64,000 bases of DNA. Source: Octopus vulgaris (taxonomy: Eukaryota). Positions 1-64,000 of the stretch are shown here, one piece after another (position 1 is the stretch's first letter; each line of letters begins with the position of its first letter). The DNA is taken from NCBI GenBank assembly GCA_951406725.2, contig OX597821.1, positions 69,626,001-69,690,000 on the forward strand, written 5' to 3'. A model generated the notes under the pieces. It was not told the origin of the DNA, made no database searches, and was given only the letters and a program-made list of their open reading frames with translations. Position numbers and translations under genes: made by a program.

Positions 1-50
<50 letters not shown>

Positions 51-334
51 ATATATATATATATGTATGTATATATATATATGTATGTATATGTATATAT
101 ATATATACATATATATATACATACATATATATGTATATGTGAGTGTGTGCATGTGTGCGTGCATGTGTGTGTGTATGTGTATATATATGTGTATGTAAGT
201 GTATTAAGTATACGTATATATTATATATATATATATATATACATATATATATACATATATATGTATATGTGTGTGCGTGCATGTGTGTACGTATGTGTAT
301 ATATATGTGTACGTAAGTGTATTAAGTATACGTA

Positions 335-380
<46 letters not shown>

Positions 381-823
381 ATATATGCAGCTATATATAG
401 GCATATCTTGACAGTACATATGTAAGCACGGATCCACACAGATACAAGTAGATATGCATATTCATGTGTGCATGTCCCTGTACACATATTTACAGGAATA
501 TATACATATGTTTGTATGTATATTTGTACTCGTATGGGCATATTTGCATATATGCATATATATATGTGTGTGTGTATGTGTGCCTGTGTGAGGGAGAGAG
601 AGAGAGAGAAAGAGAGAGGGAAAGAGAGAGAGAGAAATAGAAATAAATGCATAGAAATAGAAACATTCAGAACAGAGTCAAGGATATAATATAAATGTCT
701 TTATACGCATGTACGTATACATACATACATTTGTATATACGTTTATATATATATATGTATATAAACAAACATACACATATATGTATGTGTATGTCTGTGT
801 GTTTATGAATATATGTGTATGTG

Positions 824-874
<51 letters not shown>

Positions 875-892
875 CATAAGCGTGTGTGTGCG
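1..892. repeat. Compound (TA)n/(TG)n/(GA)n microsatellite block
   Basis: Direct reading; the Y/I/V/C-rich ORFs here are translations of the repeat. Confidence 0.95.
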
Positions 893-1204
893 TGTTTTGT
901 TACATATATGCTTATTCTAATGTTTTGTCTTCGACCAATTGTTTTAGCTTTATAAAACAAATTCAATAACGAAATACAATAAAGAATATCAGAACTGCAG
1001 CGAAATCCGCAAACGGTCTCTCCACCAGAAATCTATTACATTTGTCTTTTATTTTATAAACTTAACGTCGAGTAATTATCCCGGTACTTCGGGGGAAGAC
1101 ACAACTCTCGGCTTTTGTAGTCTGAGTGGAGTAAATTATCCAAACCATTCGATTCTATTGCTGTTAATACTGCTGTGAGGGGAGGGGGGATGAGTTTAAT
1201 AATA

Positions 1205-1835
1205 GTTTCACATTTTGGCGCAAGGTCAGCAATTGTAATGGGGGTGGGGGAGTTTGTCGATTACATCGACCTCAGTGTATGGCTGGTACTTTATTTTATT
1301 GGTGTCGAGAAGTTGAAACGTAAAGTTGGGTTCGGAGGTATGTGAACGCAGAACATAAAGCCAAAAGAAATGTCAAGAAGCTTGTTCGACGCGCAAACAA
1401 TTTCGCCATCTGACCACCTTTGATGCGTTTTATAATTCCGTCCACTATATATAGAATGTCTGAAATCTTTCGGGAAGGGTCTAATTGATTACACCAACCC
1501 AGTCATTCAAATAGTATTTATTTTATCAACTCCGAAAGAACTGGCAGAAATTCTCCAAAGCGCTTTCTTCGCCCTGCTAACGATTCTACCAGCTCATCAC
1601 CTTTCTGATGTGTTTTTCATAATTCTTCCTGTTATTATAGATGCAAAGCCTGAAATTCTAGGGGAAGAGACCAGTCGATTTCATCGACTCCCCCGATGCT
1701 CAACTGGTACTTATTTCATCGGCCCCCAAAAAGATGAGAGGTAGAGTCGACATCGGTGGTATTTGAACTCAGAACTTAAAGACGCTAAAAAAATGTTGTT
1801 CGATGCGCTAACCTTTCTTGCCAGTTTACCGCTTG
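1205..1835 (-). mobile_element. Cluster of three degraded SINE copies (family D)
   Basis: Recurring gtcgattacatcgac / ctggtacttatttt / gtcgac...tttgaactcagaac blocks match the reverse complement of the intact copy at 51290-51513. Confidence 0.7.
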
Positions 1836-2468
1836 AATATGGAGTTTAACAATAATAGATAAACAGCGTTCTTTTGCCTACAAACCAACATAGCTTATTA
1901 TTCTAGTTTCAGATTGACGTAAACGATTCAGTACTCTTGTCAAAAGTGGCGTGGTCGTTTGTATTGTCACTAGACTGACTGGCAATAGCAGCAACATCTC
2001 TCCTAGTTCATATGTCGTCTGTGAAAAAAGACGTATTGTACAATGTTATGTACTTTTAAAAGACAAGATGGTGACACTTTTATTGAAAGATATGCTACAG
2101 ACCAAGGGCTGCATGCTGTGGATTGAAACAACTAGGCTTATTAAACATAACCAGAACATTCTAAGCGAAAACATGAAACAAAGGTTAAGTCACTGATTCT
2201 GAACGTTGCTGAAATATCACTAATATATCTTGAACGGTGCTAGGGTTATACATTTATTCTAAACAACAATTCTCCTAAAAGGAAACTTAACGGCACGATG
2301 TACCCGTAACAACGGCTGACACGCTCAATCTATTCTTTACCTTCCTCATCTACTGTTACTATGAAATCTCATCTCATCTGAACGAAAAGTGGGCATCATC
2401 TAATGCATGCGCTTTATTGTCTCACACCATACGAACAACATTCGAAACTGACGGACATGAAGCAGACC

Positions 2469-2525
<57 letters not shown>

Positions 2526-4118
2526 TGTGTGAGAGAGAGAGGGGGGAGGGAGACGGAGGGAGAGAGAGAGGGAGAGAGAGAGAAAGAGAGAGAAGGAGAG
2601 AGAGAGAGATGATGATATCATTGATGATGCTTTGAATGGTAACGAAAAATACTTTGACAAATCTAATTGATTGATTGATTGACCAAACTATTAATCAAAC
2701 AATCGATTAGTTAATTAGTTAAATGTTTAACCAATTGGCTAATAGATATAGAGAAGTGAAATAAAACCAGTGCGTGTGTTAATCATTGTCACAATGCCTC
2801 TCTTGCAATATAAGACAGTATGTTTCTACTCAGTTCACATCGAAAATCAAATATAAAAACTATACGAACCGTTTCTTACTTTAATGAAGCCCGTCCCAAA
2901 CATTCTACTAATGTTTTTTTACTTCAGAAATATAATTCCTTGAAACTTCCAGTGTCAAGCCTCAGCGAATTTTACCAGATTGAAGTGCCTGGTATGGCAA
3001 ATCTAGGCACCGCCTTTTCTTGTTGGATGAAATATTTAAAACGAAAAGCTCAGCCGCTCCATAAATCCATAATTTTGCCCTCCGTACTCCATCTGAAACC
3101 GAAGTTAATTCACCTCTCTTACAAAATGCTGTTAACGCTTATGAGAAAGGCATTAATGACACACAGTACCTTCCCTCTATAATTTTTAGTATTTTTAATT
3201 ATTTAAGAGTGGTGGTGATGTAACTGATTGCATTATCGCAAACTTCACGGATTATAGAGTCGTTAATCGTTACTGAAATCAATTCGATTTTCTTTCTCTC
3301 TCTCTCTCTCCGAGTTGACAAGCAGCATACGCTAAAAAGAGAAATACTATAGTCAAGAAGATGAAGATTCTTGTGTGGTTGATGGTCGTCGTTGTAGTTG
3401 TGCTTCTGATAATAAATACAACTGCACGTGATAAAAATAAGACGACTGAATAATAATAATAATAATAATAACAGCAACAGCAACAGCAATAATGTGTGTG
3501 TGTGTATGTCGGTCTGTGTATGTGCATAAACACACTGGCAGACACCACCTCAGAGGCATAAAATGCAATATAGATTTATTGTTACGGTTGAGTTGGTGTC
3601 TGTCGATACAGAAAGCTGAAATGAAGCGTGACACTGAAAAGTGAAGTGAATGACGTGGCGCCTTCAGAAAGAATTCGTTCATCAACAAGAACGGTTCAAT
3701 ATGGAGGCAGATCTCGTTTATTATCTGTAAATTTTGAGATGGATGCAGTGAACTTTTAATATGAATATTGTGTTAACACTTTAACCCTGTAAACATAAAG
3801 CGGAGAGTGTTTCGGTTCACTTTATTCGTTTCTAACTATATACACATCACCAAGAAAAAACGTAAACAAAAACCAATAAAAATGTAAACTGATATTCATA
3901 TAAATACACACTCGCACACGCTCATACACACACTCGCACAAGCTCATACACACACTCGCACATGAGCATACCTGTATATATGTATTTGTTTATACGTGCA
4001 CATACATATAATTGCATGGAGCTGTTTATGTACAGGCATGCATCTGTATGTGTTATGTGTGTGCATGCGTGTCTGTATGTGTGTGTACATAAGTATTTAT
4101 GGCTTATGAGTGTGTGTG

Positions 4119-4219
<101 letters not shown>

Positions 4220-4268
4220 GTTTGTCTGTCTGTCTGTTTGTCTGTCTGTCCATCCATCCATCCATCTA

Positions 4269-4339
<71 letters not shown>

Positions 4340-4409
4340 GCATTTGTGTGTGTGTATAATTATATTACAGAGTACACGAAGCACGAAAGTTTTGCTAGAA
4401 AGTGGAAAC

Positions 4410-4513
4410 GTGACACCTTGGGCAAGTGTCTTCTACTATAGCCTCAGGCCGACCAAAGCCTTGTGAGTGGATTTGGTAGACGGAAACTGAAAGAAGCCCC
4501 TCGTATATATATG

Positions 4514-4564
<51 letters not shown>

Positions 4565-4756
4565 ATATGTTTGTGTCTCCCCCCCCAACATCGCTTGACA
4601 ACCGATGCTGGTGTGTTTACGTCCCCGTAAAAGAGACCGATAGAATAAATACTAGGCTTACAAGAATAAGTCCTGGGGTCGATTTGCTCGACTAAAGGCG
4701 GTGCTCCAGCCTGGCCACAGTCAAATGACTGAAACAAGTAAAAGAGTAAAGAGTAT
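4410..4756 (+). mobile_element. SINE family A, 5'-truncated, with internal microsatellite
   Basis: Runs from ccttgggcaagtgtctt to gactgaaacaagtaaaagagtaaagagta; colinear with the full copy at 55865-56250. Confidence 0.9.
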
Positions 4757-4837
4757 ATGCACACACATTCACATATATATATATAGAAAGATATTCAGTT
4801 GTGTGTTCTATGCATCCAGCCATCTCGATACATATGA

Positions 4838-5157
4838 GGAGACCCCCTTCGGTCACGAATGACCATGGGATTGCACCTAGAAAGTTACGCCCCGAGGCAC
4901 AAGACCGGGCAAGGTGGTGTGTGAAAGGCCAGCAGTCGCCCATGCATACCACTGATGTTATCCAAGGGAAAGGCAAAGGGGCCGATACAGCTTGGCACCT
5001 GTGACGTCGCAACTCATTTCTGCAGCTGAGTGAACTGGAGCGACGTGAAATAAAGTGTCTTGCTCAAGGACACAACACGCAGTCCGGTCCGGGAATCGAA
5101 CTCACAACCTTACGATCGTAAGCTCGACGCTCTAAACACTGAGCCATGCTCCTTCAC
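4838..5157 (-). mobile_element. tRNA-derived SINE family B
   Basis: Reverse complement of 53870-54211, including the head tgaaggagcatggctcagtg. Confidence 0.9.
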
Positions 5158-5176
5158 ACGATACATATACTGAAAT

Positions 5177-5507
5177 GGATAATGGAAGCACTCCGACGAG
5201 GGTTCCGGTTGATCCGAATCAACGGAACAGCCTGCTCGTGAAATTAACGTGTAAGTGGCTGAGCACTCCACAGACACATGTACCCTCGGGGATATTCAGC
5301 GTGACACAGAGAGTGACAAGGCCGGCCCTTTGAAATACAGGTACAACAGAAACAAGAAGTAAGAGTGAGAGAAAGTTGTGGCGAAAGAGTACAGCAGGGA
5401 TCACCACCATCCCTGCCGCAGCCTCGTAGAGCTTTAGGTGTTTTCGCTCAATAAACACTCACAACGCCCGCGTGTCCGCTGCCCTAACCACTGGGCCATT
5501 GCTCCTC
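5177..5507 (-). mobile_element. tRNA-derived SINE family C with 13-bp target-site duplication
   Basis: Minus-strand head ggaggagcaatggcccagtggttagggcagc (A-box-like). TSD catatactgaaat at 5164-5176 and 5508-5520. Body shared with 13435-13705. Confidence 0.88.
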
Positions 5508-5810
5508 CATATACTGAAATACATAATATAAGAATTTAAGTCTCATACTGGAAAAGTCATATTTAATTATTTAATCAAGCAATCAGATGGGTGACGAGAT
5601 CAGACCGTAGCTGTAGTGGTGAGAAATGGAATGATAATACAAACACGTGGCAGCGAAACTGTAGTAAAGAGATCGTTCACACAGGTATCACCTGGTGTAG
5701 TAACGTTCAAGAATCTTACAGGTATGGTTAAATATACAAAGAGAAAATTGTACAGTAACATTATCTATTTCAAGCTTCCCTTTTCTGTAAACTGCTAACT
5801 CAAATCGGTG

Positions 5811-6244
<434 letters not shown>

Positions 6245-6267
6245 TTATCTATCTATCTACCCATCTA

Positions 6268-6344
<77 letters not shown>

Positions 6345-7194
6345 CTATCTGTCTGTTTAGATATGTTTGCGTGTGTGCGCGCACGCGTGTAAAGGTAAGA
6401 TCCATAGATCAAAGTATAGGAAGTCAGTAAGCTTCGAGCAGTCCATAGAATGTATAAAAAACAACTTCAAGGAACAAAAGGGATTTATTGACGTAGAGGG
6501 TTAGAACCCCCCCCCCCTAAAGAAACAAGCAACACCATTAGCAACAGCAACAACTGTACTACCAGCAGCAGCACCATCGATAACAACTGCAAGAACAACA
6601 ACAACAACAATACCTGCAATGACTTGGTGAAAAGTCGGGTATCTGACACGTGCTTTATTAACAACACTCTCGGAATGGAGTATGAATAAAATAGTTTAAT
6701 AAATATAATTTCTGAAAATGTATACTTCACCATTCTTCATTACGATGGCTTGTTTATATATGTGCGTGTATGGACACGCATACATATGAAGAGAAAGAAT
6801 AAAGTTAGCAGATCTTTAATATTGTTACAACTGTTTCTGTGGTTCTCTGCTGTGAATGCCCATTGCACGTTAATGATTTCATGTAAGGAAGAAAAACTAA
6901 TAAAGACCGAGAGATGCACTTTACACATGCGTGCACACAAGCACACCACATATACACAAACACACACGAGCGTGCACGCAAAAACACCCTGCCGCACTCA
7001 TTTAATTATACATATATACACATTGAGAGAAATGGGGGGGAGAGAGAGAGAGAGAGAGAGGACAAGAGAAATAACGAGAGAGTGAGAGGAAAGTGAGAAA
7101 AACAGAAGGAGTGAAAACGAGAGAAAGCAAGGAGGAGGTAAAAGAAAATGGTATGGAGAGAGAGAGAGAGAGAAAGTTTTGAAAAGTGTGTGTG

Positions 7195-7247
<53 letters not shown>

Positions 7248-7372
7248 TGTAAGCGAAGAAGAAAACATAAAGGAAGTGAGCATAATTTTGTTGAGGAGAA
7301 GGAATTATGGGAGAAGTTAGACATTGCCGGTAGTGGATGGGGACCAAAAGTGGTGCTGCAGTAGTGTTACAA

Positions 7373-7719
7373 TTGTATGTATGTATGTATGTATGTATGT
7401 ATGTATGTATGTATGTATGTATATATGTATGTATGTGTGTGTGTGTATGTGTGTGTGTATGTGTGTATGTATGTATGTATGTACGTATATATGTGTGTGT
7501 GTGTGATTGTTTGTATGTATGTATGTATGTGTGTGTGTATGTGTGTATGTGTATGTATGTATGTGTGTATGTATGTATGTATGTATGTATGTGTATGTAT
7601 GTGTGCATGTATGTATGTATTTGTGTGTTTGTATGTATGTATGTGTGTGTGTATGTGTGTATGTATGTATGTGTGTGTGTTTGTATGTATGTATGTGTAT
7701 GTGTGTATGTATGTATGTA

Positions 7720-7751
<32 letters not shown>

Positions 7752-8193
7752 TGTATGTGTGTATGTATGTATGTGTGTGTGTGTGTTTGTATGTATGTAT
7801 GTGTGTATGTATGTGTGTATGTATGTATGTATGTGTGTGTGTTTGTATGTATGTATGTGTATGTGTGTATGTATGTATGTATGTATGTATGTGTGTGTGT
7901 GTATGTGTGTGTATGTGTGTATGTATGTATGTGTGTGTGTGTGTTTGTATGTATGTATGTGTATGTGTGTATGTATGTATGTATGTATGTATGTATGTGT
8001 GTGTGTGTTTGTATGTATGTATGTATGTATGTATGTGTATGTATGTATGTGTGTGTGTATGTGTGTATGTATGTATGTGTGTGTGTATGTGTGTGTATGT
8101 ATGTATGTATGTATGTATGTATGTATGTATGTATGTATGTATGTATGTATGTATGTATGTATGTATGTATGTATGTATGTATGTATGTATGTA

Positions 8194-8224
<31 letters not shown>

Positions 8225-8245
8225 ATGTATGTATGTATGTATGTA
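7373..8245. repeat. About 870-bp compound (TATG)n/(TG)n microsatellite
   Basis: Direct reading; source of the spurious 265-424 aa ORFs. Confidence 0.97.
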
Positions 8246-8690
8246 GGCACGTGTGTGTGCGTGCTCGCACGCGCGCGCATTTGTGTATCTTTAAATGTAT
8301 GTAAGTGTACATGTATGCGTGTGTGTATATTTGTATATGTGTATGTAAGTGTGCATGTTTATAGAAAGCATGTATGTGCTTTGCACTTGTGTGTGTACGC
8401 GGGTTTGTGTACGTGTGTGTGCGTGTGTATGTGTGTGTGTCTGCGCGTGCGTGTGTATATGTGTGTGATTGTGTGTACGTGCGTGTGCATCCGTGTATGT
8501 CTGTGTGCGTGTATACGCGCGCATTTGCGCATGTGTATAAAATTGTGCTTAAACGGAAGAATTGCGTATATACTAGTTAAGAGTGACCAAGAATGATTAA
8601 AATAAAGAGGAGAAAGAAAGAAAGCGAAAAATTAAGAAGAAAGAAGGAAAGAAATTAAACGAAAAGAAGGAAGAAAAATGAAAGAAAGAA

Positions 8691-8818
<128 letters not shown>

Positions 8819-9340
8819 AGAACAATAGTATTATATAGCCGAGCAGTTATGGTAATAAAACCCATGTTAAAGGTTATAAGATGAACGAGGACACATTTTT
8901 GTGAATGGGTAGGAGACGATAAATAGTGAAACCGCAAATATGTTCTGAGACAATTTGCTGCCACTCACGCCGAGTGTGTCTTTATATGTGCACTTTCTAC
9001 GGCTACTTAATGCTGTTTGCATTTCTATACGACCACATGTTTTGTTGAAGGTCTGTCAGTTCGTTTTGTGCATACCATCAATTAAGATGTTGGGTCAGAC
9101 ATCAAAACATAACGGCGCACAATAAGTGACTGGTTTACTTCATGTCCTACGGATATCGTTCAGTAAGTCATTGAGAATTTGACGAGTGCAAATGGGGCTG
9201 GTTCAATGGACGGAGGTTTAGTCATCACTGCTTCATTCTTCATTACAAGAACAATGGATGTCGGGTACAAAGATCAGCTAACTAGCCGGCTGTCTGTCTG
9301 TCAGTCTATCCGTGTGTATCCACTCTCTCTCTCTCTCCCG

Positions 9341-9376
<36 letters not shown>

Positions 9377-9391
9377 TATATATAAAAACAT

Positions 9392-9905
<514 letters not shown>

Positions 9906-10367
9906 TGAGTATAAGTGATACATATGTGTGTGTGTGTGTGTGTATGTAGATATCCATTTATAATATAGTAACCATTCAATATATCTATATATGTGTGTGT
10001 GTTTTTAGTTCAAACCGGCCAGAACCGGTCCTAATATTCTTCTTGTTTTATATTCAAACCGGCCAGAATCGGTTTCTCATAGCTACACTACATCAGGCAA
10101 ATCTCGAAGCTACCAGATAGCGTACGATTAATTAAAGGCAATGTGAATTAATATTACATATGGCAGAGTAGTCCGGTTTGCTGTGATTTCGTTTTTCTTT
10201 CTTTTCGCGATGACATTTTCTGTAACGCCAACAGAATTCAGTTGGGGCAGAATCGCACCCTAACTATAACCAGGAATTGAAACTGGGCCGTAAAAGGCAA
10301 TACGCAAGGGGCTTATCAGCAATGTGCCAAACGATTTGGCACACGCACACACATACACACAACATTA

Positions 10368-10404
<37 letters not shown>

Positions 10405-10635
10405 TTCTTTCCTGTTTATCTCACACATACAAACAAACACATACTTCTAATAACACATTATCCGTACATGTAATATACACAGACCACAGAGACATGGAGA
10501 GAGAAAGAGAGGGAGAGGGAGAGAGAGAGAGAGGGAGAGAGAGAGAGAGAGAAGGAAATTGAAGAAATTTATTGTAAGAATGGCATGAAAGGAAGACAAG
10601 TAGTTGCCACCTCCGGTTTTTCTCTTTTCTGTCAA

Positions 10636-10857
<222 letters not shown>

Positions 10858-10882
10858 CACATGCACACACACAGAGACAGAC

Positions 10883-10967
<85 letters not shown>

Positions 10968-11978
10968 TTTGTCCTGGTGCTTTTTGAATGTTTTCACATC
11001 TACACCTCGCAGATCTCTTAAGTTCCTTGGCAGGATGTTAAACAGTTGTGGTCCTCTGAAACCCAAGCTGCTGCAACACTGGGGCCTTATATGAGATAAA
11101 GAAGACAGCATCTTTGGTAGTATGCAGTGCCGTCCAGTTCGGTGGTATAGCTTTTACTTCCAAAGTTGGGATCTTCCATATGTATACCACTGCATACCTT
11201 TCTCGCCTTCTTTCCAGAGAGTAGAGCTTCAGTTCTTGTAGCCTCTTCCAGTAGCTCCTCTGTTTCACCGACTCAGTATACTTTGCGTAGTGGCGCTAGA
11301 TTGCCTCAAGTTCCGCCACCAATTTCACGCTCTGTGGCGACCACAGTTGGGAGCAGTCATCCAGACGAATGAACACAAATGTCCCCGATGGGAGTAGCAA
11401 TGTATCCTTATTTCTGCTACTGAATGATCTAAGGATTCGTCCAGCTACTCGCCTGCACAGTGTTGCCATCCTAGCAAGATGCACGAGAAATGTTGCATCA
11501 CTGTTCATGTGGATTCCCAGGTGAAGCACCGATTCTGACTCTGGGATTGCACTGCCCCCTTGTCCTATGTAGTCCAATTATTGTCTGTTTGTGGGCCGAT
11601 GGCGGAATACTTGAAACTTATCAGCATTCAACTTCATGTTATTTTCATCAGCTCATTTGCATATTGCATGCAAGTCATTTTCTAGTTTTAATACGTCATC
11701 AGGTTCCTTAACCGTCAGAGATGGCTTTGTATCGTCAGAGTAGCTGGAGGGAGTGGCTGACTATACGACTGAGGGCATGTTTGAAAGAATCACTTCACAC
11801 AAATAGTGATCCCAGTACAGTTCTCTAAGGAACTCCGTTGCAAATTGATGTCTCCTCATGGAGAGCACCATTAGCTGCAACTGCCTTACTTCTGTACTTT
11901 CAAAAGTCATGCAGCCACTCTCCAGTGATACCATGGTCACGTAGTTTGTGACATATCATCCTATGATCAACTTTGTGA
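10968..11978 (-). mobile_element. Degraded CR1/L2-like LINE, RT domain and C-terminus
   Basis: Minus-strand peptides KVDHRMICHKL, GVP*RTVLG, SYSDDT (YADD-like), RLDDCSQLWSP, YWKRLQELKLYSLERRRERY; stops and frameshifts. Confidence 0.85.
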
Positions 11979-12000
11979 AATATATATATATATATGTATC

Positions 12001-12611
12001 ATTCCTCTTTTCTCCTCCTTTGTACAGCCACACCTCGAATACTGCTGCTACTTGTGGTCACTGCATATAAGACAAAACATTTCGAAAATTGAATCACCCC
12101 AGAAGTCTTTCACTAAAAGAATTAAGGGCATGACTGATCTCGATTATTGGGACCACCTTAAAGCAGTGCAACTCTGTTCTCTCCAGCGCCGCCGTGAGCG
12201 ATACATCATTTGCACGATGGGGAGAATACACCACCAGCATTACCCAAACAACCTCAACATTAGCTTCAAAATTCATCCAAAACTAGGACCACGGGCCATA
12301 TGTCCCCTACCCAATTCAGGATCACAACACATAAATACACTGCAACACAAATACTTTTCTTTAACAGGCCCCGAAACAGATCAAAGTGGAAAAGGATCCC
12401 ATCAAATTTAAACGGAATTTGGAGAAGTTTCTTCAAGGAATACCAGATAAGCCACCCATATCTGGATACAACTCACTCAACAAGAACTCCCTACTTGAAT
12501 AGACCACGATACCACAAAACTTGACTTAAAGAGGATTTAGATAATCCTATCAGGTTGTGCTATTAAGTTAAACATGGCCTCGACCAATCTTTGGTCGAAA
12601 CACATCTAAGT
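12001..12611 (+). mobile_element. CR1/L2-like LINE 3' fragment
   Basis: PHLEYCCYLWS...FTKRIKGMTDLDYWDHLK...SLQRRRERY, followed by a terminal stem-loop. Confidence 0.88.
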
Positions 12612-13215
<604 letters not shown>

Positions 13216-13261
13216 ACATACATACATGTAATACATACATATATACATATACACACACACA

Positions 13262-13371
<110 letters not shown>

Positions 13372-13434
13372 TACACACAAGTAAATATATAAAAAGTATA
13401 AAATTTAAAAACATACTAAATATGAACTAAAATA

Positions 13435-13705
13435 TTGTGAGGTCGTGAGTTCAATCCCCAGCGACGCGTTGTGTCCTTGAGCAAGATACTTTATTTCCCG
13501 TTGAGTAGGATCTGTATTGCAAAATGAGTAGTACTGTATTTCAAATGACCAGCCTTGTCAGATTCAATGTCACGCTGAATCTCCCTCAGAACTACGTTAA
13601 GGCACGCCTGTCTGTGGAGTACTCAGCCACTTGCATGTCAAGTTTACGAGCAGTCTGTTCTGTTGATTGGATGAAGTAGAACACTCGTCGTCGTAACCGA
13701 CGGAA
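13435..13705 (+). mobile_element. SINE family C-related copy
   Basis: B-box-like gagttcaatccc, tgtccttgagcaag, and ctgtggagtactcagccacttg shared with 5177-5507. Confidence 0.75.
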
Positions 13706-13837
13706 TGATGGTGTGTGTATGTGCGCGTGTCTGTGCATGTGTGTGTATGTGTGTTTGCGTGTCTGTGCGTGTGTGTATGTATGTATGCACATACACACAT
13801 ATACATACATACATATATATATAATGTATGTATACAC

Positions 13838-13957
<120 letters not shown>

Positions 13958-14425
13958 CTTAGATATGTTTCGACCAAAGATTGGTCCAGGTCATGTCTAA
14001 ATTAATAGCACCACCTGATAGGATTATCTAAATCCTTTTTAAGCCAAGTTTTGTTTATGGTCCATTCAAGTAGTGAGTTCTTGTTGAGTGAGTTGTATTC
14101 AGGTACGAGTGGCTTATCTGGTATTCCTTGAAGAAATCTGTTCAGACTCCGCTTAAAGGTGATGGGGTCCTTTTCCTCTTTAATCAGTTTTGGGACAATG
14201 TTAAACAGGGCAGGGCTTGTTGAAGAAAAGAAATTATCTCGCACTGTACCTATATGTTGTGATCCTGAATTGGACAGGGGACGTATGTCCCGTGGTCCCA
14301 GCCTTGGATGAACCTTGTTCAGGTCGTTTGAGCAATGCTAGCGGTATATTCTCCACATCGTACAAATGATGTACCGCTCGCGGCGGCGCTGGAGAGAGTA
14401 GAGTTTCAAGACTTTAAAGGCGGTC
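13958..14425 (-). mobile_element. CR1/L2-like LINE 3' fragment, same family as 12001-12611
   Basis: LYSLQRRRERYIIC; ORF 14002..14244 PALFNIVPK...FLQGIPDKP; same 3' stem-loop. Confidence 0.88.
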
Positions 14426-14585
14426 CTACGACGTTCTTTCCGTTTCCGTCTACCTAGTCCACTGACAAAGATTTGGTCGACCCCAGGCTATAGTAGAAGT
14501 GACTTGCCCAAGTTGCCGTGCGGTGAGACTGAACCAGGAACCATGCGATTGGGAAGAAAAGTTCTTACCACACAGATACACCCAT
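14426..14585 (-). mobile_element. SINE family A 5' half
   Basis: gtttccgtctacc...acttgcccaag...actgaacc match family A. Confidence 0.75.
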
Positions 14586-14747
14586 ACATATATGTTTTAA
14601 TATTTCGCTTAGTAACCAGGTGTAGAAATCAATATACGTATGATTCAGAACGAAGTGTATAGAGCGGTAATAAGAAAAAGAGATGACAAAAAAATAAATA
14701 AACGGCTATGTTATGACCTTCATTAGCTTACAGCTGTTTCTCCTCTC

Positions 14748-14915
14748 TGATGCAGTGGACTCAGAGTTGAGTGCCTGGATAATGACCTATAACTTCATCG
14801 GAGCCTCGATGCACAGATGTAATTCTTTTGCCCAAATAAATTTCACATTAATATTCGAGGCTTCAATGAAGTTAGAGTAGTTATTCAGGCACTCAGCTAC
14901 AAATCCACCGCATCA
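14748..14915. repeat. Imperfect inverted repeat with about 62-bp arms
   Basis: 14748-14809 is complementary to 14855-14915 with scattered mismatches. Confidence 0.9.
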
Positions 14916-15740
14916 TATAGCACTGGTCTGTCAGAGGAAGTGTATGTATGTATGTATGTGTATGTATGTATGTATGTATGTATGTATTCATGTATGTATG
15001 TATGCATGTACGTATATATATGTACGTGTGGGTATATATATATACGTCTCTCGTTTCTCTCTCAGTCTCTCTTTCTCTCTGTTACTCCCCATTCTCTCTC
15101 ACGTGATAAAAAAACTAAATTTGTAAAACCCCTCCACCATACACCCAACAATCCTTCCATGCTATGCATAATATATATCTCTTCACCAATAACCTCGACT
15201 ACTCCTCCGCTGATACCACCATCTATCTCTCCGTCTCTACGTCTCCTCGCCCTACGCCTCCCCGCCTCTAAGTCTCACCCCCATGGCTTTCTCTTCCAAA
15301 CGAATGTAGCCATCAAAACTGTTTGTTTAACAAAGCCATATTACTTTCCTTCGCTCCATTCTATTTTGTCTTTGTGTAATATTTACAGCTGTTCGTTTTC
15401 TGTAAAAAGATGTTCGTCAAATCTTTCGTGACGGAATGTTACGGCTTGCGAGGAACCGACACAAGCGCGAGAGGGAAAAATATATAGATAAATATTTAAA
15501 AAATGATGAAAAATAATAAAAAAAAGACGAAAATAAAAGTAAATACGGAGAAGGAGAGTTGGTAAAGAAAGTATTTAAAGCTAATTACAGGTATACAAAG
15601 TGGTACTACTACCTGTATCTGTCAATATGTTAATGTTTGTTTGTATGTATGTATGTATGTATGTATGTATGTATGTATGTATGTATGTATGTATGTATGT
15701 ATGTGTATTATGTATCTGTCAATATGTTAATGTTTGTATG

Positions 15741-15796
<56 letters not shown>

Positions 15797-15842
15797 TGCA
15801 TATGTATGTGTGTATGTATATATGCATGTATGCATGATAGTT

Positions 15843-16424
15843 GACTTTGATACTTTGATAGGTTTCAGCCAGTATTGGCCTAGGCCATGTCAAACTTAAT
15901 AGCATCACCTGGCAAAGTCATTCAAATCAGGAATCGGACAACACGGCCTACTCGAGGAGAGAGTTATTGTTTACTGAGACATCTCAGGGTTTTGAAGATT
16001 TATCTGGGATTTCTTGAAGGAATTTGTCCAAAGACTACTTGAACTTTATGGGGTTTGTTTCTGCTTTAATGTGTTTTGGTATAATGTTAAAGAGAGCGGG
16101 ATCAATTAAGGTGAAATAATTGTGCCGTATTGTGTTATGTGACGCGAGTATGATTTATGTTGTGGGCGGACGGGCCCAGGCCTTGGGAGTATCTTAAATG
16201 TGATACCAACATCATTTGGACAATGCTGAGGGAATATTTTCCACATCATGCAGATAATGTAGCTCTCACGGCGGCGTTGGAGAGAATAAAGCTTGAGCTT
16301 TTCTAGTCGATCCCAATAGCTAATACCTGTCATCTATCATTTTTGTAATTGACCTTGAGGTGCTTCAACTTTCATGAAACTTTATTTCATGTGAGGAGAC
16401 AACAGTGGACAACAGTATTCAAGG
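15843..16424 (-). mobile_element. CR1/L2-like LINE 3' fragment, related subfamily
   Basis: LEYCCPLLSPH, MTGISYWDRLEKLKLYSLQRRRESY; ends in a stem-loop plus tatcaaag repeats. Confidence 0.88.
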
Positions 16425-16953
16425 AAAAGTCGGGCAAATGTCGAGAAGAGATAATCCTCTGGGATTTCCCAATCCAAACAGATCAGGTGCTAGAGCATAA
16501 CAGACTGGATCTAGGGGAGGTGGATAAGGTGCACCACTATTGCTATATAGTTAATGTTGCATGTCCTTTAACCCATGAATAGTCAAGAAGGAAGGCGAAA
16601 AGATAGATAGATACAATCCTCTTACGTGAGAAATAGCCCGGCTATGGAAAATGAAGAAGGTGAACACAGTGCCTATTATTGTTGGGTCTTTGAGAACAGT
16701 ACCAGAAGGCATCAAAATGAATATAAAGGAAATTGGAATAGAGTGCCTTGTAGAACTGTTACAAACGTTTTGCTTATTTGGCACGGTCAGAATAATCAGG
16801 AAAGTATTAGATAGCTGAAAAGAGTGAATAACATAGTAGCATTGCTGCAGACAGCAAGCCCGCTACGCATGAAGACCCCAGGAGCTCCAACAAAACCTGT
16901 GATAAACAGAAAATAAATAGATAATAATAATAATAATGATAATAGTAATAATG

Positions 16954-17015
<62 letters not shown>
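16425..17015 (+). mobile_element. R4/Dong-like non-LTR retrotransposon 3' end with (TAA)n tail
   Basis: Restriction-like endonuclease peptides LWDFPIQTDQVLEHNRLD and EIARLWKMKKVNTVPIIVGSL; ends in (TAA)n, the known Dong-type target. Confidence 0.85.
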
Positions 17016-17016
<1 letters not shown>

Positions 17017-17142
17017 GACAATTTGGTGTGCTTATTTTAATAGCCAACCAATGTATACAGAGCGTTTTTCTGCCTAAGGTGTGAGGAAGATACCTATCAA
17101 GAAATGGAAACAGTTGAAAAATGATGATGATGATGATGATGA

Positions 17143-17198
<56 letters not shown>

Positions 17199-17782
17199 AT
17201 AATAATAATAATAATAATGTATACTATAATGGCGAAAGCTACTTACTAATTAGGTATGTAACAATTACTAAAAGTAGTAAAAGAAAGCAATTATTAAAAG
17301 CTTGAGTGTCTGGAGAGGAAGGAATTACAACCGTGTTTCGTAGTCTGCTACCACAACAGCTCCTTCATAGGATCTAGTTAGCTCAATACATCATCAGGAG
17401 GAACCACGTCCGGTTTCGGCCCCTACTCCTCTACCGTTTTGACGTGCCCCCCCCCCCTTTCGGAGGTGTCTTCAGCTCTGGTGTTCGGTGCATGTCTTCT
17501 TTCTTCTTTCTTCTGTTCCCTGGCCTCTTCGATGTATCGTCAGCGAGTGTCAGCCGGTAACTGACTGACTTGTCAAAATTTTCCCTTTAAATACCTCCCG
17601 CTAGGCTCCAGCAGGCAGCCCCAGTAAGTTGTCACGTGACACTGTCTCACCGTAACTGACTAGTGAAGGCGCGTAGTTTAAGCCCGCGCATTTTCTAAAC
17701 GACCGTCACCTGTCAGTCAGCGAAGCTGATTCAGTGTCAGCTTGTCTCAGTGATGTTATTTCCCGCCAGCATGTTATGACTT

Positions 17783-18415
17783 TCAAGCCATTTTCGGGCT
17801 TCCTGCTTCAGCCGTATATAGAAGTTGGCTTTTTCGACCGCCTCCCGTACTCTCCTTATTAGTTTTCGCAGCTCTTTTGAAAAGCGTTGTCATTTTCCTT
17901 TCAATGAAGCCTCTAGCCCCCACTGCCAGGTGATCATATTCGACATCCCATCCCTGTTCTCTGCATTCTTCGACTAGCTTTTCGTACCTCTTCTCCTTCC
18001 GTTCTTCTGCATTGCCGATGTTCTCTTCCCAAGGTACTGTCAGTTCTAGTAAAATTCCTATTCTCCGGTCTCTGTTCCATAGGACTAAATCCGGTCTTTT
18101 TGTTGTTTTTATTAGTGGAAATATTACTTGTCTTTCCAAGTCCGTGGCCACCTCCCAGTATCCATTCCATCTTTCGTCTGTCTCGTATACTTTTCTTGTA
18201 GGCCTGGTTTTATTTCTTTTTCTCTCTTTGTGGAAGTATACTTTCCTGCGCTTTTCTACTTTTGGGTACTCTCCCCTATTGTACCTCTCGATCTTCTCCT
18301 TGAGTGCTACGCTTATGACGCCGAGGACTTGATTATGCCGCCATGTATATCTTTCTAGTGCTAGTCTGCAACTTGACAGAACATGTTTAACCGTCGCTTT
18401 CTCTTCGCATTTTTA
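17783..18415 (-). mobile_element. HERO-like non-LTR retrotransposon C-terminus (CCHC remnant plus restriction-like endonuclease)
   Basis: CEEKATVKHVLSSC, RYTWRHNQVL, RPDLVLW...LLELTVPWEENIGNAEERKEKRY...GARGF. Confidence 0.85.
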
Positions 18416-18937
18416 TAAATTCATGTTCCTAGAAATTTCCTATAATTTTGATTTCTCAAGTTTATCGAATTTTCCTACCCCAGTTTCTCGCAAACTTAAA
18501 TATTCACAGCCTCCAACTCATCACTAATTTAAATATTCATTGTATTCACTGCAGAGTATTCCATTTTCCTTTTCAAAGCCTCTCACTTATTCTTTTAAGT
18601 TTTAATTCGCTATTAATGTATACATAATGTAAAAACAATATCTATTGAATTAATTTTTTTCTTTCAAGTAGTAGTATAATTTTTGAACGTGGGTTAGCTG
18701 TGAGAAGGGCCTAGAAAGTTGGGTAATTATTATTAGAAGACAAGGAGAAAGAAAAGTTATCAATAAGTACTCGAAACTTACACCTTAATCACAGTTTCCA
18801 AACACAACTTCAACAGTCACACACATACACACACACTCACACGCACCAATACACACTCACGCACACACATAAATACACATACACACAAATGAAAGGCAAT
18901 GAATGTGCGTGTGTATGTGTGTGTGCGTGTGCGTGTG

Positions 18938-18989
<52 letters not shown>

Positions 18990-19179
18990 TGTGTGTGTGT
19001 GTGTGTGTGTGTGCTATTCACTCGCAAAACTTCGCGGTGCCTCACTTTTGTGACGTTTTGTCAGTGAACAAGTCGCGGTTTCAAAAGCGACGAAAATATG
19101 TTGACACAAATGAACTTTTAATGCCAACGATGACCTACCCAGGCTCTCCAAAATTTTAATTTCTAAACAGAAACAATCG

Positions 19180-19887
19180 GGGGCAACGAATAGGGTCGCA
19201 AAAAATTCCTAATTTCTCAAATTTCCTTTTTTACATAAATGTATTTATGCCGTAAAAATATTGAAAAACTTTGATACATGCGAAAGCGATAAAGAAACGC
19301 GGTGGGTTGTCTTTGGATGTGCTAGAAACACTAGCTACATCGCCCTTAAATCACTTTTCCCTCTGAAAATATTAAGAATTTAAAAAGAAGTTTTACCGAA
19401 AATGCTCTTCCCATAGTTTTGAAGTGCAAAAAAAAAATAATTAATGGCCAAAATAGGTCCTGAGTGAGGTTATGAGGTAGTGGGGTGTAAAAATAAAGTT
19501 TTTAAAACTTTTTCAAAGAAAGATGCACCTCATCATTTCGAAGGCTGTGGTTTTAAAAAATGGGGGAAAATTCCCGAAAAAAATTTCCCCACAAATTTCT
19601 TTTTAATCGTAATCTATGCCATTTGATTTGTATAAATTTTTATTAAAATATACCCATCTTCCTGAAAGTTATGAGGGGAAAAAAACAGATCGTGTGAATT
19701 TTCTGAAACATCTCTCTCCACCCCCTCGCAAAAATTCTTTACTATAAATCCCTATATACTCTGAAGCCACAACATCTAAGCGGTATTTGTAGAAAATTTT
19801 CTTAAAAAGTATTCATTTTTCTGGATGTTATGAGGCAACAAGGTCGGTGGCGGATACTTCTGTGGTAATGTCCTTTTATTTATATGA
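19180..19887 (-). mobile_element. Possible non-autonomous Helitron-type element
   Basis: Minus strand begins A|TCATATAAATAAAAG, like the 5' end at 54520; recurring ttatgagg sub-motifs. No clear 3' CTRR end found. Confidence 0.35.
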
Positions 19888-19899
19888 TTTTTCATTTCA

Positions 19900-20432
19900 T
19901 GCTTATTTCATTCATTGTTTGCAAAGCTTACAGATGGGCTGCCGAATTGAACACCACGTTTCAACACCACGTTTCTAGTGAAAACCCTGTTTTGGATGGT
20001 CCGTTTCAGTATTAATTAATTCTTCCATTCTTCTCCACGATGTTCTCTCTCATTCGATTTCCCTCCTTTGTGCTGCTTCCTCTTCCATTTCACCTTGTCG
20101 CCTTTGCGATGCTCTCATTCTTAGATATTCTCTCCTCACTGCTGCCTGCTCTTCTATTTCATCTTGGCGCTTTTGTGCTGCTGCTCTTTCTCTCTCTCTC
20201 TTTGGATATCTCTGCTTTGTGCAATTAGGTGATCCTTTTCATTTTGACGTCTTCGAGTCTGTCTTCTTGCACCTTGCGCTCGTCTCTCTTGTCTCACTTC
20301 TTGTGATTGATCTAATAACCTTGATGCATTGTTTAATCTTCTTGCGTCCAGTTCTTCCCGAGTGAGACTGGCTGTTCTTCACCTTTGTCTCTCTCTGGTT
20401 AACCGTCACCTTCTGTCTGAATCATTCTCAAT
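19900..20432 (-). pseudogene. Decayed coding fragment with 23-aa R/E-rich (STPR-like) repeats, possibly from a Helitron ORF
   Basis: KRQDEIEEQAAVRREYLRMRASQRRQGEMEEEAAQRREIE*ERT, 69-nt periodicity, in-frame stops. Confidence 0.5.
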
Positions 20433-20491
20433 AGCAGGTGGGTGAGTATATTTAATGCAACGGAACACAAACTTCAAAACGAATGAGTATA

Positions 20492-20555
<64 letters not shown>

Positions 20556-20998
20556 CGTGTGTACGTTAGTTTGTTTATATTTCTATACGTAACCATACAA
20601 AGTCCAAAATTACACAGGATTACATTAACACCATACACACACACAGACTTAATTTTTCCAGCAACGTCTACAGGTTCTCTATATATCTCTGTCTCTCAAT
20701 CTCTTTACCGCTTGAAATGGAAAAAAGATCTTGAAGACAAACTTCACCGCCTTGGCAAAATTCTTCATTCATAAATATTTACAAACATCACTGTATCGGC
20801 AGTATTTGTAAATACTTTGCAACTCATTAAGCAGAAAAATTTCCCAGAACAGCCAAACATCCATAGAGATATAGAAAAAATAATTTTGAGGTGCAAAAAT
20901 CTTATTTACTTATCTGATATATTGTTATTGATGTTTACCAGGAAGAAGAAAAATCATTGTTCACCGAATAAAAATGAAAATGTTGTTGTTGAGAGAGA

Positions 20999-21075
<77 letters not shown>

Positions 21076-21212
21076 GGAGATAGGGAGGGAGAGAGGGAGG
21101 GAGAGAATTAGAGAGAGAGAGAGGGGAGAGAGAGTGAGAGAATTAGAGAGAGAGAGAGAGTGTGAGAGAATTAGAGAGAGAGAGTGTGTGTGTGTGTGTA
21201 TGTGTGCGTCTG

Positions 21213-21290
<78 letters not shown>

Positions 21291-21557
21291 TGATAGAGTG
21301 AGAGAAAGAGAGGCAGCGTTCATCAATAAAGTGAAAATGTTTTTGTTGAGAGAGTGAGAGGCGTTGTTTGAAACAGCTCCCTCTCTCATCGTTATTACCA
21401 TTTTGTCTCTTCTCTTTTTTTACTCTTACTTACACTGCTACTTCCTCATTGCGTGATTTTGGGCAAACTTACAAACAAGCTCATTATTATAATAGATGGG
21501 AATCAAATGTGAAAATATTATCAAAGAGCATGCAGAAAACGATAAAAATAATAAGTA

Positions 21558-21752
21558 CATGAGAAGTACTTGGAGCAAATACGGGTGGCAATGAAGGTGG
21601 CGCACTTGCAGAAAACAGCACTGCTTGGAACCACTCGAATACTCCTACAGTGCACGAAAAATAAGGGGTGTTACCTTAGTTCCTTGGTAGTGAATGGCTG
21701 ACACCATAGTACATCTCCAGCGTTAGAAGCTGTGCAAAGACAAAATAATAAT
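21558..21752 (+). mobile_element. R4/Dong-like 3' terminus
   Basis: EKYLEQI...HLQKTALLGTTRIL; 3' UTR shared with 60932-61048; aataataa tail. Confidence 0.8.
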
Positions 21753-23570
21753 TATTATTATCATTAAATGAATACTCACAGCTTATTTTGCTGAGTATGA
21801 CGGAATGTGTCAGCTGTCCACAGCCAGTAGACTAAGGTGACACTTATTTACTGGTAATGTCAAGTGCAAGAACTCTGCAAAGAATTCTTGCAGTTCCAAG
21901 CAATGCTGATCTTTATAGGCGTTCTATCTTCATACTTGCATCAATCTTTTTCAGCCATGTTGGTAGCTGAGTACTGATACTTCCAAGTGCACCAGTTACT
22001 ATTGGTACCACCTCTACTCTCTTCATTGACCACAGCATTCCTATTTCACACTTTAAATCGTCATGGTTATTTATATTTTCTTCTTCTTTCCCGTTGATCC
22101 TGTTGTCACCAGGGCATGCCATATCAATTATCATACATGTCCTTTCTGTTTTTATTCACCACAACAACGTCCGGTTTTGTATATTTGGTCAGGTGATTGC
22201 AATCGATCATTACATCCCACAGGATTTTGCAATTCTCATTTTCAGTGACTCCTACTGAGGTTTGCTGATACCAAGTCTTTGCTCTTTGTACGCAGTGATT
22301 TCCACAGAGCCCAATGGATTATTCTTGCCACATTGTCATGGCGTCGTTTGTATTCGCGTTGCCCCAATTTCAGACATTCGCCAACGATGTGCCACACCGT
22401 TTCACCCCTCTTACCACACATTTTGCATTTGTCGCTATCGGTTGTCAATTTTGTATTTCATATAATTGGTCCTTAACGCTTGTTCCTGAGCTGCGCATAT
22501 GAGTACTTTTGCCTCCATCTTCAGGTCACTCCTCCTCATCCATAGCCACCGGTCCTCTGTATCTTTTCTTGGCATTCACACCTCTTGCAAACTGACCGTA
22601 CATTTCCCCTTCTATGCGTTCTTTTTTTAGGTTCATTTCTTGTTTAAATTTGTCTTTAATCACACAATTTTCAGTTTAAATGACGCCGGCCTTCTTCGTG
22701 TGTTTCAGCTATGGCTTCACGGCATTTCTTATATACCACCCTAAGCTGTTTTCCTCTGCTTCGATACATTCCTAGCAACTGATCAAAATCTCCCACCCTT
22801 TCTTCTGGACAAGTACAGCCTATCAATGTCACTCTTAGGGTTGGAGGCTCTGTGGACTGTTAACATTTTTATGCTCTTGGCATCCATTTTCTTCATTTCT
22901 CTCTTTTGCCATTTTATAATTCCCGATCCATACCGAAATGATGCTATCACTCGCGGATTAACTGCTTGTATTTTATTCCATCCAGTCAATTTTGAGCGCT
23001 GCACCAACCTCACTCTTCGGAAATACTACACCCTCAGTTGCTCTTTCATTTCTTTTCCATTATCTCGTTGCACTCTAGTACACCAACGTATTTGAATCCT
23101 TCTGTTTCAATTTGTTTAATCAAGTCTCTACTCGGTTATTCTATCCCTGCTACGGACTGTACCTTGCCTCTTTTTAGGTAAATTACTCTGCACTTCATCA
23201 GTCCAAATTTCCTTCTAATATCAATACTAAAACAGCGAACCATGTTCACCAAGGAACTCACTTGTGTCTCAACTTAGCCATGCAGTTTGAAATCATTCAT
23301 GAAGAGGAGGTGGCTGATTGTTTGGGAATTCATCTTTAGTTGGTACGCCAAGTTCATTTTCCTGAGTACCAAGTTCAGGGGTATCATGCAGAGAACGAAA
23401 AGCAACAGAGATAGACTGACACCCTAGAAAATCCTTCTTCTGATACCCAGGGTGCCCAAGCCTTTTCCGTAAGATGTCTGTTCAGTTTTCCATTCCACCA
23501 TACTTCACTTCAAGAAACACGTTACATTCCTCGCAAAAAAATTCCAAACAAATATAAGCACTCGATGATC
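21753..23570 (-). mobile_element. Degraded R4/Dong-like retrotransposon (RT, CCHC, endonuclease)
   Basis: LLFVLCMIPLNLVLRK, ISHLLFMNDFKL, SDIDRLYLSRRKGGR, CKMCGKRGETVWHIVGEC, YKRRHDNVARIIHW, IIDMACP, VVPIVTGALG, SALLGTARIL. Confidence 0.92.
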
Positions 23571-24525
23571 AGGCTGCCAATCAAGGTTCATGAGTTCTGT
23601 CCACCCGTTTTCGGAATGGCCATTAACTCTTTTAAGTTCCTCTTCATTTGCCGAGTTTTGTTTTTTTATCTCTCAGGGTGTTGAAATTCCACCCTCCTTA
23701 CCAAGTGAGGTTGCCGGTTTAGTATCCGACGACTCGATGGTTTCACAACGCCACTTGTTAATCATTCTAGGTAATTCTTGTTCACTATTATAATTTCAAG
23801 TTGGGACTACCATAGCTAAGATATCGAAGTTTATAAACAACGTTTCACAGTTTTAAGAAGCTATAGTATTCTATCTATAAACACCTCGTCGTATTTACTG
23901 TGAAGGAATTTATCCTTGGCAAATCACATCATACTTAAGATATAAAAATCTATAAACATCTCAAAGTTTTAGCAAACATAGAAAGTACTATAAAAGGTTT
24001 ACACATTTTGCGCGGGGAGCTGTTAAATGAATGTCACCGTGTGAATGATTTCAGCAGTACTAGGAACCCATTAGAAGAGGAAGGGGAAGGAGAGAGAGAA
24101 GAGAAAGAAGGCAGGTAAGCTAGCCAAAATCCCAGCGTGAAGGCGAATTTATGTATAGAACTCTAGATTTCGTTGTGAGGACCTAGCAATATTTGCTCCA
24201 ACACTTATGTATGAGTGGAAAATTTAAACTTTTGAATCAAAGATGCAACTCCTTCAATGACCTTTCTGGAAGACCTTTATGCTTACTCACTTTCACTCCT
24301 TAGACTTGGCTTGACTTGAGGCCATGGTAAAAAAAATAAATAAATAAAAATAAATAAAAAAAAGAATGTATTAACCGTTCGGCAATGAATCCAGAAAATG
24401 GTCATGTTTGTCTGATGAAAAGAAATACTTCAAAAATTATGTCCGTCACAACCAGAGAAAATGGCTAGATTCTTTGTTAGGACTAGTTTTTAAAATAATT
24501 TTCAGTTACTTGAGTTATTTATTAC

Positions 24526-24582
<57 letters not shown>

Positions 24583-26269
24583 GTTATTATTTATTATTAT
24601 TATTATTATATCTTTTTGCAACTTAAGCCACGCAGGAAGAACACTGTGCTTCTTAGACAAAGACTGATGCTCTCGAAGTTCAATTTGAATAGTTATATAA
24701 GTTAATCCTTACAGTAAAACGTAGTCGTGGATGCACCAAATAGAGACCATCTATGTGGTTGCTCACCCTGCTTGAGATCGTAACCATGTACCCTCTTTGT
24801 TTTAAATGAAGCAAGAACACATTAGCTTTAAGCCCTCAATGCGAATGAAATTGTAGGCGCTCTGTCGTGTTACACGGCGTGAATTTAATATCTACACTTG
24901 ACCGGAGCTCATTCTTCTCCCTGTCTTACCACAGAGAAAGAGAGAGATGGAGGAAGAAAGAGATTGAGAGAGGGAGAGATTGAGGAAGGGACAGATTGGA
25001 GGGAGAGATCGAAGGAAGGAGAAAGAGAGGGAATATAAATCGTCCCAGAAGGAGACTATTTTTGGACACTGAACGGATAAAGTGTGTCGAAGGGATTTGA
25101 ACCCAAAATGCAGCCAACCGGAACAAGGATTATAAGGTAATCCATTCGACACGCTAACGACTCTCTTAATTCCTTTGTGCAGTTCTAGATTTGCCCTGAA
25201 AATGCATTGTTTATCAACGTTCGAATGCCTTTGATTATATTTTTGGCGCATCAAGTTTGACCCGGAGCTAGACAACAGAAGAACAACAGCAACAGCATAA
25301 CGCTGAGATTAATTACGTGATAACAAGCTATGGAGCATATGAATCAATTGATTCTATAAAAATTATATTTCTTAATGTTCTTTAATCAAATTTTGGGTCT
25401 ATAACACCTAATTAGGAGTATGCAGGTGCAATAACTAGATTAAAATTGCAATTATTTGTGTGTCAATAGCGATTTTATGAATTGGGTGGTAAATTCTCGA
25501 AATTGTTTTAGAGCAAGATTAAACATTTATTCTTAACTATAATCACTTCTTGTGCTGCATGTTGTGTAGTTTCACTTTTCTTTCTTACTCTACAGTAAAT
25601 TTTATAAAGCCTCACTGTAGTTAAATAACAATGTGAACACATTCCTTTTATGCTTTTGATATGCTGAAACAAGAACGAACGAGTCTCCTGTCAGACAGTT
25701 TCACAGTTTGTTAAACACTCCTCAGAGGAGGCGTACCCAGCTTCTTTTCTCAATAAAACAGCTGCGTATGAGTTAGTTGTGAATTAACGTGTGGTAGCTA
25801 ACCTAATTTACATATTTCTACGGCTCAATACCTATTTATCCATGGTACAGCGGAATCAGAAGACAGAAAGAAAAAATATTATAAAGCCTCACCATGAGTG
25901 AAATAAGAGTGTAAACAATGTTTTTCTATAATACTTATGCGCAAAAAAGTTGGGGGACCCTCCCCGATGATCCACTCTTCAGAGACTACACACAGTTTTC
26001 GTTCTTTATCATCACACATCAACTACTTATAAAGCAGTCGTAAACTAGCTGAGCACCGTAGTGGATATTCTAACTTACCTATTGATGCTTTTGACAGCTT
26101 GCCATTAATTAAACAATATCTGTGAGGAAACTTTCTCCTTCCTTTTGCCCGTACATCAGTTAGAGTGAATGAATTCACATTCATATTTAGCTCATAGTGA
26201 GATCTTGTCATATTTCAGACGTACTTTAGTTCTCCTGATCTATGCTATCCATGAAGTAGATTTTGCTTA

Positions 26270-26640
26270 AACTTATCTTTTACCTTCTGTTACTTGTTTC
26301 AGTCACAGAACTGAGGCCATGCTGGTGCACCACATTAAAGGCTCTAGTAGAATAAATTGATCTTAGTACTTCTCAAAATCTGGTACTTATTCTATCGGCT
26401 TATTTTGCCGAACAGCTAAGTTGCAAGAGACGTAAACAAACCAACTCCAGTTTCAAGCGCCGTGGGTGTGCAAACGCAAATACTAATAAAAACAATACAC
26501 ACACACACACAAACATGATGAGCTTCCATACTGTTACCCCTTGCTAAACTCACTGAAAGGGCATTGGTCGTCACACTCGCCGAAGGTGCCGTGTAGTGGG
26601 ACTGAACGCAAAACCATGCGGTTCCTTACAAAGAGCACAC
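26270..26640 (-). mobile_element. Degraded SINE family A
   Basis: ttacttgtttcagtca, tacttattctatcgg and gtgggactgaac blocks. Confidence 0.75.
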
Positions 26641-27229
26641 ACACAGACACATAAATATACGTATACGCCATCATCATCATCATCATCATCACAACCATCA
26701 CCATTGCCCTCGCCCTCCTACACTTCATCCTCCTCATCATGATGATGATGATCATCATCATCATCATTGACATAGCCTTCGTACAACGACTTGACGAATT
26801 CCTACCCATATGTTCGCTCAGTCCTTTTCCATCCTCCCTTACGCACTGGTACATACGCATACACGTACACACACACACACATACACACACACACACATAC
26901 ACACACACACACACACATGTATGTACATACACATACACATACCCATTCACTAATAAACTATAACGCTTACAAGGCGATTTCTCAAGACCTTCCAAACTTT
27001 CCTTTCTTTGCCGCCCACCCACCCTCAAACCCACCCGCCACCCACTTATATATTTATTTATTCATTACTTATATATATGTTTATTTATTTCTTTTATACC
27101 TATTTTTGTTAAACTCTTCAACATATTCTTGTAAAGATGACAGTAATGTATTCGTTCAAGCGACAAAAACCGATGAGAATTTCAACACGAAATGGAGAAA
27201 AGAAACAAACCACCACTTATCTTCGCTTT

Positions 27230-27368
27230 CCTTCCTCTCTTGCGTTTTTCCTTTTTGGTTTTTCTTCCTCGCTCACTCCCCTTTTCCCTTTTCGTCTTTC
27301 TTTTTCTTTCCTCCATTCTTTCTTCCGTTCATACTCTTTTTTTCTCTTTCCTTCTTTCTTTCTTTCCT

Positions 27369-27448
<80 letters not shown>

Positions 27449-27800
27449 TTTCTTTCATTTATTCAATTTCATTTCTTCGTCGTCTCTTGTTCATTGTTTC
27501 TTTCACTCTTACTGTTTCTTCCCTTCATACTCTTTTTCTCTTTCTTTCTTTTTCTTTTATTCATTCATTCATTCATTTCTTCGCTGTCTCTCGTTCATTA
27601 TTTCTTAACTTATTCCTGCTTTTCTTCATTTCATTATTTCTATACACTTATCCCAGTGTTTCTTTTCCTTTTCCTCTCTCTTTCTTTCGTGTTTAATATT
27701 TGTCACTTCACTCTCTTTCTCTCTCTCTCCCCTTTTCCTTCTTCCTGCTACTCTTTCTATCTTTCTTTTCTCTCTATTTTTCTCACTACCCTTCCCAGCC
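27230..27800. repeat. Polypyrimidine low-complexity region with (TTTC)n core
   Basis: Direct reading; source of the F/S/L-rich ORFs. Confidence 0.9.
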
Positions 27801-28284
27801 CCTCAAGTCTGAACGGGGATGCCCTCCCCTGATATCACCTTAGCTGTGATATTGCTAAGTGACATGTTGTTTCAAGAAACACAACACCCTCTTTAGACTG
27901 GAAAACTTTTACTGATAGCTGGTCGCCTTTTCCACCCCAAACCGACCTCCTCCAACAACACTCCATCGACAGTTTATCTTAAATGAAAGTCTGTTTACTG
28001 TTGGACAAATAAAAACACAAATATACAAACAATTCGAACTCAGTTCATCCAAGGTGGTGGATGACTGCAGAATCAGTGGAGCGTCAAATGAAATAATGGT
28101 GAAATATGCCAGCAGAACCGGTAAAGTGGTTGAAATGATTGACCTGGATGTCAGCGATCGAGAAACAAACGAAATAGCGGCGGTGGAATAACAGCAACTC
28201 GTAAAGAGCAGATCAAAAGAACCGAATAGTGATGGCGGAGAGCAGCACGGAATCGAAATGTTTGAAAGTAGGATTATTGACAAA

Positions 28285-28520
28285 ACAAATCGCCGTGGAA
28301 CAGCGAGAAACTAAAATATGACTTATAATTATTCTTAATATATTCAGGTGTATTCGAACAGGGGATATGCCAATCACTGTTGTGTTCCTATCATAAGAGA
28401 ACGACTTCTCCTTTATGACGAACATGCTTTGCTAATAACACATTTGATTCATTAGTGCAAGGGAGACGGGGACACACAGCATTTAGACATCGTTTAGTCT
28501 TGTCAGCCAAAATCAGTAAG
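28285..28520. repeat. Dispersed repeat related to 62780-63300
   Basis: Shared acttctcct.tatgacgaaca and gattcattagtgcaag(gga) blocks. Confidence 0.75.
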
Positions 28521-29882
28521 GCATTAACGACCTTAAATTGTAACGTGATCAATCAATCAAGATCGGGGACTGGTTTCTCCAAGCTGGTCATGTTATTCGC
28601 AGTGCGAAAAGCTTACAGTAACTAAATTAGCGAGAAAGGGGTGGGGTGGGGGATATCGTTAACAGCTGGGGGCGTGTTTATTTAAAGAGTGTCGTTAGAG
28701 TATAGCTAATAGATTAGAGTATAGCTAAAAAAGAAAACAACGATAGAGAACGATTGGTTAGACGTGGGACAAGTGAGCAACTGAGACGACTACAAAAGAC
28801 ATCACTTCCAATGTGTTTGCAGCAAAAGTAACGATCACAATTCCTCAATACAAAACACAATGGGTGGCAGCAAAGGCAGGTGCTCTGAGATGAGAGAGTG
28901 AAAGACTTTTCACCTGCAATTTGGAATGTTATCTCACAGTACTTTACTTGTTGTATAGTGCTGTCAATGGCACAGTGACTCTTGCATTCTGTTGAGATGT
29001 AATGATGAGAAAGAAAACTTATGTTCAGGAGTGACGTTTGGGATAGACTCTGAATTCTGTAGGACTTTCAACCCGAAATCCATTGACAACATCCTAAAAT
29101 CCTTGATCTGGCAGTATTACTGGGGGTGACATAAGTGTTTCATGTTAAACTTTAGCAGAACGGTGTCGCCCTCAATCAGGTCTCTCCAAGATGCATTCGA
29201 AACTATTTGTGATTCTAATTCACAGTCCGGATATTGTTCACTCTTTTCCTTTCACTCGAAATCGTGTGCGATGAATGTCAAGAAAAACGCCTTCACATTA
29301 CGACTCCACCGATATTTTCGCCACAAATCTACGGTCTCGACAAATACCCAAAAGTCTTTTGTTTTACACGCACTTTTGTCCAGTTACTTAATTCAGTGGT
29401 CAACAACATGGCCTCTACACGATCGCACGCTCTGCAAGAAATAGCAGCCAATAGCTCCTTAAATTATACCATGCCGTCTTCAGAAATAGGAGGCATTGGA
29501 AAATGTGTTTCCCGATTCCAATATCCAAGAGAAGAACCAAATGGTCACAACTGGAAGGCTACTGATCATAGCTATTTTCAGTTAGATCTGGCCTAGGACT
29601 AAATAACAACAGCAACAATCCATTCATTCATTCATCGTCATTTTAGTCTTCGTTAAACACCAATTCCTTTGCCTAATTCTTCTGTCTAATTGACATTCAT
29701 CGTCTCCCTTACTGCTTCCCCCACCCACCTCGCTCTATCAACATACCATTCCAGAAATACGCAACTCTGTACGCAACAGTGAATAAAAATCACAAACGTT
29801 TATGCGTTCACTCATTCATTGGAAATATGTAAACCTCAAGTTGGCAACTAAACAAGCACTAGACTCACAAACGGCTTAAGTT

Positions 29883-29956
<74 letters not shown>

Positions 29957-30078
29957 TGTGTAGGTGCTGGCACACACACACACACACTTGCGCACTCACA
30001 TGGATATACACGCACACACACTCTTACATACACACACAAATGCATACAGAGGTGCCCGAACACACATACTCAGAGAGG

Positions 30079-30124
<46 letters not shown>

Positions 30125-30144
30125 CACGGGGTATTTATTATTAT

Positions 30145-30659
30145 CATTGGAATAGCAGAACGGTCAGAGCGTCGGGCATAATGCCTTGTGTTATTTGTTC
30201 CATTCTTTTGAATTCCGAGTTCAAATACAGCTGAAGTCAACTTTATCTTCTATACTTCAGGGTCAATGAAATAACGTACTAATCAGGTACTAAAGTCAGT
30301 TTATCTGCAAACCACCTCCACACGAATCTGTGGCCTTGTTCTTTGCATTACGAAACAATTATTTGAACGGCAAAAGAGTCAGAGCGTCAGACAATCTTCC
30401 ACTAATTACAGTCCTTTACGTTGACTTCGAACACTGCCTTTCATCGTTGCATGGTCGATAAAATAAAATGAAATTCCAGTTGAGAACAGGTTGATTTAAT
30501 TGTCTGACTCCACTTCTCAAATATCTAGCTTCGTGGTTATGTTAGAATAAGTACTAGGCTTACAAAGAAGAATAAGTCCTGGGATCAATTTCTTCAACTA
30601 AAGGCGGTGCTTCAGCATAGCCGCAGTCAAATGACTGAAACAAGTAAAAGAGTAAAAGA

Positions 30660-30661
<2 letters not shown>
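30145..30661 (+). mobile_element. Two degraded family D SINEs followed by a family A 3' tail
   Basis: gagttcaaat / gtcaacttt / ggtcgataaaata blocks; 30545-30661 equals the family A tail. Confidence 0.7.
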
Positions 30662-30702
<41 letters not shown>

Positions 30703-30703
<1 letters not shown>

Positions 30704-31563
30704 GAGGTAGAGTCAAAAATTGTACACACTCCTGTTTTTCCAATGTATTTATATAAAAGCAAGGGATAAACAAGTACGTCATTTTTCTTTATAGTCTCCT
30801 TCCTTTTCGATGCACTTGGTACAGCGGATCTGGGCTGTAGACAGGGTGTTCCAGCACCTCAAAACCCAATTGGCTAATAGTTTCGACGATCAAAGCGACT
30901 CTGTGTTGGCGTACATTGTCATGCAACAACAAAATTTTCTTCAACAATTAGCTTTGGCGTTTGTTGCGAATTGCTGGCTTCAGTTTGTTGCCCGGCAAAG
31001 TACTATATCTTGCATTGTTGATTTTACCCCCCTTTTCCAGGTATCCTTCCAGTATAGGCTCTTTTGAGTCCCCCCAAAAGGTTAGCATCACCAGGATGCT
31101 TCCACTCCATACTCTGTCTTTTATATTCTGCCTCATAAAGATGGACCCACGTTTCATCTCCTCTGACTATTCGGCTCAAAACTTCCTCTCCCTCATTGTT
31201 GTAGCGATCGAATAGAGGTTGATAGACCTCAAAACGTTTGCACTTGTGCTCTGCAGTAAGCTCTCTTGGCACCCATCTTGCACAGACTTTATGGGAGCCG
31301 AGCTCATCGTGGATGATTTAATAGACAGAACTATGACTGAGATGCAGAGAACGAGCTAGAAATCAGACCACAGCTCTTTGTTCGTCTTTGGTGCACATTC
31401 CAAGAAGAGCGGCCATGCTTGCACTGTAAAGCCAGAAAGAAAAAAAAACTTCGATTACAGGACCACAGTAATACCAACTATAACCAAGTATGCGCAGAAG
31501 GCAGTGTGAAAATAATGCAGATATGTTATGGCGAAAGTGCGGATAATTTATGATTTCCCCTCG
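30703..31563 (-). mobile_element. Internally deleted mariner DNA transposon
   Basis: TA-flanked imperfect TIRs (cgaggtagagtcaaaaattgtacacact versus cgaggggaaatcataaattatccgcact); transposase motifs ARWVPRELT and IVRGDETWV; frameshifted; 861 bp. Confidence 0.93.
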
Positions 31564-31858
31564 TACATATATATATTTACAAACATACATAACATGAAGA
31601 ATCTACACAGCAGACAACCTAAACTTTAGCCACTGGACTACACGCAAACGACTACTGTCCACTCTCCTACCAGAGAGATCAAATTTGGAGTGCCTTGACT
31701 GTAACTAAACATGTTCACTCAACCGTGTCAGCCTACATTTTAGGCGCAAAATATACTGTCACTAGGTTACGGGGACTTAACGATGGTAGGGAGACAATCA
31801 AAGACTCACAGACACAAACACACAAATATATACATACATACATATATACATACATACA

Positions 31859-31950
<92 letters not shown>

Positions 31951-31951
<1 letters not shown>

Positions 31952-32176
31952 CAGTCGCTCATGCATACCGACCTCCCCTCTCCACGTCACCGATGTTGTC
32001 CAAGGGAAAGGCAAGGGCCGATACAGCTTAGCACCTGTGACGTCGCAACTCATTTCTACAGCAATGTGAAATAAAGTGTCTTGCTCAAGAACACAACACG
32101 CAGCCCGGTCCGGGATTCGAGCTCGCAACCTCACGATCGTAAGCTCGACGCTCTAACCACTGAGCCACGCGCCTTC
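31951..32176 (-). mobile_element. SINE family B
   Basis: Reverse complement of the 5' two thirds of 53870-54211. Confidence 0.9.
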
Positions 32177-32197
32177 ATACATACATACATACATACA

Positions 32198-32270
<73 letters not shown>

Positions 32271-32565
32271 TATACGATATTTGCATATATTATACAAACT
32301 TAGTACTGAAAACCGTTGGCCAATTCGAATTGCTGTTGAAGTCGACTTTGCTCATAAATTAGTCGATAAACAACATATCACAAACAATAAAAGTAAAACT
32401 GACTAATATGACGCATTTCAAATCAGGATTTGTCCAAAATGTTGAAAATTTGAAAAACTGCTGTAGAGTCATAGAAGCTATAAACGAGGACATGAATTAG
32501 AAATAGCAACAGGTTTTACCATCTGGAATGAGAAAGACGACAGGATGTATTGACACACACACGCA

Positions 32566-32632
<67 letters not shown>

Positions 32633-32780
32633 GTATATACATATGTGAAGTAAACTACAACACGTGCATTCGCGAGCGTGCACACACGTACATTTTTGCA
32701 CAAACTTTTAGTTACACATCGTCTTATTCTCAGTGCTGCTATTATTACCATGATCTGACAATCTTTATAATTGGTGTGTG

Positions 32781-32833
<53 letters not shown>

Positions 32834-32982
32834 ATGTGTGTGAACATAGTGTTTGTGTGGGTTTGCACAGAAACAAACACATTTGCATATTATGAATGCA
32901 TGTACGCGTGTATGTATGTACGTATATAATCATGTATGTATATATGTATATACATATACACATATATGTATACTGACTGGTA

Positions 32983-33285
32983 AAGACCTCTTCAGTCATG
33001 AATCACCATGGGATTGCACCTTGGAGTGTTGTTTTATGGAAGACCAGCAGTCAACCATGCATACCACCCTCCAATCTCCACGCCACCGATGTTATCCAAG
33101 GGAAAGGCAAAGGGGCCGATACAGCTTGGCACCAGTGACGTCGCAACTCATTCCTATAGCTGAGTGAGCTGGAGCAACGTGAAATAGTGTCTTGCCCAAG
33201 AACACAGCACGTAATCCGATCTGGGAATCGAACTGATTACCTCATGATTGTGATCCTGATGCTCTAACCACTGAGCCATGCGCCC
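32983..33285 (-). mobile_element. SINE family B, diverged
   Basis: Same blocks as 53870-54211. Confidence 0.85.
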
Positions 33286-33287
33286 TC

Positions 33288-34511
33288 CCCTCCCATATCC
33301 ACAACACTAACCTTGCTCTCCGTCTCTTCAACGCTTTCTCCTTCCCTTCTGGCCCCTCTAAATTTCTTTTCATTTTTGATATCAAGAGTTTATATACGGT
33401 GATCCCAACCCCAACCTGACGCCTCCACACTTCTCCGTCTGGTCTAACTTGTTCTCTCCCTCAACAGCTTCTCGTTTGTGGGGGATTTTTTGCCCACATG
33501 TCTCGGGGGTGGCCATGGGAATGAGAATGGGCCCTAACTATGCGAACCTATTCGTTGACTTCGTTGACCAATTCACTGGTCCTACTCCCGAACTATACGG
33601 TCGTTACGTCGATGTCTGTATCGGATGATATCCCTCTCCTGCGAACAACAAGACTCCTTCCTCTCTTTTGTCCAATCCTTCCATCCTGCATTCGAATTCT
33701 CCTGCTTTATTTCTAACTCTTCTTTCGAATTTCTCGACATTTCTGTCAGCATACATCACTTCGCTTTCCCTACCTCCATCCACTACAAACAAACACCCAT
33801 ATCTTAACTTCTCCTCCTCCCACTCTACCCACACAAAGCTCTCCATCCCCTACTTCCAATTCCTCCGTCTACGCAGGCTCTGCAGTGACAACCATGACTT
33901 TGAGATTCAGTCCAAACTCATGGCTCACCACCTCATCCTACGAGGATATCCTCTCACTACTATCCACGCCAGGACATGATCTATGGACCGTGGCTCTGCA
34001 TTTTCTCCTCGTACACACCCCGCCGTTTTCCGTCTCGCGTTTCCCTTCACCAACCACCGCTCCACCCTGCCCCTCCAACGCACCATTCTCCGAGCCTTTC
34101 GGCGACTCCAGTCCGATCTCCCTACCTCGCACATCTTCCTCATCTTACCCCTTCCCTCCTTAAAACGAGCCCATAACCTGCGTGATACACAGTTTCTTCC
34201 CTAAATCCACCTCCCAGCCTCTTGTTGAGATCACAAGCACTATATATCTCCGCTTCATTCAACCTCTTTTTTCTATTATTATCTCCCTTTCTTTCAATCT
34301 CTTTTCCCCCCAATTATTCGCCATGCTGGACCGCTGAAATCTTCAAGTTTTTCTCACCCCCTGTCTGTTTACTCTCTCTCATATTCCTTTCTGTTGAAGA
34401 GCGTAGGCTCGAAACATAAAATACTTTCTCACTTTCCCGAGCGTCAAACTAATACACTTGCCTTTTGTTCATACACCAGTCTTCGTCTTTTGTTTTTCTA
34501 TAAATTTCAAC

Positions 34512-34512
<1 letters not shown>
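33288..34512 (+). mobile_element. Penelope-like element fragment (RT, thumb, 3' terminal region)
   Basis: FDIKSLYTVIP, GVAMGMRMGPNYANLFV, YGRYVDV, YLNFSSSH...KLSIPYFQFLRLRRLCS; 3' region shared with 39300-39592. Confidence 0.9.
34386..34425 (+). ncRNA. Hammerhead-like motif in the Penelope terminal region (non-canonical core)
   Basis: ccttt-ctgttgaaga-gcgtaggctc-gaaac-ata-aaa; the sister copy at 39466-39505 has gaaACGTa. Confidence 0.45.
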
Positions 34513-34584
<72 letters not shown>

Positions 34585-34875
34585 GAGAGATAGATAGATA
34601 TAATTAATATATTATATATACCTACATAGATATGTGTGTGTGTTTAATTACATATATATTGTAAAAAGCGGATATGAAAATATGAAAAATATAAAATCAA
34701 AAAGATTGAACTTGAACATAGTCGTGGAGAAACACAGAGAGGGTGGGAGAAAGACAAAGAAAGAGAGAGAGAAAGAAAGAAAGAGAAATAGAGAGAAAGA
34801 GAGAGAACCAGAATTTGGGATGAGCCATGATTCATGCTTACACTAATACGTAGCTGCTGCTGCTAATGTTGGTGA

Positions 34876-35026
34876 AACTACTACTACTACCACTACTACT
34901 ACTGCTGCTGCTACTACCACCACCACCACCACCACCGCCGCCACTACCACCACCACCACAACCACTACCACCACCGCCACCACCACCACCACCGCCACCA
35001 CCACCACCACCACCACCACCACCACC

Positions 35027-35075
<49 letters not shown>
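34876..35075. repeat. (CTA)n/(CCA)n trinucleotide array
   Basis: Direct reading. Confidence 0.95.
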
Positions 35076-35715
35076 TCAAAAATACTACGTCAACTACTAT
35101 TTACGTAACTTAGTGAAAAATGCATTTCGCTGGTATCTAAACATGTTGGGTGGTAAAAATGTAATAAAAATAGAATCAAGAGAAGAAATCTTCAACAAAT
35201 GAAAAATATATTCTGCAACAACAATAAGAGTGGAAGGAGCAGCAGCGAAGATGACAGGAAGAAAAACAACAGCAAAATATAGAACATCAAATTATAAGCT
35301 CACAGTTAATAAACATAAGCTTCTACAATAATTTATCTCCTCTTGCGCGCTCTATCGGGAAGAATTCTGTGTTCTTATTCTTACCGATATCGCCATTTGT
35401 TATGAGGCAACTAGGCGGAAATGCATAACTCGCTGCAATTATTTCTACTCTTAGCATCTATTACGATGCAATAAGCAGTGAAAACAAGAGGATTATTTTA
35501 AATAAACAAGTGTATACACTGATTTGATAGAGAAAATAAACAAACGAGTGGTTGTGATGACTTGGCTTATAAAACCTAACAAACAAGATGGACAAAGAAA
35601 GCGAGTTGTGATATAAATGTTAGATTTGGTTTTAAAAAAATTAAAGAACAAATATAAGACTGAGATCTGTAAACGAAACAGAAGCACTGATTAACTGACA
35701 AACATTGGCACCTTG

Positions 35716-35772
<57 letters not shown>

Positions 35773-36162
35773 CCTATTTCTCTCTTTCTCTCTCACACTC
35801 TCTCTACATGTATGTATGTTACATATACATGCATCTATATGTATATGAATATGTATACACACACATACGCACATTATTTATACATATAAATATATGTATG
35901 CACACACATATATTATATATATATATCTTTATATGTTTATGCATATGTATAGGTAGTCATGTGTGTGTGTGTGTAATCTATGATATAATATTATCTGTTA
36001 AAAGTTATTCCGTTTCTAACATGCACAAACAAGCGTAGACACACATGCTCACACACAGACACACACACGTGTATTTATAAATTATATACTAATGGTAAAA
36101 TATAGACTACAGATGGATGAACAGAACTGAACGAGGCGAATGATATAATACATATACACATG

Positions 36163-36194
<32 letters not shown>

Positions 36195-36788
36195 TGTATG
36201 TATGTATGTATGTATGTATGTATGTGTGTGTGTGCGAGTGCGGTTGCATGTCGTTGTTGTTGCTGTTAGTGGTGTTGTTGTCGCTGCTTTTGTTGTTGTT
36301 GTTTTGTTCTTACTACTTTTGTAGCCAACCAGCCAGGCACTCTCCCTCTTTCAAAACATCGGCTTGCCAATGCTCGCTACTTCTGTTTTAAGTCGCCATT
36401 GGCTTTTCTTTGGGATAATATGTGATGGAACTGCCGTTTCATGACTGGCTGATGTTGAATTCTGTGTCTTGACTCACCCTGTCTTATGGAATACCTCACA
36501 ATCACGGCTGTTGACCTGTCTGGCTCTTTAGCAATCTCTACCATTCCAGGTTTCATTCCCACCCTCAGGTATAACACTTAGGTTCACTCACATAGTTTAG
36601 CAGGTCAGTCGAAACCACGAAGCAAGGTTTAGCTGCTGTCATACTCTGCAGCATCTGTGTAGTAAATAAGTGGGCTAAATGCAGGAGTAAGAACTGAATG
36701 AGATCCTGGCCAAATCCCGAACACAAGCAACTACCTCTCACCGTGCGGTACAATGCTTCCTCTTTTCTGCCACATCTGACCTGACCTA

Positions 36789-36822
<34 letters not shown>

Positions 36823-36882
36823 CATACATACATACATACATACATACATACATACATACATACATACATACATACATACATA

Positions 36883-37010
<128 letters not shown>

Positions 37011-37012
37011 CT

Positions 37013-38050
37013 TCGCAGGCGTTCCCGGCATCTCAACATTTCCCCAGCTGATCTCTCGGCCCTTCGATATCTCCGACGTCGCAAGGGTATCATCATCAAA
37101 CCAGCCAACTATGGTGGAGCTGTAGTGTTGTGGAACGTAGACCTTCACAGGTCAACTTCAAGACACTTCCTTCTACAGCCCTCTGCCTTCCAGCTCAACA
37201 CCGAACAAACAACGGACTCCACTATTCATGATCTCATTTCCTTTTCCTGTCTCCCCCACCGCCTCCAACTTCAGTGTCCGTACCCCACGCACCCCCAATA
37301 TTTACTTTCTTCCCAAAATTCACAAGCCCAACAACCCTAGCTGTCCCATCGTCTCCGCTTGCAACTGCCCCACTGAAATGATCTCCAAATACCTCAACTG
37401 TGTCCTTGCCTTCCTGGTGGCTTCTCTCCGCTCACACATTCATGAAACTCGTCATTCTCTCCGTCTGTTTAAATCTTTCTCCTTCCCTTCTGGCCCCTCA
37501 CAACTTCTGTTCACTTTCGACATTAAGTCTCTGTATACGGTGGTCCTACACAACGAAGGCCCTCTGGCACTTAAACACTTCCTTGACCTTCGGCATGCTC
37601 CTCAACCTGACACCTTTACACTTCTTCGTCTGCCGAACTTGCCCTCTCTCTCAACTGCTTCTCGTTCGCGGGCAAGTTTTACCAATATTTCTCGGGAGTG
37701 GCCATAGGAACGAGAATGGGCCCAAACTATGCGAACCTGTTCGTTGGCCATGTTGGGGCCGAAATATTCTCACTATTCACTGGTCCCACACCCGAGCTAT
37801 ACGCTAGTTATGTCGATGTCTGTATAGGCGTAACTTAGTTTCTCACGAACATCTGAACTCTTTCTTCTCTTTTGTCCAATCCTTCCATCCTGCCTTCGAA
37901 TTCTCCTACTATATTTCTAACTCTTCCGTCGAATTTCTCGACATTTCTGTCAGCATACACCATTCCACTCTCACCACCTTCATCCACTACAAATACATTG
38001 ACTCATACTCCTACCACCCTACCCGCACAAAGCTCTCCATCCCGTACTCT
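37013..38050 (+). mobile_element. Penelope-like RT fragment, same group as 33288-34512
   Basis: YFLPKIHKPNNPSCPIVSAC, FTFDIKSLYT, GVAIGTRMGPNYANLFVG, YVDVC; frameshifted. Confidence 0.92.
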
Positions 38051-38059
38051 TAATTATAT

Positions 38060-38728
38060 TATTTTAACTTCATCTCACAGGGGAAGGTGGTTTCCGTTTT
38101 TTCCATACATGATCAGCTATACCCGATTTTTCAACATCTCCTCGTATCACAGCTTTACGATGTTCCTCTAACCTTATTATGAATGGGCGGCATGTTTCAC
38201 CTTTGTATAAACTATCACAACTGCATGGGATGGAGTACATGCAGTCTTTGGTCATGTTCTCTTCTAATGGTGGTTTTACTCGAAGGAGATACTTGCGAAG
38301 TGTTGAATTACTCTTGAATACTGTCCTGATGTCATATGGACCGCATATCTTCTGTATCTTTTCCGAGAGGCCTTTCACATAGGGTAGACAGACTGTGGTC
38401 AATTTATGGGTTTCATCCACTCTCCTCTTCCTAATTGGAGTGGATAGTATGTTTTTTTGGGTCGTTGTTGCTTAATAGATTGTTACTTAGCTTGATCATT
38501 TCTTCATGGTATGTATCAGGATCACTAATTATATGCTTTGCTCGATGTTTTAGGTACTGAGCAATCCCTCTCTTTACACTGTATGGATGGTGGGAATTGA
38601 AGTTGAGGTCCACTGAAGTTTGGCTTGCGGTGTACAGATGTCCTGAACTCATGCGTTGTGCGTATTATAAATACACCCAGGATTGCTAGCTGATTGTCTT
38701 TTTCATTTTCCAATTTGAACCTTCGACA
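38060..38728 (-). mobile_element. Second Penelope-like family: thumb plus GIY-YIG endonuclease
   Basis: LNFNSHHPYSVKRG, LPYVKGLSEKI, CMYSIPCSCDSLYKGETCRPFIIRLEEH. Confidence 0.9.
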
Positions 38729-39299
38729 TCTAACTACCCCCTCCACACACACACACATGAATACCACCTACCTCGGTACCCTCACCATACACACACCACT
38801 ATACAAACACCCATACACACTGTTCAATTCATTACTCACTTCACACACCATTACACACACACACACCAACAAACACCTTCTCACTTCACACACACTAGTA
38901 CCGAACACTTCTTAGCACCCAAACCACAAACCACACGCCATTATCCACCCCACACTATTTAACTCAGTACAGTCACCACACACCATCATGCACACTTCTA
39001 CATCCACACATGCACACAATAGCTGAACACAGACAATATATATATACACACACACAACACGCAAAAATACACGCAACACGCACAGATAAAGATAACTTTC
39101 ACCCATAAACATACACTATATACATACGCACTTCGTCACAGACACACATACATACACATGAGAACATACCATCTGAGCAAGCACGCATCAACTGCTACAC
39201 ACAACATATACACGCATACATACACACACACACATTAGACTCACTCGACCCCATTCACACACACCATTTTCACATACGCACACTCGCTTGCGCACCTTC

Positions 39300-39591
39300 G
39301 TTCGTTGGGGTGACCATTACCTTTACCGTTATTATTATTAGTATTATGAACTCACTTTCATTCAACTTGTTTGTTCCAGTCATCTCGCCATGTTGGACCA
39401 TTGAATCCTGCGCTTTTTTCTCAATGTTTTTGTTTTTCATTCTCTATCCATTTTCCCCTCTTAATCCTTTCTGTCGCAGAGCGTAGGCTCGAAACGTAAA
39501 ATACTTTTTCATTTTTCCCGAGCTTTAAACTAATAGACCTGTTTTTTGTTCCTACACCTGACATCAACTTTTGTTTACTGTAAATTTGAAC

Positions 39592-39592
<1 letters not shown>
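39300..39592 (+). mobile_element. Penelope terminal (pLTR-like) region with hammerhead-like motif
   Basis: Colinear with 34315-34512 (cgccatg.tggacc ... agagcgtaggctcgaaac ... taaattt.aact). Confidence 0.75.
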
Positions 39593-39623
<31 letters not shown>

Positions 39624-39819
39624 TGTATGTATGTATGTATGTATGTATGTATGTATGTATGTATGCATGTATGTATGTATGTATGTATGTATGTATGTAT
39701 GTATGTATGTATGCATGTATGTATGTATGTATATATATATATGTATGTATATATGCATGAATTATGCATGCATGTATCTATGTATGCATGTATGTATGCA
39801 TGTATGTATGTATGTATGT

Positions 39820-39857
<38 letters not shown>

Positions 39858-39977
39858 TATATATATATACATACATACACATACAAACACCACACATATA
39901 TATGAAATATGTACATATATATATGTGTGTGTATAGATGCATACATATATTATGCATACATACATATATAGTACATA

Positions 39978-41262
39978 CATGATGATTGCTTCATCTTGAT
40001 AGATAATAGCCGTCTCGTCAACATGCACACTACGCCCCATCACACGGCATAATCACCCCATTGATCAGCCCTCAGATGACTGACTGGGTTTAAGACACAA
40101 GTGACAGATATCATTCAAGTTTCTTCTTTATCTTTGTCCTGTGAAATCTGAAGGAATGTTTTTGCGAACCAGAATATGTCTTAATTCCAGATATTGTCTT
40201 ACATGTTTTGTGACACATGACACAAGTCGTAAGAGGTGGTTGGTGTTCAAGTTTATTACCGATCTGGGAATTTCGATTTTCATATAATTACATATGGTTC
40301 ACGTATCCTGCTTTTGACAACAGAACACGATCACATAATACATACCCAATATTCACTGTTGATCTGAGTTCCAATTCTTCCTCTGTGAGAAGCCCTTTTA
40401 AGCTCAGAGGGCTGAACCGTCTTTTTGTCCCAGGCGTTGCAACAGCACTCTTCTACTTTTCCGATCTAGAACATCATTTTCCAAATCATTTCTGTTCATA
40501 TCTAATTTCTTCAGGTTTTGTTTCACACAGTCTTTATACTTTTTCCTCGGCTTATGCTTTGGTCGCTTACTAAAGTTGAGCTCACCACAAAGAAGACACT
40601 TTGGCAAACGCTCGCCTTTCATTCTAATAACATGTCCAGTCCATCTCATTTGAACCAAGATGACATGTTGTTCAATTGATCTACAACGTGCCATGCGCAA
40701 AACCTCTGTATCTGTTATGAAACAATCCCACTTGACTCCCAAGATACGTCTGGGGCACTTTTGATGAAATCTCTCCAGCATTTTCATAGGAAGCATGTAA
40801 GTGATCTACGACTCACTCGAATAAAGAAGTGCAGCCAATACACACGTTTTCTAGACACTGATTTTTGTCTGCAAGGAAATACCTCTATCTGCCCTTACTC
40901 GCTTTTCCACCTTTCCAAATGCAACACTTCCCTCCCTTATTCGATAGAAAATCTCTGCATCACGACCACAATCTCTTGACGGTGTGTTACCAAAGTAAAC
41001 AAAGGTGTCAATGACTTCTAACTTTCCAACGCAAAAATGCTTATCCTGGTGCACGAGTAAACATTACTTTGGTTTCCCCAAGACTAATTGTGAGTCCGAA
41101 ACGTACACATTGAGTGGAAAATCTGTCCATTTTTTGTTGCTTATCCCACTCTGAGTGTGCATCATCAACATAAAGTAATTGTCTAACAAGTATTTTGAAA
41201 GACTTTACTTTGCAGTTGAATCGGGTCAGATTAAAAATGCGACCAGATGTCCGAAATCTGAA
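39978..41262 (-). mobile_element. RTE-clade LINE 3' portion, degraded
   Basis: LERFHQKCPRRILGVKW, RWTGHVIRMKGERLPK, LEVIDTFVYFGNT; Cys-rich C-terminal remnant. Confidence 0.9.
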
Positions 41263-41361
41263 GAGGAAGGAAAAGAAGAGGACGAATCAAAATATACGTC
41301 ACAACGTATTTTTAGAAGGAGAGGAGAAAAATTTGTTGCTGAGAGAGAAATACACTAAGAG

Positions 41362-41413
<52 letters not shown>

Positions 41414-41972
41414 TGTGTGTGTGTGTGTGAAAGATAGACAAATAGATAGTCTATGTCCCCATAGTAACTAAAGTTTTAATTTAAAATGCTGGAATTTTAA
41501 GTTTGTCAACACGACGCAATGCACTTCATTCCTCCATGGAAGAATAAAAGTAGAATGAGGTATTTTTGCCTCTTGGCTGAAACAGCTGTAAGTTATTTTC
41601 CCAATTTAAATTCCTGTATGCTATATTTTAATAATTACTGGTATCTTTATATATGAATATATTTTATATGTAAAGCATAATATGTTATACATATATGTTT
41701 ATTCTTGTAATTGTCATTTTAGTAAATAAATAAATAAGTTAACATAATATAATGTCTAAAAGTTGATGAACCACAAATTGATCCCCTCCATTTTCTTATT
41801 GCTCTATAAATTAATGGTAAAAGATCTCTTTACCTTCACCTATTTAGTACACTCGGTAATGTAATTGCAATGCAATAAAAAACACTTGTGTATTAATAAT
41901 TGGGTATTCTACCAGCAAGTATATTGGATAGATATTATCCCTTAGTTGGTTAGATTCACAATCTCTATCTTG

Positions 41973-42031
<59 letters not shown>

Positions 42032-42069
42032 GGAGTAAGCAGCTAATAGAAATAATCGAAATCCTTAGT

Positions 42070-42173
42070 ACTTAGCCTCAAATTTGGTGGGCGTGGATGT
42101 GTCGATTACATCGACCACAGTATTCAACTGGTACTTAAATTATCGATTTAAAGGATGACAGCCAAAGTCGACC

Positions 42174-42175
<2 letters not shown>
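42070..42175 (-). mobile_element. SINE family D fragment
   Basis: gtcgattacatcgacc...aactggtactt...aaagtcgacc. Confidence 0.7.
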
Positions 42176-42225
<50 letters not shown>

Positions 42226-42419
42226 CTGAAAAGTTTTGCTGCGTGAGTTTTGGTTCAAACTTTATTCGTGATTATATATATCCCTCTGTCTGTCTGCCTA
42301 TGTGTGTAAGTATACAGTATGTATGCAGCATGTATACAAATGTCATTATGCTTATAAATATATATATATATACATACATATATATATTCATATACATACA
42401 CATATATATGCATATATAT

Positions 42420-42483
<64 letters not shown>

Positions 42484-42488
<5 letters not shown>

Positions 42489-43156
42489 CAAGGAACGGCC
42501 ATAATAGGCCATTCACCCACTAGAAATAACAGCCAAAGATTCAACCGCAAAACAACATCAATTCCGCAAACCAGGAGAAAATTAAAAAAACATTTACCCT
42601 GTAGTTCCTTATACGATGCACCGTTTCATCTATTGTTTAATGGTAAACTAACCTGATTAAATTAAATCAAGCCAGTCTTCCATAGGCCGATAGATTCGTC
42701 AGTAAGAACAGCCAGATCGGAGCAGATATTTACACGAGGCACTTCTATCACTGTCTCGGCAATATCTGACCTAAAATTTTCAAATCATCGCACTCGCGCC
42801 AAATTTATCGGCAGCAAATATAAGCCGCCGATTCCATTACGGAATTAACCAGAAAATTCATAATTAATCAATATAGGGTGGCAAAAAATTTCGTAGAATT
42901 TTTTTTTTTTTGCCACCAGCGGCCTAGTGGGAAAAAGTTAAATAGTCATAGACCATTTGTAAATTCAACAGCAAAATCAAGGAACGGCCATAATAGGCCA
43001 TTCACCCACTAGAAATAACAGCCAAAGCTTCAACCGCAAAACAACATCAATTCCGCAAACCAGGAGAAAATTAAAAAAACATTTACCCTGTAGTTCCTTA
43101 TACGATGCACCGTTTCATCTATTGTTTAATGGTAAACTAACCTGATTAAATTAAAT
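42484..43156 (-). mobile_element. Retrozyme-like element: 489-bp unit present about 1.4 times, flanked by (TA)n
   Basis: 42484-42667 equals 42973-43156 (183/184 identical); no ORF in the track; contains a hammerhead motif. Confidence 0.8.
42604..42709 (-). ncRNA. Type I hammerhead ribozyme with extended stem II
   Basis: guucuua-CUGACGA-aucuau-[56 nt hairpin]-auagau-GAA-acggugcaucgu-A-uaaggaac. All core residues present and stems I, II and III can pair. Predicted cleavage after GUA, between 42612 and 42611. Confidence 0.9.
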
Positions 43157-43191
43157 ATATATATATTAAATTAAATATATATATATTAAAT

Positions 43192-43237
<46 letters not shown>

Positions 43238-43562
43238 TACATATATGTATATATATATATACACACACACACGCATATATATATATATATACATATATAT
43301 TTACATGCATACATACATACATGTGCACATATGTGTATGTTTATGGGTGCTTATATACGTACATGTATACACGTCTATGTATGCTTAACTACATACATAA
43401 ATTCGTTTATACACACATAAACATACTTCTGTAATATAAATACACACACACACACACACATATAACTAGGTAGTGGTATATGTGTGTGTATGTATGTATG
43501 TATGTATGTATGTATGTATGTATGTATGTATGTATGTATGTATGTATGTATGTATGTATGTT

Positions 43563-43593
<31 letters not shown>

Positions 43594-43617
43594 GTACACG
43601 TGCGTGTGTGTGTATCT

Positions 43618-43648
<31 letters not shown>

Positions 43649-44467
43649 CATGTCTTATACAGTCATCTGGTGTGTATATAATTTATAATATACTCCACCT
43701 CATACAAAGACATAGTGTATATAATTGCATTGCATTGTTATTTTACATTTTATAATTTTCCCCCTGTTTTTTTTTTCTTTTGACAATTTCTTGTCCTTCT
43801 TGCCATTGTTAACGGAAGATATCCACTTGAAAAACAACAACAAAAACTGGCAACGACAATAAAAACAATAACAACAACGAGCAGAAAAGCGAAAACGAGC
43901 CAAATCATGTCGAAACCTCTTGTCGATGTGAACTAGCTTCATAGACTGAGATGCTTTTAATTAACGTGTGTTATATAGAACGCCAAACACTCTGCAAAAT
44001 ATAACAAGTTTGTGCCATATGGCTACTAAACTGCATGGACGTCATAACTAAAGAGATTTTATTTGATCAACTCCTCAATCTCAACTCTATGTATTTATCA
44101 CTTACATAACCTCGAGGCGTTCTCGAAGAGGATCTTCTGAGAGCCTGACTCTCACTGTAGATGCTTTTGTGTTGGTGTGTGTGTGTGTTTATTTCTGCTT
44201 GTATGCGTGGATGTATTTTGTGTTTAAGTGTATGTCTGCGTGCATTTTGTATTTACGTATGTGCGTGTGCTTGTTTCGTGTTTAAGTGTGTGTCTTATGT
44301 TCCAATGTGTGTGTGTGTGTGTGTCCATGTATTTCGTGTTTAAGTGTGTGTGTTTACGTGTTTTGTGTTTAAGTTTGTGTATGTGTTTCTCTGTGTGTGA
44401 GTGTGTGTGAATTTGTTTTGCCTTTAAGTGTGTGTCTGTGTGTTGTGTTTAACTGTGTGTGCGTTTA

Positions 44468-44511
<44 letters not shown>

Positions 44512-44675
44512 TGTGCGTTGTGTTTAAATGTGTTTGCGCGTATATCTGTAAGTCTGCATATGATTTGTGTTTAAACGAACTTGTTTGTATGTGCGTGTGT
44601 ACGTGTTTTGTGTATTGTGTTCAAGTATGTGTGTGTGTATGTGTGCGTGCGTGGGGCGTTTGCGTGTGTGTGTGT

Positions 44676-44717
<42 letters not shown>

Positions 44718-45621
44718 TGAATACAAATGAGTAAGTTTATCAGTCTGTGTGTATGTATTTGAGTATGAAAGTATATGTGTATGTGTGTGTTTGCGCATGC
44801 ATAACTCAGTGTTTGAATGTGTTTATACGCGGGTGTGTGTTTTCTTTGTATGTGTAAGAGACAGTGTGTTGACGCTTGCGTGAGTATATACGTCCGTCAA
44901 CATGTTTGTGGTTTTGTGAATGTAAGAGTGTATGTGTATGTCTAGTTGTGTGTGTGTGTGTGTGTGTGTGTAGATAGTCATTGACTATGTTTTTCCTACA
45001 ACCACCACCGTCACCGCCACCGTCGCCATCGCCGTCAGAGCCACCGCCGCCGCCGCCGCCACCCACCACCACCACCACAGTTATCGCTGTCACTGCTAAC
45101 ACCACCAGTGCCACCCCCACGACCAGGATCACCAACACCAGCACCACTTTCAATATCAGCATCATCAACGCACCATTATCATCAAAGCTACGATAAGCAC
45201 CACGACAACTCCTACCAAACACCCCCCCACACACGCTACCACCACCACCACCACCACTATCGCCACAAACACCACCACTCTCACCACTACCATCATCATC
45301 ATCATCATCGTTATAACCCCTACGCCCCACCCCACCTCCACCGTCACCACAAATATTACCACAAACTTTGAAGTGATTATCCGAAACATTATTATTTTCG
45401 CAATTACTGCTCGGCTGCTCCCCACCCCGGATACCAAAAAAATACAAAAAAAACTTCAACTCTTAATACCAACAACAACAATATGGCAATTATCTCTCCT
45501 CTCTATCTCTCCATACATACATACATACACACATACATACACACGCATATATACATACATACATACATACATACATACATACATACATACATACACACGC
45601 ATATATACATACATTCATACA

Positions 45622-45655
<34 letters not shown>

Positions 45656-46142
45656 CATATATACACACACATACACACACACATACATATATAGATATAT
45701 ACGAAAGATAGGGAAGAGATAATTCCAACATTATTGTTTATGTTGTCCGTATTATATATATACATACGTATATATATATGTGTGTGTGTGTGTGTTTATT
45801 TATGTATATGTATTATATGTGTGTGTATATATATATATATACATATACCTATAATACATATACATAAATACACAGACACACACATATATATATATATATG
45901 TATATATATATGTACATATATATGGATATGTATATTTACACACACATATATGTATGTATATGTGTGTATACATATATTGATTTAATCGCCATCATGTGAT
46001 GAGCATCGTTCTCATCAATTTCATTGCTGTTTTACATCATCCTCACATAATTCGTGAGTGGCTGATTGTTACCGCCATTTTCTCAAATCGAATCAAGCAT
46101 ACGCACATATAAATATATATAGAGATATGTACGATATATATC

Positions 46143-46247
<105 letters not shown>

Positions 46248-46628
46248 AGAGAAAGAGAGAGAGAGAGAGACACACACACAGAGAAGAGATAGATAGATGG
46301 ATAGATTATGAATATATACAAGCACAATACACACACAAAATACGAAAACAGAAAAAGAATGAAAAGCGAAATGCAAAAGCAAAACTCCTTGAACATTTGC
46401 AACTTACAGACATCATCAAATTAACACGATGACATCTGTGGTTATTGTTCTCCTACCCCCCCTCTTACCCCTCCCGCTCCTCCTCTTCGCCATCATCATC
46501 ATCATCATCATCATCACCATTCTTCCATACTCTGCGTAATTCTCCATCATTTTTTTTTCTTGTTATTTGCTCTTGTAATGTCCCATCATCCGTCGCTCTC
46601 CTGGCTAAAACGGTGAGACATTGATTGT

Positions 46629-46704
<76 letters not shown>

Positions 46705-46707
<3 letters not shown>

Positions 46708-46805
46708 GCCTTTCATCCTTTCGGTGTTGATGAATTAAGTACCAGTCGAGCACTGGGGTCAATTTAATTGGCTAGTCCCTTTCCACTAAAAATTATAGTA
46801 GAAAG
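46705..46805 (+). mobile_element. SINE family D 3' fragment
   Basis: ttgcctttcatcctttcgg...taagtaccagt...cactggggtc. Confidence 0.7.
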
Positions 46806-46806
46806 G

Positions 46807-46886
<80 letters not shown>

Positions 46887-47044
46887 CGTTATCACTTAAT
46901 TTACTTCTCAGAGTTCTCGTTCTTAATTGCTCTGACGATGATGATGATGATGATGATCATCGTCATCATCATCATTATTGTTGTTGTTGTTATAGTGGTT
47001 GTGTTTTGATGATTCTTTAAATTCCTTTCTTGCGTGCGCGTGAG

Positions 47045-47081
<37 letters not shown>

Positions 47082-48159
47082 GCGTGTGTGTCTGTGTGTG
47101 TGTGTGTGTGTCTGTCCGTGTATGTGTGCGCGCGCTTGTTTTGTCTAGTTTCATAATTTGCATTGTACGGTAAACCCCGCCCCTTGCTCTTTTGCAAACC
47201 GTGGACTGTTTTAAAAACAATAACTTATAAGTAAACAACAGCAGCAACAAGAAGATCAACAACTGCCGAGACAACTTCTGCAATAACATCAACATTAACG
47301 GTAATAGTAAACAAAGAAAAAAAAAAAAAGAATTACTAATCGTAACAAGAGCATCAGTTAGCAATAAAAATTGTTATAATATGATATTAGTGACAATAGA
47401 GGTGTCAAGGCAACCCGAACCCCTCCCTCGCTCGCTCGCTCGCTCCCTCCCTCGCCGCTATCACCACTGCCAAGATGACAACGGCCTAAATACTACCGTT
47501 ACCACCACCACCACCACCGCCGCCGCCGCCGCCGCCGCCTTTATCGCCAAAAATTCAACAACAAAAGCAACGACAGTGTCAAAAAGAAATTCGTCACCAC
47601 AAACAGAATAACAACAACAGCCACAACAACATTCCTAAATTAACAACGAAAACACAAATAGCGGGAAGAAAAGAAAAACCACCACTGCCACTGTCACCGC
47701 CGTGGCCACCACTGCCACTGAAATGAACAGCAAAAACAACAATAGTGTCAAGAAGAAACCCACTACAAGAACAACAACAACAACAAAAAAAACAAATCTT
47801 CAGTGCCAAAACAGCACAAACATCAACAAAACAAAAAACAACAATACCACTATTAGTAGCACGACGACGACGACGACCACCACCAGCACCAACAACAACA
47901 ATAACAATAACAAACTGGAGAGCCTCTATGTTCCCAGTCCATCTTGTAAAAATAATCGCTTTCTTTTCTCTCTCTCCCTCTTTATCTCTCTCCCCCTCTC
48001 TCCCCCTCTCCGTTACAAATGAAGTCCACATTGGTGAATTAAACTTGATACAAGATGGCCATGGTTGGAAGTGTTTGGCTATAGATTTATTGTGATCAAA
48101 TCACAACCACCACAGAACCAAAAGTCTCCCAAAAGGATTAATTGCAACAATAACGAAAT

Positions 48160-48335
48160 GGTTCTTCGTCGGTTTCGACGGTGAGAATTCGATTGTTCGA
48201 TCAACTGAAACATCGTTCATTGAGTTAGCATTTAAATGGTTGAGTATTCCGCAGACATACATCCCTTAGCATAAACCCTAACGACATTTAGCATAACACG
48301 GTATGTGACATGACCGAACCTTTTATTTAGAGGTA
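48160..48335 (-). mobile_element. Highly degraded SINE family C fragment
   Basis: cgtcggtttcgacgg...tggttgagtattccgcagacat resembles the family C body. Confidence 0.5.
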
Positions 48336-48389
48336 CAATCCACCCGACAAGAACCCACAGTTTCACAAAGTTTTAATTGTCTCTACGTT

Positions 48390-49285
48390 TTGGTAAAAGG
48401 CACATGATAAGGACGTTACGCGCTGGGATCAAACACTTGGATACGAGACCGAGCGCAGTGTACTGGCATCGCAAGACCAAGCTTTGCCCGCGAACTGGAG
48501 GGCCAACCTTAGGAATGAGCAAGTGTCTCCGCTGTCCCGCATCTGCAATAGAATGGATGAAACTATCGCCCATATCACGAACGAATGCCGTAGACTTGCC
48601 TAAAGCCACTACAAGTCGTGGCAACACGATCAGGCAGCGAAAGTACTACATTGGAAACTGTGCGAAAAGTGGGGGCTAGAGAGAGGCAAGACGTGGTATG
48701 AGCACAAACAGCAGAGAGTGGCAGAGTCGGAGACCTGCAAAATTCTGTGGGATTTCTCATGCCAAACAGATTAGGTTCTAGAGCATAACAGACTGGACCT
48801 AATAGTGGTTGTGGACAAGGTGCACCATATATGCTATATGTTGATGTTGCATGCCCCTTTGACTCTCGACTAGTCAAGAAGGAAGGTGAAAAGACAGACA
48901 GACAGACAGACAGACAGGTAGACAGACAGACAGACAGACAGACAGATAGATAGATAGAAGATAGATAGATAGATAGATAGATAGAACCTTTTTAAGTACG
49001 AAGTTGCCCGTCTATGGAAAATGAAGAAGGTGAAGATAGTGCCAATTATTGTTGGGTCTTTGAGAAGAATATTAGAAGGCATCAAGAGGAATATTAAGGA
49101 AATTGGAATAGAGTGCCCAGCAGAACTGTTACAAAAGGTTTGTTTGTCTCCTCGGCACGGCCAGAATAATCAGCAAAGTATTAGATAGCTGAAAAGAACG
49201 GATAGCATGGTACCGTAGGCTGCAGGTAGTAGACCCGATACGCATGCAAGACTCCAGGGGTTCCAGCAAAACCTGTGATAAAGAG
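48390..49285 (+). mobile_element. R4/Dong-like 3' portion (CCHC plus endonuclease), same family as 16425-17015
   Basis: RICNRMDETIAHITNEC, KVLHWKLCEKWG, KILWDF, EVARLWKMKKVKIVPIIVGSL; colinear 3' UTR. Confidence 0.88.
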
Positions 49286-49344
49286 ATGATGATGACGATG
49301 ATGATGGTAATAATAATAATGATGATGATGATGATGATGATTGA

Positions 49345-50450
49345 TTTTCTTTTATTGGCCACAAAGGCCCAAGACATAGAGGACAATATCGATGGACGAA
49401 TTACAGCACACAAAAAGAAAAAAAAATAACAAAAACATGTGGTGTTAATATCAATCAAGGGGAGATAATACCACATTAAAGGATATAACAGAGGATACAT
49501 AAGAGAAAGTAGAGAAATCAATAATGAATAAAGAAATAGAATTTCCAATAGTGGGGCAGTCCACTTAGAGTAATTCTCTCACAAAGATCCCAAATTACTC
49601 TGCGATCCTCAAGGCACGACAAAATGCCCTCTTCTAGTTTCTTTCCTCCAGCTTAGAAAAGCATTTCCAGATTAGATCCATCCAGTCCCCCCTGTTTTGT
49701 CACTGTTGACTACCTCTTGATAAACACATTGGAAGGCAGCACCTCCCTCTCTACCCTCATCTTCCTCTTCAAATGATGTTTGAAGAACTGATAAGGGCTT
49801 GGCCAGATAACAAAGTTCCTGTCCTCAAATGTTTCAGACGGGTCCACCACACAGCCTCTTTTGCCACAGCCACTAAGCAGAGAATGATCTGCCTTTCTTC
49901 TCTCCTAAGGGAAGGTGGTGCGTCGATCTTCACTCGACATTCGGCAGGCAGCTGGATTCGTCTTACATACGACAACAGCTGCTCCACACAATCCCACAAT
50001 TCTCTAATACACGGGCCTGGAATTATTGCATCCAGGACGGTTTCATTCCCCTGCAAGCCTCTCGAGCACGTTCGGCTGTTGGCACTTCCATACCTGAAGA
50101 TTGTCTCGAACTGGCAATACCCTTCTGTATCACTGCCATACCAAAGACTTTTGGAAATTGTCCATGATCTTCGACCCGAAGGTCCTCTGGAAGAGACTAC
50201 CCAGACTGTTAACGTCGATGCCTAGATCCGATCCAGGGTCATCATCACTCATACCCTCAACTAGCGCCCCCTATAGAAATCTTGGGTTGTTTCCCCGCAA
50301 ACGGTTTTGGGAAGCTGGTACAATGTAGTCAGTGCCTGGCAAGATTCTAGATGCCAAACGCCCAACCTTGGTCTACGTTTGAGCCATGACAGCAGCCTTG
50401 TCAATGAGATGAGCTACGGAAAGACATGTCGCATGAAAGACGCCCACACC
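49345..50450 (-). mobile_element. Tx1/L1-like LINE 3' portion
   Basis: Zinc-finger-like remnant TCSRGLQGNETVLDAII...IRELW, AVAKEAVWWTR; T-rich 3' UTR with AATAAA running into (ATC)n. Confidence 0.7.
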
Positions 50451-51289
50451 AGTTCAGTCATAGAACAATAGAACTGAAAATGCGGTGACTGTTATAACAG
50501 TGAACCAATGTCGCTCGACTTACTACGAGTGATTAACCTTTGTTCCACCTGTAGTCTTATGTCAAATGTCTGAACAAAATTGGGCAAGCACAACTTGGAC
50601 ACCTTTGAACGTAGACTAACTTGCTTAGGACTAACGTGGGGTTATATAACAATAGCATTAACATGAACACCTAACCTCCACGTCAGTGACCGCAACAACA
50701 ACAACAACCAGAACATGGACGAGTCACTGAGAAAGTCTCTACGCAGTCGCCCGTCTTCCAAGAATGCGAGAAGATGCAACCAAATTTTCTTTAAGTACCA
50801 CCATGTCGATTTGTAATCTTGGCAAATATAAAGGATGAACTATTTCTTAATAAAATAAGACAGGATGGTCATTTCTGGAATGTAGCAGGCGAATCATATT
50901 TCCTCGACCAAGAATGACCGCCATTAGAAAATTACTTGCGCTACAAACTTACACAAATCCACTCTAAAAACCCAAGGAATTCTTAATGTCTTGCAAAGTT
51001 TATAAAATACTTCTACGTGATGCCTAGAAATAGCAGCTAAACATAACTGAAATCACTCACTAGAATATTTTTATACTGCATCTGCACAATAGACGGAAAC
51101 GTCAAAACGGAAATGTCTTTGTCCACAGATATGATCAGGGGTGGCGTGGGTTAAACAGTTGATACTAATCTGTAGTGTTGCAGATTTTCATGCTGCTTTT
51201 TCTACTTACATTATGTGTGTGCGAATGTATGTATGTATGTATGTATGTATGTATGTATGTATGTATGTATGTATGTATGTATGTATGTA

Positions 51290-51513
51290 TAGCTAGCAGA
51301 AATGTTAGCGCGCCGGGCGAAATGCTTAGCGGTATTTCGTCTGCCGTTACGTTCTGAGTTCAAATTCCGCCGAGGTCGACTTTGCCTTTCATCCTTTCGG
51401 GGTCGATTAAATAAGTACCAGTTACGCACTGGGGTCGATGTAATCGACTTAATCCGTGTGTCTGTCCTTGTTTGTCCCCTCTGTGTTTAGCCCCTTGTGG
51501 GTAGTAAAGAAAT
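51290..51513 (+). mobile_element. SINE family D, near-intact copy
   Basis: agctagcagaaatgttagc head, gagttcaaattcc B-box-like; matches 62385-62605 in reverse. Confidence 0.9.
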
Positions 51514-51554
51514 ATATGTATTTATGTGTCTCTTCTATTTTATAATTATTATAA

Positions 51555-52850
51555 ATTTTCTACTGAGGACGGAGCCCGTTTCCAACAAAGATACATGGCT
51601 CCATCTTTGAGATGTAGTTGTTAACATAGACAAATTCACATTTGGAACTTGAGAAGTCTTGCATATTTTTACTGTTCCACTCACAGTTTAGACATGTACG
51701 AATCAGCTGGTCGGTTTCTCTTTCTGAAAATCCCAGTTTATCCAGATTCTCCTTTAAGCATTTACTAACAAAACCTAGTGATTCAATTATTATTGGAATG
51801 AATAGGAATTCATAGTCTGGATATAGCAGCTGGAGGTTTCGAAGCAGTTGTCCGTAGATATCCTCATTTTCTTTGATTTTCAAAGAGATATTTATATCTG
51901 CCAGGCAGCTAACCTCTATGATGGTACATGCATTTGCCCTCTGTCCCAAACAACAATATCCAGCCTGTTATGCTTATATTTGACAGAAGTTTTGATGGGA
52001 ATATTCCACCAGAATTCTTTGAGTTGGTGTTTATGAATGTATTCCATAACAGAGTAATTTTCTAAGTTTTTTTAAGGACACTATTTTTTTTTTTTGCGGA
52101 TGGCATTGTAAATTGATTTAGCAACAACATGGTGCTGCATAGGGAGGTAGTGCTGTGACGACATTTTAGGACAGCTGCTAATCACATGCGTAATGTCTTC
52201 CACAAAAACATGACATAGCCTACACATTCGGTTGCACCATGGAATTACAAGAGTGTCACTGTCTCTCTTGTTCACCAGGCACTTTGTGGCAATCTCCTGT
52301 TCAAGGATTGCAGACGGATAGACTTCAAAGTGTGACGTGATGCAGTGATATTGTGTCCAAGAGAGGCTGATCTTCGTGTCAATTCTACTGTCGTCTTCAA
52401 GCTTCCGGTCAACATGCCGATGCATGGTCTTTTTTTGTTGTATACTGAGTGCTTTCCATCCAGGTCTTCTGTGAGGAAAGCAGCTATTTTGGGGTTGTAT
52501 AGAAGATCATCAGGAAGAGTTTTTCTTGAGGTGTTCACTGCCAACTCGTACAATATTGCTCACTTCATTTTTCAGGACTGCATTGATATAATTATTTTTG
52601 CTGCTCTTGTTTAGCAGGCGCTGCCTGAGTGATACCACACAGCATTCGAAGGCCGTCTGTACTGATCTCAGGCCTCTACCACATTCATTTCTTCTTAGGT
52701 AGAGCCTGTCAACATCACAGTTTCTGTGGAAGTTCCAAGTTGTTGTCAGGATTTTGCGGGTTTTGATATCTATGGAGTGGATTTCCTCTGCAGATCAATC
52801 AAGTATCCCAAATGTTGGTATCAACACTTGGTACTGCATATTTTCCTAAT
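51555..52850 (-). mobile_element. R4-like retrotransposon with restriction-like endonuclease, copy 1
   Basis: DVDRLYLRRNECGRGL, CRLCHVFVEDITHVISSC, IIEVSC, IPIIIESLG. Confidence 0.85.
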
Positions 52851-52877
52851 TCTGGTGTAATATTCTCGGGTCACTAC

Positions 52878-52908
<31 letters not shown>

Positions 52909-53141
52909 TGTATGTATGTATGTATGTATGTATGTATGTATGTATGTATGTATGTATGTATGTATGTATGTATGAATGTATGTATGATTTTACATTTGAG
53001 TTTTATTTAAGTTCTTCTTGAGATAGTTCCAGTGGGTTGCTGACAAAAGTACAAGACATTTTGAGTTAAGAGAGTTCCCGGTGTTCATAAATACGTGGTT
53101 GAGATGGTGTGTTGGTTGACCTGTTGATGCATACACCCAAG

Positions 53142-53142
<1 letters not shown>

Positions 53143-53173
<31 letters not shown>

Positions 53174-53219
53174 TGTATGTATGTATGTATGTATGTATGT
53201 ATGTATGTATGTATGTATG

Positions 53220-53251
<32 letters not shown>

Positions 53252-53486
53252 TGTATGTATGTATGTATGTATGCATGTATGTCTGTATGTGTGTATGTAT
53301 GTATGCATGTATGTATGTATGTATGTATGTATGTATGTATGTATGTATGTATGTATGTATGTATGTATGTATGTATGTATGTATGTATGTGTGTGTGTAT
53401 GTCTGTATGTATGCATGTATGTATGTTTGTATGTATGTATGTATGTATGTATGTATGTATGTATGTGTGTGTGTATGTATGTATGT
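53143..53486. repeat. (TATG)n array
   Basis: Direct reading. Confidence 0.97.
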
Positions 53487-53869
53487 TCTTTTCTGTTTTT
53501 AACCATTTAAATTCTTCGTTTGAAGAAGGAGATCGTTTCTAACAAAGTTACAAAGCTCCATCATTTGAAGGTAGGTAACGAAAATAAAGTCAGATTTTAA
53601 ACCCGAGAAAGTACTTGCATAGTTTTATTGTGCCGCTTACAAATTGTATTGTTATGTACGAGTCTGTTGGTTGATTTCTTTTTATGAAAATCCAAGCATA
53701 TCCAGCCTGATAGTTAGAACAGTTAGACAATTACAAAACCAAATGCACCGATTTATTATTGAGATAAATGAAAATTTTTAATCGGGAAATAGAAGCTGGA
53801 GGTTTGGAAACAGTTGTCCATAGTTATCTTCTTTCTCTTTGATTTTCTTAGAGGTATTCACATCAATAG

Positions 53870-54211
53870 TGAAGGCGCATGGCTCAGTGGTTAGAGCGTC
53901 GAGCTTACGATCGTGAGGTTGTGAGCTCGAATCCCGGACCGGGCTGCGTGTTGTGTTCTTGAGCAAGGCACTTTATTTCACGTTGCTCCAGTTCACTCAG
54001 CTGTAGAAATGAGTTGCGACGTCACTGGTGCCAAGCTGTATCGACCTTTGTCTTTCCCTTGGATAACACTGGTGGCGTGGAGAGGGAGGCTGGTATGCAT
54101 GGGCGACTGCTGGTCTTCCATAAACAACCTTGCCCGGACTTGTGTCTAGGAGGGTAACTTTCTAGATGCAATCCCATGGTCATTCATGACCGAAGGGGGT
54201 CTTTACCCTTT
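53870..54211 (+). mobile_element. Full-length tRNA-derived SINE family B with 15-bp TSD
   Basis: A-box tggctcagtgg, B-box-like gagctcgaatccc; TSD tattcacatcaatag at 53855-53869 and 54212-54226. Confidence 0.95.
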
Positions 54212-54519
54212 TATTCACATCAATAGGACAGCTGAACTCTATGACAGCATATTCTCTTTCTTGTCTGGCCCAAACAATAACACACAGACTGCCATGCTTA
54301 CACTTGGCAAAAGTTTTGATGGTAATATTCCACCTTGTGCTGATATTTCTGTACGTATTCAAGAACAGGAGAATTCTCCATATTCATTTCAGGAGAGTCT
54401 TTTTTCCTGATGTTATTGTGTTTTGTTTTCGTGACAAAGTCGTATCGCATAGGGAGGTCGTACCTTCATGACATTTTGTGGGAAGCTGCTAATCAAATGC
54501 CTGATGTCTTATACAGTAA

Positions 54520-54817
54520 TCTTTATATATAAAAGGGAAGTTTGTGTCTGTCTCCTACGATTTAGATTCCTAACTACTCCCACATTTTGCGGCGCAGTTT
54601 AACCAAAATCGGGTATCGTATTGTCGTGATTCATATCGAGCCCTTCTGGATATTAACGCGCGTCTACGATGAGTCTACGATTTAAAAAAAAAATTACCAT
54701 CATTTTTTCCCATTTCTAATGCATTTTTTTGCTATTATATAAGGGAAGTAACTCTCTAAAAATGCTTATATAGTTATTTCCCTTACAAACCCGAGCAACG
54801 CCGGGCGATACTGCTAG
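54520..54817 (+). mobile_element. Non-autonomous Helitron (298 bp)
   Basis: A|TCTTTATATATAAAA 5' end; 3' hairpin cccg-agcaacgc-cggg then CTAG|T; no TSD; the host LINE rejoins cleanly. Confidence 0.9.
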
Positions 54818-55244
54818 TATGACATAATTTACATTTTCGCTGACTCTTTTGTTTATTAGGTATTTAATAGCAATCTCCTGTTCTTGGATTGCAAATACTT
54901 AGCCTTCGAAGTCTGATATGATGTAGCAGTCACGAGTCCAAGAGAGGCTTCGTGTCGATGTTACTATTTTCTTCAAGTCTTCGAGAAACATACCCATGCA
55001 TAGATTTATTTCTTCAGTTTGGTTTTTTGGTATGCTAAGCGTTTCACCACCAGGTCTAATTTGAGGTGTGTTTGTCCGGCTCATTTGGGGTCGTATGGGA
55101 GATCATTTGAAGAGAGTGCTTCCTGAGGAGCTCGCCTCCAGCACGTAACACATTGTTCTCTTAATTTTTCAGCACTAAATTAAGGTTTTTTCTTTTTCTT
55201 TTGGCTGCTGTTGCTTAGCAAGTGTTGCGAGAGACTAACAGATA

Positions 55245-55392
55245 CGTAGACACTTGCTTCCCAACCACATGAATCTGTATTCAGCCCCACTGCGTGGCAC
55301 CTTGGGCAAGTGTCTCCCACTATAACCTCTGACCGACCAAAACCTTGTGAGTGGATTTGGTAGATGGAAAGTGAAAGAAGCCCTTCGTATAT

Positions 55393-55443
<51 letters not shown>

Positions 55444-55649
55444 TTTGGGTCCGTGTTTGTCCTCCACCACTGCACGACAACTGGTGCTGGTTTGTTTACG
55501 TCCCTGTAACTTACCAGTTCGGCCAAAAGAGCCGATAGAATATGTACCAAGCTTAGAATAAGTACTGGAGTCGATTCACTCGACTAAAAAAGTTCTTCAA
55601 GGCGGTGCTGCAGTATGGTCGCAATCAAATGGCTGAAACAGATAAAAAG
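55245..55649 (+). mobile_element. SINE family A, diverged
   Basis: Colinear with 55865-56250; internal (TG)n. Confidence 0.85.
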
Positions 55650-55668
55650 TGTGCGTGCGTGTGCGTAT

Positions 55669-55714
<46 letters not shown>

Positions 55715-55864
55715 ATAGATAGATATAGATGAAGAGAGAAACAGGGAGAGAAGAAGAGAACGAAAGGGGAAAATATACATACACACACACACATATACAT
55801 ATGAACATACAACCATACATACGCGCAAGCACAAATCCATCCACCCATCCTTTCATACATGTGT

Positions 55865-56250
55865 GCAGGAGTGGCTGTGTGGTAAGTAGCTTGCTAACCA
55901 ACCACATGGTTCCGGGTTCAGTCCCACTGCGTGGCACCTTGGGCAAGTGTCTTCTGCTATAGCCCCGGGTCGACCAATGCCTTGTGAGTGGATTTGGTAG
56001 ACGGAAACTGAAAGAAGCCTGTCGTATATATGTATATATGTATATATATATATATGTGTGTGTGTATGTGTGTGTCCCCCTGGTGTGTTTACGTCCCCGT
56101 CACTTAGCGGTTCGGCAAAAGAGACCGATAGAATAAGTACTGGGCTTACAAAGAATAAGTCCCGGGGTCGATTTGCTCGACTAAAAGGCGGTGCTCCAGC
56201 ATGGCCGCAGTCAAATGACTGAAACAAGTAAAAGAGAGTAAAAGAGAGTA
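55865..56250 (+). mobile_element. Full-length tRNA-derived SINE family A
   Basis: A-box-like tggctgtgtgg, B-box-like ggttcagtccc, ccttgggcaagt block, internal microsatellite, gtaaaagaga tail repeats. Confidence 0.93.
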
Positions 56251-57080
56251 TCCATTCGCCCATCCAACCATTCATTTATTCATCCATCCGTTCATCCATC
56301 CATCCACCCATCTATCCACCCATCTACCCATTCCTCCTACCTTCTTTCCTTCCTTCCCTCTCCCCCTCCCTCCCTCCCACCATCCATAATACAAACATGA
56401 GAAATTATACGAGAGAAAGAGAAAAACCGAATAAGCGTATAAGGTGAAAGTGATATGTTATCACTTAGAGTTATAATTCGCACAAACCACATGCATATAC
56501 ATATGAATGTGTAGGTGTGTGTGTTTGTGTATTTGTGTGTGTGTGTGTGTGTGTGTTTGAGTGTATTTAACTACACACACACACACACACATTGCACGGG
56601 TGTTCCTTTCAGTTGAGGTAAAAAAAAAATACCTCATTAAAACAGCACCCGTTCCTCCCCCACCCCCTCCTAAATTCGATGTCTTCATCATTATTCAGCC
56701 CTGGTTCATTCGTTTCACCATGTAAGCTCCCTTCCCAAACACACTTAAGATCGGCAGGTAGGTAAGTAGGGAGGCAGAATGGTTGGTGGGGGTAGACGTT
56801 GCCAGCCCTCTGCCCTCACCTTGTTTTATATTTGCAAAAATAACAACAAAAGCAGAAAAAAAAAAAAGGAAAAGAGAAAAATTAAAAAAAAGGAGAGAAG
56901 AGGGCGTAGGAGAAGCTGTGGGTGGAGGTGGGACTCATTTTATTTCTTTTCATAGTTTCTTTGGCTTTCTTTGAAATAAAACCCCTTTTTTTTATGATTA
57001 AGCTCATTGATATTGGTGTTGATCTCGTTATTGTGATCCTCATCAGCATTAACAACGGTTATTATTCTTATGTTAGAAAA

Positions 57081-57082
<2 letters not shown>

Positions 57083-57161
<79 letters not shown>

Positions 57162-57200
57162 CATTATTATTATTATTATTATTATTGTTATTATTATTGT
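57083..57200. repeat. (TAT)n array
   Basis: Direct reading. Confidence 0.95.
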
Positions 57201-57382
57201 AATGTCACTCCACCATCCATCGCACTTGAGGTAATAAAATGTATTATTGTTGATTATTATTATTATTGTTGTTGTTGTTGTTGTTGTTAGTGATATTGCT
57301 TTTCTTTTTCGACAAGCAGTCAATATAAACATACAAACACACACAGAGAAAACTATTCATCAATACGCACACAAATACATCA

Positions 57383-57495
<113 letters not shown>

Positions 57496-58161
57496 ATGCT
57501 GGTGTACACACACACACATACAGACACAACACATAATTCTTCCTACATTCACTCACAAGACTACACACACAAACATACATACCCAAGCACACATACATGC
57601 GCATACATGTTTTCTCTCACACACACATACACACACTCACAAGGAGCTGACTCTCTTCATCAATCCAACCAATTGACAACATTACCTCCAGGATTTTCTA
57701 TCATTTTTTATCACTTTCAATTGAAGCACCAGCTGGCATTACGCTTTACATAACCTACGCACGCACATACACACACGTACTTGCACGCGCGCGCGTACAC
57801 ACACACAAAAAAAAAAACACACACACACACACACATGCATGCCACGCACTCACATGCATAGACTTCAAAGATGGGTCCTCCGTCTGTTTCAGCGATGAAA
57901 GTACTATTATTTGTTCGACGGATCGACCGACTCGTGCACAGTGACTGAGTATTCTTTAACAACCTTGTGAGGGGAACGATACGATTGGGCGCTGACGTGC
58001 TTGCACGGCTGACTGGATATTGAGTCCGCTTTAACGACAGTGCTTTTTGGCACTGGATGCAATCACATGCACACACACGCACCCGTGTGCAGAAATATAC
58101 ACGTAGAGATAGAGAAAATGTAAGAGAGGTAGTAGAGAGAGGAAGAGGAGAGAAGGAGGAC

Positions 58162-58218
<57 letters not shown>

Positions 58219-58733
58219 TGAAAAAAGAAAGACATTACAATTTATTAACTGAACACGATTAACGTAAATATATTCCTTCTCCTCATACACATTAATAGAA
58301 ATATGTTCACATATATTAAATACACACAGACACACCACGTATATTAAATACACACAGACACACACACAAAGAGAAAGTTAGAGGGAGAGAGAAAGAGAGA
58401 GGGGTAGTAATGATTAGGGAAAGCTAAATCTTTAAAATGTTTGGTGTCAAGTAAGTCAACGTCGAATCAGCGACGCCAAATAGGCGGCTCCAAAACGCCT
58501 GTGCCAAAACGTATCTCACCCACTCTGATACAATATGTGACAAGGCTGGCGCTTTGAATTACAGTTGCAATCCATCTCATGGAATCGCTCGTAGTTTCTG
58601 TTTAGGCAAGTTCATTTAGAAATCTTGGGTTCGTCGAGGTAAGGAGGTAAGATACAGAGATCCAATGCCATGAAGAGGGGCGTTTTCCAAGACTTCAATG
58701 TTATAAGCGAATTTCGTAACAGTTCGACTGAGC

Positions 58734-58779
<46 letters not shown>

Positions 58780-59159
58780 ACTAGACACACGTACATATGT
58801 ATATGTATGAATATGTATGTTTCGAGCAATATAACACACATTTTACTCTTAAGTTTTCATACAGCAGAAGTCCCTGAGTAATCATTCACAGTCATTCTTG
58901 TAATTCGTGGCATCTTTGTGTGTTCATTCATAAAATATCCAATATACTTGTTGAGCTATATTAAGATCTACAAGTGAGATTGCTTCACTGATGAAGTGTA
59001 ATAAGATCGAAACACGTCCATAGTTATCACCACACTATTCAAGACCAGATTTACACCCTACTGCATTTAATATTAACTTATTTCGATTTATTTTGATGAG
59101 CAAAAATTTCTGGTTTTGCTTCTCTCTACTTTTTATCAGAATAAGTAATTTCCTACCAG

Positions 59160-59470
59160 TTTCTTTTACTTTTTAGCTGTTTCACTCACCAGACTGCAGT
59201 CGAACTAGGGCAGTTTTGAGAGCGTTTTAGTCGAACAAATCAACTCCGGTACCTATTGTTCTTACGTCTGGTACTTAAAAGGTTACAGAATTGTAAACAA
59301 GCCAATAATTGCTGCCAAGTGATGTGTGGGAGGACAAACAGACTTTCACTCACAGGGTTTTGGTTGTCCGGGGCTATAGTCAGAGATACTTGCCTAAGGT
59401 GCCACACGCTAGGACTGTACCAAAGACCACAGGGTTGGGAAGCAAGTCTCTCAATCACACAGTCATACTT
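59160..59470 (-). mobile_element. Highly degraded SINE family A
   Basis: ttttagtcgaacaaatc, ggggctatag, acttgcctaaggtgccac blocks. Confidence 0.65.
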
Positions 59471-60202
59471 GAGCTTATATTAATTTATGTTAATTAATTT
59501 CAATTAATGGAAATTTCCGGCTTGTTTTCACCGATCGTTTCTTTTTATCAGAATAAGTCAGTTAAAAAATGATTGGTGGGATCAGATTAAGCGTAATTTT
59601 ATTTCATTACTTGGTTTATTTTATCGATTAGATCGGCTGAATCACTTCATATACTATTCCTTTCACTGATATCTATTTATTGCTTTTAGCTCAATGTTTC
59701 TATTTGTCATCTCAGGACAAATACCGCACTATCTGGCCTATCAATAGTGTGCACACATTAAGTATGATACATAGGTAACTATTTTGTTCTCATACTATTT
59801 TAGGGTGGCGATATAAAACATAAGTGTTGTAGTTGTTCAACCCCAGTTCAACCGTGATGGAGCAGATGAAGTGATAGAAATGGAATGGTTTTGTATTTAA
59901 CTCATTCGTTCTGTCTCAGACGCACAAGCATGAGCGCACTTCGAGTTTCGAAAATACATTTCAATGACTGAGGTAAAATATGTTCCAGCAACAACCATTC
60001 CATTGTTTCTCTTTTTTTATCAGCCTCATATTATATGGGACCACATTATCCAATGTGTCATTCTGTTTTTGGAAATGATTGGATGTGATTTGAGGGAGAT
60101 TTGGCTGTTATTTCTAGCTGGTCTTCCGAAGAAGTAGAAGTATTAGATATATCTCAGAGTCTGTTTGTTTCTGTATTGTGTGCGTGTGCGTGCGTGTGTG
60201 TG

Positions 60203-60284
<82 letters not shown>

Positions 60285-60931
60285 TGAATTCGCGTATGTA
60301 TGCGTATGAGTGTCTGTGTATAATTGAAGAACGCTTGACAAGAAGTAGACAGCGGGTTAGTTTCTTTTGTTGCATCCCTTTTACAGTAGACGAAAAGAAA
60401 GAAGGAAAAGAAGACGACATACAAGAAATGAAAGAGATAGAGAGAGAGAGAGAGAGCGAGGAGGAGAGGAGAAGAAGAAAAGAAGAAGAAGAAGAAGAGG
60501 AGTGAAAACGTAAACTTTAAAAATAAAGAAGGCTGTGGAGAGAGAAAGAACAGAAGGTTTCTTGTTTAACGAGAGGCAAAGATGTCGTAACACATGTTTA
60601 AAAAACATGAAAAAAAGAAAAAAACGGAGGAGAGTAGAATATAATGATGTGGGAATTAAAATACAATGATAAGGGGTTACACAATCAGCAATAACAACAG
60701 TAAGGGAGCTGGGGATCAGTAGAAAGTAGAGGTAGGGAGAGGGGAACTGTATATTGTTACTCAACTTATTAGAAATAACAACCAAAAATCTACATCCGTT
60801 CACGGCTTGCTCTCTTAACGAGGAAAGTGCATTCATTGACGCAGATATATAAAGAACAACTGAAAGGAAAAGGCGAGATGGTCACGTTTGGAATGTTTTT
60901 ACCTAATGAAGACTGGTTTGGAATTAAACAT

Positions 60932-61045
60932 CGAATACTCCGGAAGGTGCTCGAAAAATAAGAGGCGTTACCTTAGTTTACTGGTAGTGAACAGCTCACA
61001 CTGTAGTACATCGCCAGCGTTAGAAGCTGTGGAAAGGCAATAATA

Positions 61046-61083
<38 letters not shown>

Positions 61084-61095
61084 AATAATAATAAC

Positions 61096-61136
<41 letters not shown>

Positions 61137-61155
61137 CAACAACAACAACAACAAC

Positions 61156-61211
<56 letters not shown>

Positions 61212-61245
61212 CAACAACAATGATAATAATAATAATAATAATAGT
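60932..61245 (+). mobile_element. R4/Dong-like extreme 3' end with (TAA/GAT/CAA)n tail
   Basis: RILRKVLEK* then a UTR matching 21655-21745, followed by a trinucleotide array. Confidence 0.78.
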
Positions 61246-61594
61246 AATTGTATTCACCTCAATAGACGTCATATATTGGTTGAAATTGCCGAAATACGAG
61301 AAATTAAACAACAAATAGCTTACAAACTACAGAATTTTCTCAAAAACGCCAAGAGAAAAAGATGTTTTATGTGACACATTCTACCAGTATACGAAGTTTA
61401 AAAGTGTTTATTTACAAAAAAAAAAAAAAAAAAAAATTAAAATCTGCCGGTCAAAGTGAAAAGATCCGTTATTTTGTCTGACTACTGCAAGCTTTTGCTT
61501 AACTGGTGTCTTTTTTGTTATTAGCAGAAAAATAATTCGAATCTCTATTGTCTAAAATTGTGTACCATCCTATTATTAAGCATCGACCAAGAAG

Positions 61595-61795
61595 GTATGT
61601 AGTTAGAATCGTAGGAGTCGGACAAAATGCATAGCAGGTCTTTATTTTTATGGAGTTCAAATTTCACCGAGATCAGCTTTGCCTGTTATCCCTTCGGAGT
61701 CGGTAAAATATGTCCAAGTTAAGCATTGAAGTCGATGTAATTGATTTTCCCCTCGGCATTTAAATTGCTGGCCTTGTGTCAAAATTAGAAAGACT
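61595..61795 (+). mobile_element. Degraded SINE family D
   Basis: gagttcaaatttcaccgag...gtcgatgtaattga. Confidence 0.6.
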
Positions 61796-61876
61796 TAAGT
61801 GCCAATCACCAGTGTATTATTGACATTGTCTTTCTCTATCTCTAGCTATTTTTCTTTCTCTCTGTCTCTCTGTGTC

Positions 61877-61914
<38 letters not shown>

Positions 61915-62384
61915 ACCCTCTCTCTCTTTGAATATCTCTCTAGTTTCTTTTCTACTTTCGTTTCTGCTTTTCTCCTAATTTTGGGACGTTCTTTCTTCTT
62001 TTCACTCCAACATATGTTTGAATCAATGTCTTTCACCCTCGAAAACATTCAAACGTTCATTTCCCACTCAATTCTCTTTTTTAGATATTAACACAAATCT
62101 GTTTTTTCTTTTCCCCCTCTGAGCAATCATTTCACACAAATATTTGCACATTTTCTGTATTCACTTGTAACATTGCTCTGTCTAACAATCCTATCCGTTT
62201 TAATGCAACAATATAACACAGACACAAGTCGTCAGCCTCTTCATATTTTTCTCAGTTCTTTCTTCACTTCCTTTTTTTTTCTCTCTCCGTCGTTCGTTCT
62301 CTAACTTTGGTCTTTCATTTTGCTCTTTCACCCTTTCTCTTCCGTTTTATTCATAACACTCCCTTTTCAATACCTATTTCTTTA

Positions 62385-62605
62385 TTACCCACAAGGGGCC
62401 AAACATAGAGGGGACAGATAAGGACAGACATAGGTATTAAGTCGATTACATCGACTCCAGTGCGTAACTGGTACTTTATTTATCGACCCCGAAAGGATGA
62501 AAGGCAAAGTTGACCTCGGCGAAATTTGAACTCAGAACGTAACGGCAGACGAAATACCCCTAAGCATTTCACCCGGCGTGCTAACGATTCTACCAGCTCG
62601 CCGCC
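62385..62605 (-). mobile_element. SINE family D
   Basis: Reverse complement of 51290-51513. Confidence 0.9.
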
Positions 62606-62779
62606 TTTTCAATACCTGCCTCGACGTCTACACTTTCTCGCACAGTTTTCTTATATCTATTTCATACTTTTTTCTTTACTCTTTATACTGTATTTTTTCT
62701 TATTTTTATGATGACATGCACGACCATGCTGCATTTAAAATGGCGCATTGACATGTACACACCGTCTACACAAAGTATG

Positions 62780-63300
62780 TAAACGGTAAATCGTCATAAC
62801 TTGCTTGTTCATTCATAACACGTTCCAGCAGATTTCGCCCTGAATATGTTAATGAACGTCTCATCTCAGAACAACTTCTCCTTAATGACGAACAATGTAC
62901 TTGTAAAGTAATTCGATTCATTAGTGCAAGGGACTTTGGGACACCCGTTGTTTTGACGCGTTAGTTAGCCAAAAGTACCCGGGATTAACAGATCTCACAA
63001 ACGTTTGGCTCTTGTTTACAAATTTAACAAATAAACTGATTACTTCTTCCTTCTGATATCCATCCATCGATATTAAATCGTTATACGCCTGGTGAACAGC
63101 AAGAATCAAAACGACGATTTGCATATTTATACAGAATATGTTCCGGCAGATTCGAGCGTCAATGTACTAATTACCGTTGTGTTTCGTCACAGAACAAATC
63201 GTTTGCTATGAATATATATATATTTATAACCATTCGATTCATTAGTGCAAGAACCTTAAAAGGGGACATCTTTGTAATTGCCGGAGAAATAGCAGCAAAA
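62780..63300. repeat. Two diverged tandem units (about 321-bp spacing) of an old repeat
   Basis: gattcattagtgcaag at 62915 and 63236; gttcc.gcagatt upstream of each; third copy at 28446. Confidence 0.7.
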
Positions 63301-63689
63301 CAACCTCCAGCGACACTTCAAATGGATCCCTTTGAAACTGTCTTCCTAGTATCTGTGCACCTGGGAAAATGACAAGAAGAGCTAACCTGGGAATAAAGAA
63401 CAGAACCAACATTCTACAATATGAGAATGTTTTCAGCTGTTCGTTGGACCTGCTAGAAATAGCAGCCAAATCACTCTGAAAATACAGGCTTAAAAAGGGA
63501 GGAAAACAGTCGATGCTATGTCATAAAATATGAAAATCAGAATGGCCATGAGATGAACTGAAGCTAAATTACAACAACATCAACAATATGAATACATTGT
63601 AAATAAAATAATAAGAAACCTATGAGAATATAAATTGCTTCAAATGGCCACTTGCTCTCTCGCCCCCTTTACCCCTCATTCTATGTGTG

Positions 63690-63745
<56 letters not shown>

Positions 63746-64000
63746 TACGTGTGTACTTAAGTATATATTTTTAGCGATACACACATATACATTTGCGTGT
63801 GTGCATTTGTATGTGCGTGTGCATATGCACATGCATATTTATGCATATATATATATGCATTTGTGTATATGAGTATATATATATATATATATATAAATAC
63901 ACAGGCGTGTGTGTATGTGTGTGTACATGTGTGTGTGTGTGTTCAGATATACACAGAAAGATTAGCCTGCGGGAGAGATATACCCGAAGCAGTATTGGTA

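Follow-up and report, generated by a model that had tools for sequence, protein, structure and literature searches.

A hammerhead retrozyme-type element of Octopus vulgaris with Penelope-like insertion ends

The element in the window

A non-coding element of 673 nt resides at 42484..43156 of the window, the whole stretch of 64,000 nt of Octopus vulgaris DNA analyzed here. Its RNA sense is the minus strand, and the insertion, denoted L001, consists of a single arm of 56 + 489 + 128 nt, or 1.38 units, started at a site called S1. The repeat reported in an earlier note on this DNA is confirmed: two direct copies of 184 nt (42484-42667 and 42973-43156), spaced by a period of 489, differ at one residue only (42539 A vs 43028 C), and no frame longer than 62 aa is found by a stop-to-stop search of 42484-43156. 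One 489-nt unit lies between two predicted cleavage sites (42612..43100, minus strand), and corresponds to the predicted linear monomer or circle; unit position 1 is residue 43100, the base after the cut. The near identity of the repeats had been taken as the mark of a recent insertion; that dating is reasonable, although a single mismatch over 184 nt (0.5%) does not set this copy apart, the units within insertions of the family differing by 0.8%. The duplication is neither an assembly artefact nor a single-copy feature, relatives being found genome-wide.

The 3' end of L001 (42484..42487, minus strand) corresponds to unit position 128, falls in the S1 cluster of the family (positions 117-141, with modes at 129, 131 and 132), and abuts the (TA)n target tract (42431..42483). 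The internal S1 start site is at 42969..42972 (minus strand), with a hairpin at 42982-43003 directly 5' to it. A second site, S2, whose cluster spans unit positions 230-245, maps in this copy at 42860, or unit position 241, and a hairpin at about 42877-42918 comes before it; the stretch of about 110 nt between S1 and S2 (42860..42968, minus strand) makes up a 'tail'. At the 5' junction the element gives way to (TA)n, and residues 43147..43206 contain three 20-nt periods, each formed by the last 10 nt of the element and 10 nt of TA, presumably generated by slippage at or after insertion. A similar short reiteration of the last 9-10 element bases plus TA marks the left end of insertion L016, where either slippage or telomerase-like repeat addition at S2 could account for it.

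Other features were noticed in the window. Decayed pieces of Penelope-like RT and endonuclease, detected by tblastn with a family A query (see below), reside on the plus strand at 33488-33952 and 37309-38471, the latter stretch including an ORF at 38070-38471. On the minus strand, a 209-aa frame at 17783-18412 features CCHC and PD-(D/E)xK-like motifs, and presumably resembles the end of a restriction-endonuclease LINE; weak hammerhead-like strings, devoid of a convincing stem I, follow it at 17475 and 17397.

Structure and conservation of the hammerhead

A complete type I hammerhead, supported by sequence and covariation, spans 42604..42709 of the minus strand, with a predicted cut at 42612/42611. 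It is made up by the 5' strand of stem I, GUUCUUA (42709-42703), the core CUGACGA (42702-42696), a stem II domain of 68 nt (42628..42695), GAAA (42627-42624), stem III ACGG/UCGU with loop UGCA, the GUA triplet (42614-42612), and the 3' strand of stem I, UAAGGAAC (42611-42604). All the hallmarks of the type are found (CUGANGA, GAAA, NUH, three stems, open stem I), and every core base is present, as the earlier note had claimed. The pairs AUCUAU...AUAGAU assigned there to stem II do close it, but the 56-nt insert that they enclose had been overlooked, the whole domain featuring 5-6 bp, an internal loop and an 18-bp hairpin. The second repeat carries, as described, the 3' half of the same ribozyme (43093..43156, minus strand: part of stem II, GAAA, stem III, GUA at 43103-43101, and the 3' strand of stem I), and the second predicted cleavage site (43101/43100) is exactly one unit from the first; its 5' half is missing because of the 5' truncation of L001.

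The 12-mer including stem III (42613..42624, minus strand) is self-complementary, with a computed duplex energy of -17.5 kcal/mol, and in the model can pair two units as a double hammerhead. Folding exceeds chance both for the 126-nt region (z = -3.76) and for the 489-nt unit (z = -5.90). As a monomer, the hammerhead fold lies 4.2 kcal/mol above the minimum-energy fold in L001, and 1.5-4.2 kcal/mol above it in 20/20 aligned variants, the core being paired with stem III in the predicted minimum-energy fold. The covariance-model search with hammerhead models proposed in the earlier note gave no match: Rfam cmscan of the window copy returned no hammerhead up to E = 10, and the Rfam scans yielded microsatellite noise only. 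The 56-nt insert in stem II is the likely reason why the model misses the structure.

Covarying stems were found as anticipated. In an alignment of 20 hand-picked related variants 98.2% of 718 cells are paired, and two-sided changes occur in 4 of 36 pairs, three in stem I (two of them stemming from a shifted bulge) and one in stem II; none of 500 shuffles reached the observed pairing or covariation score. Since the rows are related, these figures are to be read as support, not as a probability. At N7 all four bases C, U, A and G occur in the ribozyme copies. Among the 100 matches listed, the triplet is GUA in 58 and GUC in 42 (the pattern barred G), and the loop of stem III is UGCA in 68, UAUA in 25 (6 insertions) and UACA in 7 (1 insertion); the commoner change keeps the palindrome, the rare UACA breaks it. 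These sequence comparisons suggest that the ribozyme of the 489-nt family is under selection. The ribozyme is likely to be active. The self-complementary stem III points to a dimeric ribozyme, an arrangement like that described for metazoan type I hammerheads (PMC4209133).

Size of the family

The genome searched spans 2.8 Gb in 227 contigs. A similarity search gave 1397 candidates, 40 of which were scored, yielding 117 matches with 88-100% identity. Exact ribozyme patterns detect 229 near-identical copies genome-wide, looser patterns 2668 and 2854 matches, with no hits in any reversed control. The many copies expected from the earlier note are thus present, about 2,700 ribozymes and at least 667 insertions, the latter figure being the number of exact S2|TA junctions. 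Members of other subfamilies, 85-94% identical, likewise end at S1 or S2 (11 loci). The element is also contained in sequence runs with four organism labels, none of which is on record as RNA. Contigs without end information, drawn from three presumed RNA runs (organisms A, A and B) and one run of uncertain kind (C), cover 29/29 bins and join 43100 to 42612, a join that tandem DNA gives identically.

The family features a short non-coding tandem unit, one hammerhead per unit, neither LTR nor ORF, and dispersed copies ranging from monomers to multimers, as non-LTR retrozymes do; the RT + GIY-YIG ORF of an autonomous Penelope-like element (PLE) is missing within the element. The retrozyme-like nature first claimed for the locus, a non-coding tandem unit with a conserved type I hammerhead, is hence borne out: the element is real, abundant, of retrozyme type, and has been recently active.

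Ends and arms of the insertions

The anatomy of the family was monitored in 89 independent insertions, obtained by merging 130 loci. They were selected by likeness to L001 or by an intact ribozyme pattern, and the set is therefore biased toward the young subfamily and long copies. Outward 3' ends number 148; 72 are at S1 (117-141), 69 at S2 (230-245) and 7 elsewhere, and 137 of the 141 S1 and S2 ends are joined to (TA)n. Head-to-head insertions with two outward 3' ends make up 59/89: 51 are S1+S2, none S1+S1, one S2+S2, and 7 have one end at neither site. S1+S2 is accordingly the state of 51/52 insertions having both ends at defined sites (binomial P = 2e-14). L084, the lone S2+S2 case, was rejected, being a 35-nt match to a local hairpin. 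A second S2|TA junction within 10 kb was found for none of the 100 matches listed. The remaining 30/89 insertions, L001 included, are single-armed, 16 starting at S1 and 14 at S2.

The 5' ends of 150 arms are uniformly distributed over the unit (chi-square P 0.60), only 1/150 being at position 1; the lack of a pile-up at the cut site fits rolling reverse transcription of a one-unit circle. Arms have a median length of 495 nt and reach 2878 nt, almost 6 units. The cleavage site is crossed by 129/141 arms; among these 141, 71 are longer than one unit, 24 than two units, and 6 than three. Either arm may be far longer than its partner (S2 arm of 76 nt and S1 arm of 2878 nt in L166; S1 arm of 173 nt and S2 arm of 465 nt in L081), so both must have been copied from RNA. 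Arm-arm junctions feature overlaps of 1-7 nt in 34/54 cases.

The notion that permuted, more-than-unit-length copies arise by copying round a circle is supported by the 71 arms exceeding one unit. The variable start points expected at the outset hold for 5' ends; 3' ends are fixed, 141/148 being at S1 or S2, and copies are consequently not random permutations. The (TA)n targeting, the two-arm S1+S2 insertions, the palindromic stem III and the Hydra-like long stem II had all been missed. Arms that differ in their site, one S1 and one S2, are the signature of the Penelope 'tail', here turned into a near-strict rule. Fixed internal 3' ends, a one-sided tail, variable 5' truncation, an inverted arm and a (TA)n or AT-rich target (the 137/141 ends above) are what cargo of an EN+ PLE should feature; sequence in common with an autonomous 3' end was not found among the PLE families sampled.

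Penelope-like elements in the genome

Three young PLE families encoding RT and GIY-YIG, all with an upstream ORF, reside in the same genome: A (L091-L095), with many intact 781-aa frames, B (L096, L098 and L102), and C (L097 and L103). By visual inspection, elements of families A and B are joined to (TA)n at an end carrying short, minimal hammerhead-like motifs; in B, two ends are seen about 34 nt apart. Close to its (TA)n-joined end, family A has a variant core, UUGAUAA, and a palindromic stem III; L103 carries an additional long-stem hammerhead-like motif at 6162.

A long-stem-II hammerhead pattern has 756 matches in the genome (2 in the control), which sit at the 3' ends of ORF-bearing elements with Hydra-clade motifs (CxCX5C linker and CxxC). 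These elements encode RT and GIY-YIG, in open frames of up to 1091 aa. The CxCX5C linker and (TA)n targets are known features of the Hydra clade, and an octopus family, Hydra-1_Obim, has been listed (PMC8557442). Their tails are about 100-120 nt long and their target is (TA)n; of five inverted pairs inspected, four combine a short end with a long one (S1+S2). In 11 further Hydra 3' ends, the ribozyme is found in 9, a variant in 1, and none within 1,850 nt in 1; five stop at the first site and five at the second.

The Hydra loci L237-L241, L250 and L252-L263 belong to abundant families with 55-65-nt stem II hammerheads and 100-120-nt tails, one family featuring an asparagine-rich insert upstream of the endonuclease. 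In a single Hydra arm, the plus arm of L241 near 4860, the end is neither S1 nor S2 but a point no more than 2 nt from the ribozyme cut. Older AT-rich long-stem-II hammerheads, with a stem II of about 63-80 nt and palindromic stem III, occur at L242:6534, L243:6438, L244:6219, L245:1927 and L246:2154, some of these loci ending at (TA)n about 140 nt past the cut. Two candidates were rejected: the long-stem hammerhead of L106 is a nested Hydra-type insertion, not a part of family A, and L123, at first sight a fusion to a Hydra end, turned out to be nested within the TA sequence flanking an old copy of 76% identity.

The 489-nt unit was compared by blastn to these elements. No partner was found among 30 GIY-YIG loci, which contain one 51-nt truncated copy of the family only, nor among 16 long-stem loci, which contain one old copy of the family itself; no similarity was found to 16 full PLE loci and to 11 Hydra 3' ends, and an nhmmer profile of the 11 Hydra ends had no match on the unit. 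As 150/6136 and 105/45,750 PLE-protein candidates were scored, some PLE families have been missed. Mobilization of the 489-nt element by a PLE-type enzyme is very probable. Hydra-clade elements are the best guess for the partner, because they agree with the family in the shape of the ribozyme, the length of the tail, the target and the end rule, yet the guess stands at an even chance, other TA-targeted families (A-C) being present in the same genome.

Comparison with known systems

Animal retrozymes give rise to circles of 170-400 nt, and RtcB circularizes them in vitro (Cervera and de la Pena 2020, PMC7229834); PLEs are regarded in the same paper as candidate mobilizers. Retrozymes track PLEs, and those of Xenopus are often pLTR-like (Li et al. 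2026, bioRxiv 10.64898/2026.07.22.740005); 1/9 Xenopus retrozymes cleaved in vitro, the other 8 did not. The 489-nt family shares with animal non-LTR retrozymes a non-coding, low-GC tandem unit, one type I hammerhead per unit, a range from monomers to multimers, and the co-occurrence with PLEs. Its unit exceeds the 170-400 nt of PMC7229834, and falls within the 51-972 bp given by Li et al. 2026. It differs in its 68-nt stem II (about 4 bp in the canonical form), in the two fixed 3' ends, head-to-head insertions and (TA)n targeting, and in that no pLTR homology was found for the unit. The word 'inverted' does not occur in the main text of PMC7229834, the accessible text of which has no match for octopus or cephalopod either; Li et al. 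2026, in the portion available, cover vertebrates, insects and a coral.

PLEs are known for partial tandems, inverted 5'-truncated arms, a 30-40-bp tail, often one-sided, and a bias for (TA)n (Craig 2021, PMC8557442). With EN+ PLEs the family shares partial tandems, an inverted 5'-truncated arm and a tail at one end, as well as two internal RT starts, the AT-rich or (TA)n target, and the hammerhead near the 3' end (PMC8557442, PMC3846280, PMC11167929). Unlike them, it has no ORF, the tail is about 110 nt long rather than 30-40, and arms pass repeatedly through one unit. Tails are 'often' or 'optionally' one-sided in the EN+ PLE papers, and in the 489-nt family the proportion is 51/52. Similarity is closest to the Hydra-clade elements of this genome, which feature the long-stem-II hammerhead, palindromic stem III, (TA)n target, and two ends 100-120 nt apart, one per arm. 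In contrast, S1 is about 130 nt past the cut here and about 35-40 nt in Hydra, and Hydra elements encode RT and GIY-YIG and have no detectable sequence similarity to the unit. The non-autonomous Chlamys elements (MRC1) are similarly of PLE type, with pLTRs and multicopy head-to-tail insertions; unlike the 489-nt family, they generally resemble an autonomous 3' end, and most lack hammerheads (PMC8557442).

No description of the 489-nt family was found in the openly accessible literature searched, though it may already have an entry elsewhere, as in Repbase or Dfam. Nor did that literature yield any retrozyme with ends of PLE type, or any count of the one-site-per-arm rule. Both the kind of element and the PLE tail are already known.

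RNA template and mechanism of insertion

Divergence between units amounts to 0.82% inside an arm, 0.79% across the two arms of one insertion, and 3.8% from one insertion to another. A rare variant is fixed in every unit in 12/63 insertions, and mixed subfamily haplotypes within one array were found in none of the multi-unit insertions printed. Units of the same index are no closer across arms (0.81% v 0.90%, P 0.48). Variants common to only a subset of the units of an insertion number 21, singletons 167. The star pattern is what is expected from repeated reading of one unit. Some of the subset-shared variants fit later local duplication or conversion; they may otherwise reflect a mixed template, and a single clean circle would not predict them. 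In L016, L020 and L150 junction-proximal pieces of both arms share variants missing from the outer units, possibly through conversion in the palindrome or fold-back repair. A circular RNA is, on balance, the probable template.

In vitro, a Poseidon protein cleaves the two strands of AT-rich DNA and extends each of them (Frangieh 2024, PMC11167929). Its RT has two internal start sites, the intervening stretch being the genomic tail, and a dimer is predicted (PMC11167929). We place the 489-nt family with the animal (non-LTR) retrozymes, as a non-autonomous retroelement mobilized in trans by a PLE RT-endonuclease, and the following stepwise account is, overall, rather likely. Tandem copies would be transcribed on the ribozyme strand, and hammerheads one unit apart, probably paired through stem III, would release a 489-nt monomer, circularized by a host ligase if other retrozymes are a guide. 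A PLE protein, probably a dimer, would cut both strands of a (TA)n tract, and each DNA end would prime reverse transcription, S1 being the start for one and S2 for the other; the enzymology of this step is borrowed from Poseidon in vitro, the end pattern is observed. Each RT would then travel round the template, across the cleavage junction, over a distance that varies and may reach almost 6 units, and the resulting cDNAs would be joined head to head with short overlaps. In single-arm insertions such as L001, the other arm would have been lost or never made. The 7/59 two-ended insertions with one end at neither site do not conform to this scheme.

Much the same picture would result from a young array of homogeneous units, copied as a linear multimer. 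The PLE enzyme would in that case start twice on an uncut read-through transcript, the ribozyme being dispensable for insertion: in vitro, ribozyme-dead RNA is inserted by Poseidon equally well, and uncut RNA is the main substrate (PMC11167929). An uncut multimer would account just as well for the uniform 5' ends and for read-through of the junction; the hammerhead fold competes with an inactive structure, and the subset-shared variants fall on the same side. A multimer, however, should transmit unit differences in register to both arms, and none are seen; arrays of mixed haplotype are missing among the multi-unit insertions printed, and covariation, free N7 and the GUA/GUC exchange indicate that a cleavage-competent structure is maintained. 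We regard the linear template as unlikely.

Less probable still, the unit could be the terminal repeat of an unsampled autonomous PLE, locally amplified after insertion, as in the model of Li et al. 2026. Xenopus retrozymes do match pLTRs (bioRxiv 2026.07.22.740005), PLE families were missed in the sampling described above, and some adjacent units in L016 share private variants, a sign of local duplication. Yet 71/71 arms longer than one unit continue into the same unit, not into an ORF, and 30 free 5' flanks have no junction sequence in common. Pieces of PLE ORFs, found in 5/89 regions, are neighbors or old hosts, with no common upstream part. Divergence is equal within and between arms, and arrays therefore date from insertion. 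An autonomous ancestor with a matching end may exist.

Self-priming or fold-back, possibly on an antisense template as proposed for rotifer Penelope (Arkhipova 2013, PMC3846280), would accommodate the 1-7 nt overlaps and the variants shared at the junctions of L016, L020 and L150, but is very improbable, as either arm may greatly exceed the other, innermost pieces are not significantly closer across arms overall (0.69% v 0.90%, P 0.12), and one S1 plus one S2 end are left unexplained.

Implications

Penelope has been proposed before as the mobilizer of retrozymes, on the basis of co-occurrence and pLTR likeness; insertion-level evidence for the mobilizing enzyme, or for a circular template, was not found in the literature searched, and the role of PLE hammerheads is described as unclear in the texts available. 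The chief interest of the 489-nt family is the insertion record rather than the ribozyme. Its footprint, two starts, one per arm, multi-unit read-through of the junction, and one haplotype per insertion, links a retrozyme to Penelope enzymology and favors a circular template.

A bolder and doubtful reading is that a viroid-sized RNA circle exploits a Hydra-clade enzyme by shape alone, the two having no sequence in common; an RT dimer would engage one circle at two fixed sites, each subunit being primed by one of the ends of a double-strand cut in (TA)n, and both would roll round it. If so, the PLE 'tail' would be the obligatory footprint of an asymmetric dimer, recorded in hundreds of insertions, the retrozyme circle would be the true template of transposition, and the long-stem-II hammerhead, missed by Rfam in the copy scanned here, would mark an uncounted class of such elements.

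Going back to PLE-type mobilization of a circular RNA, hammerheads of a type missed by a standard Rfam scan, run here on the L001 copy, number in the thousands. Three questions are addressed by the family: what mobilizes retrozymes, whether their circles serve as template, and by which route PLE tails and inverted arms originate. With long open frames of the candidate partners at hand in this genome, and an established assay for PLE activity in vitro, all three are directly testable.
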